Origin: Verrucomicrobiota bacterium
GTDB taxonomy: Bacteria > Verrucomicrobiota > Verrucomicrobiia > Limisphaerales > Palsa-1400
DNA length: 64,000 nucleotides
Direction: 5' to 3'
NCBI GenBank assembly: GCA_049510745.1
Contig: JBEKYR010000006.1
Span: 126,511-190,510 of the forward strand
Part shown: positions 1-64,000 of the stretch, one piece after another
How positions within the stretch are numbered: the first letter of the stretch is position 1
Layout: the number at the start of each line of letters is the position of its first letter
The notes under the pieces: model-generated
What the model was told of the DNA's origin: nothing
The model's input: only the letters and a program-made list of their open reading frames with translations
Databases searched by the model: none
Made by a program: the position numbers and the translations under genes

Positions 1-2
1 TG

Positions 3-365
3 GCGGGGAACAACTTGTACCGCATCGCGCAGGAAGCCATCAACAACGCGATCAAACACGGGCATTGCCGCAACATCTCCGTGGGGTTGGGCGCGGTGGA
101 CGATGAAGTGATCCTGACGGTCAAAGACGACGGGGTGGGGTTCGCGGGCGTGCCGGAATCCAGCACCGGCATGGGCCTCCATATCATGAACTACCGGGCC
201 AAGATGATCGGCGCGTCGCTGGACATTCGCCGCGGAGCGGGCGGCGGAACCATCGTGCTTTGTTCCTTTCATAATGAGCGCGTGCCGGGCAAAGGAGCCG
301 GCCCGGCGCCCCGGGCGGAACCCCTGCCCGCGCCGAAACCGACGTTGCTGGGTTCGGCTTCCTGA
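3..365 (+). CDS. Sensor histidine kinase, C-terminal HATPase domain (NarX/UhpB type), 5'-truncated by window edge
   Basis: LYRIAQEAINNAIKHG, DDGVGF and GMGLHIMNYRA motifs; upstream of a NarL-type regulator. Confidence 0.9.
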   Translation, partial: AGNNLYRIAQEAINNAIKHGHCRNISVGLGAVDDEVILTVKDDGVGFAGVPESSTGMGLHIMNYRAKMIGASLDIRRGAGGGTIVLCSFHNERVPGKGAGPAPRAEPLPAPKPTLLGSAS

Positions 366-415
366 ACGGCAATTAATTTGTTCCATTATTGGCCGCCACT
401 TGGTAAATAGAAAAC

Positions 416-1096
416 ATGTCCGCGCACGTTAAAGCTGAACCGGCAAAGCACAAAGTCTTCCTGGTCGATGATCATCCCCTGGTGCGCGAATGGCTGACGC
501 AGTTGATCCAGCGCGAAAGTGACTTGACTGTCTGCGGGGAAGCGGAGGACACGCAGGACGCGCTGGAAGGGATAGAAGAAAGCAAGCCGGACATTGTCAT
601 TGCGGATATTTCCCTCAAGAGCACGCATGGACTGGAGTTGGTCAAAGACTTGCAGGCGCGGCATCCGGCCCTGCCGGTGCTGGTGCTCTCGATGCACGAT
701 GAATCCCTTTACGCCGAGCGCGTCTTGCGCGCGGGGGCCAAGGGTTACATTACCAAGCAGGAGGCGACCAAGAAGATTCTCATGGCCATTCGCCAGGTCA
801 TCGCCGGCCAAATCTACATCAGCGAGAAGATGGCCTCGCGCATGGTGCATAAAATGGTCCTGGGCCGCGCCGAGGACCAGAAGTCTCCCATCGAGCGCCT
901 GACGGACCGGGAACTGGAGGTCTTTCAACTCATTGGCCGCGGCCAGGGCACCCGGCGCATTGCGGCGGAGTTGCATCTGGGCATTAAAACGGTCGAATCC
1001 TATCGCGCCCGCATCAAAGAAAAACTCAAGCTGGAGGACGGCACCCAATTGCTCCAACACGCCATCCAGTGGGTCCACAGTTTGCAGGACCGTTAA
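416..1096 (+). CDS. NarL/FixJ-family response regulator (REC + LuxR HTH)
   Basis: VFLVDDHPLVR receiver; LTDRELEVFQLIG...KTVESYRARIKEKL HTH. Confidence 0.95.
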   Translation: MSAHVKAEPAKHKVFLVDDHPLVREWLTQLIQRESDLTVCGEAEDTQDALEGIEESKPDIVIADISLKSTHGLELVKDLQARHPALPVLVLSMHDESLYAERVLRAGAKGYITKQEATKKILMAIRQVIAGQIYISEKMASRMVHKMVLGRAEDQKSPIERLTDRELEVFQLIGRGQGTRRIAAELHLGIKTVESYRARIKEKLKLEDGTQLLQHAIQWVHSLQDR

Positions 1097-3768
1097 TGCG
1101 ATTGTTTCCGGCGTCGTTTGATCTCCGGTCCTTTGGCTGGCGGGAGTATTCCCGCCTGCTATTGGCTCTGTGCCTGCTCGGGGCGATGGCCTGGCTTTGC
1201 TGGAAGGGCGCGCGGGACCCGGCGATTCCTTTGCTGCCCCGGGGTCCGGCCGCTTGGATTGTCTATCCGTCCCCGCCCCAGGCCGGGATCAATCCGTGCC
1301 GCGAGGTGCCGGCTGATTTCGTGCGTCAATTCGTCCTGGCCGCCCCGCCCGCGCGGGCCGGACTTTCGTGGCGGGCCTTCCGCCGATCCGGGCTTTCCAT
1401 CAATGGGGTCGCCCTGCCGCAGACCGCGCAACCGGGCGGGAATTGGAAAGACGTTTCCCGGATCAATGCGGCCCCGTATCTCCGCGCCGGAACCAATACT
1501 GTTGCCGCGACGGTCTGGAACGACAACGGCCCTCCCGCTTTAAGCCTCCGCCTGGAGATCGATGGCGCGCCGGTGGAAACGGACGAAGGTTGGAGCGTTT
1601 CCGTGGCAGGCTCTCTGTGGCATCCGGCCCGGCTGGCCTCGGCCACCGCGAAGTTTGGCGAGGGCAACCAGCTTCACGGTCTGGAAGAAACCGGCCCCGC
1701 CCTGCGTGAAAGCTGGCCCCGGCTCTGTCTCTTTCTTCTTGTCGCCATTCTGCTGGCAGCCGGTCTGGAGTATGGGTTGGGACGGGCCGCGGGCGCCTCC
1801 GAACTCTGTTTTTGGCGCGGGCTTGCCCTTGGTCTGGCGGCGGTCTGGGTGCTGTTGTTCCTGCACAACGCGCCCCTGCTGGCGCGTCGCAGCGGCTTCG
1901 ACGCTTCCGACCACCTCAAATACATCACCTATATTCAAGAGCACAGGGCGCTGCCCTCGCCGAAACAGGGATGGGAAATGTTTCAAGCCCCGCTCTATTA
2001 TGTGTTGTCCGCCTGTCTGCTCGGCGTTTGCCATTGGCCGGCTTCACAGCCGGCGGGAATCCTGCTCCTGCGCGGGATGAGCGCGCTCGTCGGCGCCGTC
2101 AATGTCGCGCTGATTTTCGCCAGCCTGCGGCTGATCTTTCCCGGGCAATGGAAGAAACAGATGGCCGGGACGCTGCTGGCGGCATTTTTGCCGGCGCAAA
2201 TTTGCCTTCTGCATTACACCACCAACGAGACGCTTGCGGCGACGCTGATGAGCGCGGCGTTTTATCTTTGTTTGCGCATTCTGCGCCGTCCGCCGCCCTC
2301 GGCGGCTCTTCATGCCGGATTGGGCTGCCTCCTCGGCCTGGCGCTGCTGGCCAAGGCCTCGGCGGTCGTTTTCCTGCCGGCTATTTTTGCGGCGCTGGCG
2401 GTAAAGCTGATTCTGGAGCGCCAGACCGCTCCGGGCCTCTGGGTGCGGAGCGCCGGCCTGGCCGGCTTGTGCCTGCTGCTGGTGGCGGGCTGGCGCTATG
2501 CGGAGGTGTGGCGGGATTTTGGCAACCCGCTCGCCGGCAATTGGGACGCGCGCGTCGTTTCTCCGTGGTGGCAGCCGCCGGGCTATCACACCGCCGGCTA
2601 TTTTTTCTCCTTTGGCCAGGCGCTGACCGCGCCTCTGTTCAGCGGGTTTCACAGTTTTTGGGATTGCTTCTACACCACTCTCTGGGGGGACGGCCTGGCT
2701 GGGGGCCGGGTGACAACGGCGAGTCTGCCGCCGTGGAATTATCCCTTGATGGAGGCCGGTTTTCTCCTGGCTCTCGTGCCCTCGGCGTTGGTGTTGACAG
2801 GGCTGGCCGCCGCCGTGGGGCGATGCTTGCGGGAGCCGGACCTGGCGTTCCTCGTGCTGGTGGGCGCGGCCGGCTCCGCCCTCTTTGCCATTCTCTTCAT
2901 GAGCCTGAAATTGGCGTTCTATTCCCAAAGCAAATGTTTTTACGGATTGCCGGCGTTGCTTCCGCTTTGTGTTTGCGGCGTTCTGGGACTGGATTCTTGG
3001 GGGCGGCGCGGCCGGGGGGCGCGCGCTGTTTTGGGTGTGGCGCTTTTGCTGTGGCTCTGCAACGTCTATGCCTCCTTTTGGATCCGTCCGGGGTCCCTGC
3101 AAACCGAATTGTCCGCCGCCGCCGCCGAATTCTCTTACGGGGATGATGACCAGGCAACCCGGCGGGCGGTGGACCGGGTGTTGCGCACGGACCCGGCCAA
3201 TGAAACCGGGTTGATCATTGATGCCGTCCTCCATGGCCGGCGGGACGGCCCTGGGGCGGCGGCGGAGCGTTTGCGGCGGGCTTTGCGACCAGACCCGTGC
3301 AGCGGCGAAATCACGAAATACCTCGCGCCGTACATGCGCGACCTGGGCCAAACCAACGAGGCGCTGGCCCTGGCCGAACGCGCCTTTGCGCTCGAGCCGG
3401 AGAATGTCCAGGCTGCCCGGCAGGCCTGCGATCTGGCGATGGACCTGGGGAAGAACCAGGAGGCACTCGAAGCCGGCCGGGCGGCGCTGGGGCTGGACCC
3501 AGGCGAACCGGCGCTGCATTTCAATGTGGGCTGCGCCTGGGCCAATCTCCATCATCCGGCCGAGGCCATCCGGCAATTCCGGATGTTGCTGGCGCTCCCA
3601 CCGCCCCCGGCGATGGAGGCGCAAGCCCATTTCTATCTGGGCCGATTGCTGGCAGGCGAACCGGGGGGAAAAGCGGAGGCGCTTTCCCATTTCCAGGCCG
3701 CGCTCCGCCTGGACCCGGCCAACGCCGCCTGCCGCCAGGCCCTCGATAAGTTGCGCCCAGGCCCTTAG
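1096..3768 (+). CDS. Multi-pass GT-C (PMT/ArnT-like) membrane glycosyltransferase with C-terminal TPR repeats
   Basis: ATG overlaps upstream TAA; GFDASDHLKYI, QAPLYY and ALLAKAS motifs; many TM helices; TPR-like ALGLDPGEPALHFNVG. Confidence 0.7.
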   Translation: MRLFPASFDLRSFGWREYSRLLLALCLLGAMAWLCWKGARDPAIPLLPRGPAAWIVYPSPPQAGINPCREVPADFVRQFVLAAPPARAGLSWRAFRRSGLSINGVALPQTAQPGGNWKDVSRINAAPYLRAGTNTVAATVWNDNGPPALSLRLEIDGAPVETDEGWSVSVAGSLWHPARLASATAKFGEGNQLHGLEETGPALRESWPRLCLFLLVAILLAAGLEYGLGRAAGASELCFWRGLALGLAAVWVLLFLHNAPLLARRSGFDASDHLKYITYIQEHRALPSPKQGWEMFQAPLYYVLSACLLGVCHWPASQPAGILLLRGMSALVGAVNVALIFASLRLIFPGQWKKQMAGTLLAAFLPAQICLLHYTTNETLAATLMSAAFYLCLRILRRPPPSAALHAGLGCLLGLALLAKASAVVFLPAIFAALAVKLILERQTAPGLWVRSAGLAGLCLLLVAGWRYAEVWRDFGNPLAGNWDARVVSPWWQPPGYHTAGYFFSFGQALTAPLFSGFHSFWDCFYTTLWGDGLAGGRVTTASLPPWNYPLMEAGFLLALVPSALVLTGLAAAVGRCLREPDLAFLVLVGAAGSALFAILFMSLKLAFYSQSKCFYGLPALLPLCVCGVLGLDSWGRRGRGARAVLGVALLLWLCNVYASFWIRPGSLQTELSAAAAEFSYGDDDQATRRAVDRVLRTDPANETGLIIDAVLHGRRDGPGAAAERLRRALRPDPCSGEITKYLAPYMRDLGQTNEALALAERAFALEPENVQAARQACDLAMDLGKNQEALEAGRAALGLDPGEPALHFNVGCAWANLHHPAEAIRQFRMLLALPPPPAMEAQAHFYLGRLLAGEPGGKAEALSHFQAALRLDPANAACRQALDKLRPGP

Positions 3769-3810
3769 CCGTATCCATGTAGTTGAATAACGGTAGCGCG
3801 ACCGTCGGAA

Positions 3811-4600
3811 TGTCCTCACCGCATAGGTGACACTTTGAGGAAGGTGCCCCGCTGCGCGGCGGAGCGGAGGCGAGCGTAGCGAGCCGTAGCGCAGCCGCGC
3901 AGCGGAGTCGGGCGACGGCGTCTTATTCCTTCGTTTTTGTGCGGTAAACGATGGCGCGAATACCTCCGCCGTCCGCATCGTGAAGCTCTCCCGCCAGGCA
4001 CGGTCCAAAATACACTTCCCACTTGGCTGGCTGGATCCGTTTTAATCCGATCCGCTCTCGGCCAAAAGCATGTCCGACAAATCGGCTCCGGCCTTGCAGA
4101 AAAATCATGCCGTTGTTTTTGACGAGCCGGCTTTTCCATTCTGCCGGGTAGACCCAGGGCTTCAAACGCCCCGGCTGCCGACGCTTGCTTTTTCGGTAAT
4201 GGTCCCCCGGCAGGCCCATGCCCAAAGCTTCGTGCGGGCGCTTATAATTATACTCCCGGCACCATTGCCGCGTCCTTCGTTTCTGACCCCGCAGATGCTG
4301 GGCCGCCGGATGCAAAGTCTCTGCTTTGTAAACCCGATGCATTTGTTCATGGGCTCCGTTCTGTTCCGGGTGGCCTGGCTCGATAAACTCAACGCCGATG
4401 CCTAATTTGACCCACCAAGCGCTCAACCGCGTCAGGCCCAAGGCACCGATGGAGCCAAAGGGAGACCCGTTATCGGCCCGGATGACCAGAGGGAGTCCAT
4501 ATTTTCGAAAAATGCCTTCAAAGGCCAAACGCGCCGCCGCCACCGTTTGCTGCGGCATCAAACTAAAATTTAAAATGTAGCGACTGGCCAAATCCCGCAA
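3811..4600 (-). mobile_element. IS481-family insertion sequence, 5' half missing
   Basis: Terminal TGT...ACA-type end at 3811-3833 (tgtcctcaccgcataggtgacac); integrase-core ORF breaks off at 4600 where the stuttered repeats start. Confidence 0.75.
3923..4600 (-). pseudogene. IS481-family transposase, integrase core only (N-terminal HTH lost)
   Basis: RDLASRY, IRADNGSPF, PGHPEQNGAHEQMHR, YNYKRPHEALGM; the ORF-track N-terminus (MFCPNACFDQC) is just repeat read-through. Confidence 0.85.
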
Positions 4601-4661
4601 AAACAAGCATTGGAAAAACAAGCATTGGTCAAAACAAGCATTGGGGCAAAACAAGCATTGG
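4600..4661 (+). repeat. Four stuttered copies of aaaacaagcattgg leading into end-repeat A
   Basis: Copies at 4600, 4615, 4631 and 4648, separated by 1-3 nt. Confidence 0.95.
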
Positions 4662-4683
4662 GGTCAACTTCATACATTCAACA
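4657..4683 (+). repeat. RAYT-associated end repeat A (attggggtcaacttcatacattcaaca)
   Basis: Exact inverted copy at 6081-6107; direct copy at 6486-6512 (36-bp identity between 4652-4687 and 6481-6516). Confidence 0.95.
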
Positions 4684-4705
4684 ATTGAGGCAGACATTGG
4701 AAGAC

Positions 4706-4732
4706 ATTGGGGACGTAGTTAAACATTTAACA
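4706..4732 (+). repeat. RAYT-associated end repeat B (attggggacgtagttaaacatttaaca)
   Basis: Exact inverted copy at 5810-5836; 19/27 identical to repeat A; preceded by agacattgg stutter. Confidence 0.95.
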
Positions 4733-4776
4733 TTCCGCTTGACGCGGGTTGCGGGCGGGGATCAAGATGGCTGGAA

Positions 4777-5823
4777 ATGGCGCGGATTCCCCGAATCGAG
4801 CGGGCGGGAGCGTGGCATCATGTCACCGCCCGCGGCAATGAACGGCGTGCGATTTATCGTGATGATCGGGACCGGCGGCATTTCTGCGACCTGCTCGGCC
4901 AGGTGGTGGAGCTTTTCCAGTGGCGGCTGCACGTTTACGTTTTAATGGACAATCATTTTCACCTGCTGGTGGAGACGCCGGAGCCGAATCTCGGTCGGGG
5001 CATGCAGTGGCTTAACACCAGTTATAGTGTTTGGTTTAACCGCCGGCATCAGCGGGCGGGACACTTGCTGCAGGGACGCTTCAAATCCATTGTGGTCGAT
5101 CCTTCCGGGTGGGGCTTGGAGTTGAGCCGCTACATCCATTTGAACCCGGTGCGGGTGGGAAGGCATGGGTTGAGCAAATCGGACCGGCAAGCGGACCGGG
5201 CGGGAGGGGGCGCCAAACCGACGGCTCAGGCGGTCAAAGGCCGCCTGGCTGAATTGCGCGGCTACCGGTGGAGTTCGTACCGTGCGTATATCGGCTTGGC
5301 CTCGCCGCCCCTCTGGCTGGAACGGGAGAGGATTCTCCAGTTGGGCGGAGGCCGCGGGCAAGAGGCCGCCGTCCGCTATCGCCAGCACGTCGAGGAAGCG
5401 GTCCGGCAAGGGCTGGCGGTCAACCCGTGGCAGGCACTGCGCGACCGAACGCTGCTGGGAGGGGTGGACTTCGCGCGCCAACTGGCACGGGGGATCGGCC
5501 TTGGGAAAGGAGAAACGGCCAAGGCGGGAAGGCTGGCCAGGCCAACGGTGGCGCAAATCATCAGCGTGGTGGAAGCGGTGAAAGGGGAGAAATGGGAAAG
5601 CTTTCGAGACCGGCATGGAGATTGGGGCCGTGACGTGGTGTTCCACCTCGGACGCAAAGACTGGGCTTTGAAGCTGCGAGAACTGGGCGCGGCGGCCGGC
5701 GGGGTGGACGACGTTGCCGTCAGCATGGCTGCAAGACGAATCGCCAAGAGGGCAACGAATGACCCGGCGCTCTCCGCTGCTCTGAAGCAAAGCCGAGACA
5801 AACTACAATTGTTAAATGTTTAA
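4777..5823 (+). CDS. REP-associated tyrosine transposase-like HUH/Y1 transposase with C-terminal HTH
   Basis: WHHVTARGN, YVLMDNHFHLL (HUH), GHLLQGRFKS, YIHLNPVR, YRWSSY; stop codon lies inside repeat B. Confidence 0.9.
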   Translation: MARIPRIERAGAWHHVTARGNERRAIYRDDRDRRHFCDLLGQVVELFQWRLHVYVLMDNHFHLLVETPEPNLGRGMQWLNTSYSVWFNRRHQRAGHLLQGRFKSIVVDPSGWGLELSRYIHLNPVRVGRHGLSKSDRQADRAGGGAKPTAQAVKGRLAELRGYRWSSYRAYIGLASPPLWLERERILQLGGGRGQEAAVRYRQHVEEAVRQGLAVNPWQALRDRTLLGGVDFARQLARGIGLGKGETAKAGRLARPTVAQIISVVEAVKGEKWESFRDRHGDWGRDVVFHLGRKDWALKLRELGAAAGGVDDVAVSMAARRIAKRATNDPALSAALKQSRDKLQLLNV

Positions 5824-5871
5824 CTACGTCCCCAATTTCCCTTAAATGTTTAACTACGTCCCGAATTTCCC
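5810..5871 (-). repeat. Inverted repeat B plus 30-bp tandem duplicate
   Basis: 5812-5841 and 5842-5871 differ at 1 nt. Confidence 0.95.
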
Positions 5872-5872
5872 T

Positions 5873-5974
5873 GCCAACTCGGCGGCGTATTCGTATCTTG
5901 CCAATTCGCCGCTGGTGGGGCAGATTGTCTTCCAGCAAAGCGACGCGACGCGGATGACGACGAGCAAACAGTAG
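5873..5974 (+). pseudogene. RHS/YD-repeat protein fragment
   Basis: Translates as ANSAAYSYLANSPLVGQIVFQQSDATRMTTSKQ*, resembling RHS core repeats; not in the ORF track. Confidence 0.6.
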
Positions 5975-6080
5975 AATGCTTAGATTTGACCACAAATTTC
6001 GATTCCCATAGTGGAAACCGATGCTCTTGAAGCAAAACGCGCGGAACGCTGCATCGCTCGGCTGAACAAAATCGGCAAAA

Positions 6081-6107
6081 TGTTGAATGTATGAAGTTGA
6101 CCCCAAT
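6081..6107 (-). repeat. End repeat A, inverted copy
   Basis: Exact reverse complement of 4657-4683. Confidence 0.95.
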
Positions 6108-6143
6108 TCGTTCATTTCCACGACTTGAAGTGGGAAAGATCGG

Positions 6144-6416
6144 TTGCCAATGATGACTATGGGCAAGTACGCGCTCGAATCGGTAATGTTGATAGCTTGG
6201 GTAATTCTCGCCTTAGTGTTTGCATTTAAGCTGAAGCGACCGAGGATTGTTTTTTTAGCTAATGCCGCGACAGCGGCGCTAATTGTTGTCATCACCATGA
6301 TTCGCCACGGCCCTTTGATCATGGGTGGAGTGATTCATGTATTGTGTTGCGGCTTTTATGGCATAGTGCTATTTTACCTTGTTAAGGCAGTGCGAAAGCC
6401 GAGTCCCCATTCATAG
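6144..6416 (+). CDS. Small 3-TM membrane protein (possible immunity-type protein)
   Basis: Three hydrophobic segments; low GC; bracketed by two A repeats. Confidence 0.6.
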   Translation: MPMMTMGKYALESVMLIAWVILALVFAFKLKRPRIVFLANAATAALIVVITMIRHGPLIMGGVIHVLCCGFYGIVLFYLVKAVRKPSPHS

Positions 6417-6464
6417 CGGCTGTTTGCAATTGTCGCAAGTCCTGGTGTCCTTCTCGCCGACCTG

Positions 6465-6516
6465 TAGCAAGCATTGGTAGCAAGCATTGGGGTCAACTTC
6501 ATACATTCAACAATTG
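6465..6516 (+). repeat. End repeat A, third copy, with tagcaagcattgg stutter
   Basis: tagcaagcattgg x2, then ggtcaacttcatacattcaacaattg. Confidence 0.95.
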
Positions 6517-6523
6517 GGTTGAC

Positions 6524-6660
6524 GTGAACGGCAATGGGCCGTCGTACAGCTACACGGCGGCGGGACGGCTGGCGTCGAGGACGTGGGCGCAGGGCACGAA
6601 TACAACCTATACCTACGGGACGGGGGGCGACCTCACGGCCGTGAATTATAACGACGGTTC
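6524..6660 (+). pseudogene. RHS/YD-repeat protein fragment
   Basis: NGNGPSYSYTAAGRLASRTWAQGTNTTYTYGTGGDLTAVNYNDG, YxYxxxGRL repeats. Confidence 0.75.
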
Positions 6661-7509
6661 AAAGAGCGTCGCCGCGTCCTCCGACGCGGGGAGAAAGCGC
6701 CCGCCGGCGAAACAATCCTCGACTTGACTGCCGTTCCAGCGGCGCAGCCGGTAAAGTTGGGCGAACATAAACGGCGGGGCGGCCTTTCCCTGGCCGCCAA
6801 CCAGTTCCGCCCCGCGCCGCACGTTGTCCTGCATCCACGCCGGAATGAGCAGGTGATACGGGTTGCGCTTGACTTCCCCGACGTGGAAGGAAGTCGCCGC
6901 CACCAAGTCGGCCGCGTCCCGGTCCGTGTATTCGACCAACACATTGGGCGAAGTCATCTGGCCCCAGAATTCGGTTTCGACCAGATAACAACTCCCGGCG
7001 TCCGCCGCCCGCAAGGCGTCCATCACCAGGAAATGCGTGCCGATGTGCGTGCTGTTCCAATCCAGTTCATGCGGGAAAAAAATCGTTCTTGGCCGGTGTT
7101 TCTTCAAGAGAGCGGCGATCACCCCGACTTTTTCCGACCACGCCCGGGGGTCCTTGGCGCGAGTGATGGGGCCAACAGCGTCCAATCCGCCGGGCACGGT
7201 GAGTTCGAGACCGAAGCCGAGAAAGTTGCAGGCGGTTTGCAATTCCTGCCAGCGGCCGCCCTTCCGTTTCGGCAGGCTGCCGAGCGTGACCGCAACGTCG
7301 ATGACGCGCCATCGGCTCTCGCGCAACAAGCGCAACGCCAGTCCGCCGGCAATGGTTTCGTCATCGGGATGCGGCGCGAAAAACAGCGCGGTCAGGGCGT
7401 CGGGAGCCGGGACGGGCCGCGAGGCGGGCGGCATTCCGCCCAATGGCAGCGACCTGCCCTCGGTGACGATGCGGGAGAACTCGGAGACCAGATTCAAGTA
7501 GGGATTCAT
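6646..7509 (-). CDS. PIG-L/LmbE-family deacetylase
   Basis: FFAPHPDDE metal-binding motif; PHELDWNSTH. Confidence 0.85.
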   Translation of the reverse strand: MNPYLNLVSEFSRIVTEGRSLPLGGMPPASRPVPAPDALTALFFAPHPDDETIAGGLALRLLRESRWRVIDVAVTLGSLPKRKGGRWQELQTACNFLGFGLELTVPGGLDAVGPITRAKDPRAWSEKVGVIAALLKKHRPRTIFFPHELDWNSTHIGTHFLVMDALRAADAGSCYLVETEFWGQMTSPNVLVEYTDRDAADLVAATSFHVGEVKRNPYHLLIPAWMQDNVRRGAELVGGQGKAAPPFMFAQLYRLRRWNGSQVEDCFAGGRFLPASEDAATLFEPSL

Positions 7510-7539
7510 AACGATGTGAGGGGATGATCCGGGGCGCGG

Positions 7540-8937
7540 TCAGACCTCCGGAAGACTGGCGGCGGCGATGGCCTGCCCGTGGCGTTTCTCTTTTTCATCG
7601 GGGACGTGCAACGTGATTTTCCCGGACAATTCCGGAAACTCGGTCCTTAACACCTCTCCGGCCTGTCGCACAATAATTTCCCCGCCCGGGCCGCTGGTGA
7701 CGCGCCCCAGCACCAGGACGTGTTGGCAGTCATAAAAATCCGCGTAGTGCGCGATGCCGTAGCCGAGGTAAACGCCGATGGTTTCATAGATTTTACGGGC
7801 GCGGGCGTCCCCCGCTTCCATCAACTGCTGCGCCAGTTTCAGTTTTTCCGGCAACGGCAGGCCGTCCGGCGCGTTGATGCCGGCCGCGGGCAGCAAGCGG
7901 GCCACGCATTGCTGCGAAAAGTATTGCACCCCGCAACCGCGATCACCCGACCATTCATCGAGCGGCGCGGCGGGGTTGTAGTCAATGGGCGCAAACGCCA
8001 ATTCATTGAGCCAAGAGGTGATATTGCCCTCCGGGGTGACAAATCCGCCGGCCTGGCTGGAACCCAAAGCGATGCCCAGGACCGCGTTCTTCCCAAGGGC
8101 CATCGCCCCCGCCAGCGCCGTGACCTCGCCGTCATTGACCACTTCAAAGGGGATTCCGCCCCAGGCCTCCTTCAACTCGACAAACAAGTTGCGCACCCGC
8201 CGCTGGAACAAATCCGCCGGCACGCCGCGAAAAAGCGAGGCGACCCGCACGCGATTGTTGACATAGACGCCCGCCGAACTGCCGCCGATGGCATCGACGC
8301 GGGGCAAGTGCCTGGCGGCCCGTCGCAGCGAATGCATGATTTGGTCGAAGTGCCATTGCGGGTCGGATTGCGGCACGGGGTTCCAGACGGCTTCCTCGGA
8401 AAACACCGCCTGGCCGTCGATCACCGCCGCCACTTTCCGGTCGCTGGCGCCGAGGTCGAAGCCGATGCGGCACCCGTTCCAATGCCGGCCCAGCGGCTTT
8501 GTATTGGCCCGCGGCGGCGGGAGGTCCCGGGTGGCGAGGACTTCAAAGGGATGCTCGTAAATGCGTTCGCCCATGATGTTCGCGTCAAAGCGGCCGGTGG
8601 CTGTTTCCTGGAAGTGCCGTTGCATCCGCGCCCCCAATTCGTCCGGGCCGTCCACATAGACGCGGAATCCGCCGCGCGACCAGAGCAGGAATTTTACAAA
8701 CCGTTCGAGGAAGAAGAAATTGGCGCGGGATTCCGGTTCGGGCGGGGGAACAAGTTTCAGCGTGAAATGAAAGACCGAGCCGTCGGCCTGTTCCAGCGCC
8801 AGCCGCAGGGGGAGGGCCTCCGGCGAGGCGGCCACGCGCGCCGCCAAGAGGCGGTGGGCCAGCGCCGCCGGCCGGAAGGACGGGTCCAAGGGCGGCAAAA
8901 CCCTTGGCACAGGGCGCGTGATGCATTCAGTGTCCAT
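7540..8937 (-). CDS. ROK-family sugar kinase-like protein
   Basis: IGFDLGASDRK, VVNDGEVTALAG, LGIALGSSQAGG, WLNELAF; start placed at MDTECI. Confidence 0.85.
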   Translation of the reverse strand: MDTECITRPVPRVLPPLDPSFRPAALAHRLLAARVAASPEALPLRLALEQADGSVFHFTLKLVPPPEPESRANFFFLERFVKFLLWSRGGFRVYVDGPDELGARMQRHFQETATGRFDANIMGERIYEHPFEVLATRDLPPPRANTKPLGRHWNGCRIGFDLGASDRKVAAVIDGQAVFSEEAVWNPVPQSDPQWHFDQIMHSLRRAARHLPRVDAIGGSSAGVYVNNRVRVASLFRGVPADLFQRRVRNLFVELKEAWGGIPFEVVNDGEVTALAGAMALGKNAVLGIALGSSQAGGFVTPEGNITSWLNELAFAPIDYNPAAPLDEWSGDRGCGVQYFSQQCVARLLPAAGINAPDGLPLPEKLKLAQQLMEAGDARARKIYETIGVYLGYGIAHYADFYDCQHVLVLGRVTSGPGGEIIVRQAGEVLRTEFPELSGKITLHVPDEKEKRHGQAIAAASLPEV

Positions 8938-9481
8938 ACGCCGAATCGACCGCCTCATTGAGCCAGTCTTTGCCCTTGGCGGCAAGCGCCGTTTGTGTTT
9001 GGTTAGTGCCAGGCGTCGCGAATAAATGCAGTTCGGCCTCAACGCCGTCGAACTGTTCCGCGACCTTCTGCCGGAACCATTGGAAAGAGGGCCTCCTCTT
9101 CGAGAAGAACAGGTGGCTCGACCGGCTTCGGTGGTAATCCGACGAACCGAATCGGCGAATCGGCACACGAAATCGCGGCGCCGTTTCCAGCAGTTCCGCC
9201 CAGTGATGCTCCAGCTTTTGATCGGCTCTCGTGTACCAGACCTCGACAGGTTCAGCCACTCCCAGCAAATAATCAATGTGCCAGTGCGGGGTGGCCGTGG
9301 ATTCCAGGTGGTGGCCGATGCGCGCGCGGAGTCCCCCAGCGCCAAAGGCGCTGCCGACGTAGGCGTAATAGCCAGGCACGATGTCGCAAGCGCCCAAGCC
9401 TCCGATCTCCAGGCGTTTCATCTGGGCCACGAAGGCAACCAGCACGTAAGTTCCTTTGGCCTCGGGCAGGTCCATCGCCAT
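8927..9481 (-). CDS. GIY-YIG (Uri/DUF123) nuclease-family protein
   Basis: KGTYVL...YYAYVGSAFGAGGLRARIGHH, HWHIDYLL, FGSSD; start overlaps the MIF stop (TGATG). Confidence 0.85.
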   Translation of the reverse strand: MAMDLPEAKGTYVLVAFVAQMKRLEIGGLGACDIVPGYYAYVGSAFGAGGLRARIGHHLESTATPHWHIDYLLGVAEPVEVWYTRADQKLEHHWAELLETAPRFRVPIRRFGSSDYHRSRSSHLFFSKRRPSFQWFRQKVAEQFDGVEAELHLFATPGTNQTQTALAAKGKDWLNEAVDSAYGH

Positions 9482-9828
9482 CAACCAAACGTGCTCCCGT
9501 TCCAACCCCAGTGGCTCGCTTCGACCTCGGTGAAGCTGAGGTAAATGCGATTTGGCGGAATTCCGAGAGAATCGTGCAGCAACTGGCAGACTTTCTGCGA
9601 GAGCTTGCGGTTCACGTCGCTGGTCAGCCCGCCAATGCTCCGCACGTCCACAAAGGCCGCGTCACCCGGACTGCCGGACATCTGCATGGCGGCCTGGCTG
9701 GCGGCCACCATGACGTATTGCTGCGGTTTGCCAATGGTTTCGGAGACCGTTTTGGACAGAGAGGCCAGCAGGGCTTGCCGCTTCTCCTCAGAGAGAACAA
9801 CTGTAGTTTCGAGTTTTAATAGTGGCAT
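9481..9828 (-). CDS. MIF/phenylpyruvate tautomerase-family protein
   Basis: N-terminal Pro (MPLLKLET), IGKPQQYVMV, VRSIGG, RIYLSF, WGWNGSTF. Confidence 0.9.
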   Translation of the reverse strand: MPLLKLETTVVLSEEKRQALLASLSKTVSETIGKPQQYVMVAASQAAMQMSGSPGDAAFVDVRSIGGLTSDVNRKLSQKVCQLLHDSLGIPPNRIYLSFTEVEASHWGWNGSTFG

Positions 9829-10036
9829 GACCAACATCTACAATCTTCTTCGCGGGAATGCAACCATCCGCGGCCTGTGCTGCGGCGAGCCGGCCCCGCA
9901 ATCGCGCGCATTTGACCCTCCGCACGGCGCGGAGTAACCTCGCGCCATGAACGCTTGTTCGTGCGAGAGCAAATCAAGAATTCGCGGCCGGCCACGCGGA
10001 AGAAAGCCGAGCAGTCTCTGAAAGGAGTTCAAAACC

Positions 10037-10786
10037 GTGCCAAAACTCCACCGGCATAGGGGCGCGGACCCGGAGGATGAGCGTTTGTTCGGCGCCGGTC
10101 GCCTGGCCGCCTTGCGCCAGGCAACCAGTGATTTGTGCTGGTTGTTGGACCACGGTTACGGCATCGGCTGCGCCACAGAACTGGTGGGAGATCGCCATCA
10201 TTTGGCCCGCCGGCAGCGCATTGCCATCGCCCGATGCGCCTGTTCCAAGGCCGCCAAGGAGCGGCGTCAGGCCCATTGTATCGGGCCGGACCAGTTGCGC
10301 GGCCGGGAGCTTTGGCTGGACGGTTTTAACGTCTTGACGGCGGTTGAAACGGCCTTGGGTGGCGGAGTGATCCTCATCGGCAGGGACGATTGCTGCCGGG
10401 ACGTGGCCGGGGTTTATGCTCGGTACCACAAAGTGGAGGAGACCCTGCCGGCGCTCCACGCGATCGGCCAAATGGCGGCTCAATGGGCGGTCAGCCAGTG
10501 CCACTGGCTGCTGGACAGCCCCGTCAACAACAGCGGCCGCCTCAAGGGAATCATCCAGGAAGTGGCCGCCAGGACAGGCTGGCCTTGGGAGGTTGAGATG
10601 GTGATAAATCCCGACCGGGTTCTTTCCGTCACAGACCAGGTCGTGTCCAGTTCGGACCACGTGATTCTGGACCGCTGCCAAACCTGGTTTAACCTGGCCC
10701 GCCAAGTGATCGCCGCCCAAGTGCCGGCCGCACACGTGGTGGACCTTGATCCGGATGGAGTTCCTTCATGCGCACGATCACGTTGA
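10037..10786 (+). CDS. DUF434/DUF5616-type protein (NYN/PIN-like)
   Basis: DLCWLLDHGY, LVGDRHHL, LDGFNVL, LDSPVNNSGRL, SSDHVILD. Confidence 0.75.
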   Translation: MPKLHRHRGADPEDERLFGAGRLAALRQATSDLCWLLDHGYGIGCATELVGDRHHLARRQRIAIARCACSKAAKERRQAHCIGPDQLRGRELWLDGFNVLTAVETALGGGVILIGRDDCCRDVAGVYARYHKVEETLPALHAIGQMAAQWAVSQCHWLLDSPVNNSGRLKGIIQEVAARTGWPWEVEMVINPDRVLSVTDQVVSSSDHVILDRCQTWFNLARQVIAAQVPAAHVVDLDPDGVPSCARSR

Positions 10787-10908
10787 CCACCGATTTCGGC
10801 ACGCGCGACTGGTTCGTCGGCGCGATGAAGGCCGTCATTCTCGGCCTCCAAGGTGACCGTGCGGATGAAGTCCGGACCAAGGCCGCCAGCATGATCTTTT
10901 TAATGTAA
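10768..10908 (+). pseudogene. Truncated SAM-dependent chlorinase/fluorinase (SAM hydroxide adenosyltransferase, DUF62) N-terminus
   Basis: MRTITLTTDFGTRDWFVGAMKAVILG, then similarity is lost near 10850; not in the ORF track. Confidence 0.75.
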
Positions 10909-10929
10909 TTTTCATCAGCCGTTAATGTT
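10900..10929 (+). promoter_or_regulatory. Phased triple-box operator, site 1
   Basis: TTAA tgtaatt TTCA tcagccg TTAATGTT; upstream of the lipoprotein gene. Confidence 0.75.
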
Positions 10930-11096
10930 CGCAGCGTAAGGTTATCATGGAAGAAGGCGAGGGGCGGAGGCTCCGGAACGACGGAACGAGCCGCGGTTCA
11001 ACTTCTGTTGTTCGAATGCCTGATGCCAGATACGCGTGCGCCTGCCGAAAGGCGCCGTTCGCCCACGACCTCTCCTGAAAATGAAGGGAAGAGATT

Positions 11097-11618
11097 ATGA
11101 AAATTATCCGGTTCTTTTCGGTGGCTGCGATGTTTTTGGGGCTTGCCGGTTGTGCGACCTCTCCGGTCGTTCTTGCGCCCGTCGGGCCGAATCCTGTCGG
11201 CCGCGAGAGCGTGGCTTCCATGGGTGCGCTGCAGGTCTTCTCCAGAGTGGTTGAGCGGAGTGATGATCAGAATCAAGGCGGCGATGGCACTTCCGGCTGG
11301 CCACAACACGCTGACTACGTTATTTACAACTTGCACGGCAAGCGGGTCAAACACGTGGGCAACACAGTCGGGCATTACGCAACGGCGCCTCTCATTGTCA
11401 CCCTGCCACCCGGCAGATACATCGTGGCAGCCGAAGCGGAAGGGGCCTTGCGGGTCAGGGTGCCGGTGAAAATTGAGCGTGGACGAATAAGCAGAATTCA
11501 CCTTGACGGTTATTGGAAACCTCCCGCCAGCGCGCGGAGAGATGAATTGGTCAGCATGCCCGCCGGCAGTTTTGTGGGATGGCGCGCCGGCGCCGGAAAC
11601 GAAGTCGGTTTTCAATGA
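11097..11618 (+). CDS. Hypothetical lipoprotein
   Basis: Lipobox LAGC after a hydrophobic signal; VTLPPGRYIV beta-sandwich-like motif. Confidence 0.75.
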   Translation: MKIIRFFSVAAMFLGLAGCATSPVVLAPVGPNPVGRESVASMGALQVFSRVVERSDDQNQGGDGTSGWPQHADYVIYNLHGKRVKHVGNTVGHYATAPLIVTLPPGRYIVAAEAEGALRVRVPVKIERGRISRIHLDGYWKPPASARRDELVSMPAGSFVGWRAGAGNEVGFQ

Positions 11619-11727
11619 CCGATGCGTGCCTGTGTGAGAAGAAGGAATCGGCCATTAGACACGTCAGTGTGGCCGTCACGCTGCTGACTTTCCTGCACGC
11701 GTGCCCCCCGGTCGAGGCTGCCAAGAG

Positions 11728-11943
11728 TCAGAGGGCATCGGCGCCTTGCGGCGATTGGCGGTAGGAGTCCCAGCAACTTTGACAGATGCCGTGCTCGTGG
11801 ATCCATTGTGGATGGCAGGCTTGAATGGAGCGCATGATCTGATGACGACTCGCCGGCCTCTCGGCGACGATGTGAGCGTGAAGTTGGGCGCAGGGAAAGG
11901 ATTTGCCGCAAATCGGACACGTGCCTTCGAGATTCCATTTCAT
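11728..11943 (-). CDS. Small Cys4 (CPxCG...CxxCW) putative metal-binding protein
   Basis: CPICGK...HPQWIHEHGICQSCWDSY; paralog at 14384; has its own operator site. Confidence 0.65.
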   Translation of the reverse strand: MKWNLEGTCPICGKSFPCAQLHAHIVAERPASRHQIMRSIQACHPQWIHEHGICQSCWDSYRQSPQGADAL

Positions 11944-12017
11944 ACGATCTTGAGTTCAAAGCCACGGATCTTGCCTGCTGCCCTGACGATCCGTATCACA
12001 ATGAAGCGTACGCCCTG

Positions 12018-12047
12018 AACATTAAAATCTCCTGAAAATCACGTTAA
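12018..12047 (-). promoter_or_regulatory. Phased triple-box operator, site 2
   Basis: Minus strand TTAA cgtgatt TTCA ggagatt TTAATGTT. Confidence 0.75.
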
Positions 12048-12143
12048 AATCGGGATTTTTTGGGGGAGGTTGATGTTCCTTTGCCCCTTTTCGCGCTGGT
12101 GAGCACGACACAAGAGGGCCGCGAACGGCGTTTCAGACGAATT

Positions 12144-12173
12144 TTAATCTGAAATTCATCAGCCATTAATGTT
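12144..12173 (+). promoter_or_regulatory. Phased triple-box operator, site 3
   Basis: TTAA tctgaaa TTCA tcagcca TTAATGTT; 18 bp upstream of pilT. Confidence 0.75.
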
Positions 12174-12191
12174 CGCGCGGTCAAAGATTGC

Positions 12192-13313
12192 ATGACGTAT
12201 TCTATGTCCGACCTGTTACAGTTGATGGTTTCCGAGGGATCCTCTGACTTGCACGTCCGTGTCGGTGTGCCGCCTGTCATCCGCATCCATGGCACTCTCC
12301 ACCGTATCGAGGGGCCGCCCTTGCAGCCGCAAGACTGCGAAGAACTAATGCACAGCATCACCTCCGAAGACCATGTCCAGCAGGTTCGCGAGCAAGGCGG
12401 GGTGGACTTCGGCTTTGCGTTCGGCGACATGGCGCGCTTTCGCGTCAGCACTTTCAAGGAAAAGGGCAACTTCGGCCTGGTTTTGCGGCAGATCCCCGCC
12501 AAGTTGCTGACGTTGGAACAGATCGGATTGCCGCGGCACACCATTATGACGCTCCTGCACAAGCCGCGCGGCCTGGTGCTGGTGACCGGGCCGACCGGTT
12601 CGGGCAAAACGACCACGCTGGCCTCGATGATCAACATCATCAATGAAGAACGTGACGACGCTCACATCATTACCATTGAGGACCCGATTGAATACTATCA
12701 TCAGCATAAAAAGGCTGTCGTCACGCAGCGCGAAGTCCACGTCGATGTGCCCAGTTTCGCCGAGGCGCTGCGCCGGGCGTTGCGGCAGGACCCGGATGTC
12801 GTTCTGGTGGGCGAATTGCGGGACTTGGAGACGATGGAAGCGGCCATCACGGCGGCGGAAACGGGCCACCTGGTCTTTGGCACGCTGCACACGACCGGGG
12901 CGGCCAAGACCATTGATCGCCTGGTCAACGCCTTTCCGATCAACCAGCAGGAAACCATCCGCATCCAGCTTTCCACCGTTCTGCAAGCGGTTATTTCGCA
13001 GTTGTTGCTGCCGCGCATTGACAAGCCGGGCCGCATCGCCGCCTATGAGATCATGATTAACACCCCGGCCATCGCCGCGCTCATTCGCGACAACAAGACC
13101 TTCCGCATCCAATCCGACATCCAAACCGGCGCCAAACACGGGATGGTTACCCTCGACAGTTACCTGATGGAGAAATACTCGCAGGGCATTATTTCACGCG
13201 ACGAAGCCGTCAACAAATCACAAGACCCCACCACCATGCTCCAGAAACTGGCGGAATGGGAAGCCGCCCAAGCCGAGTTAACCGAGGCGCCACCGGCAGA
13301 GATGGCTGCCTGA
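12192..13313 (+). CDS. pilT: Type IV pilus retraction ATPase
   Basis: GPTGSGKTT Walker [39 protein letters not shown]. Confidence 0.93.
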
Positions 13314-13357
13314 ATGACGCGCGCCGCCGGATCTTGAAAGGAAACAATGATTCACCT

Positions 13358-13840
13358 ATGAACCCGCCAAATCAGACCGCAAAGCCAGGCCTTCAAAGCG
13401 AGCGACGCGTCCGCACGCTGCTGGTGGATGACTCCCAATTCATGCGCGCGTATCTGGCCATGCTTGTAAAGGAGAGTGGTTTTGAACTCGTCGGAACCGC
13501 GACCAACGGGCATCAGGCGCTCCGGTACGTGGCCGACCTCAAGCCAGACTTGGTTTTGATGGATTTCGAGATGCCGTGCATGGACGGGCTCGAAGCAACC
13601 CGATCCATCAAGCAATCAGGCCGGCAGTCCGGTTATGCGCCGGTGATTGTCATTGTCACTTCGGAAGACACCTTGGCATGCCGGTCCCGAGCCGAAGAGG
13701 CGGGCGCCAACGGGTTCGTGCCAAAATCCGAGAATCTGCGTGCCCAACTGAAATCCACTCTCGACAGCCTGTTTTCCGGGAACGGTGAATCGTTGCCGGC
13801 CGACTTGGTTGAAGCCAGCCATGAAAGTGCTTGCGCATAA
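13358..13840 (+). CDS. Single-domain response regulator (receiver)
   Basis: LLVDDS, PDLVLMDFEMPCMDG, GANGFVPK. Confidence 0.85.
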   Translation: MNPPNQTAKPGLQSERRVRTLLVDDSQFMRAYLAMLVKESGFELVGTATNGHQALRYVADLKPDLVLMDFEMPCMDGLEATRSIKQSGRQSGYAPVIVIVTSEDTLACRSRAEEAGANGFVPKSENLRAQLKSTLDSLFSGNGESLPADLVEASHESACA

Positions 13841-13922
13841 CGCAGTCGTTCGCAGTCCCGAGGCCCGCCCGGTTTACGCCGCGCATGCATGGCCATTGCG
13901 GAATGAGAGGAGCCGGCAATTC

Positions 13923-13952
13923 TTAATTCTATTTTCATCTGCCTTTAATGTT
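13923..13952 (+). promoter_or_regulatory. Phased triple-box operator, site 4
   Basis: TTAA ttctatt TTCA tctgcct TTAATGTT. Confidence 0.75.
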
Positions 13953-14009
13953 GGTTCCGTCGAAATAAATCGGTGCAGTGAGATTCTGCCCTGATAAGGA
14001 AAAATTCGT

Positions 14010-14387
14010 ATGAAAACATCACAGCCGCCAACCGTAATCAGTAAGTTTCCAGCAAGGAACAACGCTTTGAGGGGGGACAATGGCGAACACAAAACAACGG
14101 CTTCTCTCCCGAGCCGATTGAAGCCTGTTGAAGTCACCTTCCTTTTCGATCATCCCGACGCCCGCGAAGTCTTCCTCTGCGGCGATTTTAATCAGTGGGC
14201 GCAGGAATCCCTGCGCATGATTCGCTGCGACGGGGTTGGGCGTTGGGAAAAGCGCCTGACCCTCCTGCCAGGCCGTTATGAATACAGATTCGTCGTCGAT
14301 GGGCAGTGGATGTCCGATCCTCACGCGCCCGCCGGGGTTCCCAACCCTTACGGTTCATTAAATTCAGTTGTCGAGGTGAGACTATGA
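14010..14387 (+). CDS. Glycogen-binding (CBM48/AMPK-beta-like) domain protein
   Basis: VFLCGDFNQW, LLPGRYEYRFVVDGQWMSDP, NPYGSLNSV. Confidence 0.9.
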   Translation: MKTSQPPTVISKFPARNNALRGDNGEHKTTASLPSRLKPVEVTFLFDHPDAREVFLCGDFNQWAQESLRMIRCDGVGRWEKRLTLLPGRYEYRFVVDGQWMSDPHAPAGVPNPYGSLNSVVEVRL

Positions 14388-14728
14388 AAGCGCAAGGTTT
14401 CTGCCCATTGTGCGGGCAGCGGATTCCAAAAGCGCTAATTCAATTGGGACAAGAAGGGGGTGGGGCCAGACACCCAATCGTCACGCGGATCCAAAAAGCG
14501 CAGCCGGGCTGGGTTGAGGAAGAGGGCGCCTGCGGGAATTGTTGGGAATCGTTCACGGCCATCCTTTGCGTCATACGCTTTTTCAACCAGTCTGGGAACC
14601 AGCAACGCCTTGGAGACGGCTCAACCTCCCGTGCCGCGTCTCAGGCGATGACGAACATTTTGTGGCTCGACCGCGGACGGCACTCGATCCCCATCCGGCG
14701 GTCCGTGGCCACGGCAGGCGCCCGGTGA
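14384..14728 (+). CDS. Small Cys4 putative metal-binding protein (paralog of 11728-11943)
   Basis: ATGA overlap; CPLCGQ...QPGWVEEEGACGNCWESF. Confidence 0.65.
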   Translation: MKAQGFCPLCGQRIPKALIQLGQEGGGARHPIVTRIQKAQPGWVEEEGACGNCWESFTAILCVIRFFNQSGNQQRLGDGSTSRAASQAMTNILWLDRGRHSIPIRRSVATAGAR

Positions 14729-15081
14729 GAACGCAACTCCATACGGCGGCAGCCGGACATGTCATCACGATAAAGGATCACTTGTGGGTCCAGAAGCGGA
14801 CGGAAGAGCGGGCGCACGCGATTTGGGTTTCGTCCGGCTGCCGCAGCGGCACGGCGCTGAGAGATTGGCTCGAAGCTGAGGAGGAGGCGCTGGTCGAGTT
14901 TTGCCGGCAGCACGTGCGACATTCCGCCGGCGGGCGGGCTTCATGGCAAACGCGTGAAAAGCCCGCCGTCGGAACCGCATTGAATGTTTGTCGTTCAACC
15001 GCGCCAGCGCCTCGTCCAACAGGCGCTCAATCTCGCGCGTTTGCGCCAACTGCCCCGGCGTTTGCCGCCAGTCTGCGATAA
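14725..15081 (+). CDS. DUF2934-like protein
   Basis: GTGA overlap; EERAHAIWVSSGCRSGTALRDWLEAEEE. Confidence 0.65.
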   Translation: MRTQLHTAAAGHVITIKDHLWVQKRTEERAHAIWVSSGCRSGTALRDWLEAEEEALVEFCRQHVRHSAGGRASWQTREKPAVGTALNVCRSTAPAPRPTGAQSRAFAPTAPAFAASLR

Positions 15082-15157
15082 GTTCCGGGTGCGGAATCGT
15101 TTCGGAATGGTCGGCGGGTTCCATCGCTTGCTCCAATGAAACCACGTCCAGACCATT
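14984..15157 (-). pseudogene. Internal fragment of an ECF sigma-70 factor (linker and start of region 4)
   Basis: VVSLEQAME...IPHPELIADWRQTPGQLAQTREIERLLDEALARLNDKH; no region 2 and no complete HTH. Confidence 0.5.
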
Positions 15158-15224
15158 GTATTGGTTGTTTCAGGCGTAATCCGCATTGTCATGTCAGGTT
15201 GACACTATGATTATGAACGGGTTT

Positions 15225-15254
15225 TTAATGTATCTTTCACGTGGTGTTAATGTG
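15225..15254 (+). promoter_or_regulatory. Phased triple-box operator, site 5 (candidate autoregulatory site)
   Basis: TTAA tgtatct TTCA cgtggtg TTAATGTG; 25 bp upstream of the OmpR-family regulator. Confidence 0.75.
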
Positions 15255-15279
15255 CCTGTGGTCAAATGAGTGAGCAGTT

Positions 15280-15960
15280 ATGCGCATCCTGGTGATCGAA
15301 GACGAAAAGAAAGTGGCGGAGTTTGTCGCTCGCGGCTTGAGGGACCACCGCTTCGCCGTGGATATTTCCAGCGACGGCCAAAGCGGCTTGGAAATGGCCA
15401 AGGCGTGCAATTACGACCTGATCGTTCTCGACCTGAAGCTGCCCGGACTCGGCGGCACTGAGGTTCTCAAACGGATTCGCCAACATGGCTCCAAAATGCC
15501 CATCCTCATTCTGACCGCGCATGCGGACACGGCCGAGAAGGTCGCAAATTTCGAAGCCGGCGCTGATGACTATCTGACCAAGCCCTTTGCTTTCGAGGAG
15601 TTATTGGTGCGCGTCAAAGCCCTGTTTCGGCGCGGCGGGGTTGACCCGTCGAACGTGCTGCGGGTTGGAGACCTGGAAATTGACCGCGCCAGCCAGCAGG
15701 TCAGACGCGCCGGAAAGAAGATTGAACTGACTTCCAAGGAATACAGCCTGCTTGAATACCTGGTTAGCAATGCCGGACGGGTTTTGTCGCGGACCATGAT
15801 CGTGGAGCACGTTTGGGACGAAAGTTTCCAGGGACTCACCAATATCGTGGATGTTTATGTGCGGCATTTGCGCAGCAAGGTGGATGATCCGAACCCGAAG
15901 AAACTCATCCAAACCGTGCGGGGTGTCGGTTACTCCATCAGCGACGAGGCCCAGACATGA
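15280..15960 (+). CDS. OmpR-family response regulator (CusR/CzcR-like)
   Basis: MRILVIEDEKKVA, GADDYLTKPF, LTSKEYSLLEYL, IQTVRGVGY. Confidence 0.95.
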   Translation: MRILVIEDEKKVAEFVARGLRDHRFAVDISSDGQSGLEMAKACNYDLIVLDLKLPGLGGTEVLKRIRQHGSKMPILILTAHADTAEKVANFEAGADDYLTKPFAFEELLVRVKALFRRGGVDPSNVLRVGDLEIDRASQQVRRAGKKIELTSKEYSLLEYLVSNAGRVLSRTMIVEHVWDESFQGLTNIVDVYVRHLRSKVDDPNPKKLIQTVRGVGYSISDEAQT

Positions 15961-17384
15961 ATCCCCGATCCATTCGCTTTCGCCTGATCATGTGGTACGC
16001 CGGTCTGCTGACCGCCGCCTTCCTGCTGTTCAGCGTGGCTCTCTACCAGGTCCTGCGGGGGTATCTGGAGAACAGCCTGGGACAGGCGCTGCTTCGCCGC
16101 TCCGAACAAATCGCCGTATCGCTTCTGGCCGGCATGGACAAGACCGGGGAGCGTTATGTGGCGGACCAGATTGAGACCCGCTATGCGCCGGAAAGCTACG
16201 ATCGGTTTATTCGCATCACGCGCCCGGATGGAAGCGTGCTTTACGCCTCGGGCCGTACGACGGGTTTCGATCCCTCCGGATTGCCTCCCTTGGCGGTCAA
16301 CTCTGTCCAGGGCGACTCCGTGCGAAAAGTGCGGCTCGGCGACGGAAGCCTTTTGCTCGTCACAGTCAAAGTTTTTCAATCCCGTGACGGGCATCGGTTC
16401 CTTATTGAAAGTGGCGGGCCGATGGCGCCGATTGAAACGATCCTGTCTCATCTGCTCTTCTCGCTTCTGCTCGGTGTGCCCCTGCTTGGGGTGGTGGCGG
16501 TGGGCGGCGGCCTTTTTCTGGTGGGTCGCGCGCTGGCGCCAGTGGTGCAAATTGCGCGCAGCGCCGAACAAATCACCCTGCATAATCTGAACGGGCGACT
16601 GCCGTTAACGAACACGGGAGATGAACTGGAGCACTTGTCGCTGGCGCTCAACCGCATGATTGTCCGGTTGAGCGAGGCCTTCGAGCAAAACCGCCGCTTT
16701 CTGGCGGACGCCTCGCATGAACTCCGCACGCCGCTGGCCGCGTGGCGCGGGGAAATGGAAAGTGTGGTCGAACAAACCCGCGGCCTGCCGGAGTTGAGCG
16801 ACCGGGCCGGGAGCGCCTTGGAGGAGGTGGATCGTTTGGTGAAAATAGTCGATGCCCTTTTTGCGATTTCCCGGCTCGACGCCGGGGAGGCGCAACAAGA
16901 GTGGACCCGATTTGATCTGGCCCCGCTGGCCGCGAGCACGACCGAGCAGATGTCTTTGCTGGCGGAGGATAAGGGAATTTCAGTTGCCTGCAAGGCGCAG
17001 GGCAAAGTCAGCGTGGACGGGGACCGCGCCCGCATCAAACAGGTGGTGGTCAATCTGCTGGATAACGCCATCAAATACACGCCGCCGGGCGGCTCGATCA
17101 ACCTTGATGTGTACGCCCGCGAGGACAAAGCCGTCATCGAAGTGGCCGATACGGGAATCGGCATTCCGGCCAGCGCCTTGCCCCATATTTTCGAGCGCTT
17201 CTTTCGCGTGGACAAAGCGCGTTCCCGCGACGCGGGCGGAGCCGGGTTGGGGCTGGCCATCGTCAAATCGATTTGCCTGGCCCACGGCGGCCAAGTGTAT
17301 GTGGAGAGCAGCGAAGGCCACGGCAGCCGCTTCAAAGTGGAGTTGCCGCTGGCGCAATCAATCCCCGCGAAATCAAATTCATGA
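15957..17384 (+). CDS. Membrane sensor histidine kinase (HAMP-HisKA-HATPase; CusS/CzcS-like)
   Basis: Two TM helices, FLADASHELRTPL, NLLDNAIKY, GAGLGLAI. Confidence 0.95.
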   Translation: MNPRSIRFRLIMWYAGLLTAAFLLFSVALYQVLRGYLENSLGQALLRRSEQIAVSLLAGMDKTGERYVADQIETRYAPESYDRFIRITRPDGSVLYASGRTTGFDPSGLPPLAVNSVQGDSVRKVRLGDGSLLLVTVKVFQSRDGHRFLIESGGPMAPIETILSHLLFSLLLGVPLLGVVAVGGGLFLVGRALAPVVQIARSAEQITLHNLNGRLPLTNTGDELEHLSLALNRMIVRLSEAFEQNRRFLADASHELRTPLAAWRGEMESVVEQTRGLPELSDRAGSALEEVDRLVKIVDALFAISRLDAGEAQQEWTRFDLAPLAASTTEQMSLLAEDKGISVACKAQGKVSVDGDRARIKQVVVNLLDNAIKYTPPGGSINLDVYAREDKAVIEVADTGIGIPASALPHIFERFFRVDKARSRDAGGAGLGLAIVKSICLAHGGQVYVESSEGHGSRFKVELPLAQSIPAKSNS

Positions 17385-18631
17385 GCAACGAAGAACCCAA
17401 GGGAGAGCCTCTTATTCCGCCCGTTCCGTCCGGCGGCCGGAGCGGCGAAGCGCCTCCGCCGCGGTTGATCGTTCCGCCAGCGCCGCCCGGACGACGAAGA
17501 AGAAATGCGTGGATCGCGGGGATAACCGTTGCAGGCATCGTGATTCTTTGCCTCTGCCTGCTGCGGAGAAGTTCTGGATTGGCCGGCGCAGCCAGCATGG
17601 CAATTCGGACCGCGGCCGTGGCCACAGTCGGGCGCGAGGATTTGCATCGGGACGTGGAGATTCCGGCGGAGTTCCGCCCGTACGTCGAAGTCGAACTGCA
17701 CGCCAAGGTTTCCGGCTACCTGCAGAAGATCAACGTTGATTTTGGCGACCGGGTCAAGGCCGGCCAATTGCTGGCGGTGCTGGAGGTGCCGGAATTGAAG
17801 GATGAATTGGACTCGGCTATCGCGGCGGAGCAGCGCGCCGAGGCCGATTACAAGGATGCGCATCTGATCCACCAACGGCTGGTGAGAGTCAACAAGGAGC
17901 ACCCCAACCTGGTGGCGCAACAGGACATCGATACCGCCGAAGCGAAGGACAATGTCGCCAGGGCCGCCGTAAGCGCCGCCAAAGCGGATGTCGAGAAATA
18001 CCAAACCTTGTTTGGTTACACGCAAATCACCGCGCCGTTTGACGGAGTGATCACGCGGCGTTACGCCGATCCCGGAGTCTTGATTCAGGCGGGCACCTCC
18101 TCGGGCCAGGCCAAAGCGGTGGTCCGCGTTTCGGACAACTACCACCTGCGGCTGGATTTTCCGGTTTCGGTGGAATACGTCAAATATATTAAAGAGGGCG
18201 ACCGCGTGGAGGCGCGGGTGGATTCGCTGGGAGGCAAAATGTACAGCGGGGTCATCACCCGTTTTACGCATGAAGTCAACGAGGAAACCCGGACGATGAC
18301 GACGGAGATTGAAGTCACCAATCCGGACCTGGAACTGACGCCGGGAATGTATGCGGCCGTGATGTTGAAAGTCGAAAAGCGTCCCTCCGCCCTGGCCGTG
18401 CCCATCGAGGCGGTTTCCAGCGGCGGCAAGCCGACCGTTTATCTCCTCAACGGAAACAACGAGATCGAGGAGCGGGCCGTGACTCTGGGCATGGAAACCG
18501 CCACCCGGTATGAAATTCTCTCCGGTTTAAAGGAGGGAGACAAGGTGGTCATCGGCAGCCGAAGCGAGTTCCATCCCGGCGAGAAAGTGGAGCCAAAGCC
18601 CGTCCAGGCGCCCGCCCTGGCCGAGTCATGA
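17381..18631 (+). CDS. RND efflux periplasmic adaptor (MFP)
   Basis: ATGA overlap; AKVSGYLQKINVDFGDRVKAGQLL, ITAPFDGVIT. Confidence 0.92.
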   Translation: MSNEEPKGEPLIPPVPSGGRSGEAPPPRLIVPPAPPGRRRRNAWIAGITVAGIVILCLCLLRRSSGLAGAASMAIRTAAVATVGREDLHRDVEIPAEFRPYVEVELHAKVSGYLQKINVDFGDRVKAGQLLAVLEVPELKDELDSAIAAEQRAEADYKDAHLIHQRLVRVNKEHPNLVAQQDIDTAEAKDNVARAAVSAAKADVEKYQTLFGYTQITAPFDGVITRRYADPGVLIQAGTSSGQAKAVVRVSDNYHLRLDFPVSVEYVKYIKEGDRVEARVDSLGGKMYSGVITRFTHEVNEETRTMTTEIEVTNPDLELTPGMYAAVMLKVEKRPSALAVPIEAVSSGGKPTVYLLNGNNEIEERAVTLGMETATRYEILSGLKEGDKVVIGSRSEFHPGEKVEPKPVQAPALAES

Positions 18632-18687
18632 AGCGGCAAAAAAACGATCCCAAACCGGTTGCGGCAAGTCCAGCCGGGTAATCCGCC

Positions 18688-21600
18688 ATGTCCCGTTTTG
18701 CCATCAAATATCCGTATTTCATCATTGTGGTCTGCCTGATCACGTGCGTGGTGGGTGTCACCAGCCTGCTGCGAATGCCGGTGGATTTGTTCCCGGCCAT
18801 TAACATTCCTGTCGTGGTCGTGGCCACGTTTTATTCCGGCATGCCGCCCGAGCAGATCGAAAACGACATCACCGGCCAATTCGAGCGCATGTTCACCCTG
18901 GCCGCCGGCATTGATCACATGGAATCGCGCTCGCTGACCGGCATCAGTCTGATCAAGGTTTATTTCCAGCCCGGCTCCAATCCCGATTCGGATGTCACCA
19001 GCGTGGCCAATCTGGCCATGGCCAGCCTGCGCTATTTGCCGCCGGGAACACTGCCGCCGATTGTCATGTCCTTTGACGCCTCCAGCCTGCCGGTCTGCCT
19101 GGTGACCTTGAAAGGCGAAGGATTGACGGAAGCGCAACTGCGGGACCTGGGGCAATTCACCATTCGCAACCAGATGGCGGGTGTGCCGGGCGCCTCGGTG
19201 CCGCCGGCGTTCGGCGGCCGCTACCGCCAGATCATGGTGTATGTCGATCCGCTCAAGCTGGAAGCCAACGGTTTGAGCGTGATGGACGTGGTGCGAACGG
19301 TCAACGACGCCAATCTCATTCTGCCGGCCGGCGACGTGAAAATCGGGCCTTATGATTACAACGTCTATGCCAACAGCCAAATCAACGCCATGCGGGACAT
19401 TGATTTGGTGCCGCTCAAGACGGTGGGAACAAAGTCCGTGCTCGTGGCGGACGTGGGCCAGGCGCTGGACGCCTCGCAAATCCAGTACTGCAAAGTCCGC
19501 GTCAACGGCCAGCCGTCGGTTTATTTGCCGGTTATGAAGCAGGGTGGCGATGCCAACACCATCGCAGTGGTCAACGGGGTCAAACGAGTCGTCTCCAAAC
19601 TGCTGGACGTGCCCAAGGCATTGATTCCGGAGGTGGTCTTCGACCAGTCGGTTTTTGTGCGCAGCGCCATCGAGAACCTGATTCACGAGGGGGCCATCGG
19701 GCTGATCCTGACCGGCGTGATGATCCTGGTCTTTCTGGGCAGCGTGCGCGCCACCGTCGCGGTGTTCCTCTCCATCCCGCTCTCGGCGCTGGCCGCGTTC
19801 ATCGCGCTGGCCCTGGGCGGCAATACCGTCAACACGATGATTCTGGGCGGCCTGGCCCTGGCCTTTTCCCGGCTGATTGACAACTCGGTGGTGGTCCTGG
19901 AAAACATCTTCCGGCACATCGAATTGGGCGAAAGCCCCGAGGTCGCCGCCGAGCGGGGCGGCCAGGAGGTGTCGCTGCCCGTGTTGGCCGCGACGCTGAC
20001 CACGGCCATTGTCTTTTTTCCCGTGACCTTTCTTTACGGCGTGAGCCGCTATCTGTTTTCCGCCCTGGCGATCTCGGTCGTCTTGTCCTTGTTCGCCTCC
20101 TACTTTGTGGCGATGACCGTGGTGCCGCTCTTTTGCGCGAAGTTGATCAAAAAGGCGTGCGCGGATCACGAACTCGGGCAAGCGCGCGCCACGCCGTTGC
20201 GCGCCGAAAAATGGGACGCGCGCTTCAATTTCTGGTTCAATCGCAAGTTTCAGAACATGCTGGGCCGTTACGACGGGCTGCTGAGTATCACCCTGCTGCG
20301 GCCGCTCACGACGGTCCTCGGCATCACGGGCATTTTCTTGCTCAGCACGGCGCTCTATCCCTGGATCGGCAAGTCCTACTTTCCACGGACCGACCCAAGC
20401 CAATTCGTCATCAATCTCAAGGCGCCGTCCGGCACGCGGATCGAGTTGACGGAACAGTTGATCGCTCGCGTGGAAGACCTCGTGCGCCAGGTGGTTCCGA
20501 AACGCGACCTCAAGATCCTTGTGGCCAATATCGGGATCACGCCGGGTTTTTCGTCCATCTTGTCGCCCAATTCCGGCCCCAGCACCGCCTTTGTCCAAGT
20601 CGGTTTGGAAGACGGCCACCAATTGAGCAGCTTCGCCTACATGGACCTGGTGCGCTCGCGCCTGAAGAGCGATCTGCCGCAGGTCAGCGCCTATTTCCAG
20701 ACAGGCGGGTTGGTCGATGCCGTCCTCAACCTGGGCATGCCCGCCCCGCTGGACATCCAGGTCAGCGGCATGGACATGAAAGGCGCCTCCGCCGTGGCCA
20801 ATCAAATCGCCCAACAGGTGCGCGCCTTGCCCGGAGTCAGCGACGTGCTGATCCCGCAGGACGTGGATTATCCGGCGCTGGAAATCAATATCGACCGCGA
20901 GCGCGCCAGCGAATTGGGTCTGACGGCCAAGGAAGTGGTGGACAGCCTTATCACCGCGCTGACATCCGACGGCATGATTGCGCCCAGCTATTGGATCGAT
21001 CCCGCGACAGGGAATAATTACCTGCTGACCGTGCAGTACCCGGAAAACCGTGTCAGGAATCTGGCCGACCTCGGCTCCATGCCGTTGCGCTCGCCCCGCC
21101 TCAAACAGGCCACGCGGCTGGACTCCGTCGTCCACATTTCCCACGTTGCGGCCCCGACGGAAGTGGACCATTATCAAATTCGCCGGACGATTGACGTGTA
21201 CGTGGCGCCCAAGAGCGAGGACCTGAGCCGGCTTTACGCGGACGCGCGGAAAATCATCGACCATACCGCACTGCCGCCAAACATGACGGTAACGGTGCGG
21301 GGATCGGTGCAAGCGATGCGCGAGTCGTTCAAGAGCTTTGCCGTCGGCCTGATTCTCTCGGTCATCCTGGTCTATCTGATCCTGGTCGCGCAGTTTCGCT
21401 CCTTCGTGGACCCCTTTCTGATTCTATTGGCGGTGCCGACGGGCTTGACGGGCGTGTTGGTGATTCTCGCAGCCACCGGCACGACCCTCAACGTCATGTC
21501 GCTCATGGGATTGATCATGATGGTGGGCATTGTCGTTTCCAACAGCATCTTGATCGTCGAGTTTACCAATCGCCTGCGCCAGGAAGGCAAGTCCGTGCGA

Positions 21601-21828
21601 GAGGCCGTCGCCCTGGCGTGCAAGGTCCGGTTGCGGCCGGTGCTGATGACCTCGCTGGCCACGCTGATCGGCTTGATTCCGCTGGCGCTCAAGTTGGGCA
21701 CTGGCGGGGAATCTTACGCGCCGCTGGCCCAGGCGATCATCGGCGGACTGACGGTCTCGGTCGTGTTGACAGTCTTTATCGTGCCGGCGGCTTATCTGTT
21801 GATCCACGGGAAGCGGAAGAAAACATGA
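18688..21828 (+). CDS. RND efflux permease (AcrB/CusA superfamily)
   Basis: 1046 aa with 12-TM pattern; MPVDLFP, RLIDNSVVVLEN, RLRPVLMTSL. Confidence 0.95.
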   Translation: MSRFAIKYPYFIIVVCLITCVVGVTSLLRMPVDLFPAINIPVVVVATFYSGMPPEQIENDITGQFERMFTLAAGIDHMESRSLTGISLIKVYFQPGSNPDSDVTSVANLAMASLRYLPPGTLPPIVMSFDASSLPVCLVTLKGEGLTEAQLRDLGQFTIRNQMAGVPGASVPPAFGGRYRQIMVYVDPLKLEANGLSVMDVVRTVNDANLILPAGDVKIGPYDYNVYANSQINAMRDIDLVPLKTVGTKSVLVADVGQALDASQIQYCKVRVNGQPSVYLPVMKQGGDANTIAVVNGVKRVVSKLLDVPKALIPEVVFDQSVFVRSAIENLIHEGAIGLILTGVMILVFLGSVRATVAVFLSIPLSALAAFIALALGGNTVNTMILGGLALAFSRLIDNSVVVLENIFRHIELGESPEVAAERGGQEVSLPVLAATLTTAIVFFPVTFLYGVSRYLFSALAISVVLSLFASYFVAMTVVPLFCAKLIKKACADHELGQARATPLRAEKWDARFNFWFNRKFQNMLGRYDGLLSITLLRPLTTVLGITGIFLLSTALYPWIGKSYFPRTDPSQFVINLKAPSGTRIELTEQLIARVEDLVRQVVPKRDLKILVANIGITPGFSSILSPNSGPSTAFVQVGLEDGHQLSSFAYMDLVRSRLKSDLPQVSAYFQTGGLVDAVLNLGMPAPLDIQVSGMDMKGASAVANQIAQQVRALPGVSDVLIPQDVDYPALEINIDRERASELGLTAKEVVDSLITALTSDGMIAPSYWIDPATGNNYLLTVQYPENRVRNLADLGSMPLRSPRLKQATRLDSVVHISHVAAPTEVDHYQIRRTIDVYVAPKSEDLSRLYADARKIIDHTALPPNMTVTVRGSVQAMRESFKSFAVGLILSVILVYLILVAQFRSFVDPFLILLAVPTGLTGVLVILAATGTTLNVMSLMGLIMMVGIVVSNSILIVEFTNRLRQEGKSVREAVALACKVRLRPVLMTSLATLIGLIPLALKLGTGGESYAPLAQAIIGGLTVSVVLTVFIVPAAYLLIHGKRKKT

Positions 21829-23114
21829 AAGTTTGGCCTCTCATTTTGGCCATGATGGCGGCGCGGTTGGCGCAGGCCGCCGACGCGCCAACAAGCCCGT
21901 TGACGCTGGCCCAGGCGCGGGAAATCGCGCTCAGACAACATCCCAAAATCTCCGTGGCCAATTTGACGGCGCTGGCGGCCCGCCAGGCCACCAAACAGGT
22001 CCAATCGTCGTTGCTGCCGGCCATTTTCGCCAACGCCACGGCCGTCGGCAACGCGGACCCAAACAACACGCGCATCGCTGCCGGCGGATTGAACAACCCG
22101 CTCATCTACGAGCGCGAGGCCCAAGGCGTCATCATCAGCCAGCTTATCACCGATTTTGGCCGCTCGTGGGATTTGACCAGGAGCGCCCGGTTGCGCGAGC
22201 GCTCCGAGCAGATGAACGCCGAGGCCACCCGCGCCCAAATCCTGCTGGAGGTGGACAACGCCTACTTCTCGACTTTGGAGTCGCAGTCGGTGCTGGAAGT
22301 CGCGCAGGAAACCGTGCGCGCGCGGCAGTTGGTCTTGGAACAAACGCGGGCGCTGGCGACCAACAAGATGCGGTCCGAACTGGATGTCAGTTTCGCCAGC
22401 GTCGATTACGATCAGGCAAAGATTCTCCTGGCCAAGGCGCAAATCGATCTGCAAGCCGGCTTCGCGGTCTTTTCGACCGTGCTGGGAGAACGCCATGCGC
22501 AAACCTACCGCCTCGCCGACGAACCGCTGGCCGCCTATGTCACCAATAATTCCTCCGCCCTCATTCTCGAAGCGCTGGCGCAGCGGCCCGATTTGGCGCA
22601 ACTGCGCTATCAGCGCGATGCCGCCTGGGAATTCGCGCGGGCGCAGGGCAAGCTGAATTATCCGACGCTGAGCGCCGTCGGCACAGCCGGCGAGATCCCC
22701 ACCGGCAACGCTCATCTTGGTCCCGATTATGCGGCGGCGGGCATCAATCTGAGGCTGCCTCTCTACGAGGGCGGACTCAACGCCGGGCTTCGGCGGGAAG
22801 CGCAGTTGCGCGCCAAAGCGGCCGATGAATCGGTGCGCGACCAGGAAGACAACGTCGCCCGCGACGTGCAGGTCACCAGCCTCAATCTCGATTATGCCTG
22901 GCAACGGCTGGGCTTGACCGAAGAGCTGCTGCGCAACGCCAGCCAGGCGCTGGAACTCTCCCAGGCGCGCTTCAAGCTGGGGTCCAGTTCCATCATCGAA
23001 TTGAGCCAGGCGGAACTGAACCAGACCTCGGCGCAAATCGCCGCCGCGGACGCGCGCTACAATTACCAGATCCAACGCTCCGCCCTGGACTTTCAACTCG
23101 GACGACTGCGCTAA
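21825..23114 (+). CDS. TolC-family outer membrane efflux protein
   Basis: Signal peptide, two OEP repeats, ALELSQARFKLG. Confidence 0.9.
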   Translation: MKVWPLILAMMAARLAQAADAPTSPLTLAQAREIALRQHPKISVANLTALAARQATKQVQSSLLPAIFANATAVGNADPNNTRIAAGGLNNPLIYEREAQGVIISQLITDFGRSWDLTRSARLRERSEQMNAEATRAQILLEVDNAYFSTLESQSVLEVAQETVRARQLVLEQTRALATNKMRSELDVSFASVDYDQAKILLAKAQIDLQAGFAVFSTVLGERHAQTYRLADEPLAAYVTNNSSALILEALAQRPDLAQLRYQRDAAWEFARAQGKLNYPTLSAVGTAGEIPTGNAHLGPDYAAAGINLRLPLYEGGLNAGLRREAQLRAKAADESVRDQEDNVARDVQVTSLNLDYAWQRLGLTEELLRNASQALELSQARFKLGSSSIIELSQAELNQTSAQIAAADARYNYQIQRSALDFQLGRLR

Positions 23115-23215
23115 TGTTGCGACTGTTCCTTGTTGTTTTGGCAGACCGAGGACAGGCGCGCCTGACGTAGAATTGCTGCAAAACCGGGGGCGTCAACGCA
23201 AGTCGTTGATGGAGA

Positions 23216-23236
23216 TGGAGCGAGCGAAGGGATTCG
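23216..23236 (-). mobile_element. att-like duplicate of the tRNA-Gly 3' end
   Basis: tggagcgagcgaagggattcg identical to 25960-25980. Confidence 0.85.
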
Positions 23237-23427
23237 GTCCAGGAAAAGATGTAAAGCGGCCATGCAACCGATCATTAACAACTATTTATACCACAATGCT
23301 TTACATATGTTTTTTCCAAATGGCCTCATCTGTTAGAAACGGGCCATGGAATTGAAAACTTACAGCATCCCAAAGCTTCATCTGCCGAAGATGAAATTAT
23401 CATTGCTATCGGAGTATTCTACAGGCC

Positions 23428-25608
23428 TCAATGTTTGAGCGTTTCAATGATTTTAGAGATGTTCATTAAATTGGTGGCGCGTGCGAATGGGAACATCAAT
23501 TGTGCCTCCATCTCATTAATGGCGCTATGTGAAAGCGTCCATCCGAGCGGAAGATCTCCGGGTCGAGTGAGTTTACCCAAGGGTTCCCCTGGCCCGCGTT
23601 CGTAAAGATGGAACACAAAAACCTTATCCTCCCCGCTCCCGTTATCCTCTCGCCTGTCGTAATCGCGCGCCTGTTCGAAGGCGTAAATCCCGCGGGCAGT
23701 GCGCGTGTTGAGCAATGCCAGGACGGGCGAGAGCGATTCGCGCATGAAACTGTGGTGATTGATTCTCGGCTCAAGCGGAATCGGGTCGTTGTCAATCAGG
23801 ACGAGCCTCGGCTGGATTTTCAACTTCCGGTTGTCGATGTGACGCTTGATGGCTGCCAGCACGTCCACCAAGGTTGTTGCTCCTGAATTCTCGAAGTAGC
23901 CCCCATCCACAACGTGAGTCCCGTCGGCTGGAAAACGACCTGCTGGGCTGAAGTACGTGAACCGCGCGCTCTGATGCACGGCCGTGCTCAATCGAATCGG
24001 CGCGTTTGTCAATTTGTCCGCAGCCGCAACCGCCTCGAGAAAATCGCCAGCGGGACCGGAGTGACCTATCCCACTCGAATGGATGTCCAGATCGCTGGTG
24101 ATGACACGCCCACCAGTTTCAACACATGTGCCGGTGAAAAACAGGTGTGGGACCAAGATATGGGTTTCAAATGCCCTGTCGTAAAACTCCCCAAGGCTCT
24201 GTTCAAGCACGTTTGTGTGGAATTCCTCCTGCCATGCGGCAGCCCAGGCGTCTTCAAGACTCGCGGCGCGGTCCCACTTTTTGACGGGGCAGAACCAGAA
24301 CTGCTGGAAGAGGTCGGCAAAGGCCATCTTGGCCAGATTGGCTGCGAGGAAATCCTTGGCCAACAGACGGCGCGCCGATGTATGAAAATCGGTTGTTGGC
24401 TTCGGGCAAGGAACCTGGAGTGCGGTAAAGGTCATTTCGCCGAGCGCACCGCCAGACACGCCGCTCATGGCAAAGGTCTGGGCGGCGAAGCTGGTCCCGT
24501 TGCTGCGTGCGCGGTTTTCCAACTCGCCGAGCACAATGGCGGTCCAGTAGGCAGCGCGGATTCCACCCCCGGCGGAGGCAACCAGATACAGGGGGCGCAA
24601 TTGGTTCGTGTCCTTCATCGGATACGCTATCGAGACGCCCTTATACCATTCGTCCAAAGCACCGGTGATCGTCATCGGCTTCTTCCCGCTGTGTTCGGGG
24701 CCCAGAATTCGGACGTCGTGGTTGTCGTTGAAGCGACTGCAAAATACCACCCATAAAAGCAGGAACGTTATGATTGGCACCCGGTAGCAATTGGCCCAAT
24801 AAAGAATCAAGCTGCCGGCGCTGATCCACGCCGCAATAGCGAACAACACGACCGCAGGCGAACCCAGGGATTGCCCCCAGCCCACCGGCGAGCAAGTCAA
24901 CCCCACAAACCAAAACACTGAAACTGTCCATGCGATGCCGATGGCTCCACGTGTCTGGGGATTCGCCCAAATCGCTCCAACGCTGTTGAAGCGGCGCGGA
25001 ATGTAGCGGCCTTGACTGGCTCCGTTTGACTTTTGTTCCCATCGTTGATATTGGTCAAACAGAAGTTGGCGCTCGTCTTCCTGCCCATCGGAGTACTTTT
25101 GTTCCCATCGTTGATATTGGTCAAGCAGAAGCCAAAGGATTAGACCGACCCCGCCCGAAATTCCCGCCAAAATGAAGCATTGTTTCTCGTGCGGCGAATA
25201 GCGGGACGCCATCACAAAGGCGATCGCCATCCCGCCCGGCGGCAGGAAACCGCAGATACGGCGCAGTATGAGCCGGGCCTTCTCGGCCGTCTCACTTGAA
25301 ATCTGTTTCACTTCCTCAGAAGTAGGAAATTCGCAATTCAACAGGAACCGCGCCCAAGCCCAGCTTGCCAGACCGGCCACGAACAATCCGGCAAACAACC
25401 AAATAACATGAGGCAGATCCTTCTTTTCGTGCAGATCTGACGCGATGCGACAAAGAATGTCGAGGCCTTGATCGTTGAAGATGAAGAGCACCGGCACGAG
25501 CAAGGAAGCGATGAAACAAGCGCGAGCCGGCTGCAGGATGTGATATAATTGCCTTATGCGCAGCCAAGCCTGTTGACATTTGGTCAGGAGCTTGTCGAGC
25601 GTTTCCAT
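23428..25608 (-). CDS. Multi-TM patatin-like phospholipase
   Basis: AGGGIRAAYW, GVSGG (GxSxG), VDGGYFENSG; hydrophobic N-terminal half. Confidence 0.8.
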   Translation of the reverse strand: METLDKLLTKCQQAWLRIRQLYHILQPARACFIASLLVPVLFIFNDQGLDILCRIASDLHEKKDLPHVIWLFAGLFVAGLASWAWARFLLNCEFPTSEEVKQISSETAEKARLILRRICGFLPPGGMAIAFVMASRYSPHEKQCFILAGISGGVGLILWLLLDQYQRWEQKYSDGQEDERQLLFDQYQRWEQKSNGASQGRYIPRRFNSVGAIWANPQTRGAIGIAWTVSVFWFVGLTCSPVGWGQSLGSPAVVLFAIAAWISAGSLILYWANCYRVPIITFLLLWVVFCSRFNDNHDVRILGPEHSGKKPMTITGALDEWYKGVSIAYPMKDTNQLRPLYLVASAGGGIRAAYWTAIVLGELENRARSNGTSFAAQTFAMSGVSGGALGEMTFTALQVPCPKPTTDFHTSARRLLAKDFLAANLAKMAFADLFQQFWFCPVKKWDRAASLEDAWAAAWQEEFHTNVLEQSLGEFYDRAFETHILVPHLFFTGTCVETGGRVITSDLDIHSSGIGHSGPAGDFLEAVAAADKLTNAPIRLSTAVHQSARFTYFSPAGRFPADGTHVVDGGYFENSGATTLVDVLAAIKRHIDNRKLKIQPRLVLIDNDPIPLEPRINHHSFMRESLSPVLALLNTRTARGIYAFEQARDYDRREDNGSGEDKVFVFHLYERGPGEPLGKLTRPGDLPLGWTLSHSAINEMEAQLMFPFARATNLMNISKIIETLKH

Positions 25609-25959
25609 AAACGAGAACCCAAGTTAAACATCCTCAATCAAAAAAAGGCAACCGGCCATGAAATTGGGTCGGCATGGCGGAATGGTGCAGGATCACACTT
25701 GGAAAGTCAAGCGTTGAGTGCCGAGCCAGCATGGTCGTCAGCTTCTGCCTGCAAGCTCTGCAACACAGGCGTGCCCGCTGTTCTGCATCGGTTTTAGGAA
25801 CTCGTCGAGCGTCATTCCAATAGCATGGAGAAGCCAACAATACCCGCTTCATGGCTTGGACTCGTTTCAGGTGTGATGAAACCCGTGCAAACTTGTCAGG
25901 AAAGCCCTAAAACCGCAGTCAGATTCACTGTAATCAGTTGATTCTTAGAGTCTTGAGAT

Positions 25960-26036
25960 TGGAGCGAGCGAAGGGATTCGAACCCTCGACATTCACCTTG
26001 GCAAGGTGACGCTCTACCAGACTGAGCTACGCTCGC
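25960..26036 (-). tRNA. tRNA-Gly (GCC)
   Basis: 77-nt cloverleaf: GCGAGCG acceptor stem, anticodon loop TTGCCAA, TTCGAAT T-loop, encoded CCA. Confidence 0.98.
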
Positions 26037-26206
26037 TTCCGTAAACGTCGCAAAATTAAGGCATCCCTCCTGAATTGCAAGCGGGAAAATTGCCGAAAAT
26101 TTGCCCGATTGCCGCCGCGCCATCGCACAAATGAGTTGCGCTTTGCCGCCGGTCGTGGCTTTCTTACGCCTGATTTTTGCGCCTGGTAATTGGCCGTCCG
26201 AATAAT

Positions 26207-28396
26207 ATGAGCACGATAGCGTTGTCGCCCGAAGAATTAACCAAACTCATCGCTGACCTCAACCGTCTGGCCCACAACCTCTGGTGGACCTGGAACCAGG
26301 GGGCGCAGGAGATTTTCCAGGAACTCTCCCCCCGCTGCTGGCAAAACCTCTATCACAATGCCGTCGCCGTCCTGCGCGAAGTTTCCGATTACGAGTTGCG
26401 CGTGCGCTTGCAGGACACGGAGTTCGCCTGCCGCGTGCGCCAGGTGTTGCGGGATTTCGATGCCTACATGACGGACAAGGACACCTGGGGCCGGCAAAAC
26501 GTGCCCGCCCTCACCCAGCATCCGGTCGCCTATTTTTCCGCCGAGTTCGGTTTCCACGAGACCCTCCCCATCGCCGCCGGGGGCCTGGGCATCCTGGCGG
26601 GCGACCACGCCAAATCGGCCAGCGACCTGGACATTGGCTTTATCGGCATCAGCCTCTTTTATCGGGAGGGTTATTTCCAGCAGCAGATCAACCAGGACAA
26701 CTGGCAAACCGAATTCTACACGCTGCTTAATCCGGACAACCTGCCCCTGGAACCGGTGCTCGACGCCAAGGGCCAGCCGCTGGTGTGCGCGGTGGAAATC
26801 GAGTTGACGGATGTTTACTTCCAGGTCTGGCGCGTCAACGTCGGCCGCGCGGTGGTTTATCTGCTGGACGCCAACCGCCCGGAAAACCCGCCGCATCACC
26901 GCGATTTGAGCCGGCGGGTATACGGCGGCGACAACACCATGCGGATTATGCAAGAGGTGCTCCTGGGCGTGGGGGGCGTGCGGCTGTTGCGGACCCTCGG
27001 AGTCCAGCCCTCGGTCTTCCACATGAACGAAGGGCACGCCGCGTTTCTGACCCTGGAATTGGTCCGCGAGAAACTCGCCGCCGGCCTCTCCTTCGCCGAC
27101 GCGCTGGCCAAAACCCGCGAGCAGTGCATCTTCACCACCCACACCCCCGTCGAGGCGGGCCACGACCGGTTCAGCCGCGATTTGATGGGCTACGCGATGC
27201 GAAACCTGATGGGCCAGTTGAAAATCTCCCTCGATACGCTGATGGGTTTGGGCCGGATCAATCCGCGCGATGAAGCGGAGTCCTTCTGCATGACTGTCCT
27301 GGGCTTGAAACTTTCCCGCGCCGCCAACGCCGTCAGCGAATTGCATGGGCGGGTCAGCCGCCAGATGTGGCGCCCGCTGTGGCCGGACAAACCGGTGGAC
27401 CAGGTGCCCATCGGCCATATCACCAACGGCATCCACCTGACCGGCTGGATGAAGGGGCCGGTGCGCAAATTCTGGCAGCGCAAACTCTCCGGGGCGGGGG
27501 CGCTGCCGGACCCGCTGGCCAGTGACTCGACCACTTTTTGGAAACACAGCCGCGGCGCTTCCCTGGAAAAGGAATTCAATTCGACCGAGTTCTGGGAAAA
27601 AATGGCCGATCCGGAGTTTCTTTCCGATGAAGAACTGTGGGCCTTGCGCTACAGGTTGCGGCGCGAGTTGATCGAATTTGCCCGCCGCCGCCTTGGCCAG
27701 CGCCTCACCCAATCGGACTTCATCGCTTTTGATCAATTGCTCCAGCCCGACGCCCTGACCATCGGCTTCGCCCGCCGCTTCGCCACCTACAAACGCGCCC
27801 CGCTCATTTTCGATCAATTCGACAACATCGTCACCTTGATCCACGACCGCCGGCATCCGGTGCAGTTCATTTTCGCGGGCAAGGCCCATCCGCGCGACGA
27901 CGACGGCAAACGGTACATCCAGCGCATTATTCATCTGAGCAAGTACAGCGAGCTGAAGGGCCACCTGGTTTTCATTGAAAACTACGACGTCCATGTCGCC
28001 CGCCAGATGGTTTCAGGCTGCGACATCTGGCTCAACAACCCGCGCCGTCCGCTGGAAGCCTCCGGCACCAGCGGTCAGAAAGCGGGCTGTCATGGCTGTT
28101 TGAATCTGAGCATCATGGACGGCTGGTGGCGCGAGGGATACGACGGCACCAACGGCTTTGCCATCGGCGGGGACAATCATCCCGCCTCGATCGAAGAGCA
28201 AGACCGCCAGGACAGCGCCAACCTTTACCAGGTTTTGACCGAACAGGTCATCCCGACTTTTTACACTCGGGACGACCGCGGCATCCCCCGGCAATGGCTG
28301 CACATGATCCGCCGCGCCATGGTCACGCTGGTGCCCAAATACAACACCTGGCGCATGGTGCAGGAATACACCCGCAAATACTATGTGCCAAAATAG
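26207..28396 (+). CDS. glgP: Alpha-glucan (glycogen) phosphorylase
   Basis: VAYFSAEFG, AGGLGILAGD, HMNEGH, FARRFATYKR, EASGTSGQK. Confidence 0.95.
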   Translation: MSTIALSPEELTKLIADLNRLAHNLWWTWNQGAQEIFQELSPRCWQNLYHNAVAVLREVSDYELRVRLQDTEFACRVRQVLRDFDAYMTDKDTWGRQNVPALTQHPVAYFSAEFGFHETLPIAAGGLGILAGDHAKSASDLDIGFIGISLFYREGYFQQQINQDNWQTEFYTLLNPDNLPLEPVLDAKGQPLVCAVEIELTDVYFQVWRVNVGRAVVYLLDANRPENPPHHRDLSRRVYGGDNTMRIMQEVLLGVGGVRLLRTLGVQPSVFHMNEGHAAFLTLELVREKLAAGLSFADALAKTREQCIFTTHTPVEAGHDRFSRDLMGYAMRNLMGQLKISLDTLMGLGRINPRDEAESFCMTVLGLKLSRAANAVSELHGRVSRQMWRPLWPDKPVDQVPIGHITNGIHLTGWMKGPVRKFWQRKLSGAGALPDPLASDSTTFWKHSRGASLEKEFNSTEFWEKMADPEFLSDEELWALRYRLRRELIEFARRRLGQRLTQSDFIAFDQLLQPDALTIGFARRFATYKRAPLIFDQFDNIVTLIHDRRHPVQFIFAGKAHPRDDDGKRYIQRIIHLSKYSELKGHLVFIENYDVHVARQMVSGCDIWLNNPRRPLEASGTSGQKAGCHGCLNLSIMDGWWREGYDGTNGFAIGGDNHPASIEEQDRQDSANLYQVLTEQVIPTFYTRDDRGIPRQWLHMIRRAMVTLVPKYNTWRMVQEYTRKYYVPK

Positions 28397-28409
28397 TGAG
28401 CGCGGTCGG

Positions 28410-28449
28410 GGTTTCGCTCGCTTTTACGGCGCGAACCGGGAGCGAAACC
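28410..28449. terminator. Stem-loop downstream of glgP
   Basis: ggtttcgctc / gagcgaaacc 10-bp inverted repeat; no U-tract. Confidence 0.35.
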
Positions 28450-28509
28450 GGGCCAGGTGTTGTAGGCGTACTTCCAGAGCGAGCCGTCTTCCATTAAGGG
28501 CCTTAAACT

Positions 28510-30072
28510 ATGTCCGCTAAAAAACAATTATTGTCCGACCATCGGCGCGATGGAAAGAAATTCATTCCACCAATGGCAGGGGTTACAGAAATTCACTACA
28601 TAGAACGAATTCTGCCCGAAATTGCTTGGCTTGATTATTTCATAAAGCACCTCGGTGCCAAAAAAGGCATTGAAACATTGGGGGTCTTCATCGAGTCATG
28701 CTTTCAGCTTAAAGATTGGGGACGAAAGCCGGATTTTTCGCTCATATCGAATTATCAAATTCTAACCCCACCTGATTGGAAAGAGTTTCAAAAGGTTCTT
28801 AAAGACAAAGCCATCTTTTCCGATTGTTTGGATGCGCTCACCCCGTTTGTTTGCTGTTTTCCATCCGGCAATCCTTTCGTTAACCTGTTCTCTGATCCCA
28901 ATATTCGGGTTCAAGCCGAATCTGAAGTTGAGCTGGCTCGCCAAGTGGTCTCACGTTTATTTGATCGCAGAAGCCCCGAAGCTACGCTTGTGCAATCGGT
29001 TCCCCTATGGATTGATATTAAAGTCGGCAAGTATCATGTCCTGCCGGACTACGCATTTATCGACTTCAAAACCATTTTCGGGAATTTCGATTCACTGCCA
29101 GGGGACGAACTTTCAGCGCATGTTCGGATGCATGTGAACGGAAATTTCATGATCTGTCGTGACAGGCTCGGCGATACGTGGGCGAAATATTTCTGGAACC
29201 GAGGCCGGGAACTTGCCCCTATCGTCACAAAAAACTCAAACCGTGAAATTGCCGATAAGGAAAAATTCCATCCGCTAATTCGTTTTGGGATTGATTACGA
29301 AAGTTATGCCTGGAATGTGGTGGACGACATTTGGTCAAAACTTCCCCTTGATATTTATCAGAGCGAATTTTTTGAAGTCATCGGCGCTCTCATGGCCCGC
29401 CAATGCAATCTGGCCATCAAACTGGCGCAAAATCCTACCTTGTGGGATTACCATTCAGGCCCATTATTTTTGCGCGCAATGACAGACTGCTACATTACAG
29501 CAGCTTGGATTTGCAAAGACCGTATTGACCGAGCGCAGAAATTTATTCTTTTCGGTTTGGGGCAGGAAAAATTGCAAATCGAACACCTGAAAGCAGTGCT
29601 TGAGACGGTGCGGCCAGAAGACCGAGAGCTTTTGCAGGAAAGGATAAAAACTCAAGAAGCATGGCTCAATGCCCAGCACTATTCATTCCTTCAGCATGTC
29701 GATGTTGGCAGTTGGTCAGGTATTTCAACACGCGATATGGCCAAAGAAGCCGGATGTTTCGACCTGTATAATTTTGCCTACACGGGATGGAGTCACGCCG
29801 CGCATGGGACGTGGAATCATGTTGGGCGTTTTGACGCATTGCCCAGCCATGAACCATTGCACAAACATATTTGGCAACCCGCGAATGTAGAGCACGGCCA
29901 GCACATTGATGTTGTCGTGCAGGGCACGAAATATTTTGACGAGCTTTGCGTTTTGATTGTCGAAGAATTCAAATTGAAGATGGAAGGCCCGAATCCAAAC
30001 GCTTGGCTCGAAGAAAGACTTAGCGAGATTTTCTCGGAAGCAGATCCCGGTCGTGTGAGGGGTCAAGCCTAA
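28510..30072 (+). CDS. Low-GC hypothetical protein with C-terminal DUF5677-like (HEPN-like) domain
   Basis: LRAMTDCYITAAWI, RDMAKEAG, LYNFAYTGWSHAAHGTW. Confidence 0.6.
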   Translation: MSAKKQLLSDHRRDGKKFIPPMAGVTEIHYIERILPEIAWLDYFIKHLGAKKGIETLGVFIESCFQLKDWGRKPDFSLISNYQILTPPDWKEFQKVLKDKAIFSDCLDALTPFVCCFPSGNPFVNLFSDPNIRVQAESEVELARQVVSRLFDRRSPEATLVQSVPLWIDIKVGKYHVLPDYAFIDFKTIFGNFDSLPGDELSAHVRMHVNGNFMICRDRLGDTWAKYFWNRGRELAPIVTKNSNREIADKEKFHPLIRFGIDYESYAWNVVDDIWSKLPLDIYQSEFFEVIGALMARQCNLAIKLAQNPTLWDYHSGPLFLRAMTDCYITAAWICKDRIDRAQKFILFGLGQEKLQIEHLKAVLETVRPEDRELLQERIKTQEAWLNAQHYSFLQHVDVGSWSGISTRDMAKEAGCFDLYNFAYTGWSHAAHGTWNHVGRFDALPSHEPLHKHIWQPANVEHGQHIDVVVQGTKYFDELCVLIVEEFKLKMEGPNPNAWLEERLSEIFSEADPGRVRGQA

Positions 30073-30288
30073 GTTTGGATTCCGCTGAACAACCCAAAAT
30101 GGTCAAAAAGGAACAGTTAAAAATACCACCAAACCAAAACAGGGGGGGTTCAGCCGAATCACTTTGGTTCATTTTGTCACCATGCGCGCCGACCCGTCGT
30201 AGCCATTATGACACTTATGAAGACCGTAAAGTGTTGCAAATATGATACTTACATCGGTTCCGCTTCGATGGGGAGAATACAAGATAAT

Positions 30289-30369
30289 ATTGTCATCGTC
30301 GGATTGCCGGATGCGGCGGTGAAGGAATCGCGCGACCGCGTCTCGACGGCGCTGACCAATTTCGGGTTC
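30289..30369 (+). pseudogene. comM: Fragment of YifB/ComM Mg-chelatase-like ATPase
   Basis: IVIVGLPDAAVKESRDRVSTALTNFGF is the ComM N-terminal signature; GC-rich patch in AT-rich context. Confidence 0.75.
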
Positions 30370-30652
30370 AATAGACTTCCTTATGCGAGCCGATGTTGAT
30401 TAGGAGAAAAACTTCCGCGCCGGTTTGCGGATGTTTCTCTTTCGCAAAAACAATCCGGCAATCGTAACCGGCGGAACACGCGTGCAGTCCGGCCAGTCGG
30501 CCGCTCAAATGATGCGTCTTCAGGCGGGAATCATTGGGGTTTTCCGCCAGGCGCCGCAGAGTCGTCTCGATTTGCGGGTGCAGCATGGGGTTCTTCCTGA
30601 TCAGGCGGCGAAAAGCCCGAGCAAACTTGGTCGTGGGAACAAGCTCGGCCAT
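30368..30652 (-). CDS. RelE/YafQ-type mRNA interferase toxin
   Basis: FARAFRRL, LKTHHLSGRLAG, YDCRIVF, NIGSHKEVY. Confidence 0.88.
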   Translation of the reverse strand: MAELVPTTKFARAFRRLIRKNPMLHPQIETTLRRLAENPNDSRLKTHHLSGRLAGLHACSAGYDCRIVFAKEKHPQTGAEVFLLINIGSHKEVY

Positions 30653-30655
30653 GAC

Positions 30656-30874
30656 TCATTTGCTCTTGCGCAAGCTGGCGATGAGGCTTTCAGCCGACTG
30701 GCTTTTCAGTTTTCCGGAGCGAAAAGCTTTGATGGCCCTCTTGGCCTCCTCCGCCGTTTCTTGCCGCCACGTTTCGATACGACGCTGGCGCAACAGGCTT
30801 TCGAGCATTTCCTGCTCGTCCGCCGGCAACGCTGCGGCTTCGGTCAGGACGCGATCTAAAGTTAAAGCAGCCAT
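30656..30874 (-). CDS. Putative antitoxin
   Basis: 72 aa immediately upstream of the toxin; LPADEQEML motif. Confidence 0.75.
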   Translation of the reverse strand: MAALTLDRVLTEAAALPADEQEMLESLLRQRRIETWRQETAEEAKRAIKAFRSGKLKSQSAESLIASLRKSK

Positions 30875-31152
30875 AGGTTCACTTCGTTGGTTTGAATTTC
30901 CACCCTTTGCCTGATATTGCCAAGTTATTTCGACAGGGTCGGCCCCGAAGCCCCGGAGTCTTGCCTTCCATGCGCCTCTTGTGTGGAGGGGGTAATTATA
31001 CTCTTGATATTACCCGCCTGCGTGAGAAGGCAGGGTGCCCTTCCCCCCCCGCTTTTCCGGCCGGGGAGCCGAAAACCGCATTGCCCACGCGGGGGAACAA
31101 ACAGGATTATTAGTTTGCCGACGCCGGGCCAAAGTTTTACCGTCCGTCTCCT

Positions 31153-32574
31153 GTGAATTACGAGGCTGTCATCGGGCTGGAAACGCACGTCCAGCTCAAA
31201 ACGAAATCCAAGATGTGGTGCGGCTGCGCCAATGAGTTCGGCGCGCCGCCCAATACCCTCGTCTGCCCCGTTTGCCTCGGCTTGCCCGGCGTCCTGCCGG
31301 TCGCCAACGAGGAGGCCCTCCGCCTGACCGCCCTGACCGGCTTGCTCCTCAATTGCACCCTGCCCCCGGACGCGAAATTCGACCGGAAGAATTACTTCTA
31401 TCCGGACATGCCCAAGAATTACCAGATCACCCAATACGACAAGCCCTCGACCGTCAACGGCCACATCGACTTCGAGTTCGGCGGCGGCGTGGCGCGGGTC
31501 CGCATCACGCGCGCCCACCTGGAGGAGGACGTGGCCAAGAGTTTTCATTTTGACAGGAACAGCGGGGTCGATTTCAACCGCGCCGGCGTGCCGCTGCTGG
31601 AAATCGTTTCCGAGCCGGAAATCACCGGCGCGGACATGGCTTATGAATACCTCAACGCGCTCAAGGACGTTCTGATCTACGGCGGCGTGAGCGACGCGGA
31701 CATGGAAAAGGGCATGGTCCGCTGCGACGTCAACGTCAGCGTCCGCCCTTGCGGGACGACGGCGCTGGGCAAGAAGATCGAAATCAAAAACATGAACAGT
31801 TTCAGCGGCGTGCGGCGGGCGTTGGAGTATGAAATTCCCCGCCAGATCGGGGTCCTGCAAAAGGGGGGCCAGTTGACCCAGGAAACCCGCCGGTGGGACG
31901 ACGCCGGCGGCATCACCGAAGCCATGCGGAGCAAGGAAATGGCGCACGATTACCGCTATTTCCCGGAGCCGGACCTGATGCCCTTCCAGCCCACGGCGGC
32001 ATGGCTGGAGGAAATCCGGCGGCGCGTGGTCGAACTGCCGCTGGCCAAGAAGCAACGGCTCATGCGCAAGTATCAATTGCCCGCTTCGGACGCGCAAACC
32101 TTCGTTTGGGACCGGGCGCTGGGCGATTACTTCGAGGCGCTGGCGCGCAAGGCGAAGAACCCCAAGGCGGCCGCCAACTGGATCATCAACAACCTGCGCG
32201 CCCAACTGGCGGCCACGGGCGGAGCGCTGGCCGGGCTGAAATTCCCGCCTGAATATATACTTGACCTTGTGGAACTGGTGGAAAGCCGCAAGATCAGCAG
32301 CTCCGCCGCGCAGCTCGTTTTCGCGGAAATGTTCGCCGGCGGCGGGGCGCCGGGCGCGATTGTCGAGAAGAAAGGCCTGGCGCAAGTCAGCGACACCGGC
32401 GCGATCGAGAGCCTTTGCGACCAGGTCATCGCCGCTCATCCGGGGCCGGTGGCGGATTACAAATCGGGCAAGGCCGCGGCGCTGAATTTTCTCAAAGGCC
32501 AGGTGATGAAACTGAGCAAAGGCAAAGCCAACCCAAACCTGGCGGGCGAAATTCTGGAACGGAAGCTCAAGTAG
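31153..32574 (+). CDS. gatB: Asp-tRNA(Asn)/Glu-tRNA(Gln) amidotransferase subunit B
   Basis: VIGLETHVQL, FDRKNYFYPD, DFNRAGVPLLEIV, DYRYFPEPDL. Confidence 0.98.
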   Translation: MNYEAVIGLETHVQLKTKSKMWCGCANEFGAPPNTLVCPVCLGLPGVLPVANEEALRLTALTGLLLNCTLPPDAKFDRKNYFYPDMPKNYQITQYDKPSTVNGHIDFEFGGGVARVRITRAHLEEDVAKSFHFDRNSGVDFNRAGVPLLEIVSEPEITGADMAYEYLNALKDVLIYGGVSDADMEKGMVRCDVNVSVRPCGTTALGKKIEIKNMNSFSGVRRALEYEIPRQIGVLQKGGQLTQETRRWDDAGGITEAMRSKEMAHDYRYFPEPDLMPFQPTAAWLEEIRRRVVELPLAKKQRLMRKYQLPASDAQTFVWDRALGDYFEALARKAKNPKAAANWIINNLRAQLAATGGALAGLKFPPEYILDLVELVESRKISSSAAQLVFAEMFAGGGAPGAIVEKKGLAQVSDTGAIESLCDQVIAAHPGPVADYKSGKAAALNFLKGQVMKLSKGKANPNLAGEILERKLK

Positions 32575-32584
32575 CGCTCGAAAT

Positions 32585-32989
32585 TCATTTCCGGGCGCGG
32601 AGAAGTTTGCGCAACCGCGCCGTCGTCTGCTCCCGATCCAGCGCGCCGGAGGCGACGTCCAGCGTCAACCGTTGCCACGCATCGGCGTCCAGTTTTTCCT
32701 CCGGCAGCAAGCCGTTCTCGCTCAGGAATACCAGACACGTCGCCAGCGCCGTCCGCTTGTTGCCATCCAGGAACGGATGATTGCAGCACAAATAGAAAAG
32801 ATAGGCCGCGGCGATCTCCACCGGGTCGGAAAACAGCGGCGCCCCCATCATGGTCGCTTGCGGCGCTGCCACCGCTGACTCCAGCAGCGCATGGTCGCGC
32901 AAGCCGGCCGAACCGCCGTGGGCCGCCAGCACCTCGGCGTGAATGGCGATCACCGCCGACACCGTGGGATGAACCAGCGAACCGCTCAT
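32585..32989 (-). CDS. doc: Doc (Fic-family) toxin
   Basis: HPFLDGNKRTA Fic motif; GLRDHALLESA. Confidence 0.9.
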   Translation of the reverse strand: MSGSLVHPTVSAVIAIHAEVLAAHGGSAGLRDHALLESAVAAPQATMMGAPLFSDPVEIAAAYLFYLCCNHPFLDGNKRTALATCLVFLSENGLLPEEKLDADAWQRLTLDVASGALDREQTTARLRKLLRARK

Positions 32990-33213
32990 GCCAGGCGCCG
33001 GAACAACTCGGAATTCTTGCGAATCAGGCGCCGCGCCGTGGCGGCGGCCTTTGTCGGTTCGATATTCCGGCGCAGAGGCGTCAGCGTGATCACGCCCCCT
33101 TCATGCACCTCGACATTCACCTGGTCCCCCTTCTTCAAACGGGCCAGGTCCATCAGCGCCGCGTCGAAGATGATGCCGCTGGAATTGCCCACTTTTGCAA
33201 TGGTCTTCGTCAT
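32986..33213 (-). CDS. AbrB/MazE-type antitoxin
   Basis: IAKVGNSSGII; ATGA overlap with doc. Confidence 0.88.
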   Translation of the reverse strand: MTKTIAKVGNSSGIIFDAALMDLARLKKGDQVNVEVHEGGVITLTPLRRNIEPTKAAATARRLIRKNSELFRRLA

Positions 33214-33219
33214 TCCGTA

Positions 33220-33248
33220 ATACTACGTTTTACGCCGCCGGATGTCAA
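33220..33248 (-). promoter_or_regulatory. Sigma70 promoter of the abrB-doc operon
   Basis: TTGACA-17 nt-TAGTAT, 6 nt before the ATG; overlapping cgtaa/ttacg inverted repeat. Confidence 0.65.
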
Positions 33249-33301
33249 ACGCCCATTCATATTTTCAGGGTTTGGCGCGCAACCTGTCGCAAAGGGGCAA
33301 A

Positions 33302-33320
33302 TGGAGCGAGCGAAGGGATT
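33302..33320 (-). mobile_element. Second att-like duplicate of the tRNA-Gly 3' end
   Basis: 19 nt identical to 25960-25978 (24/26 over 33302-33327). Confidence 0.75.
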
Positions 33321-33346
33321 TGATCCCATTGAAACTCTAATCTTCT

Positions 33347-34801
33347 TCACGGCGTTTTAAAGTTCCAGCGCGCCTTGTCGCTCTTGGGGTCGAACTTGGT
33401 CAGCGTCGGCGTGCTGAGGCCCGCCGCGGTCAGAGCCAGGGGCTCCTTGGAATTGGGCACAGCCTTGGGCATGATGCGGTAAGTGCCATCGGTCAACTGG
33501 TCGATGCGCCACAGTTGTTCGGGCTTGCCTGTAAAAGTGGGAACCGCCACAAGCTCGGCGTCTTCGGTTGCAGCCAGCGCGCGATCCGTGCCGGTGATCG
33601 TGATCTTGAAATAGGGCGAGCCGGGATAGCCGCCGACGCCGGTGACGGGCGTGATCGTCCACTTCTGATGGGGCCGCAACATGTAGTCGCCGATGCGAAT
33701 GTCGATGTTGCCGGCCGGCCAGTTCGTTGACACCACGGCAAGATCCTGGGGCGGAATCGGGGTCACGGGTCCGCCACCGCCGCGGGCGCCGCCGAATCCG
33801 CCGCGTCTGCCGCCACCCATCCGCACGAAATCCACAGCCAGTTCCAGCGCATAGCCGCTGCGTTCGGACTGGATCTCATAGGCGCCTTCCTTGAAGTTGT
33901 CGCCGGCAACGGGCCATCCGTCTTTCCAGAGCAGCGGGCGAATGTCCAGCACGCTGCGACCGCCACGGTCCAGGTCGGCCTCGTAATGACAGGAGAATTT
34001 CTGCACGCCGTCGCCCAGGTCCAGCAGGCCGAAGTGGGCGGGCCCGACCCAGTGACCATTGGCGGCCACAACGAGCTTGCCGCCGCCTTTGAGCATGTCC
34101 ATGCCCATGTTGTCAACGAAGGGGCCCGTCACGTTCGTGGAGCGGCCCACGCGGATGTTGTAGGTCGAGTTGGCGCCGTCGCAGCACGTGCCGTGAGTGC
34201 CCAGAAGGTAGTACCAGCCGTCGCGATACATCATGTCAGTGGCTTCGCAGTCGATGGCGATGTTAACGGGCTGGTTTTCGGGGAGGCGTTTTCCCGTTGT
34301 GGGATCGAGCTCGACGATCCGGATGAAGCCGAAGTAGGTCCCGTAGGTGAGCCACAGCCGGCCATCGGTGGGATCGAGTAAGAACGACGGATCGATGGCA
34401 TCGCAGTCCTCGACTCCGTCAGACGAGGCGACGACGGTGTTGTCTTTAAATTCGAAGTCGGGGGATTGGGGGTCCAGCGTCTTGGTCCACATCACGCGGA
34501 TGGAGCCAGCATGCCCTCCTCCCAAACCGCCTCCACCCGAGGCATAGGCCACGTAGTAGCGATCCCCGATATGGATGACGTCAGGCGCCAATCCGCCGCC
34601 GGGACGCACGGCCCCGCTGCGCCAGGTCCAGCCGTCGTCGGACATCAAGCCTCCGCCGCCGGTGCCGTAAGTGTAAAACTTGCCATCGCACTGCACGACG
34701 GTCGAGGGATCGTGGATGTAGGGTTCGCCGTCCAGAGCCCAGGCCGGACCAGACAGAGAGAGCAGGGTGGAAACCGCTGCCGCCAAAATACGGGATTTCA
34801 T
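33347..34801 (-). CDS. Secreted GH43 glycoside hydrolase (arabinanase-like) with C-terminal ricin-B-like lectin domain
   Basis: IHDPS, APDV, DAIDPS, YGTYFG, CEAT; QKW/QLW ricin-like repeats. Confidence 0.85.
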   Translation of the reverse strand: MKSRILAAAVSTLLSLSGPAWALDGEPYIHDPSTVVQCDGKFYTYGTGGGGLMSDDGWTWRSGAVRPGGGLAPDVIHIGDRYYVAYASGGGGLGGGHAGSIRVMWTKTLDPQSPDFEFKDNTVVASSDGVEDCDAIDPSFLLDPTDGRLWLTYGTYFGFIRIVELDPTTGKRLPENQPVNIAIDCEATDMMYRDGWYYLLGTHGTCCDGANSTYNIRVGRSTNVTGPFVDNMGMDMLKGGGKLVVAANGHWVGPAHFGLLDLGDGVQKFSCHYEADLDRGGRSVLDIRPLLWKDGWPVAGDNFKEGAYEIQSERSGYALELAVDFVRMGGGRRGGFGGARGGGGPVTPIPPQDLAVVSTNWPAGNIDIRIGDYMLRPHQKWTITPVTGVGGYPGSPYFKITITGTDRALAATEDAELVAVPTFTGKPEQLWRIDQLTDGTYRIMPKAVPNSKEPLALTAAGLSTPTLTKFDPKSDKARWNFKTP

Positions 34802-34931
34802 AAAACCTCCAAAACGATAGAGACCAAGAATAGGACGCCTCGTTAAACCGACGTCAACGCCGCGCGACGTGGCCATAACACCGAGACAGCAGGCAGCAGC
34901 CGGGAGGCCACGGCTTGGAATCCGGTGGGAT

Positions 34932-35645
34932 TTAATTTCCTGCGTTTTCAAAGCTCAGGGTGATCTCCTTGACCGGATCACCATTCTCATCGATAAAGCG
35001 GACGCAGAAATCGCTCATGCCGGGGCCGTTGATGACGGCGCCGCGAATGACGTTCCGGCCCTTGTTGAGCGTGAGGCGTTTGGAGACGCAGTCATCCATA
35101 ACCATGCGCCGATCGCTGAAGAGGTTGACGGCTTCCTTGCCGTTGAGCCACCACATGGACGCCGAATTGGAGCCGACGGCCATGCGAACGTTCTGCATCT
35201 CCCGCGGGCTGTTGACGACGGTCACGGCCCAGAACAGAACGCCGTACGTCGGCTTGTTCAGGCCATAGGCGAAGCGAAAGAGCTTGACGTTGAAATGGGC
35301 GGAGTCCAGGGCATGCCACGCGAGTTCCTCGCCGGCAACCGTCACCTTGTCGCCGTCGTGCGGGACCACGGTGAACTGGTTGGGAAAGTACTCGGTATTG
35401 ATGGCGTTCCGGACGTAGCTGTCGGTAAACCCGGCGTTGCTGCGGATCGACTTTTTAATCGGCTCGAGAAGCAGCCAGCGCTGGAGGAAGCCGTCGGTGT
35501 CCGGCGCCTTGGGGGACGCTGTGGCCGGCGTGAAGTAAGGCGCGATGCTGCGAGGAGCATTGTCGAGCCCGGCGGAAAAGGCTTGAAACGCCAATGCAGC
35601 CAGGGCGCCGAATACCGGCATCACGATTTTGCGGAGCGTGTTCAT
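34932..35645 (-). CDS. Secreted hypothetical protein (carbohydrate-associated beta-sandwich)
   Basis: Signal peptide; GFLQRWLLLEPI, WWLNGKE, LNKGRNVI; co-oriented with GH43. Confidence 0.65.
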   Translation of the reverse strand: MNTLRKIVMPVFGALAALAFQAFSAGLDNAPRSIAPYFTPATASPKAPDTDGFLQRWLLLEPIKKSIRSNAGFTDSYVRNAINTEYFPNQFTVVPHDGDKVTVAGEELAWHALDSAHFNVKLFRFAYGLNKPTYGVLFWAVTVVNSPREMQNVRMAVGSNSASMWWLNGKEAVNLFSDRRMVMDDCVSKRLTLNKGRNVIRGAVINGPGMSDFCVRFIDENGDPVKEITLSFENAGN

Positions 35646-35841
35646 AGAAGTTTCTTCGCGGGATTTCCGATTTTTGTGCGCGAAACCCGAACGAATCTTT
35701 CGTTGTGGGGGACCTATGTACGCAATTCGTGCCGCATTGTCAACTGCCTTGATCGACAAGCCGATTGTGCGGGACTGGTTTACGTTTACGGATTGGTCTT
35801 TATCTTCCCCGTTTTTGCCCGCATCGTTGGCGTCACATTCT

Positions 35842-36393
35842 ATGAAAAAACTCATTCTCCTACTGGCCCTGGGCGCGGTCTGCGCGGCGCAAGCGCAAAC
35901 GACCAACGCTCCGCTCACTTATTTTGAATTCTACAACGCCGCCTGCGACGCGCCCTTGCTCAAAAGCATGTCCAGCATCGGCCTGTTGAACAACCAGATC
36001 ACCTACCCGGTGGAAGTCCGGGCCGAACGGCTGATCAACCTGCAAACTTCCAATATCGTCTATGCCGTTTCCCTGCGCACCCGCCTTTCCCGCCAGGTGC
36101 AGGTCGATTATATTGATTACGACGAACTCGACGGCCTCATTCGCGGCCTGCAACTGATTTCGCAAGCCGATCATTCCACGGCGCCGATGGACAATTTCGA
36201 GGCCGTCTATCGCACCCGCGGCGGATTATCCATCCTCAAGGTTTCCAACGGCAATAAATACACCATCGCCATCAAATCCGGCGACCCGGCCGCGAGCCGA
36301 AATCAAATGGCGCCCTTTGTCTTGGACGATTTGGGAAGATACCTGACCGCCGCCAAGGCCAAGCTGGACGCCCTCGCTGCCGGCGGCCAATAG
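35842..36393 (+). CDS. Secreted hypothetical protein
   Basis: MKKLILLLALG signal peptide; host-like codon usage. Confidence 0.7.
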   Translation: MKKLILLLALGAVCAAQAQTTNAPLTYFEFYNAACDAPLLKSMSSIGLLNNQITYPVEVRAERLINLQTSNIVYAVSLRTRLSRQVQVDYIDYDELDGLIRGLQLISQADHSTAPMDNFEAVYRTRGGLSILKVSNGNKYTIAIKSGDPAASRNQMAPFVLDDLGRYLTAAKAKLDALAAGGQ

Positions 36394-36692
36394 CCCGCGC
36401 CCCAATCCTGAGCGCTGTCCTCGTTTTCCTCACCCAAAGGGCGAAATTCGCCACGGAACGATTTCCGGCGGCGGCTGAGAGGTCAGTGGACCGGGGCAGT
36501 GCGTCCCTGCCGGGTAGGGGTTCCGCCGACGGGACGCCGGCGGGAGCGACCGAGACGGTCGCGCTCCTTAAAAGTCGCCAAGGGTTTGGGCGCCTCGCCA
36601 GTCCGTTGTGAAGAACTTGTGAAGCGTATGTCGGTAAGGTTTAATAACCCGATGCTGACAAGGCTTCCGCAAAGGAGTCTGCTGGCTTGACC

Positions 36693-38165
36693 ATGATTGA
36701 TTCCGTTCATCCCGAAACGGGCGGCGCGCCGGCCGATGCGAAGAAATCGCGCCGCAGAACGTCCGCCACCGCTGGCGCGCCCAAATTGGACCGCCTGCCG
36801 CCCCATTCCATCGAAGCCGAACAGGGCGTGCTGGGCTGCGTTCTGCTCTCGCCCAACGATTGCATGGGCGAGTGCATCGAAAAACTCAAGCCCGGCGAGT
36901 TGGTGTTTTACGATTTGCGCCATCAGACCCTTTTCCAGGCCCTGACGGAGATGTATGACCAAAAACAGGCCATTGATCTCATCACTGTGCAGCAATGGCT
37001 TAAGAACAAGCAGCAACTCGAGGGGGTGGGCGGCCTGGCGTATCTCTCCACGTTGCCCGATGCGGTGCCTTCGGCGGCCAATCTCCAGTATTATCTGGAC
37101 ATTGTCCTGGAGAAATATCTTTTGCGCAAGATGGTGCAGACTTGCACGGACATCGTCGGGCGGGTTTTTGATTATGAAGGGGAGGTGGAGGCGTTGATGG
37201 ACGAGGTGGAACGGGACATCCTGCGCATCGGCGAGGACCGCGTGGGCAGCGCCAGCCTGACGATCAAGGAACTGGTCAACCGGGCCATCACCAAAATCGA
37301 GGAGTATCACCACAACCAGGGCATGTTGACGGGCATCTCGACCGGTTTTACGGATTTTGACCGGATGACCACCGGCTTGCACGAAGGGGAAATGATTGTC
37401 GTGGCGGCCCGGCCCTCGGTGGGCAAGACCTCGCTGGCGATGAACATCGCCGAGCACGTGGCGCTGGAATTGAAGGTGCCGGTGGGGGTGTTCAGCCTGG
37501 AAATGACCGCCGAGCAACTGGTGCTGCGCATGCTCTGTTCGCGGTCCCGCGTGAACTTGCGCAGCATCCGCGACGGTTTCCTGGCCGAGCGCGATTTTCC
37601 CAAGCTGACGGGCGCGGCGGGCAAACTGGCGGGCGCGCCGCTCTTCGTCGATGACAGTTCGGCGCTGTCCATTCTGCAACTGCGGGCCAAGGCGCGGCGG
37701 CTGTGGCAGCAGTTTGGCATCAAATTGTTTGTCATTGACTACTTGCAACTGCTCCATTCTACTTCGCGGCGGGCGGAGAACCGCCAGCAGGAGATCGCGG
37801 AGATTTCCGGAGGCATCAAGGCCCTGGCGAAGGAATTGAAAGTGCCGGTGCTGGTGTTGAGCCAGCTTAACCGCGAGTTGGAAAAGCGCGGCCCCGGCGA
37901 GCGGCCGCGGCTGTCGGATTTGCGCGAGTCGGGCGCCATCGAGCAGGACGCCGATCTGGTTGGATTGCTCTACCGTGACACGAAAAACAAAGACGGGGAA
38001 GAAGACCCCGGCGAACAGGAACAAGACGCGATACCCGTGAAACTCTTTATTGCCAAACAACGCAACGGCCCCACTGGCGACGTCGATCTGACGTTCCTCA
38101 AGAGCTACACCCGCTTCGAGAGCGCCGCCAAAGTGAGCGCGGAGGATGTTCCCGCCGGCCAGTAA
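36693..38165 (+). CDS. dnaB: Replicative DNA helicase
   Basis: PPHSIEAEQ, AARPSVGKT, IDYLQL, LSQLNR, DLRESGAIEQDAD, KQRNGP; no intein. Confidence 0.98.
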   Translation: MIDSVHPETGGAPADAKKSRRRTSATAGAPKLDRLPPHSIEAEQGVLGCVLLSPNDCMGECIEKLKPGELVFYDLRHQTLFQALTEMYDQKQAIDLITVQQWLKNKQQLEGVGGLAYLSTLPDAVPSAANLQYYLDIVLEKYLLRKMVQTCTDIVGRVFDYEGEVEALMDEVERDILRIGEDRVGSASLTIKELVNRAITKIEEYHHNQGMLTGISTGFTDFDRMTTGLHEGEMIVVAARPSVGKTSLAMNIAEHVALELKVPVGVFSLEMTAEQLVLRMLCSRSRVNLRSIRDGFLAERDFPKLTGAAGKLAGAPLFVDDSSALSILQLRAKARRLWQQFGIKLFVIDYLQLLHSTSRRAENRQQEIAEISGGIKALAKELKVPVLVLSQLNRELEKRGPGERPRLSDLRESGAIEQDADLVGLLYRDTKNKDGEEDPGEQEQDAIPVKLFIAKQRNGPTGDVDLTFLKSYTRFESAAKVSAEDVPAGQ

Positions 38166-38168
38166 CGA

Positions 38169-40583
38169 ATGAAGACCCCGTTCCGTCTGGCGCTCCTGCT
38201 CTGGGTGGTGCTGCTGGCCTGGCCGTCGGCCGCCCCGGCGCAACTGGCCGAAACGCGCGTGGGCAAAATCCTCATCCGCCACGTCGGGCCGCCGGCCGTG
38301 AGCGATGAATTCATCCGGGACAACATCCGCACCAAGGTGGGGGATGTCTATGCGCGGGCCACGGTGGATGAAGACGTCAAGACGCTCTGGGGCACCGGCT
38401 ATTTCTTCAAAGTTCAGACCGACTTGCAGAACACGCCCGACGGGGTGGTTTTGACATACGTCGTCCAAGGAAAGCCGATCCTGACGGACATCAAGATCGT
38501 GGGGAACAAGAAGATGAGCCTGAAGAAGCTCAAGAAGAAGATCACCTCCAAAGTGGGCCAGCCGCTGGATGAGCGGAAAATCTTCGAGGACTCCCAGGCG
38601 ATGAAGGAGCTGTACGAGAAATCCGGCTACCAGAAGACGATCGTTGTGGCCCAGCCGCCGGTGATCGACGAGGCGGCGGGGCGGGGAACGGTCACCTTCG
38701 AGATACACGAGACGGCCAAGGTGCGGCTCAAGGACGTCGTTTTTGTCAACGCGAAGAACTTTCCCCAAAAGGAATTGCGCAAGGTGCTCAAGACGCGCCG
38801 GCATTGGATGTTCTCGTGGCTGACGGGCACGGGGGTGTTGAAAGAGGATGAGTTCGAGGATGACAAGGACAAGCTGGTCGAGTTTTACCAGGGCAAGGGC
38901 TACATCGACTTCGCCATCCAGGACGTGAAGTTTGATTACCTGACCCCGACCCGCATGGTGATCCGGTTCATCGTTTCAGAAGGGCGGCAGTACAAGGTGG
39001 GGATGCTGGACATCAAAGGGAACAAGCTGTTTTCGACAAACGATTTCATCAAAGGGGTGAAGATCGACCGGCAGTTGATGAAGCTCAAGCTGACGCCGGG
39101 CGCGACCTTCACGCCGGCGGATTTCAACGCGGACTTGGAGACATTGAGCGACATGTATGGATCGAAGGGGTATTTGGAACGGCAGCAGGGCGGCACCACC
39201 GTCATCGCGGGCAACCAGATCGCCAACCCGGCCAGCGGGAAAATGGATGTCTCCTACAACATCGAGGAAGGGGAGAAGTGCTACATCGAGAAGATCATAA
39301 TCAAAGGCAACGTCAAGACCAAGGACAAGGTCTTGCGGCGGGAGCTGGCCGTCTATCCCGGGGAAGTGTACGACATGGTGCGGGTCAAGATCAGCAAGCA
39401 GAAGCTGGAACAGATGGAGTATTTCGACAAAGTGGACACGCAGACGCAAGAGACCGACGTGCCCAACCGCAAAGACCTGGTCATCGGGGTGGAAGAGCGC
39501 AACACCGGCAACGTCACTGTTGGCGCCGGCTTCAGCTCGGTGGAGAGCCTGGTCGGCTTTGTCGAACTCAAACAGGGGAATTTCGACCTGTTCAATCCGC
39601 CGACTTTCACGGGGGCGGGGCAGAAGTTCCAGATACGCGCGTCGGTGGGGACGTATTTGCAGGATTACGAGATCTCGTTCGTCGAGCCGTGGTTTTTGGG
39701 CCAGCAATTAAGCCTCGGAGTCGATTTGTTCCATCGCCTGCTGGATTACAACAGCTTGAACAACATGTATGACGAAACGTTTGACGGCGGGACGGTCAGC
39801 CTGACCAAGGCGTTAGGCTCCCAGTTTCTCAAGGGGACCGTCAGCTACACGATGGAGCAGGCGCATGTCTCGATCAATTCGGGGTTCAGCACCAATGCCG
39901 TGGGCACCAACGTGCCGAACATTTCCACCAACATTTACGATGAACGCGGCAGTTACTTCATTTCCAAAGTCGGACTGACCCTCGCCTACGACACCCGCAA
40001 CAATTTCCGCATGCCCGATGCCGGACAGGTGACGGAAATAACCAGCGAAGTGGCCACGCCGCCGGGCGACACCTATTTTTACAAACTGGAGCTGCGCACG
40101 AGCTGGTTTTTCAAGGGCTTTCGACCGGGCCACATCCTGGAACTCGATGGCCGCAGCGGCGTCGTTTCGGCCTACAGCGATTCGACCCGCGTGCCGATTT
40201 TCGAGCGTTGGTTTTTGGGCGGCCTCTACTCGCTGCGCGGTTACAAGTACCAGACGGTCGGCCCGGAGGACCAGTTCGGCGAGCCGTTGGGAGGCGACAC
40301 CTATTTCTTTGGCTCGGCCGAATACAGCATCCCCATCATCAAGATGATTCGTTTTGCCATGTTTTATGACATCGGTAATGTTTATTCCGACTCCTACAGT
40401 TTCAATCCCGGCCCCCATCGCCGGGAATACACCGACGACGCCGGCCTGGGTTTGCGCATCATCCTGCCCCTGGGCGGAGGCACCCCAATTCGGCTGGACT
40501 ACGGCGTGCCGATCACGCATGATCCCAATTTGGGCAACTCAGGAAAGTTCCAGTTTGGTTTTGGCTACACACGCCAGTTTTAA
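38169..40583 (+). CDS. bamA: Outer membrane protein assembly factor
   Basis: POTRA repeats, LRGY motif, C-terminal F. Confidence 0.93.
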   Translation: MKTPFRLALLLWVVLLAWPSAAPAQLAETRVGKILIRHVGPPAVSDEFIRDNIRTKVGDVYARATVDEDVKTLWGTGYFFKVQTDLQNTPDGVVLTYVVQGKPILTDIKIVGNKKMSLKKLKKKITSKVGQPLDERKIFEDSQAMKELYEKSGYQKTIVVAQPPVIDEAAGRGTVTFEIHETAKVRLKDVVFVNAKNFPQKELRKVLKTRRHWMFSWLTGTGVLKEDEFEDDKDKLVEFYQGKGYIDFAIQDVKFDYLTPTRMVIRFIVSEGRQYKVGMLDIKGNKLFSTNDFIKGVKIDRQLMKLKLTPGATFTPADFNADLETLSDMYGSKGYLERQQGGTTVIAGNQIANPASGKMDVSYNIEEGEKCYIEKIIIKGNVKTKDKVLRRELAVYPGEVYDMVRVKISKQKLEQMEYFDKVDTQTQETDVPNRKDLVIGVEERNTGNVTVGAGFSSVESLVGFVELKQGNFDLFNPPTFTGAGQKFQIRASVGTYLQDYEISFVEPWFLGQQLSLGVDLFHRLLDYNSLNNMYDETFDGGTVSLTKALGSQFLKGTVSYTMEQAHVSINSGFSTNAVGTNVPNISTNIYDERGSYFISKVGLTLAYDTRNNFRMPDAGQVTEITSEVATPPGDTYFYKLELRTSWFFKGFRPGHILELDGRSGVVSAYSDSTRVPIFERWFLGGLYSLRGYKYQTVGPEDQFGEPLGGDTYFFGSAEYSIPIIKMIRFAMFYDIGNVYSDSYSFNPGPHRREYTDDAGLGLRIILPLGGGTPIRLDYGVPITHDPNLGNSGKFQFGFGYTRQF

Positions 40584-40588
40584 TTCGC

Positions 40589-41230
40589 ATGAAAAAAGTG
40601 ATTCAATCTCTCGTGATGGCGGCGGGGTTGGTGTGCTGGCCGCACAGCGCCCCGGCCGCCGACCCAAAAATCGCCACGGTCGATCTCGGCAAGGTCTTCG
40701 ACAAGTACTATAAAACCATCCAGTCCAGCGCCTCCCTCAAACTGGAAGCCAGCGACATGGAGAAGGAGCGCGCGCAGATGGTCGATGCCGAGAAAAAGCA
40801 CGAGGACGAATGGAGAGGCCTCATCGACAAAGCCAATGACCAGGCCGTCTCCGCCGAGGCGCGCGAACAAAGCAAAAAGGCCGCCGGCGAAAAATACTCC
40901 GAGCTGGAGAGCGACAAACAATCCATCAACGAGTTCGACCGCGTCGCCAACACCCGGCTGCGCGAAAAACTGCGCCAGCGCCACGACGACATCGTCAAGG
41001 AGATTCTCGGCGTGCTCACCGCCGACGCCAAAGCCGCCGGCTACACGATGGTGCTGGATGTTTCCGGCGCCAGCGCCAACACGACGCCGGTCGTCCTTTA
41101 TTCCAACGGCCAGAATGATATGACCGAAGCTCTGATCAAAGAGCTTAACAGCGCCGCCCCGCCCGGTTCGTTGGAGACCAACTCCGCCACCGCCACCGCT
41201 GTCACCAATCTGCCGGCCAAGGCCAAGTAG
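40589..41230 (+). CDS. skp: OmpH/Skp periplasmic chaperone
   Basis: [11 protein letters not shown], coiled coil, GYTMVLD; directly after bamA. Confidence 0.88.
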
Positions 41231-41280
41231 CCCACTCACATGGCTTGACAGCCGGGACGGAAGGGCAGACTTTTTCCGGT

Positions 41281-43923
41281 ATGGATCTGGAAAAGCTGAC
41301 AATCAAAGCGCAGGAGGCGCTCAAGGAAGCCCAGGAAGTGGCCCGGCGCCATTCCAACCAGGAGTTGGACACCGAACATTTGCTGGCCGCCCTCCTGGGA
41401 CAACCCGAGAGCCTGGTGCCCGCCCTCTTGCAAAAACTGGCTGTGGTGCCGGCCGGCCTGGCTGCCGTCGTCCAGCAGGAAATCGACCGCAAAGCCAAAG
41501 TTCAAGGCGACTCCGCCGTCGATTTGTTTCCCAGCCCGGCTTTCAAGAAAACCCTCGCCGCCGCCGCCTCCGAGGCCGCCAAACTCCGGGACGACTACAT
41601 CAGCACCGAACACCTGCTGCTGGGCCTGCTGGACCAGGGCGGCCCCGCGCTCAAAAAAATCTTCCAGGCCCACGGCCTCAAGCGTGAGACCGTCCTGCAA
41701 GGCTTGGCGGACTTGCGCGGCAACCAGCGCGTGACGGACCCGAACCCCGAGGACAAATTCCAGGCCCTGGATAAATACGGTCGCGACCTGACGGCGCTGG
41801 CCCGCGCCGGCAAGATCGATCCGGTCATCGGCCGCAACGAGGAAATCCGCCGCGTCATGCAAGTGCTGACCCGGCGCACGAAAAACAATCCCGTTCTCAT
41901 CGGCGAGCCGGGCACGGGCAAAACCGCCATCGTCGAGGGCCTGGCCCGCCGGATTGTCAGCGGCGACGTGCCCGAATCACTGAAAGACAAGCGCCTGGTG
42001 GCAATGGACCTCGGGGCCATGATCGCGGGCGCCAAGTACCGCGGCGAATTTGAGGACCGCCTCAAGGCCTTCCTCAAAGAGATCACCGCCAGCGAGGGCC
42101 GGGTCCTGCTCTTTATCGACGAACTGCACAGCATTGTCGGCGCGGGAGCGGCCGAGGGCGCCAACGACGCCTCGAACATGCTCAAACCGCCGCTGGCCCG
42201 GGGCGAGTTGCGCTGCATCGGCGCCACCACCCTGGATGAATTCCGCAAGCACATCGAAAAGGACCCCGCCCTCGAACGCCGGTTCCAGCCCGTTTATGTG
42301 GAGGAGCCGAGCGTCGAGGAAACCATCGCCATTTTGCGCGGCCTCAAGGAACGCTACGAAGTCCATCACGGCATCCGCATCCAGGACGCCGCCCTGGTCG
42401 CCGCCGCGACGCTCTCGCACCGCTACATCGCCGACCGTTTCCTGCCGGACAAGGCGGTCGATTTGATGGACGAAGCGGCCTCGCGGCTGCGGATGGAATT
42501 GGACTCGATGCCGGCGGAGATCGACCAGATCGAACGGCGCCTGCGCCAGTTGGAAATCGAGCAAACCGCCCTGCGCAAGGAAAAGGACGAGGCCTCCCGC
42601 CAGCGTCTCAAGGTCCTGGAACGCGAGCTGGCCAACTTGCGGGAGCAATCCGGCCAGCTCAAGGCCCAGTGGCAAAACGAGAAGGCCGCCATCAACGCCA
42701 TTTCCATCCTCAACGGCCAGCTCGAGGAAGCCCGTCAACAACACGAAGCCGCCCAGCGTTCCGGCGACCTGAACCTCGCCGCCCAGATTCAATACGGCCG
42801 AATCCCGGACTTGCAGAAGAAACTGGCCGCGGCGGAGAAACAATTCAGCCAGCGCCCCGGCAAGCGCCTGCTGAACGAGGAGGTGACCGGGGAGGACATC
42901 GCCCGGGTCGTCGCCGCCTGGACCGGCATCCCCGTCACCCGCCTGCTGGAGGGCGAACGGGAAAAGCTGGTGCATATGGAAGAACGCCTGCGGGAGCGCG
43001 TCGTCAACCAGGACGAGGCCGTCAGCGCGGTGGCCAACGCCGTGCGCCGCGCCCGCAGCGGCCTGCAGGACCCCAACCGGCCCGCCGGCTCGTTTATTTT
43101 CCTCGGCCCCACCGGCGTGGGCAAAACCGAGCTGGCCCGCGCCCTGGCGGAATTTTTATTTGACGACGAGAACGCCATGGTGCGCATCGACATGAGCGAA
43201 TACATGGAGCGGCACGCGGTGGCGCGCCTGCTGGGGGCGCCGCCGGGGTACGTCGGCTACGAGGAAGGCGGCCAGTTGAGCGAAGCCGTCCGCCGCCGCC
43301 CTTACAGCGTGGTGCTGCTGGACGAAATCGAAAAGGCGCACCCGGACGTTTTCAACGTGCTGCTGCAAGTGCTGGACGACGGCCGGCTGACCGACGGCCA
43401 GGGGCGCACGGTCGATTTCAAAAACACGCTCATCATCATGACCAGCAACATCGGCTCGCCCCTCATCCAGGAATTCTACTCGACAGGCGCCGCCGGCGGG
43501 GCGGCCCAAGACCAAGCCCGGATGGAGGAACTGGTCCGCGCCGAACTCAAGCAGCGTTTCCGGCCCGAATTCCTCAACCGGGTCGATGACATCATCATTT
43601 TTCACAGCCTGGACGAGAAGCAACTGGGCAAAATCGTGGAGATACAACTACAGCGGCTGCGCGCCCGCCTGGCCCTCCAGCAACTCACCCTGGAGGTCGA
43701 TGCCGCCGCCGCCCGCCACCTGGCCCGGGAGGGCTTCGACCCGCAGTTCGGCGCCCGCCCGCTCAAGCGCGCCATCCAGCGGTTGTTGCTGGACCCGCTG
43801 GCCCTGAAACTGCTCGACGGCGAATTCAAAACCGGCGACCGGATCAAGGCCACCGTTGAGGATGGCCAAATAAAATTTCAACGGCAGGAAAAAGTGGTTG
43901 CGCACAACCCGGGAATCAAGTAG
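41281..43923 (+). CDS. clpB: ATP-dependent chaperone ClpB
   Basis: GEPGTGKT and GPTGVGKT Walker A motifs, long middle coiled coil, GARPLKR. Confidence 0.97.
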
Positions 43924-44015
43924 CGTGTGGAAAGTCGGGTGCGTTCAGGTTGTCCGGTTCGGTGACCTGACATGAGGATTCAGGGAGGGGTGTCACTGTT
44001 GTTGTTTTTTCAATC

Positions 44016-44954
44016 ATGCCTTATTTTTTCAGAACCAAATACAGGGACGGGTGTTTGGGGGCTGGCCTGGCCGTTGTCTCCCGTCCCCGCCGCGGCTTCA
44101 CGCTGATTGAATTGCTGGTGGTCATTGCCATCATCGCCATCCTGGCGGCGCTCCTGTTGCCGGCTTTGGCCAGAGCCAAGGCCAGCGGCCAAACGACCCG
44201 GTGCTTGAGCAACCTCCGGCAACTGGGCATCGCCTGGACCGGCTACGCCAGCGACTTCAGGGATTTTCTGGTCAACAACCATACCTCGGGCAACGCCGAT
44301 TGCGGCCCCTCGGCCTGGGTCACTTCGGGCTCGCTGCTGGGCGTCGCCACCTGGACGGGCAATGCGCGGGTGGACACCAACAACTATGCGATCATAAAAG
44401 GGTTTCTTTACCCGTATAATTCCAGCGCCGGCATTTATGTCTGTCCCGCGGACCATTCGAGTTGCGATGGTTTTCCGGGTCTCCCGCGCAATCGGAGCTA
44501 CTCCATGAGCACCGGGATGGCCTGGGCCGATGAGAACAATTCCACCACCAACGGTTCTTACGTCAGAATGTCCGCCATGCATCTGCCCCCGCCCGCTCGC
44601 GCCTCGGTCTTTCTCGACGAGGCGGAAAACTCGATCGACAATAACGCCTTGGGCATTTATTGCGGGGTCCTGATCAACAACAACACGGCCATTCAAACGT
44701 CCGGCACCGGCGTGCAGGCGTATTGGAATCTGCCCGCCAGCCGGCACAACAACGGATGTAATCTTTCCTTTGCCGACGCCCATGTTGAGCATTGGCAGTG
44801 GCTCTGCTCCTGGATCGTCCAGGACAACGCGATTCCCGATCCGGAAACCGCCGGCAGCACCATCGGTCCCGGCTGGGGCGCTTCCAGTCCCGGCGTTCCT
44901 CCAGACAGGGACCTCGGCAAACTGATGCTGACAACACCCGTCTTTGCACAATGA
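44016..44954 (+). CDS. Prepilin-type N-terminal cleavage protein (DUF1559/H-X9-DG family)
   Basis: [26 protein letters not shown]-terminal [14 protein letters not shown]. Confidence 0.9.
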
Positions 44955-45053
44955 TCCGCCCATCGCTTTATCCCATTTCCCGGCACAGCCTTCTCTACTG
45001 AAATCCAAAACCCCCAGTTACCGAATCCCATAAACGTCAAACCCTGCAAACCT

Positions 45054-47729
45054 ATGAAACTCACCGAGACACGCCCAACCGTTCCCCGCCGCCACCGCAA
45101 TCCCCTCAAGTCGTGGGGACCGCCGCTGCTGGCGGCCTGTTGCCTGGCCGCTTGTTGCTTCCAGGCAAAGGCCCAAACCTATAACCTGTCCAACACCTGG
45201 GCGCTGGCCGGCGCCACCCAAAACCTGGACACCGCCAACGACAACCGCGGCATATGCTACAACATCGCCAGCAACCAAGTCATCGTCAACAACAAGAGCA
45301 CGCACGTCATGACGGCTTATGACGGAGGCACCGGCGTCTCCAACTTCGTCGTCAATAGCAGCGGCCTTTCCGGCGGTAATTTCACCTTGAACAAACTCGG
45401 CTTTGCCAGCGACGGCATCCTCTACGGCGCCAACTTGAACACCACCGTCAGTCCAAGCTCCGCTTACAAAATATACTCATGGACGAACCTTTCGGTGGCG
45501 CCCTACAACTGCTACGCCACCACGGGAAGCGACGCGCTCGGGGTGTTCTCCGCACTCCCTCCCGGCACCTCCAAGCGCCTGGGTGACACCTGGGCCATCA
45601 CCGGCGGCGGCACCAACACCTTGATCCTGGCGGGCATGGCCTCCACAAATGCCTTTGCCCTCTTCTACACCACCGACGGCGTGAATTTCACACCCACTAT
45701 TATCACCGTCCCTCTTGCCCAACTTCCCGCCCCCGGCAGCGGCGTGCAATTTGGGCTTTGCTTCTATACCAACAACACCTTTCTCATCAACCCCAACGCC
45801 AGCGGTGGCAGCGGCAATCTTTATCTCGTCCAATTTCCGGCGAATTATGAAACCGCGGCCAGCCCGTTGACGGCGACCGTCCTGGCCACCAATGCGGGCC
45901 TGAGCGGCGATTGGCTGGACCTTTCCTACAGCGCGTCCGCCGGATTGCTGGCGACGCATGGCAATGCGGCCTCTCCCTCTTTCATTAATCTCTACAGTTT
46001 GCCGGCCACCAACTTTTCCGGCATGGCTTTGCTGGCCACAACGAATCTTTCCTTCACCACCACCCAAGGCATCAACGGCAATGAAACCGGAGACATCGCG
46101 CTGGGCGGCGCGGGCTATTCCAACGCAGTTTATACTTTGGACACCAGCGCCGGGCTTCAGGCGTCGGTGATCCTTTTCACCGCCGCTCCCATCTCCCCGT
46201 CCATCAGCGTCGAGCCTGTCGGTGGCGCGGCCTTCACCAATGTCGGCTCGTTCACTTTCTCCGTCGGCGCCACCGGCACGCAACCGCTGTCTTACCTTTG
46301 GCAGTACAACACGGTCAGCAACCTGGCGACGGCTGCGGACATTTCCGGCGCGACCAATTCCACCTACACCATCAGTCCTCTGACCACCAATGCCTCGGGA
46401 TGGTACGACGTGATCGTTTCCAATGTCGGCGGCGTCACTTCCAGCATTCCGGCGCAATTGACGGTCTATGTTCCTTCGGCCAGTTCTTCCTTCACCAACC
46501 TCTGGAATCTGGCCCCCGGCTCGCGGCCTTACCTGGGGGGACTCGACACTTACGATACCCGGGGCCTGGCTTTCGATACCAACACCATGACCCTGCTGGT
46601 GGCGGACAAGAACGGTTCGGAAACCGGCATTTTTGTGATAAGCGCCACTAACGGCAGCGACCTCTTTGCTCTCAACACCATCGGCATCGGCGTCAGCGGC
46701 GACCAGTTTCCCTTGGACCAGGTCGGCGTGGGAGACGACGGCGTGGTCTATGCCTGCAACCTTTACGACACCGGCAGCAGTGCCGGCACGTTCGCCATCT
46801 TTAGCTGGTCCAGTGTGACTAATACTGTGACTCCGCAGTTTGCGTACGGTCCGGGAGACCCCAGCGCGCCCGGCATTCAAGATCGATGGGGCGATACGAT
46901 GGCCGTGCGCGGGGCGGGCGTCAATACGGAGATCCTGCTGGGAAGCTATTACGGCTTTCTCAGCGGACCGTCCACCAACGCCGTCCTTTTGACCACGACA
47001 GATGGTTCCACTTTCACCTCGACGGCTCTGAGCATTACCAACGCGGCCGGGGTTCCGGCGGGCTTTTGCAGTCTGGGCATCTGCTTCGGAGTGGGCAACA
47101 CATTCTGGAGCAAGAGTCCCGGCTACGATCTGCGCGAAATCGCCTTCGATCCGGCGACCGGCAACTGCAATGTTCTGCTGGACTTGCCCGCCGGCGCCAG
47201 CGGCAATTCCAGCTTCAGCTCCATGTCCGCCATTTGCCTGGATCCGGTCAACAATATCCTGACCGGCATCACCTTCAACGACGTTCCCAACGACCTGGCG
47301 GTGTACCAACTCTACGGCCCGCCGGCGGCGACCCTGGCCATTCCGCCGCTCCTTGTGGACCAGGCCTTTTTCCCGTCCAACATCGGCAACAGCCAGGACA
47401 ACGGCGTAACCATCATCAAAGCCCCCTACATCTTCGGGCTTGACGTCAACAATGGAATTACGGCCCTGACTTATGCCCCGCCGCCCGGCCCGGCGCTTCC
47501 GCCCTTCAGCATCACCGCCATCGCCAATCAGGCCGGCACGGGCGTGACCCTCACCTGGCAATCCTACGCCGGGGTGAATTACCAGGTGGAATCCACCGGC
47601 GCTTTCCGGGGAACCCACACGGTCTGGACGCCGCTCGGCCCGCCCGTCACAGCCACAAATACGACGGCCTCCGCCACGGACATTAATCCGTCCGGCGCCG
47701 CCCGTTTCTACCAGGTTGTGATCCCGTAG
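45054..47729 (+). CDS. Secreted Ser/Thr/Asn-rich protein: two related beta-rich domains flanking an Ig domain, with C-terminal LTW...RFY domain
   Basis: Repeated RGI/RGL, DGxxY and GDTxA motifs; Ig motif GTQPLSYLWQ...GWYDVIVSN. Confidence 0.75.
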   Translation: MKLTETRPTVPRRHRNPLKSWGPPLLAACCLAACCFQAKAQTYNLSNTWALAGATQNLDTANDNRGICYNIASNQVIVNNKSTHVMTAYDGGTGVSNFVVNSSGLSGGNFTLNKLGFASDGILYGANLNTTVSPSSAYKIYSWTNLSVAPYNCYATTGSDALGVFSALPPGTSKRLGDTWAITGGGTNTLILAGMASTNAFALFYTTDGVNFTPTIITVPLAQLPAPGSGVQFGLCFYTNNTFLINPNASGGSGNLYLVQFPANYETAASPLTATVLATNAGLSGDWLDLSYSASAGLLATHGNAASPSFINLYSLPATNFSGMALLATTNLSFTTTQGINGNETGDIALGGAGYSNAVYTLDTSAGLQASVILFTAAPISPSISVEPVGGAAFTNVGSFTFSVGATGTQPLSYLWQYNTVSNLATAADISGATNSTYTISPLTTNASGWYDVIVSNVGGVTSSIPAQLTVYVPSASSSFTNLWNLAPGSRPYLGGLDTYDTRGLAFDTNTMTLLVADKNGSETGIFVISATNGSDLFALNTIGIGVSGDQFPLDQVGVGDDGVVYACNLYDTGSSAGTFAIFSWSSVTNTVTPQFAYGPGDPSAPGIQDRWGDTMAVRGAGVNTEILLGSYYGFLSGPSTNAVLLTTTDGSTFTSTALSITNAAGVPAGFCSLGICFGVGNTFWSKSPGYDLREIAFDPATGNCNVLLDLPAGASGNSSFSSMSAICLDPVNNILTGITFNDVPNDLAVYQLYGPPAATLAIPPLLVDQAFFPSNIGNSQDNGVTIIKAPYIFGLDVNNGITALTYAPPPGPALPPFSITAIANQAGTGVTLTWQSYAGVNYQVESTGAFRGTHTVWTPLGPPVTATNTTASATDINPSGAARFYQVVIP

Positions 47730-47753
47730 GGGCGCGAAATTGAATTCATGCAG

Positions 47754-47787
47754 CCGCGCCGCCGGCGCCAACCGGCGGCGCGGTTTT
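47754..47787 (+). terminator. Rho-independent terminator
   Basis: 12-bp stem ccgcgccgccgg/ccggcggcgcgg followed by TTTT. Confidence 0.65.
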
Positions 47788-48079
47788 CGCGGGTTCTTGA
47801 GCGCCGGCCCGCGTGGTTCCTTTCTCCCTCGTCCCCTCACCGCCCGCGGGCGGAAGTTTCGCGGAAGTGTTTGAGGGTGACGCCGGTGGCGTTTTTGAAG
47901 GCGACGGAAAAGGTGTTGGTGCTTTGATATTGCGATGAAGCCGGTGCACGTGGCCGTGCGCAATTATCTATTTTTTGACAGCCATGTGGGAAACAAGCGG
48001 GTCAACGGCCACGAAAACTTCTGATGTGACGAGTATTTCAGCTTCGTCTTGAGGGCGCGGGGGCGTTACGCTCTGAGGG

Positions 48080-48805
48080 ATGAAGATTTCGGTCATTGTG
48101 CCGGCGTTCAACGAGGAAAAACTCGTGGCCGCGACTCTGCGCAGCATCCAGGAGGCGGCCCGCAGTTTTACGCGGCGCGGCTGGGAGACGGAAATCATCG
48201 TTTGCGACAACAACTCGACGGACGCCACGGGGGACCTGGCGCGGGCGGCGGGCGCGCGGGTGGTCTTCGAGCCTGTCAATCAAATCGCGCGCGCCCGCAA
48301 CGCCGGCGCGGCGGCGGCCACCGGGGATTGGTTCATTTTTGTCGATGCCGACTCGCGGCCGACGGCGGAGTTGTTTGCGGAGGTGGCCGAAGAGGTTTGT
48401 CGCGGCGCCTGCCTGGCCGGCGGCTGCACGGTGCGGATGGATGAATGGCACTGGGCGGCGGCCGTCGGCACGGGCCTGTGGAACCTCGTCAGCCGGGTGA
48501 TGAAATGGGCGGCGGGGTCGTTTGTTTTTTGCGAGGCGGCGGCGTTTCGCAAGGCGGGGGGCTTCAGCCTGGAACTGTTCGCCTCGGAGGAGGTTGAACT
48601 GAGCCGGCGACTGAAGAAGCTGGCCAGGGAAAGCGGGAGGAAAATCGTCATTCTGCACCGGCATCCGCTCCTGACATCGGCGCGGAAAACGCGGCTCTAC
48701 TCGCGGGGCGACTGGCTGCGGTTTTTTGGAAAAGCGATTTTGAGCCCGCGGGCGACGATCACCAACCGGGAGGCGTGCGGGCCGTGGTACGACGGAAGGC
48801 GTTAG
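48080..48805 (+). CDS. GT2-family glycosyltransferase
   Basis: SVIVPAFNEE, VCDNNSTD, ARNAGA, FVDAD, ASEEVEL. Confidence 0.92.
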   Translation: MKISVIVPAFNEEKLVAATLRSIQEAARSFTRRGWETEIIVCDNNSTDATGDLARAAGARVVFEPVNQIARARNAGAAAATGDWFIFVDADSRPTAELFAEVAEEVCRGACLAGGCTVRMDEWHWAAAVGTGLWNLVSRVMKWAAGSFVFCEAAAFRKAGGFSLELFASEEVELSRRLKKLARESGRKIVILHRHPLLTSARKTRLYSRGDWLRFFGKAILSPRATITNREACGPWYDGRR

Positions 48806-48819
48806 AGCGAGCCTGGCGG

Positions 48820-48907
48820 GGTGAGCTCACCGGCCGCCGCCCTTCCGATGCTTCCGAATTGCCCGCCGACGTGCCGGGCGGCGGCTCGGCGCAACGTCTG
48901 GTTCGGC
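48820..48907 (-). mobile_element. attC-like integron recombination site (R' GTT missing)
   Basis: Minus strand GCCGAAC-cagac-GTTGCGCC, gccgccgccc/gggcggcggc stem, GGTGAGCTCACC. Confidence 0.7.
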
Positions 48908-49387
48908 ATTTTCTTTGCCGTCGTAGTAAACATCGAATCCCGCTTCTATGCCGCGATCTCCCAGGTACTTCATGACCTGTGGTGGAAGTCCGAAACCTTT
49001 GTTCCGCGAGGGCATCGAAAGCCCCACGAAGAAATCAACCTTGTATTTCTTCGTGAGCCTCTTCCAAAGCCCAACGGCAGACGGCAGACGGCGAAGCACC
49101 AACATCATGGCCTCGGCACAATCCCACTCGTCCGTTTCCGTCGGCTTCAAGACGAGCCGCCACGCTCCGAATCTGGCAATTCGCATCACCGTGCCGTCTT
49201 CTCGGAATACAGGTTTTCCTTTTTGTTGCGCCTCGTCAGGCTGACAACCCAGGAGCTTGGTCACTTCATCCGGGACAAGATCTTCGGAACTGATCCGGAA
49301 GCTCACGCTGAACCAATCGATCGGGCCACCGAACCAAACGGTCCCCGGCGGCGCGCCCTTCGGGATGGCTGGCTTTGGCGCTTTCAT
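48827..49387 (-). CDS. DUF4279-like cassette protein
   Basis: ISSEDLVPDEVTKLLGCQPD, GAWRL, GIEAGFDVY; ORF reads through the attC. Confidence 0.7.
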   Translation of the reverse strand: MKAPKPAIPKGAPPGTVWFGGPIDWFSVSFRISSEDLVPDEVTKLLGCQPDEAQQKGKPVFREDGTVMRIARFGAWRLVLKPTETDEWDCAEAMMLVLRRLPSAVGLWKRLTKKYKVDFFVGLSMPSRNKGFGLPPQVMKYLGDRGIEAGFDVYYDGKENAEPDVAPSRRPARRRAIRKHRKGGGR

Positions 49388-49390
49388 GCC

Positions 49391-49628
49391 AACTTTGATT
49401 ATGCGACGGCCGGTTCGTTTATTGAAACACAAAAATCCAGTCCTTCCGGGGAAGCTGGGCAATTCTTGCGCTTTCGCCTATGTCAAAAAATCGTTCACTT
49501 TCGGAATGGAATTGACAGGATGAACAGGATGAACAGGATGCGGAAATGGAAGAACAACTAGATTTTATCCTGTAAATCCTGTTCATCCTGTCAAAACGTC
49601 TTTCTTGGTTGCGGCTGGCCGCGTTGCG
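49391..49628. repeat. attI-like/GxxExxY unit, copy 1 (GxxExxY gene deleted)
   Basis: 49391-49557 is 159/167 identical to 50203-50369; 49564-49628 matches 50748-50811. Confidence 0.9.
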
Positions 49629-49695
49629 CCTTATGCGTTTCGTCTGGTCAGCAAAGAGGAAAAAGATCAGGTCCAGCGAGTCCGGCGACCAGGGC

Positions 49696-50196
49696 TTATC
49701 GGTCCGGTGCCGGGGAATCGGGGGATGTTATGGAAGCAGGGACAACCCGCCGCAACGCGCCGACGCCGGCAACCCGCCCAAAAACACCAATTTCATAGGC
49801 CTGACCCTTTGGTGACCCTCTGCCCGGCGCGGCGGTTGTTGCGTGCAGCGTCTTGTTCGGCGAGGCGGCGCGCCAAAGCGCACCAGCAAACAACGCGCTG
49901 AGAAGGACTGAACCACCGACAAATGCGCCCCAAAGACACCACAACCCTGTGATACTCCAACCTGCCTTGATCTCGTCCGGCTCGCTCATCGACCGCGGAA
50001 CGACATGTGCAACTGATTCTGGATGATGCACCCAGTCGCCAACAAATATGAAATCCATCGTGCCTCCGTCAGTGCAATAGTAGAGCTTGCCGTTGACGAA
50101 CGCATCCCACGCCCAAACGCAGACGAATGCCATCAGGAGCATGCTCATGGCAAATACTCCAACGCTTCCCATTACTCTGGCGAGGCTACCGTGCAT
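49696..50196 (-). CDS. Two-TM membrane cassette protein
   Basis: Starts just after GTTCGGC; tail PNKTLHAT is attC read-through. Confidence 0.65.
   Translation of the reverse strand: MHGSLARVMGSVGVFAMSMLLMAFVCVWAWDAFVNGKLYYCTDGGTMDFIFVGDWVHHPESVAHVVPRSMSEPDEIKAGWSITGLWCLWGAFVGGSVLLSALFAGALWRAASPNKTLHATTAAPGRGSPKGQAYEIGVFGRVAGVGALRRVVPASITSPDSPAPDR
49789..49821 (-). repeat. RAYT-type end repeat C with stutter
   Basis: agagggtcacc aaagggtcaggcctatgaaattggtg; 21/26 identical to 59235-59260. Confidence 0.6.
49822..49862 (-). mobile_element. Half attC site (R'' and L'' only)
   Basis: GCCGAAC-aagac-GCTGCACGCAAC; R'' is the exact complement of GTTCGGC at the cassette start. Confidence 0.7.
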
Positions 50197-50202
50197 ACGC
50201 CG

Positions 50203-50811
50203 AACTTTGATTATGCGACGGTTGGTTCGTTCATTAAAACACAAAAATCCAGTCCTTCCGGGGAAGCCGGGCAATTCTTGCGCTTTTGCCTATGTCAAAA
50301 AATCGTTCGCTTTCGGAAAGGAATTGACAGGATGAACAGGATGAACAGGATGCGGAAATGGAAGAACAAGAATTGACCGAAAAAATCATTGGCTGCACGA
50401 TGAAAGTTCATTCGGTGCTGGGACCGGGCTTTTTGGAGTCGGTTTACGCAAAGGCGTTGGCTCACGAGTTGCGCAAAGCCGGGCTGAAGGTCGAATGCGA
50501 GAAGCTGATCACGGTCAAATATGACGGCGTGGTGGTCGGCGACTTTTCCGCCGATAAGCTCGTGGCGGAGAAGGTCATGGTCGAAGAAAAAGCCATCCAA
50601 GCCCTCGCTCCGGCCCATGAAGCCCAGTTGGTGAATTACCTGACGGCGACCGGCATCGAGATCGGCCTGCTCCTGAACTTTGGCGCCCAACGTTTGGAGT
50701 TCAAACGCAAGTACCGGACCTATCGGGAAAAGGAACCCCCGAAAAACTTTATCCTGTAAATCCTGTTCATCCTGTCAAAACGTCTTTTTGGTTGCGGCTG
50801 GCCGCGCTGCG
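50203..50811. mobile_element. attI-like/GxxExxY unit, copy 2 (gene present)
   Basis: Repeat of 49391-49628; 28-bp inverted repeats 50324-50351 and 50751-50778 enclose the ORF. Confidence 0.8.
50358..50759 (+). CDS. GxxExxY protein (PD-(D/E)XK-like)
   Basis: VHSVLGPGFLESVY, AQLVNYL, GLLLNFG. Confidence 0.93.
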   Translation: MEEQELTEKIIGCTMKVHSVLGPGFLESVYAKALAHELRKAGLKVECEKLITVKYDGVVVGDFSADKLVAEKVMVEEKAIQALAPAHEAQLVNYLTATGIEIGLLLNFGAQRLEFKRKYRTYREKEPPKNFIL

Positions 50812-50921
50812 GCTTGGACAGCCTTTGTCCATGCGCCTGTTCCATAATCGGGTCAAAGTCAGGTCAAAGTTATGGCAAGGCCGGGGCGGACCGGCTATGT
50901 TAAAGCGAAACGGGAATTTAT

Positions 50922-51596
50922 ATGAATACGGGCGGCGCCAGCGGCATCATCCAGTTGCGACGGCTCTTGACGGAACGCTTTCCCCGCGCGCGAACGTGGG
51001 CGGAAAACGCCCCGCCCAAGACCCAGTCTTTCCTGCCGACGGGGCTGCCGCAGTTGGATGCGTTGCTGCAAGGCGGCTGGCTCAAAGGCGCGGTCACCGA
51101 GGTGGCCAGCCACGGGCCGGGCACGGGCAGCGCCCTGCTGCTGCGCGCGTTGCTGCGACAGACGCACCGGGCGGGCCGATGGATGGGGTTGATCGACGGC
51201 CGGGATTCCTTCGATCTGGCCGGGCTGGAGGCGGCGGTTTTGTCGCGGCTCTTTTGGGTGCGCTGCCAGACGGCGGAGGAGGCGCTGAAGGCGGCGGATT
51301 TTCTCCTGCGCGACCGCAATTTCCCCCTGATCGCGCTGGATTTGAAGATGAATCCCGCCGCCCAACTCCGAAAAATCTCCGGCACCACCTGGTATCGCCT
51401 GCAACGGATCGCGCGGCAAAACGCGACGACGTTGGTGGCGCTGACGCCGCGGGCCATGATCGCCGGCGCCGAGACGCGCCTGACGCTGGAAAGCCGGTTC
51501 ACCCTCTCCGCCTGGCCGCAAAGCGAAGAAGAACTCGTCAACCAGTTGGAATTTGACCTGGCCCGCTCCGCCGAGGCCGCCCAGGCCGCCGGCTAG
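50922..51596 (+). CDS. imuA: ImuA/RecA-like translesion-synthesis-associated protein
   Basis: LPTGLPQLDALLQGG...AVTEV; first gene of the cassette. Confidence 0.8.
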   Translation: MNTGGASGIIQLRRLLTERFPRARTWAENAPPKTQSFLPTGLPQLDALLQGGWLKGAVTEVASHGPGTGSALLLRALLRQTHRAGRWMGLIDGRDSFDLAGLEAAVLSRLFWVRCQTAEEALKAADFLLRDRNFPLIALDLKMNPAAQLRKISGTTWYRLQRIARQNATTLVALTPRAMIAGAETRLTLESRFTLSAWPQSEEELVNQLEFDLARSAEAAQAAG

Positions 51597-51609
51597 TCAA
51601 CTTTAAAAC

Positions 51610-53085
51610 TTGAGCATGTTCGCCGTCATCCACCTTCCCGATTTTGCGTTGCAGGCCGCCTTGCGGCCCGAACCGGAGTTGTGGCCGCGGCCGGTGGCGC
51701 TGCTGGAGGACGCGCCGGCCAAGGCGGTGGTCTGGCAAATGACGGAAGCGGCGCGGCAGGCGGGGGTGGGCCGCGGCCTGACGGCCACCCAGGCGACGGC
51801 CCGTTGCCGCGACGTGGTGATCAAAACGCGCGCGCGCGCGCAGGAACAAACCGTCACCGCCCTGCTGCTGCAATGCGCCGCGTGTTTTTCCCCGGCCGTC
51901 GAGGCGACGGCGGAAGGCGTTTGCACCCTGGACTTGAAGGGCCTTCCCGTGGCGGGGGAATTGGAAAAGTGGGCGCAAACAATAATTGACTCGCTGGCCC
52001 GGCTGCAATTGCGGGCGCGCGTCGGCGCCGCCGCCACGCCGCAGCTTGCCGGGCTGGCGGCCCAACGGGCGCGGCCCTTTTTGCTGGCGCGGAACGCGGA
52101 GGAATTCATCGCGGCGCTGCCGTTGGAAGCGTTGGAGCCGGACGCGGAGACGCTGGAAATCCTGGAAATGTGGGGCATCCGCACCGTGGGCGGGTTCCTG
52201 GCCCTGGGCAAGGAGAACCTGGCCGAACGCCTCGGCCCGGAAGCGGTGGAACTGTTCGAGCGGGCGTCCAGCCGCCGGGCGCGTCCGCTCCATCTGGCCG
52301 TCCCGGCGGAGACGTTTGAAGAAGGGATGGATTTTGAGCCGCCGGTCGAAACGCTCGAACCGCTGCTCTTCGTCCTGCGCCGCTTTGTCGGGCAATTGGC
52401 CCGGCGGCTGGAGATGGTTTATCAGGTGGCGGCGGAACTGGACCTGCGCCTGGGCCTCTCTTCCGGCGCCGTCTGCCGGCGCCTTTTCGTCATCCCCGCT
52501 CCCACGCGCGAGGTGGAGACGCTCTTCCGCATCCTGCAAACCCATTTGGAAAATGTCCGCACCGACGCGCCGATCGTCTCGTTGCGGCTGTGCGCCAAAC
52601 CGGGCCGGGCGGCGCGCCATCAATTCGGTTTGTTCGAAGCCGCCTTGCGCGATCCCAATCAATTCCATGAAACGCTGGCCCGTCTCAGCGCGCTGCTCGG
52701 AAGCCAGCGCGTCGGCACGCCGCGCCTGGAGGAAACGCACCGGCCGGACAGTTTTCGGATGGAATTGGAGGGGTTGAGCGCGCCGTCTGCGGACGAACCC
52801 GCCGCCGACGCCGGCCATGAACCGCCCACCGGCCCAGCCTTGCGCCGCTTCCGGCCTCCCCTGCCCGCGACCGTGGAGATGCGCTCGGAACAGCCGGCGC
52901 TCTTGCGCAGCGCGCCCTTCACCGGCCCGATCGCGCGGGTGCGCGGGCCGTGGCGGGTGTCCGGCCATTGGTGGGACGCCCAGGCGTGGGCGCGCGAGGA
53001 GTGGGACGCGCAAACTCACCAAGGCGAATTGTTCCGCCTGGCGCGGCAGGGCGAACAATGGTTTGTCGATGGAATTTTTGATTGA
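51610..53085 (+). CDS. imuB: Inactive Y-family polymerase ImuB
   Basis: ARQAGVGRGLT, CFSPAVE, WGIRTVG, GPWRVSGHWW. Confidence 0.88.
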   Translation: MSMFAVIHLPDFALQAALRPEPELWPRPVALLEDAPAKAVVWQMTEAARQAGVGRGLTATQATARCRDVVIKTRARAQEQTVTALLLQCAACFSPAVEATAEGVCTLDLKGLPVAGELEKWAQTIIDSLARLQLRARVGAAATPQLAGLAAQRARPFLLARNAEEFIAALPLEALEPDAETLEILEMWGIRTVGGFLALGKENLAERLGPEAVELFERASSRRARPLHLAVPAETFEEGMDFEPPVETLEPLLFVLRRFVGQLARRLEMVYQVAAELDLRLGLSSGAVCRRLFVIPAPTREVETLFRILQTHLENVRTDAPIVSLRLCAKPGRAARHQFGLFEAALRDPNQFHETLARLSALLGSQRVGTPRLEETHRPDSFRMELEGLSAPSADEPAADAGHEPPTGPALRRFRPPLPATVEMRSEQPALLRSAPFTGPIARVRGPWRVSGHWWDAQAWAREEWDAQTHQGELFRLARQGEQWFVDGIFD

Positions 53086-53087
53086 CC

Positions 53088-56000
53088 ATGTACGCCGAAC
53101 TCCACGCGCGCAGCGCCTTTAGTTTTCTCCGGGCCTCCTCCCCGCCGGAGCAACTGGCCGCCGCCGCCGCCGAACTGGGCCTGCGCGCGCTGGCGTTGTG
53201 CGACCGGGACGGCCTCTATGGCGCTCCGCGCTTCTGCCAGGCGGCCAGGGAACACGGCCTGCGCCCGATCCTGGGCGCGGAAGTCACGATGGAGGACGGC
53301 GCCGTGCTGCCGGTGCTGGTGGAAAACCGCGCCGGCTACCAGAACCTCTGCCGCCTGCTCACGCGCGCCCATCTGCGCGCCGCCAAGGGCGAAAGCCGGG
53401 TCGAGTGGAGCGAATGGCCGGAATTCGCCGAAGGATTGGTCGCGCTGACCGGCGACGAGGAAGGCCCGCTGGCCCGGGAAATCCGGGCGGACCGGGCCAA
53501 CGCGCGGGGCGCCCCCAAGGCGGCGCGGATGATGGAACAACTTCTGCGGATTTTCGGCCGCGACCGGCTCCACGTCGAAATCCACCGCCACCGCCGGCGC
53601 GGGGAGGAAGTTGTCAATAATACCCTTGCGCGGCTGGCGGAGGCCTTTTCCCTGCCGCTGCTGGCCGCCAACGGCCCGCTTTACGCGCGCCCCGGCGGGC
53701 GCCAGGCGCTGGACGTGTTCACCTGCATCCGGCATCACACGCACCTGGACGCCGCCGGCAAATTGCTGGCGCCCAACAGCGAGCGTTATTTGAAAGGCGC
53801 GGCGGAGATGACGGCCCTGTTCCGGGACCTGCCGGAGGCGGTGGAAAACACGGGCCGCCTGGCGGACCGGCTTTCTTTCACCTTGTCGGATTTGGGCTAC
53901 GAGTTTCCGCGCTACCCCGTGGCCGCGGGCGAAACAATGGAAGGCGTGCTGTGCGGGCAGACGCTGGCCGGGGCACGGCGCCGTTACGAGGGCGCGATTC
54001 CCGCCAAAGTGGCCCGGCAAATCGAACAGGAGCTGGCCGTCATCGAAAAGCTCGGGTTCGCCGGATACTTTTTGATCGTGGCGGACCTGGTCCGATTCTG
54101 CCGCGAGCACGACATCATGGCGCAGGGCCGCGGCAGCGCGGCCAACAGCACGGTCTGTTTCTGTCTCGGCATCACGGCGGTCGATCCGCTCAAATACCAT
54201 ACGCTCTTCGAGCGTTTTCTGAGCGAGGGACGCAAAGGCTGGCCGGACATTGATCTGGACCTGCCGAGCGGCGAGCGGCGCGAAAAGGTGATCCAGGAAG
54301 TGTATCGGCGCTACGGCCCGTGCGGCGCGGCCATGACGGCCAACGTCATCACCTATCGCGGGCGCAGCGCCGCACGCGAAATCGGCAAGGCGCTGAATTT
54401 CCCGGACAGCTTGCTCGACCGTTTTTCCCATCTCTTCGGTCACGGCGATTATCCGCACACCCTGGACCTGAGCGAGCAAATGGAGCGGGCCGGATTGCCC
54501 CGGGAACATCCGCGCGCCGCCGCGTTCGCTGCGCTTTACGCCCAGATTCATTCCTTGCCCCGCCATCTGGGCCAGCATTCCGGCGGCATGATTATTTGCC
54601 AGGGCAAATTGGATTCCGTCGTCCCCCTGGAAAACGCCGCCATGCCCGGACGCGTCGTCGCTCAATGGGACAAGGACGATTGCGAAGACCTGGGCATCAT
54701 CAAGGTCGATCTGCTCGGCTTGGGCATGATGTCGGTGTTGCAGGAGGCCATCGCCTTGACCGGCCGGCGCGGCCAGCCCGTCGATCTGGCAAAAATTCCC
54801 AACGACGACCCCGCCACCTTTCAAATGATGTGCCAGGCGGACACGATCGGCGTCTTCCAAATCGAGAGCCGCGCGCAAATGGCGACCTTGCCGCGCCTGA
54901 AGCCGAAATGTTTTTACGACGTGGTGGTCGAGGTGGCGATCATCCGCCCCGGCCCCATCCAGGGCGACATGGTGCATCCCTATTTGGCGCGGCGGGCCGG
55001 GCGCGAACCGGTGGTGTATGACGACGAGCGGCTGCGGCCCGTCCTGGAGCGCACGCTGGGCGTGCCGCTGTTCCAGGAGCAGCTCCTGCAAATCGCCATG
55101 GTCATGGCCGGTTTTTCCGGCGCCGAAGCCGAGGAATTGCGCCGCGCCGTCAGCTCCTGGCGCTCGGGGGAACGGATGCAAAAGGTCACGGCCAAAATGC
55201 GCGCCAACATGGAGGCCAGAGGGGTCGCGCCGGATATTATTGACAGGATTTTGAAGGCGGTCGCCTCGTTCGCGCTCTACGGTTTTCCCGAATCGCACGC
55301 CATCAGTTTCGCCATCCTCGCCTACGGCAGCGCGTGGTTGAAAGCGCACCGGGCGCCGGAGTTTTACACCGCCCTCCTGAACAATCAGCCGATGGGTTTC
55401 TACGCGCCCGCCACCCTGGTCCGCGATGCCAGACGGCACGGCGTCAAAATACGGCCCGTCTGCGTGGCGCGCTCCGAGTGGCAGTGCGTCATCGAGCCGG
55501 ATGACGCCGTCCGCCTGGGCTTCTGCCTCGTGCAAGGAATGCAACGCGAACAGGTCCTGCGGCTGCTGGAGGAGCGGCGGGGCCGGCCCTTTGTTTCGAT
55601 GGAGGATTTCAAAAGGCGGAGCGGATTGAACAAGGCCGGGTGGCGCGCCCTGGCGGAAATCGGCGCGCTCAACTGCCTGGCCCGCCACCGCCGCGACGCG
55701 CTCTGGCAGGTGGAGAAAGATATATTTGACGACGATTTGTTTTCCTGGGCCGCGCGCCGGGCCGGCGCCGCCGCGCCCGCGGAGGAGCCGTCCCCGCTGG
55801 CGGCGATGGCGGCCACGGAGCGGCTGCGGGCGGATTACAAGCGCCTGCGTTTGACGACCGGGCCGCATCCGATGGCGCTGGCGCGACCGCAACTGGCCGG
55901 CGTCTGGCGGGCGGGCGACCTCCCGGCGGCGCGGCATGGCCAGACCGTGCGCATCGCCGGCAACGTGATATGCCGGCAGCGGCCCGGCACGGCCAAGGGA

Positions 56001-56219
56001 TTTGTCTTCATCAGCCTGGAAGATGAGACCGGCGTGAGCAACGCCATCGTCACGCCCAAGCTATTCGAGGAATTGCGCCTGGTCATCACCCAGGAACCGT
56101 TCCTGGAAATCGAAGGCCCGGTGCAAAACACGGACAACGTGATTGTGATCAAGGCCCGCCGCATCGCCGCGCTGCCGCCCAACAAACTGGCCGCCGCCGC
56201 CTCGCACGATTTTCATTGA
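53088..56219 (+). CDS. dnaE2: Error-prone DNA polymerase III alpha subunit
   Basis: YAELHARSAFSFL, GRGSAANS, PDIDLD, RQRPGTAKG, C-terminal SHDFH. Confidence 0.96.
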   Translation: MYAELHARSAFSFLRASSPPEQLAAAAAELGLRALALCDRDGLYGAPRFCQAAREHGLRPILGAEVTMEDGAVLPVLVENRAGYQNLCRLLTRAHLRAAKGESRVEWSEWPEFAEGLVALTGDEEGPLAREIRADRANARGAPKAARMMEQLLRIFGRDRLHVEIHRHRRRGEEVVNNTLARLAEAFSLPLLAANGPLYARPGGRQALDVFTCIRHHTHLDAAGKLLAPNSERYLKGAAEMTALFRDLPEAVENTGRLADRLSFTLSDLGYEFPRYPVAAGETMEGVLCGQTLAGARRRYEGAIPAKVARQIEQELAVIEKLGFAGYFLIVADLVRFCREHDIMAQGRGSAANSTVCFCLGITAVDPLKYHTLFERFLSEGRKGWPDIDLDLPSGERREKVIQEVYRRYGPCGAAMTANVITYRGRSAAREIGKALNFPDSLLDRFSHLFGHGDYPHTLDLSEQMERAGLPREHPRAAAFAALYAQIHSLPRHLGQHSGGMIICQGKLDSVVPLENAAMPGRVVAQWDKDDCEDLGIIKVDLLGLGMMSVLQEAIALTGRRGQPVDLAKIPNDDPATFQMMCQADTIGVFQIESRAQMATLPRLKPKCFYDVVVEVAIIRPGPIQGDMVHPYLARRAGREPVVYDDERLRPVLERTLGVPLFQEQLLQIAMVMAGFSGAEAEELRRAVSSWRSGERMQKVTAKMRANMEARGVAPDIIDRILKAVASFALYGFPESHAISFAILAYGSAWLKAHRAPEFYTALLNNQPMGFYAPATLVRDARRHGVKIRPVCVARSEWQCVIEPDDAVRLGFCLVQGMQREQVLRLLEERRGRPFVSMEDFKRRSGLNKAGWRALAEIGALNCLARHRRDALWQVEKDIFDDDLFSWAARRAGAAAPAEEPSPLAAMAATERLRADYKRLRLTTGPHPMALARPQLAGVWRAGDLPAARHGQTVRIAGNVICRQRPGTAKGFVFISLEDETGVSNAIVTPKLFEELRLVITQEPFLEIEGPVQNTDNVIVIKARRIAALPPNKLAAAASHDFH

Positions 56220-56266
56220 GAGCCGGTTCATAATTTCAGAATTCACGGATAAGAAGCCCGTGTTGG

Positions 56267-56368
56267 CTGTCCGCCGACTTGTCCCGCCATAGCGCCCAGC
56301 GCGACGGCGGAAGCCTTGGCGAAGGCGGACCTGTCCCGCCGTAGCTCCGTCTGCGGAGCGAAGGTGGA
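56267..56368. repeat. Cluster of palindromic TGTCCGCC...GGCGGA repeats (REP-like)
   Basis: Three units, one nested inside another; further copies at 58800-58840 and 59536-59565. Confidence 0.75.
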
Positions 56369-56539
56369 TCCCCAGCATTGCGCCCCGCCAGCCCTCGCAC
56401 CACTATGGCCAATGCCGCCACCACCGGGACAAAATTATCTTGCGCAACACTTAAGTTGGGTTTACGACTCTTCCGTAAATATTGTGAAACCCACAATGTT
56501 GCACATTTGTTTACTTGAGGCCGAAACGACAGCACTATT

Positions 56540-56812
56540 ATGACACCCATCCAAGAACTTGGCGTAATCGAGGAGCTGGTTCTGAATCGCGCATCGCCAG
56601 CAGAAATCCGTCCCCATTTACTTTTGCTTCTTCCACAGATTGAGGCTTTGGTTCAAAAGGAACAGGCATACGCCACACTCGAAAAGGCGAACGCGGAACT
56701 CAAAGAGCAGTTTTCTAAGTTCGAGACGAAAGCTCGTGTCCAGATCTCCAATCTTCAACGGCAAAACTCCGACCTTGAGTCCCAGCTTCGGGTCGTAACC
56801 CTCGGTTTTTAG
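56540..56812 (+). CDS. Hypothetical coiled-coil protein
   Basis: 90-aa ORF with heptad pattern; low GC. Confidence 0.5.
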   Translation: MTPIQELGVIEELVLNRASPAEIRPHLLLLLPQIEALVQKEQAYATLEKANAELKEQFSKFETKARVQISNLQRQNSDLESQLRVVTLGF

Positions 56813-56945
56813 TAATGACCCCTAACAAATGTCACCCAATTTGTAGGACAGACATTCTGGGTTTTCCCTCCGGGCAATGCCCTGCAAAAATAGACCCCGT
56901 CACGTCCCTTTTTTGGAGCGAACACGGGCGCACAGAAAGGATTCT

Positions 56946-57752
56946 ATGTTAGTCCGATGCTCCTGCGAACATTGTGCGGAAAGAATCGAATTTGAAGCGG
57001 ACGACCTTACGGAAGAAAACTGCATTGTGGCGTGTCCACATTGCGGACTCGATACCAAACTTGCTATTGATAGGGAAGGGCCTCTTCCAATTCCTGAGGA
57101 CGCTGGTGGCAAAGTGTTCAACGACCTCGGTGAAGAACTCGAATTCCTTGAATCCCTGAAGGCTAAGCCTCCCGCTGAAGCAATGGCCGCTTATCGCGCT
57201 TACTCGAAGGCGAACAAAGGAACATGGGAATGCCGACAAAAGGAAATGCACGACATGGTTACCAGATTAACCGCTAGCGTGAGAAAGGATGAAACAACCG
57301 CAAAAATCCGCTGGCGCAACGACGAAATGGAACTGGACAGTGATAGAATCATCATCCGCCGGCGGGGGATGGCAAACGCCCTCGCAGTCGGACTCAACGG
57401 AGAACGAACAATCCTCATTTCGACTTTGACCGCTATTCAAATGAAACCCGCTGGATTGTTCTCACCCGGCTACATCCTGTTTTCGTACGCTGGAAGCAAG
57501 CCGTTTCTAGGTGGTGTAATCGAAGCCACACAAGACCCTGATGCGTTCATTTTTGACCCGGCATCAAACGACCAAGTTGCGGCCTTCAAGGCCAAGGTCG
57601 AAAAAATTATGCGCGATTCAAGACAATCCGCCACAGCCTCAAATTCTCCAGCCACCCTGGGGGATGAGCTTCGGAAGCTCGCCGAACTTAAACAACAGGG
57701 CATCCTGTCACAGGAAGAGTTCGACATGGCGAAGAAAAAGTTGCTCGCTTAA
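56946..57752 (+). CDS. Zn-ribbon + PH-like (DUF4429-like) + SHOCT domain protein
   Basis: CEHC...CPHCG; DELRKLAELKQQGILSQEEFDMAKKKLL. Confidence 0.75.
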   Translation: MLVRCSCEHCAERIEFEADDLTEENCIVACPHCGLDTKLAIDREGPLPIPEDAGGKVFNDLGEELEFLESLKAKPPAEAMAAYRAYSKANKGTWECRQKEMHDMVTRLTASVRKDETTAKIRWRNDEMELDSDRIIIRRRGMANALAVGLNGERTILISTLTAIQMKPAGLFSPGYILFSYAGSKPFLGGVIEATQDPDAFIFDPASNDQVAAFKAKVEKIMRDSRQSATASNSPATLGDELRKLAELKQQGILSQEEFDMAKKKLLA

Positions 57753-58051
57753 AGCCGCCTGTGGAATTTCGGACGTGCGAGGCGCAACCTTCGGTTAATC
57801 TGCGAGGAAGCCTTTAAATCCCGGGGCGCGCGCTGTAAAAGCCCAGCACCGAATCTTCGCAAACGCTGGGCCTCCACGATCATCGCAGCCTCGCTCGGCG
57901 GTCCAGATGGTAACATTTCTTTGCTCATACATATTGCGCCGAGTCAACTCTGAGCGTCGCAGCAAGTAGAAAAACACCTTGGAAAAGCCGCAGGAAGACC
58001 AATCCAAAAACAAGTCGAAAGTAGGTCCCTACGTAGGCTCTACAGAAGCTT

Positions 58052-58546
58052 TCAGCGGAATCGTTTCAACGATTGCATCGCAAGCTTGCGCACCTCTTCG
58101 ACCCATTGCGTGTCGGAAAGAAGAGCCTCAAGCTCCTCCCTGGTGCGGTTTTCGAGCGGCTTTAATCGGATGCACTTCTGCAAATCCTGCTTGAGCCGCA
58201 CGACCCGACACAGAAAAACGGTGAACTTACCTAGCGGTGGCGGCTTGCTCTCCTTTTTCTCCCGGATGCGTTCTTTCATTTTCTCCCGCTCGAATTCTCT
58301 ATCCTTCCTCAGCCGACACTTGATCTGTTCAATTCTCTCAAGATATTTGCCTTCCCAAGAGTGCTCGTCTTTTCTAGCAAATGATTCGTTCATTTCGGCG
58401 ATCGATGCTTTTATCTGATCGTTTGGAGCCGGTCCCAGGTAAAGACGATAACGCGTGCGTGGTCTTCCTGTGTTGTCGCGGTAGCTTGAAACCAAGTACC
58501 AGCGCCGTTTGCCCTTCACCATTTTGGCCTGCGCTCGAATCTTCAT
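58052..58546 (-). CDS. Basic hypothetical protein, N-terminus resembling IS1634-type DNA-binding domains
   Basis: WYLVSSYRDNTGRPRTRYRLYLG; no DDE domain. Confidence 0.5.
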   Translation of the reverse strand: MKIRAQAKMVKGKRRWYLVSSYRDNTGRPRTRYRLYLGPAPNDQIKASIAEMNESFARKDEHSWEGKYLERIEQIKCRLRKDREFEREKMKERIREKKESKPPPLGKFTVFLCRVVRLKQDLQKCIRLKPLENRTREELEALLSDTQWVEEVRKLAMQSLKRFR

Positions 58547-58898
58547 CTCAACCTGTCCTTAATATTCAACCGTCACTTCGTTTATTGCAATGCCCGAATA
58601 ACATCGCACCCCCGCCACCCAATCCTAGAAGTTATCCCCACTCCGGGGCGAGCAACGCAAGGGAGGCGTCATCCGGCGTCCATCCTCCAATTTGATCCGG
58701 GCAGAGTTCATCGTCAAGCGAGCCACCCATACCCTCCGGCTGACGCCGGGGGGGTGGCGGAACCCCTTTGCATGAGTTTCACAGGTGGCAGAAATGCCGC
58801 CTTGTCCGCCATGGCATTTTGCGACGGCGGAAGCCTTGGCAGCGTTCAATCACCCTTCCCTTGAGTCTATGGCCCCGTTTGAGGCTGGCTTTAGCAGG

Positions 58899-59138
58899 TC
58901 AGTCCTGGCGCGGTGGTTTGTCGTTGAGCACCATCGGTGATGCTTGGGCGCGCTGGCGTTCCTTCTCGGCCACGAGTTGGCGCAACTCTTCGGCATTGCG
59001 AATGACGCGACCGGTCTGCGGATGGGCCTTTTCCCACTGCCGCAGGTTTTCAACAAAGCGGTCCACGTCATATCCGGCCTCGCGAGCCAGTTTGTCTTTG
59101 ACCGCCCACAGCTCTTCCAGAATCGGATCAGGTTTCAT
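58899..59138 (-). CDS. Small DPILEE-type protein (putative partner of a PIN toxin)
   Basis: MKPDPILEELWAVKDKLAREAGYD; paralog at 59950-60123. Confidence 0.65.
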   Translation of the reverse strand: MKPDPILEELWAVKDKLAREAGYDVDRFVENLRQWEKAHPQTGRVIRNAEELRQLVAEKERQRAQASPMVLNDKPPRQD

Positions 59139-59218
59139 ACGATGAATCTCCCATCAGTTCCACCGGAGTGCAAACCTTCGGCAATTTCCAGCCCAGGCGC
59201 CGGGCCTCTGGTTCCATT

Positions 59219-59260
59219 GTTGAAAGGGTCGTTGAAAGGGTCGGGCCTGGAAAATTGGCG
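59219..59260 (+). repeat. RAYT-type end repeat C with 12-bp stutter
   Basis: gttgaaagggtc x2, then gggcctggaaaattggcg. Confidence 0.6.
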
Positions 59261-59769
59261 TCCATTCATTTCGTGGCGGAAAACCAGCGGGCGGCCGGCG
59301 GGAAAATCAAAAATACAATCTTTTTGCCCACTTTCTTTGCCATCTCTTTCCCGGTCTCGCGCGGGCTGCCCGGCACGGATACAGACGCCGATGGAAATTC
59401 ATAACTCCTTGCGGCTTTGCGCCTTACGCCCTTTGCGTTTCGTCGGTCTTGCTTTTCGCGCCACTTCCGCTCCCGCTTTTCGTGTTTGGTTTTCGTGGCA
59501 ATCCTCCCCCTCCATTGCCTCACTCACTGATTCACCCTGTCCGCCGAAGCCTCGGCAAAGGCGGATGAATCAAACTTCACAATTTTTCGACAAAAGCCCT
59601 TGCATATTCCATATAAAAATGGTAATACCTCATTCGATGAAACTAAGAATCATCACGTTGGGGAGGGCGCGGTTCGGCTCCAGCCGGTCCGCTGGCAACT
59701 CGTCGGCCTGCATCCGGGCCGGCGTTCCACCGGCAGATTTTGCCGGTCCGGCCCCTCCGGCAGATTTCG

Positions 59770-59835
59770 GTCAAGCCAAATCAAGCCAAAAATCAAACCA
59801 AATCAAAGTAAATCAGACTAAATCAAACCAAAACA
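59770..59835 (+). repeat. 10-bp periodic TCAAACCAAA-like tandem repeat
   Basis: Six degenerate units followed by G-tracts. Confidence 0.8.
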
Positions 59836-59949
59836 GAAGGGGGGGGAGGGGGGGCATCCACTAGTCGCCGATGGCTAAATTTGACCACATCCGACCGCAT
59901 CGCAGTGGCAAACCGAAAAACTCACTAAAATCTTTCGAGGCCGTTTGAC

Positions 59950-60123
59950 TTAATTTGAGTTGATTTGACCAAAAACGAAACTCTCCGCGTCACCGCCAAT
60001 CGTAAGGAATGCTTTTCTCATCTCGTCCAGCTTGGCGAAATAAGCGTCCGGATCAGCAGCCATTTCGCGCGACAATTTGTCTTTTATGCGCCAGACCTCC
60101 TCGAGAATGGGATCGACTTTCAT
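59950..60123 (-). CDS. Small DPILEE-type protein (57 aa)
   Basis: MKVDPILEEVWRIKDKLSREMAAD; 3 nt downstream of the PIN fragment; not in the ORF track. Confidence 0.6.
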   Translation of the reverse strand: MKVDPILEEVWRIKDKLSREMAADPDAYFAKLDEMRKAFLTIGGDAESFVFGQINSN

Positions 60124-60126
60124 GGT

Positions 60127-60234
60127 TTATATTCCCATAAGTTCTTCCGGGGTGCAAACACGCGGCAGTTGCAAGCCGCGCTCTTTTAACAATTTCTCCA
60201 GTCGGCGCAAAACCACCGCGTTGGCCAGATGCCG
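60127..60234 (-). pseudogene. C-terminal fragment of a PIN/VapC-like toxin
   Basis: RHLANAVVLRRLEKLLKERGLQLPRVCTPEELMGI*. Confidence 0.65.
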
Positions 60235-60254
60235 GTAATAATGGAAACCGAATT

Positions 60255-60291
60255 TCAAACTTTAAACCTTAAACTTTAAACCTTAGACTTT
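60255..60291 (+). repeat. 7-bp tandem repeat (TTAAACY) directly upstream of aroC
   Basis: tcaaact ttaaacc ttaaact ttaaacc ttagact. Confidence 0.75.
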
Positions 60292-60297
60292 TCCCCG

Positions 60298-61377
60298 ATG
60301 GGCAATTCATTTGGACATTTGTTTCGCATCACCACCTGGGGCGAATCCCACGGGGGAGGCGTCGGCGTGGTGATCGACGGCTGCCCGCCGCGCCTGGCCC
60401 TGACCGAGGCCGACATCCAGCCCGACTTGGACCGCCGCCGGCCGGGCCAGTCGTCCATCGTCAGCCCGCGCCAGGAGGCGGACCGGGTGCGGATTCTCTC
60501 CGGCACGTTCGAGGGCAAAACGCTGGGCACGCCGATTTCCGTGTGGGTGCAAAACGAAGACGCCCGCCCCGAAGCCTACAGCGAAATGGCGGAAAAATTC
60601 CGGCCCTCCCACGCCGACTACACCTACCAGGCCAAGTTCGGCATCCGCAATTGGCAGGGCGGCGGGCGCACCAGCGCGCGCGAAACCATCGGGCGCGTCG
60701 CCGCCGGCGCTGTCGCAAAGAAAATTCTGCGCGAACAATTCGGCGTCGCCATCCTGGCCTACGTCAAACAAGTCCAGCGCATCGCGGCGCGGGTGGATTT
60801 TGACCGCGTTACCTTCAAGGAGATTGAGAGCAACATCGTGCGCTGCCCGGACCCCGTGGCCGCGCAAAAGATGATCCGCCTGATCGAAAAGACGCGGCGG
60901 GCGGGCGACAGCGTGGGCGGGATTGTGGAATGCGCCGCGCGCGGCGTACCGCCGGGCTGGGGTGAACCGGTCTTTGACCGGCTGGAAGCGGACCTGGGCA
61001 AGGCGATGCTCAGCCTGCCCGCTTCCAAGGGGTTTGAAATCGGCTCCGGCTTTGGCGGCATCCTGCTGGGCGGCTTGCAACACAACGACGCCTTTCGCAT
61101 GAAGGGCGGCAAAGTGCGCACTGTCACGAATAATTCCGGCGGCATCCAGGGTGGCATTTCCAACGGGGAGACGATTTTTTTCCGGGTCGCCTTCAAACCG
61201 GTGGCCACCGTCATGCGCGAGCAGCAGACCGTCGATGTCCATTTCAAAAACACGACCCTCAAGGCCCGCGGCCGGCACGATCCCTGCGTGTTGCCGCGCG
61301 CGGTGCCGATGGTGGAGGCGATGGCCGCGCTGGTGCTGGTCGATCACGGCTTGCGCCAGCGCGCGCAATGCGGATGA
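60298..61377 (+). CDS. aroC: Chorismate synthase
   Basis: [38 protein letters not shown]. Confidence 0.98.
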
Positions 61378-61390
61378 GGCCGTTTGCTTG

Positions 61391-62179
61391 TCAGGGAGCC
61401 GTTTTGGATGGCGCTTCCTGCACCGCGACCATCGGCCGGCGCAGGAGCTGGCCCTGGTAAGTGTAGCCGGTCGCCAGAGTGTCCGCCACGACCGCGTTTT
61501 CGGGCGGCGCGGAATCATCCTTGAGTCGATGCGCTTTCGGATCGAACGGCTCGCCCGCGGTCGCCATCGTGGGCGCCAATCCGACGCGCCGGGCGGCGTC
61601 GCGGCAACTGTTCTGAAAGAGGCCGATTTGTTCGATCAAACCCGGCTGACCCGAGCGTTGCGCCGCCTGAAAAAGCGCGAAGACATGGTCCAACATATGA
61701 ACCGTGACCTGCAGCCATTCCTGTTCCGCGCGGCGCAGTTTTTCCGTCTCCAGACGCAGGTGCGCCTTCTCGGTGTCATTAATTTTTTGCAGGAATTCGC
61801 CGAAGGCTTTGACTTCGGCGGCCATGGAGTCGGCCACCGCCTTGGCGCTGGCGGCGGTCAGGGCGGTTTGCTCCTGATACTCGCGCCATTGGGCCGTCGC
61901 GCCGGTGATGTGGGCGGCCAGGGGTTCGAGTTTTTGCAGTTGACTCATCGAATCGGCCAGCAGGCGCGCCTGGGCCAGGGATTGTTCCTCGCGATTGCGG
62001 CGCAGGAACGGGGTGACCATGCTCCAGGCCGCCCCGGCCACGCAGGCCACCATGAACAGGGCTTCCCACCACAGCAAGGGCCTGTGCCCCAGGCGCAACA
62101 GCAGGCCCGCCACCGCCAAAAACAGGGCGTCCGCCGCGAGAAACGGCCAGATCGGCAAACGGGAGTCGGCATCGCTCAT
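61391..62179 (-). CDS. Membrane-anchored GrpE-like protein
   Basis: Two N-terminal TM helices, coiled coil, GEPFDPKAH...GYTYQGQLLRRPMVAV. Confidence 0.7.
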   Translation of the reverse strand: MSDADSRLPIWPFLAADALFLAVAGLLLRLGHRPLLWWEALFMVACVAGAAWSMVTPFLRRNREEQSLAQARLLADSMSQLQKLEPLAAHITGATAQWREYQEQTALTAASAKAVADSMAAEVKAFGEFLQKINDTEKAHLRLETEKLRRAEQEWLQVTVHMLDHVFALFQAAQRSGQPGLIEQIGLFQNSCRDAARRVGLAPTMATAGEPFDPKAHRLKDDSAPPENAVVADTLATGYTYQGQLLRRPMVAVQEAPSKTAP

Positions 62180-62231
62180 TGGCGCCAGAGTACTTTCAAA
62201 ATCGAAACTGCAAAGCTCAAATTCCAGGCGG

Positions 62232-63815
62232 TCATTTTCTGCGGAAGACAAAAACGGAGGTCGCCGCATCCCGGTGTTTCGCGATGCCGTCCGGATCCCA
62301 GAAATAGGCGCTGTTGGTTTGGAACACCGCCGCCAGGCCGATCAACTCGTAGAATTGGCCCGGATACCGGTTGATCCAATCTATAAAAGGCTGCGCCTCC
62401 TTCGGCCACGGCATCCACGAGGTCCCCGCGTTGACCAAGACCAGGAAGCGCGGCTGGAGGGTTTCGACATCGTCCATGAATTCGCGCCGCATCTCCCGCG
62501 CGTAAGGTTGCGCCCGCGCCAAATCATACATGTAGAGGTAGCCGCTGGCGGAATGGCGGCGCGCGTAAAAATAAATCTCCGGTTCCGAGCCGATCACCGC
62601 AATCCGGTCCCGCGGCGCGGAATGGTCCCGGATATAATTTGCGACCTCCTGGCATTCGACAAACGCTTCCGCCGGATACATCGCCTTGCTCGCCCCGGCC
62701 ATCGGCAATTCAAACCAGACCGCCCGATTCTGCCAGGCCAGCCAGAGGCCGGCGGCCAGGAACAGCCCTGCTGGCGCCGCGCGCAGCCACGGCCTCCGCG
62801 TCCGGCCCAGATCATCCGCCAACCAGGCGGCGGCGTCCCCAATCAGGAGGCAGAGAACCGGCAGCATGAGGATGAAATAATGCCCGCGAAAATAGAGGCC
62901 CGCCGCCGTGGCGAAAAATGAGCAGAAAAAGAAGGCGGCGAAAAAGAACTTCCGTTCGGCCCCGGCCTTCCTCCAGAACAAACCGAGCAGGCCGAGCGCT
63001 CCTGTCAAGTAAAACCAGCGGTCGCCTCCGGCGGCAAAAAACGCCGCCAGCCGGTCCAGCCCCTCCGGCAGCGATTGCAGACCGCCATAGACCCGCGCGT
63101 ACGGCACCGTCCAAAACCAAAAGCGCGGAAAAGTTCCCGCCCACCACAGCGCCAGGCACGTCAGCGCCAGCGGCGCAACCATGCCCAGGGAGAGCCAGGA
63201 AATGTTCCGGGCGTACGACCGCCAGGGCACCGGCCGCGCCGCCAGCGCGTCCCGCAGGAGCAGGGCGAGGCCAAAGACTCCAAAAAAGAGTCCGGGTTGT
63301 TTGCACAGGAACGCCAGGCCAAAGAGCAGCCCGCTGAAAAACAGCGTCAGGGGTTTGCCGGTTTGCCGGGCGCGCAGCAGCAGCAACAAACCGCCCAGCG
63401 CGTTAATCACCACGAGGTGGGTCGCGTGCCCTTCCAGGCCCAGAACCGCCGGGCTGAGCGAGAGCAACACATAAGCCGCGCAACAGACCGGGACCGCCGC
63501 CGCGTCCAGCAACCGGCGGGCGAGCCGGAAGAGCAGCGCGAGCGTTCCCAAGTTGACCAGCAGAAAACCCAGATGAATGCCGGAGGGACTTTCGTCAAAC
63601 ACCGCCATGAGGAGCGCGTAGGCCGCGTAGGTTCCCGGCATCTTCATATTGAAGGCCAATTTGTAGGGGGGGATACCTTGCAGGATCAATTGGCCGGCGT
63701 AGGCAAACTCCCCTTCGTCGCGTTCCAACGGCAGCGCCAGCAAGCGGAGGCGGACGGCCACCGCCAGCAAAACAAGCAGGATCAAACCCGCGTACCAGGC
63801 ATTGCGCGACTTCAC
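62232..63815 (-). CDS. GT-C (ArnT/PMT_2, GT39/83-like) membrane glycosyltransferase
   Basis: LERDEGEFAY, KMPGTY, AFLCKQPG, YFRGHYF; many TM helices. Confidence 0.8.
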   Translation of the reverse strand: MKSRNAWYAGLILLVLLAVAVRLRLLALPLERDEGEFAYAGQLILQGIPPYKLAFNMKMPGTYAAYALLMAVFDESPSGIHLGFLLVNLGTLALLFRLARRLLDAAAVPVCCAAYVLLSLSPAVLGLEGHATHLVVINALGGLLLLLRARQTGKPLTLFFSGLLFGLAFLCKQPGLFFGVFGLALLLRDALAARPVPWRSYARNISWLSLGMVAPLALTCLALWWAGTFPRFWFWTVPYARVYGGLQSLPEGLDRLAAFFAAGGDRWFYLTGALGLLGLFWRKAGAERKFFFAAFFFCSFFATAAGLYFRGHYFILMLPVLCLLIGDAAAWLADDLGRTRRPWLRAAPAGLFLAAGLWLAWQNRAVWFELPMAGASKAMYPAEAFVECQEVANYIRDHSAPRDRIAVIGSEPEIYFYARRHSASGYLYMYDLARAQPYAREMRREFMDDVETLQPRFLVLVNAGTSWMPWPKEAQPFIDWINRYPGQFYELIGLAAVFQTNSAYFWDPDGIAKHRDAATSVFVFRRK

Positions 63816-64000
63816 AGAGAAGAGTCTGGGGGAACGTATAACAGTTGGCCTGCGCCCCGTCAAACCAGAGGGGGGAGAGCATCGATTTCGCAAGGTGGTC
63901 GGGATTTCTGGTTGGAGCAGACATCCGATTTTTTGGCCGGGCGGCAGCGCTGCGTCTGGCGTTCCGGCCTCCTTGGGTTTAGGACAAAGCATCGCTTTAA

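Follow-up and report, generated by a model that had tools for sequence, protein, structure and literature searches.

Candidate solo attI sites loaded with different gene cassettes at a rearranged Verrucomicrobiota locus, and their possible carriage by IS21 elements

In the window (the whole stretch of 64,000 nucleotides analysed here), two almost identical DNA segments stand in front of two different small genes. The question is whether these segments are integron attachment sites and, if so, how sites with no integrase beside them came to hold different cassettes. The initial annotation had described a 167-bp unit whose two copies agree at 159 positions and diverge exactly at a GTT on the minus strand. 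Both points are borne out, as the repeat finder and BLAST identify a direct repeat at 49391-49557 and 50203-50369 (167 nt, 95.2% identity, 159/167). Read on the minus strand, the two copies finish with CATAATCAAAGTT, and their identity stops at the GTT. Different ORFs follow, with ATG codons at 49387 (3 nt after the GTT) and 50196 (6 nt after), again as described. An assembly error is an unlikely source of the tandem, since a metagenome contig (L095), which may share its source with the assembly, matches window positions 47670-51118 at 99.97%, and contigs from four of four peat runs match pieces of the stretch, none spanning all of it.

The locus is bounded on the left by a host GT2 glycosyltransferase gene (48080-48805, plus strand, Pfam PF00535), convergent with the cassettes. 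Cassette 1 (48827-49387, minus strand) encodes a DUF4279 protein of 186 aa (PF14106, E = 7e-16). Its stop codon lies inside attC1 (48811-48907, minus strand), a full-length, degenerate site with R'' GCCGAAC and R' GCCAGGC. The gene is preceded by the attI-a module (49391-49448, minus strand), which scores 48 bits with a matrix trained on relatives' copies. It consists of an A/T-rich upstream tract, a promoter-like hexamer pair TTCAAT-17 nt-CATAAT that surrounds an imperfect palindrome, the tetranucleotide CAAA, and the crossover GTT at 49393-49391. Upstream of the module are a 63-bp spacer (49449-49511), an empty GxxExxY-type MITE of 87 bp with 28-bp inverted repeats (I3) and no gene (49512-49598), a REP-like short repeat with a 54-bp linker common to a composite on contig C5 (49599-49699), and a dispersed 113-bp repeat (49700-49812), found at about 14 places in the genome, which stands in for the right half of attC2. 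Cassette 2 (49696-50196, minus strand) encodes a membrane-type hypothetical protein with no Pfam match, and of attC2 (49820-49861, minus strand) the half-site matrix and covariance model R1 recognise the left half only (R'' GCCGAAC and the L'' box). Then follow the attI-b module (50203-50260, minus strand) with the crossover GTT at 50205-50203 and the entry GTTCGGC, the second copy of the spacer (50261-50323), and a full GxxExxY element (50324-50782, plus strand), where inverted repeats (I5) surround a PD-(D/E)XK gene at 50358-50759 (TIGR04256, 139 bits; PF13366). The right boundary is an imuA-like gene (50922-51596, plus strand; neighbour PF00817). It opens a mutagenesis cluster at 50922-56219 that we take to be of the imuA-imuB-dnaE2 type. 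Further to the right, short low-GC ORFs at 56540-58546, one with DUF4429 and SHOCT domains, suggest a small accessory island. A third, decayed copy of the attI/promoter motif (58561-58590, minus strand, 36.7 bits) lies before the ORF 58052-58546; the GTT is absent at its usual place, and no attC was found there.

The 167-bp repeat is not a single element. It is a composite of about 58 bp of attI, the 63-bp spacer and 46 bp of the GxxExxY/MITE end, and only the first 58 or so bases are attI-like. The last 46 bases are the end of a many-copy MITE. Bases 59-167 recur without the GTT end at C5:88644-89015, where the third copy of the spacer and a MITE, but no attI, lie beside a MoxR gene. A genome-wide BLAST search for further copies of the whole 167 bp, which had been suggested as support for a dispersible unit, found only the two in the window.

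Is the module that ends in GTT a true attI? In the alignment of attI-a with the attI of an integron from another Verrucomicrobiota genome (L091), 32 of the 36 core bases are identical. There a full-length, divergent intI starts 17 bases away from the core, and four attC sites follow the core. The same core is found between divergent intI genes and attC arrays in L086 (intI frameshifted), L090 (5' part of intI), L110 and L111, and its distance from the intI start is 7-17 nt in L090, L110, L111 and L021 (the L110 row was left out of the core alignment of attI sites). A search of the GTDB collection for the exact core pattern gave 27 loci; going by the record titles, most belong to Verrucomicrobiota. 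In the window's own family, a sister version of attI lies 7 bases from the intI start in the complete integrons G043, G045 and G015; it differs in sequence from the window's variant. The IntI of these complete integrons passes TIGR02249 (281.6 versus the cut-off of 265). Thus a copy of the motif next to intI, which the initial annotation had proposed to look for, does exist in relatives, e.g. L091 and G043. The hexamer pair 17 nt apart is conserved across the attI alignments, and a scan of the attI region for consensus sigma-70 promoters gave 0 sites.

The position of the join is conserved as well. The entry complements R'' perfectly in 16 of 22 testable sites (shuffle mean 3.2, maximum 11 in 10,000); a site counts as testable if it has a GTT entry and an attC was found downstream, and as these sites are related, no clean probability can be attached to this count. 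Among the sites without a nearby intI the match is perfect in 9 of 13 (shuffle mean 1.5), or in 8 of 12 if L081, with a contig end matching an intI start, is dropped. Four contigs of one peat run follow the unit exactly to 49391 and then differ, and their loose consensus (agreement 0.61) ends in letters reading as a GTTAGGC entry. Divergence is thus fixed at GTT, the property on which the attI interpretation had been made to depend. Judged by these comparisons, the repeat ends in a real attI site, homologous to the attI of complete integrons.

The attC sites were identified by a covariance model, R1, trained on 15 integron attC sites, all taken from relatives' genomes and none from this one. 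Together with half-site matrices it replaced regular-expression and plain profile searches, which were too insensitive (the profile missed attC1). Among the nine matches listed in the window, attC1 is the only significant one (47.6 bits, E = 9e-10). The score of attC2 is 8.6 bits (E = 3.8) on the full model and 25.8 bits on the left-half matrix. Its right half is missing, as the site is cut after about 42 nt by the 113-bp repeat; the cassette 2 ORF has lost its own stop codon and reads through the broken attC into this repeat. Hence, of the two genes said to end in attC-like sites, cassette 1 does so with a full, degenerate site that passes the covariance model, whereas cassette 2 retains a left half that does not. 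The R' of attC1 contains no GTT, and its R'' and R' arms are unpaired. The bottom strand folds no better than shuffled sequences (z = +0.74 versus -3.3 for a relative's intact attC). As previously noticed, the entry GTTCGGC of cassette 2 is the exact complement (7/7) of its R'' at 49861-49855; the entry of cassette 1, GTTGGC, is one base short of the complement of its own R''. The mobility of cassettes is known to require the R' core and the R''/R' stem. Given an R' with no GTT in attC1 and half a site in attC2, both cassettes are probably immobile, decayed substrates. With one full degenerate attC and one half attC, the locus would formally be classed as a SALIN on model R1, or else as a small CALIN. 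A single homologue of cassette 2 was found in 30 family genomes (G004); it is frameshifted and lies behind a sigma-factor gene, where inspection by eye found no attI or attC. The genome-wide covariance search yielded at least 10 attC matches, with 150 of 5188 candidates scored.

The motif itself is dispersed, and other copies do precede different cassettes, as the initial annotation had anticipated. With the matrix trained on relatives' copies, the genome contains 19 motifs of at least 20 bits. An attC left half lies within 1.5 kb downstream of eight of them (seven distinct cassettes, the window's two counted), compared with 0.5% of random positions and 0/19 on the opposite strand. Behind the motifs stand, for the most part, small accessory ORFs with a GC content of 0.47-0.59 versus 0.60, and many of the entries and R' sites at these motifs have decayed by transitions. 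Related copies were found in 9 of the 24 family genomes searched. The window is not the only case of internal attI units, since at an orthologous place in G016 and G011 several units are scattered among cassettes, and the cargo of the two genomes differs in part. This locus (L099, G016:C1:2682000-2701000; L100, G011:C32:70000-89000) lies upstream of an 867-aa gene, and its attI modules are fused to attC left halves. The window's upstream variant was detected by a pattern search at up to three mismatches in 4 of 301 order-level genomes; none of these copies was shown next to intI. There is also a longer form (C6:6285-6411, C4:14884-14999, L089, L067, L061), in which two motifs are about 90 bp apart and an ORF of about 22 codons stops in the second. 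This ORF recalls the leader ORF in class 1 attI.

There is no intI in cis at the locus, and a profile search of the assembly, which is 94% complete, gave no TIGR02249 match over the cut-off. Comparison of the clade IntI with the genome retrieved only short intI 5' fragments at about six places (contigs C2, C38, C81, C10 and C6), none of them in the window locus. One such fragment lies directly beside a motif at C2:59934. The surrounding region, C2:59741-60830, just downstream of a chaperonin-like gene, is a decayed integron with an intI 5' pseudogene, a motif with CTT for GTT, two low-GC ORFs and half an attC. Full-length IntI, 86-100% identical to the query across genera, is encoded in 4 of the 30 family genomes, and fragments are present in seven more. 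In many family genomes the intI fragments (L110-L129) break off around codon 74-107, shortly past a conserved motif, and several such copies per genome keep attI and cassette arrays.

The neighbourhood of the two units has been rearranged. In G001 the MoxR gene is the neighbour of the imuA-type cluster, whereas here MoxR is on C5 beside the attI-free composite of spacer and MITE. In G002 and G012 the GT2 gene abuts a glyoxalase gene; here the glyoxalase gene is 168 kb away, beside another attI pair. This synteny suggests that two ancestral neighbourhoods broke and meet at the window locus, where a CCCGG join links attI to the spacer. The tandem motif pair beside the glyoxalase gene (L009, C6:5200-7100) may be the other half of the breakpoint, 168 kb off. 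It holds a 98-aa cassette (entry 7/7) and one of the SUFU family, and its attC has GTCAGGC as R'.

The likely carrier of the intI-less attI variant is IS21 rather than the GxxExxY element, as suggested by the flanks of the other copies. Many motif copies in the genome are flanked by an istB tail on one side and an IS21 right end on the other, and the gene differs from copy to copy. Relics of the right end with different small ORFs were observed at C1:54751-55527, C42:5185-5987, C57:12028-12862, C7:58535-59105 and C5:50083-50719 and on C18 and C29; several of them have lost the motif but keep a GTT-type entry. The IS21 segment was found in 24 of 30 family genomes, and the IS21 of relatives is over the cut-offs of NF033546 and NF038214. 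G041 has a complete IS21 of 3079 bp with a 7-bp target duplication, a passenger at the same place and only a remnant of the attI end. In G009 the order is istB, decayed motif, ORF, right end. Seven IS21 elements, with istB ends 88-94% alike, differ after istB, and five of the seven contain an ORF bounded by the right end. The window's upstream tract is the last part of the IS21-internal segment in L094, L097, L089 and L177.

A tally of 99 distinct motif sites with flanks of up to 1.5 kb points in the same direction, with IS21 shares that are inflated, as part of the sites were fetched by the IS21 segment. The window-type variant (34 sites) has 0 intI and 14 IS21 flanks, and the leader-preceded variant (15 sites) has 0 and 10. 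IS21 flanks are absent from all 19 intI-adjacent sites and present at four of the remaining 31. Of the 34 sites of the window's variant, 20 are without an IS21 flank, and the window's own two copies are among them. At terminal sites of this variant the GTT is kept in 11 of 27 cases and an attC left half in 4 of 27. One deletion sub-variant occurs in three genomes with three cassettes, whose entries are GTTGGAC, GTTAGGC and GTTATGC. No near-identical IS21 pair with different cassettes was found within one genome; in G011 the same cassette start recurs in all five copies of an IS21 end that has a clear attI.

One possibility is that the GxxExxY element mobilises the attI unit, as first proposed. 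Both window copies are joined to GxxExxY-type ends. In unit b the element, with its gene, does stand where a divergent intI would be expected, whereas unit a has only the empty 87-bp MITE. However, only 2 of the 99 motif sites, the window's own copies, have GxxExxY or its MITE upstream. Among the 23 MITE-end clusters of the genome the only two within 500 bp of a motif are those of the window, and so are the two of the 19 genome motifs with GxxExxY or the MITE nearby. Moreover, attI lies outside the inverted repeats of the element, spacer and MITE occur without attI on C5, and the synteny places the spacer in the MoxR-imuA region. The contact is local and incidental, the idea that the platform is dispersed with the GxxExxY unit is not upheld, and this explanation is very improbable. 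Another possibility is that the motif is a host promoter or operator, e.g. of the SOS regulon, and that cassettes entered behind it as attG-type insertions. The imperfect palindrome between promoter-like hexamers would suit an operator, and attG insertion requires just GWT according to 10.1101/2022.09.11.507474. However, the motif is the attI of complete integrons, and the genes behind it are, as described, mostly accessory ORFs of lower GC content. For the SOS regulon in particular, the regions upstream of recA and imuA contain neither the motif nor either of two LexA-box patterns, and no lexA over the cut-off was found in the assembly. We give this explanation hardly any credence.

A different explanation is that each copy is a relic of a complete integron which lost intI on the spot, the cassettes having been loaded earlier in cis; the units would then be SALIN/CALIN remnants that keep attI. 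Indeed, the family shows a gradient from full intI (4/30 genomes) through frameshifted to 5'-truncated copies, intI fragments are scattered over this genome with one directly at a motif, and the attC sites are decayed. On the other hand, the 34 sites of the window's variant share an upstream sequence that is not intI, with no trace of intI. The four peat-run contigs that leave the unit at 49391 hint at near-identical intI-less modules with different cassettes. Finally, the window copies share the attI-spacer join, in place of intI, yet differ from the GTT on, so one cassette change post-dates the fusion. This combination of a shared join and different cassettes is the strongest local argument for loading without intI in cis, and the deletion sub-variant with its three cassettes in three genomes speaks for it likewise. 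Local loss of intI from each copy appears unlikely. Alternatively, a master integron might load all cassettes, after which recombination, whether homologous or at microhomologies, would paste attI with the first cassette into IS21 ends, MITE composites or half attC sites, the solo sites themselves capturing nothing. The copies are patchworks with variable deletions, attC sites are cut at variable places, and near the same CCCGG point the module is fused to the IS21 tail, to an attC left half (G016, G011) or to the MITE spacer, all of which would agree with pasting. However, each crossover would need to hit the 36-bp core, the family's intI-adjacent attI is unlike the window's variant in sequence, and in L089 an intact multi-cassette array (attC sites of 94.5 and 91.3 bits) stands behind an intI-less module. 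This scenario seems quite unlikely.

On the best reading, the two units would be solo, integrase-less copies of a compact attI/promoter from a Verrucomicrobiota integron clade. We favour, with a probability of slightly under 0.6, an IS21-borne solo attI that was loaded by IntI in trans and is now decaying at a rearrangement breakpoint. One attI may have lost its intI, entered an IS21 transporter element and spread by transposition. IntI from elsewhere (a complete integron of the clade, in relatives now or in the lineage earlier) would then have loaded different cassettes at the GTT, and the first cassette gene would be expressed from the module's own predicted promoter. Later decay of the IS parts and attC sites would have fixed single genes. 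The window module presumably lost all IS21 sequence and was fused at the short CCCGG join to the MoxR-imuA intergenic spacer with its GxxExxY/MITE during the rearrangement; the fused module may then have been duplicated locally, and at least one copy would have changed its cassette at the GTT. Capture in trans can be inferred with good reason. Against the IS21-borne reading weighs the fact that no intact intI was found in the assembly, so that present-day capture is without a known enzyme. The single cassette common to the five G011 copies, the 20 window-type sites lacking an IS21 flank, the low share of terminal sites that keep the GTT or an attC left half, and the empty sigma-70 scan also count against it. 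Whole integrons clearly also decay in place, as witnessed by the many copies of attI with 5'-truncated intI in the family (C2:59741-59934 in this genome).

A more general, tentative suggestion, with the odds slightly against it, is a two-part capture system: IS21 spreads an integrase-less attI with its promoter, a visiting mobile IntI loads cassettes in trans, and loss of the GTT or of half the attC locks the genes in place. If this is true, single "orphan" cassettes and rearrangement breakpoints would have a general source that has gone undetected, the solo attI sites. Bare capture sites inside IS elements would explain why captured genes are scattered singly around the chromosome. How integrase-less cassettes (CALIN, SALIN) originate has yet to be settled, and the IS21-borne solo attI would add a third route. 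With a defined attI, the IntI clade cognate to it and a likely IS21 carrier all identified, this route lends itself directly to a conventional recombination assay. The window locus, being decayed, is valuable as a pointer to a family-wide system. Openly accessible papers were found to describe neither arrays of solo attI sites nor an IS21 whose passenger slot holds an attI.

In its way of working the locus resembles an integron platform, yet without intI it does not amount to a complete integron. The common features are an attI with a GTT crossover, an entry heptamer complementary to R'', a promoter-like site that would feed the first cassette, and small accessory genes ended by attC. The differences are the lack of intI in cis, the many copies per genome, the single decayed cassettes, and a second attI within the array. 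In integron mobilisation units and MITE-flanked integrons, two small ends bracket a defective class 1 integron. This is analogous in that small mobile ends move a part of an integron which needs enzymes in trans; here, however, the MITE is on one side only and incidental. The GxxExxY element (TIGR04256) is recognisable by the gene and inverted repeats in unit b and by its empty form in unit a, but attI is outside the element and has no association with it elsewhere. SALINs, CALINs and attG insertions are similar in that isolated cassettes or short clusters have no integrase nearby, as described in 10.1101/2022.09.11.507474 and PMC4889954; here, however, the cassettes are behind a recognisable attI homologue and not a generic GWT site. 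The former source proposes attG insertion as a route to integrase-less cassettes, and the latter states that 95% of CALINs are without an intI pseudogene. According to PMC9024848, attI outside class 1 is not detected by IntegronFinder, so solo-attI units would be filed as SALIN or CALIN or missed. Transporter IS (tIS) are IS derivatives with passenger genes; attI is not mentioned in the accessible part of their description (PMC9330008). The IS21 copies of G041, G009 and G011 agree with tIS and the IS21 family: they have IstA/IstB, terminal repeats and a target duplication, and their passenger sits between istB and the right end. They differ in that the passenger slot is an attI/cassette unit which varies among related copies, while the window copies are without IS21 sequence.
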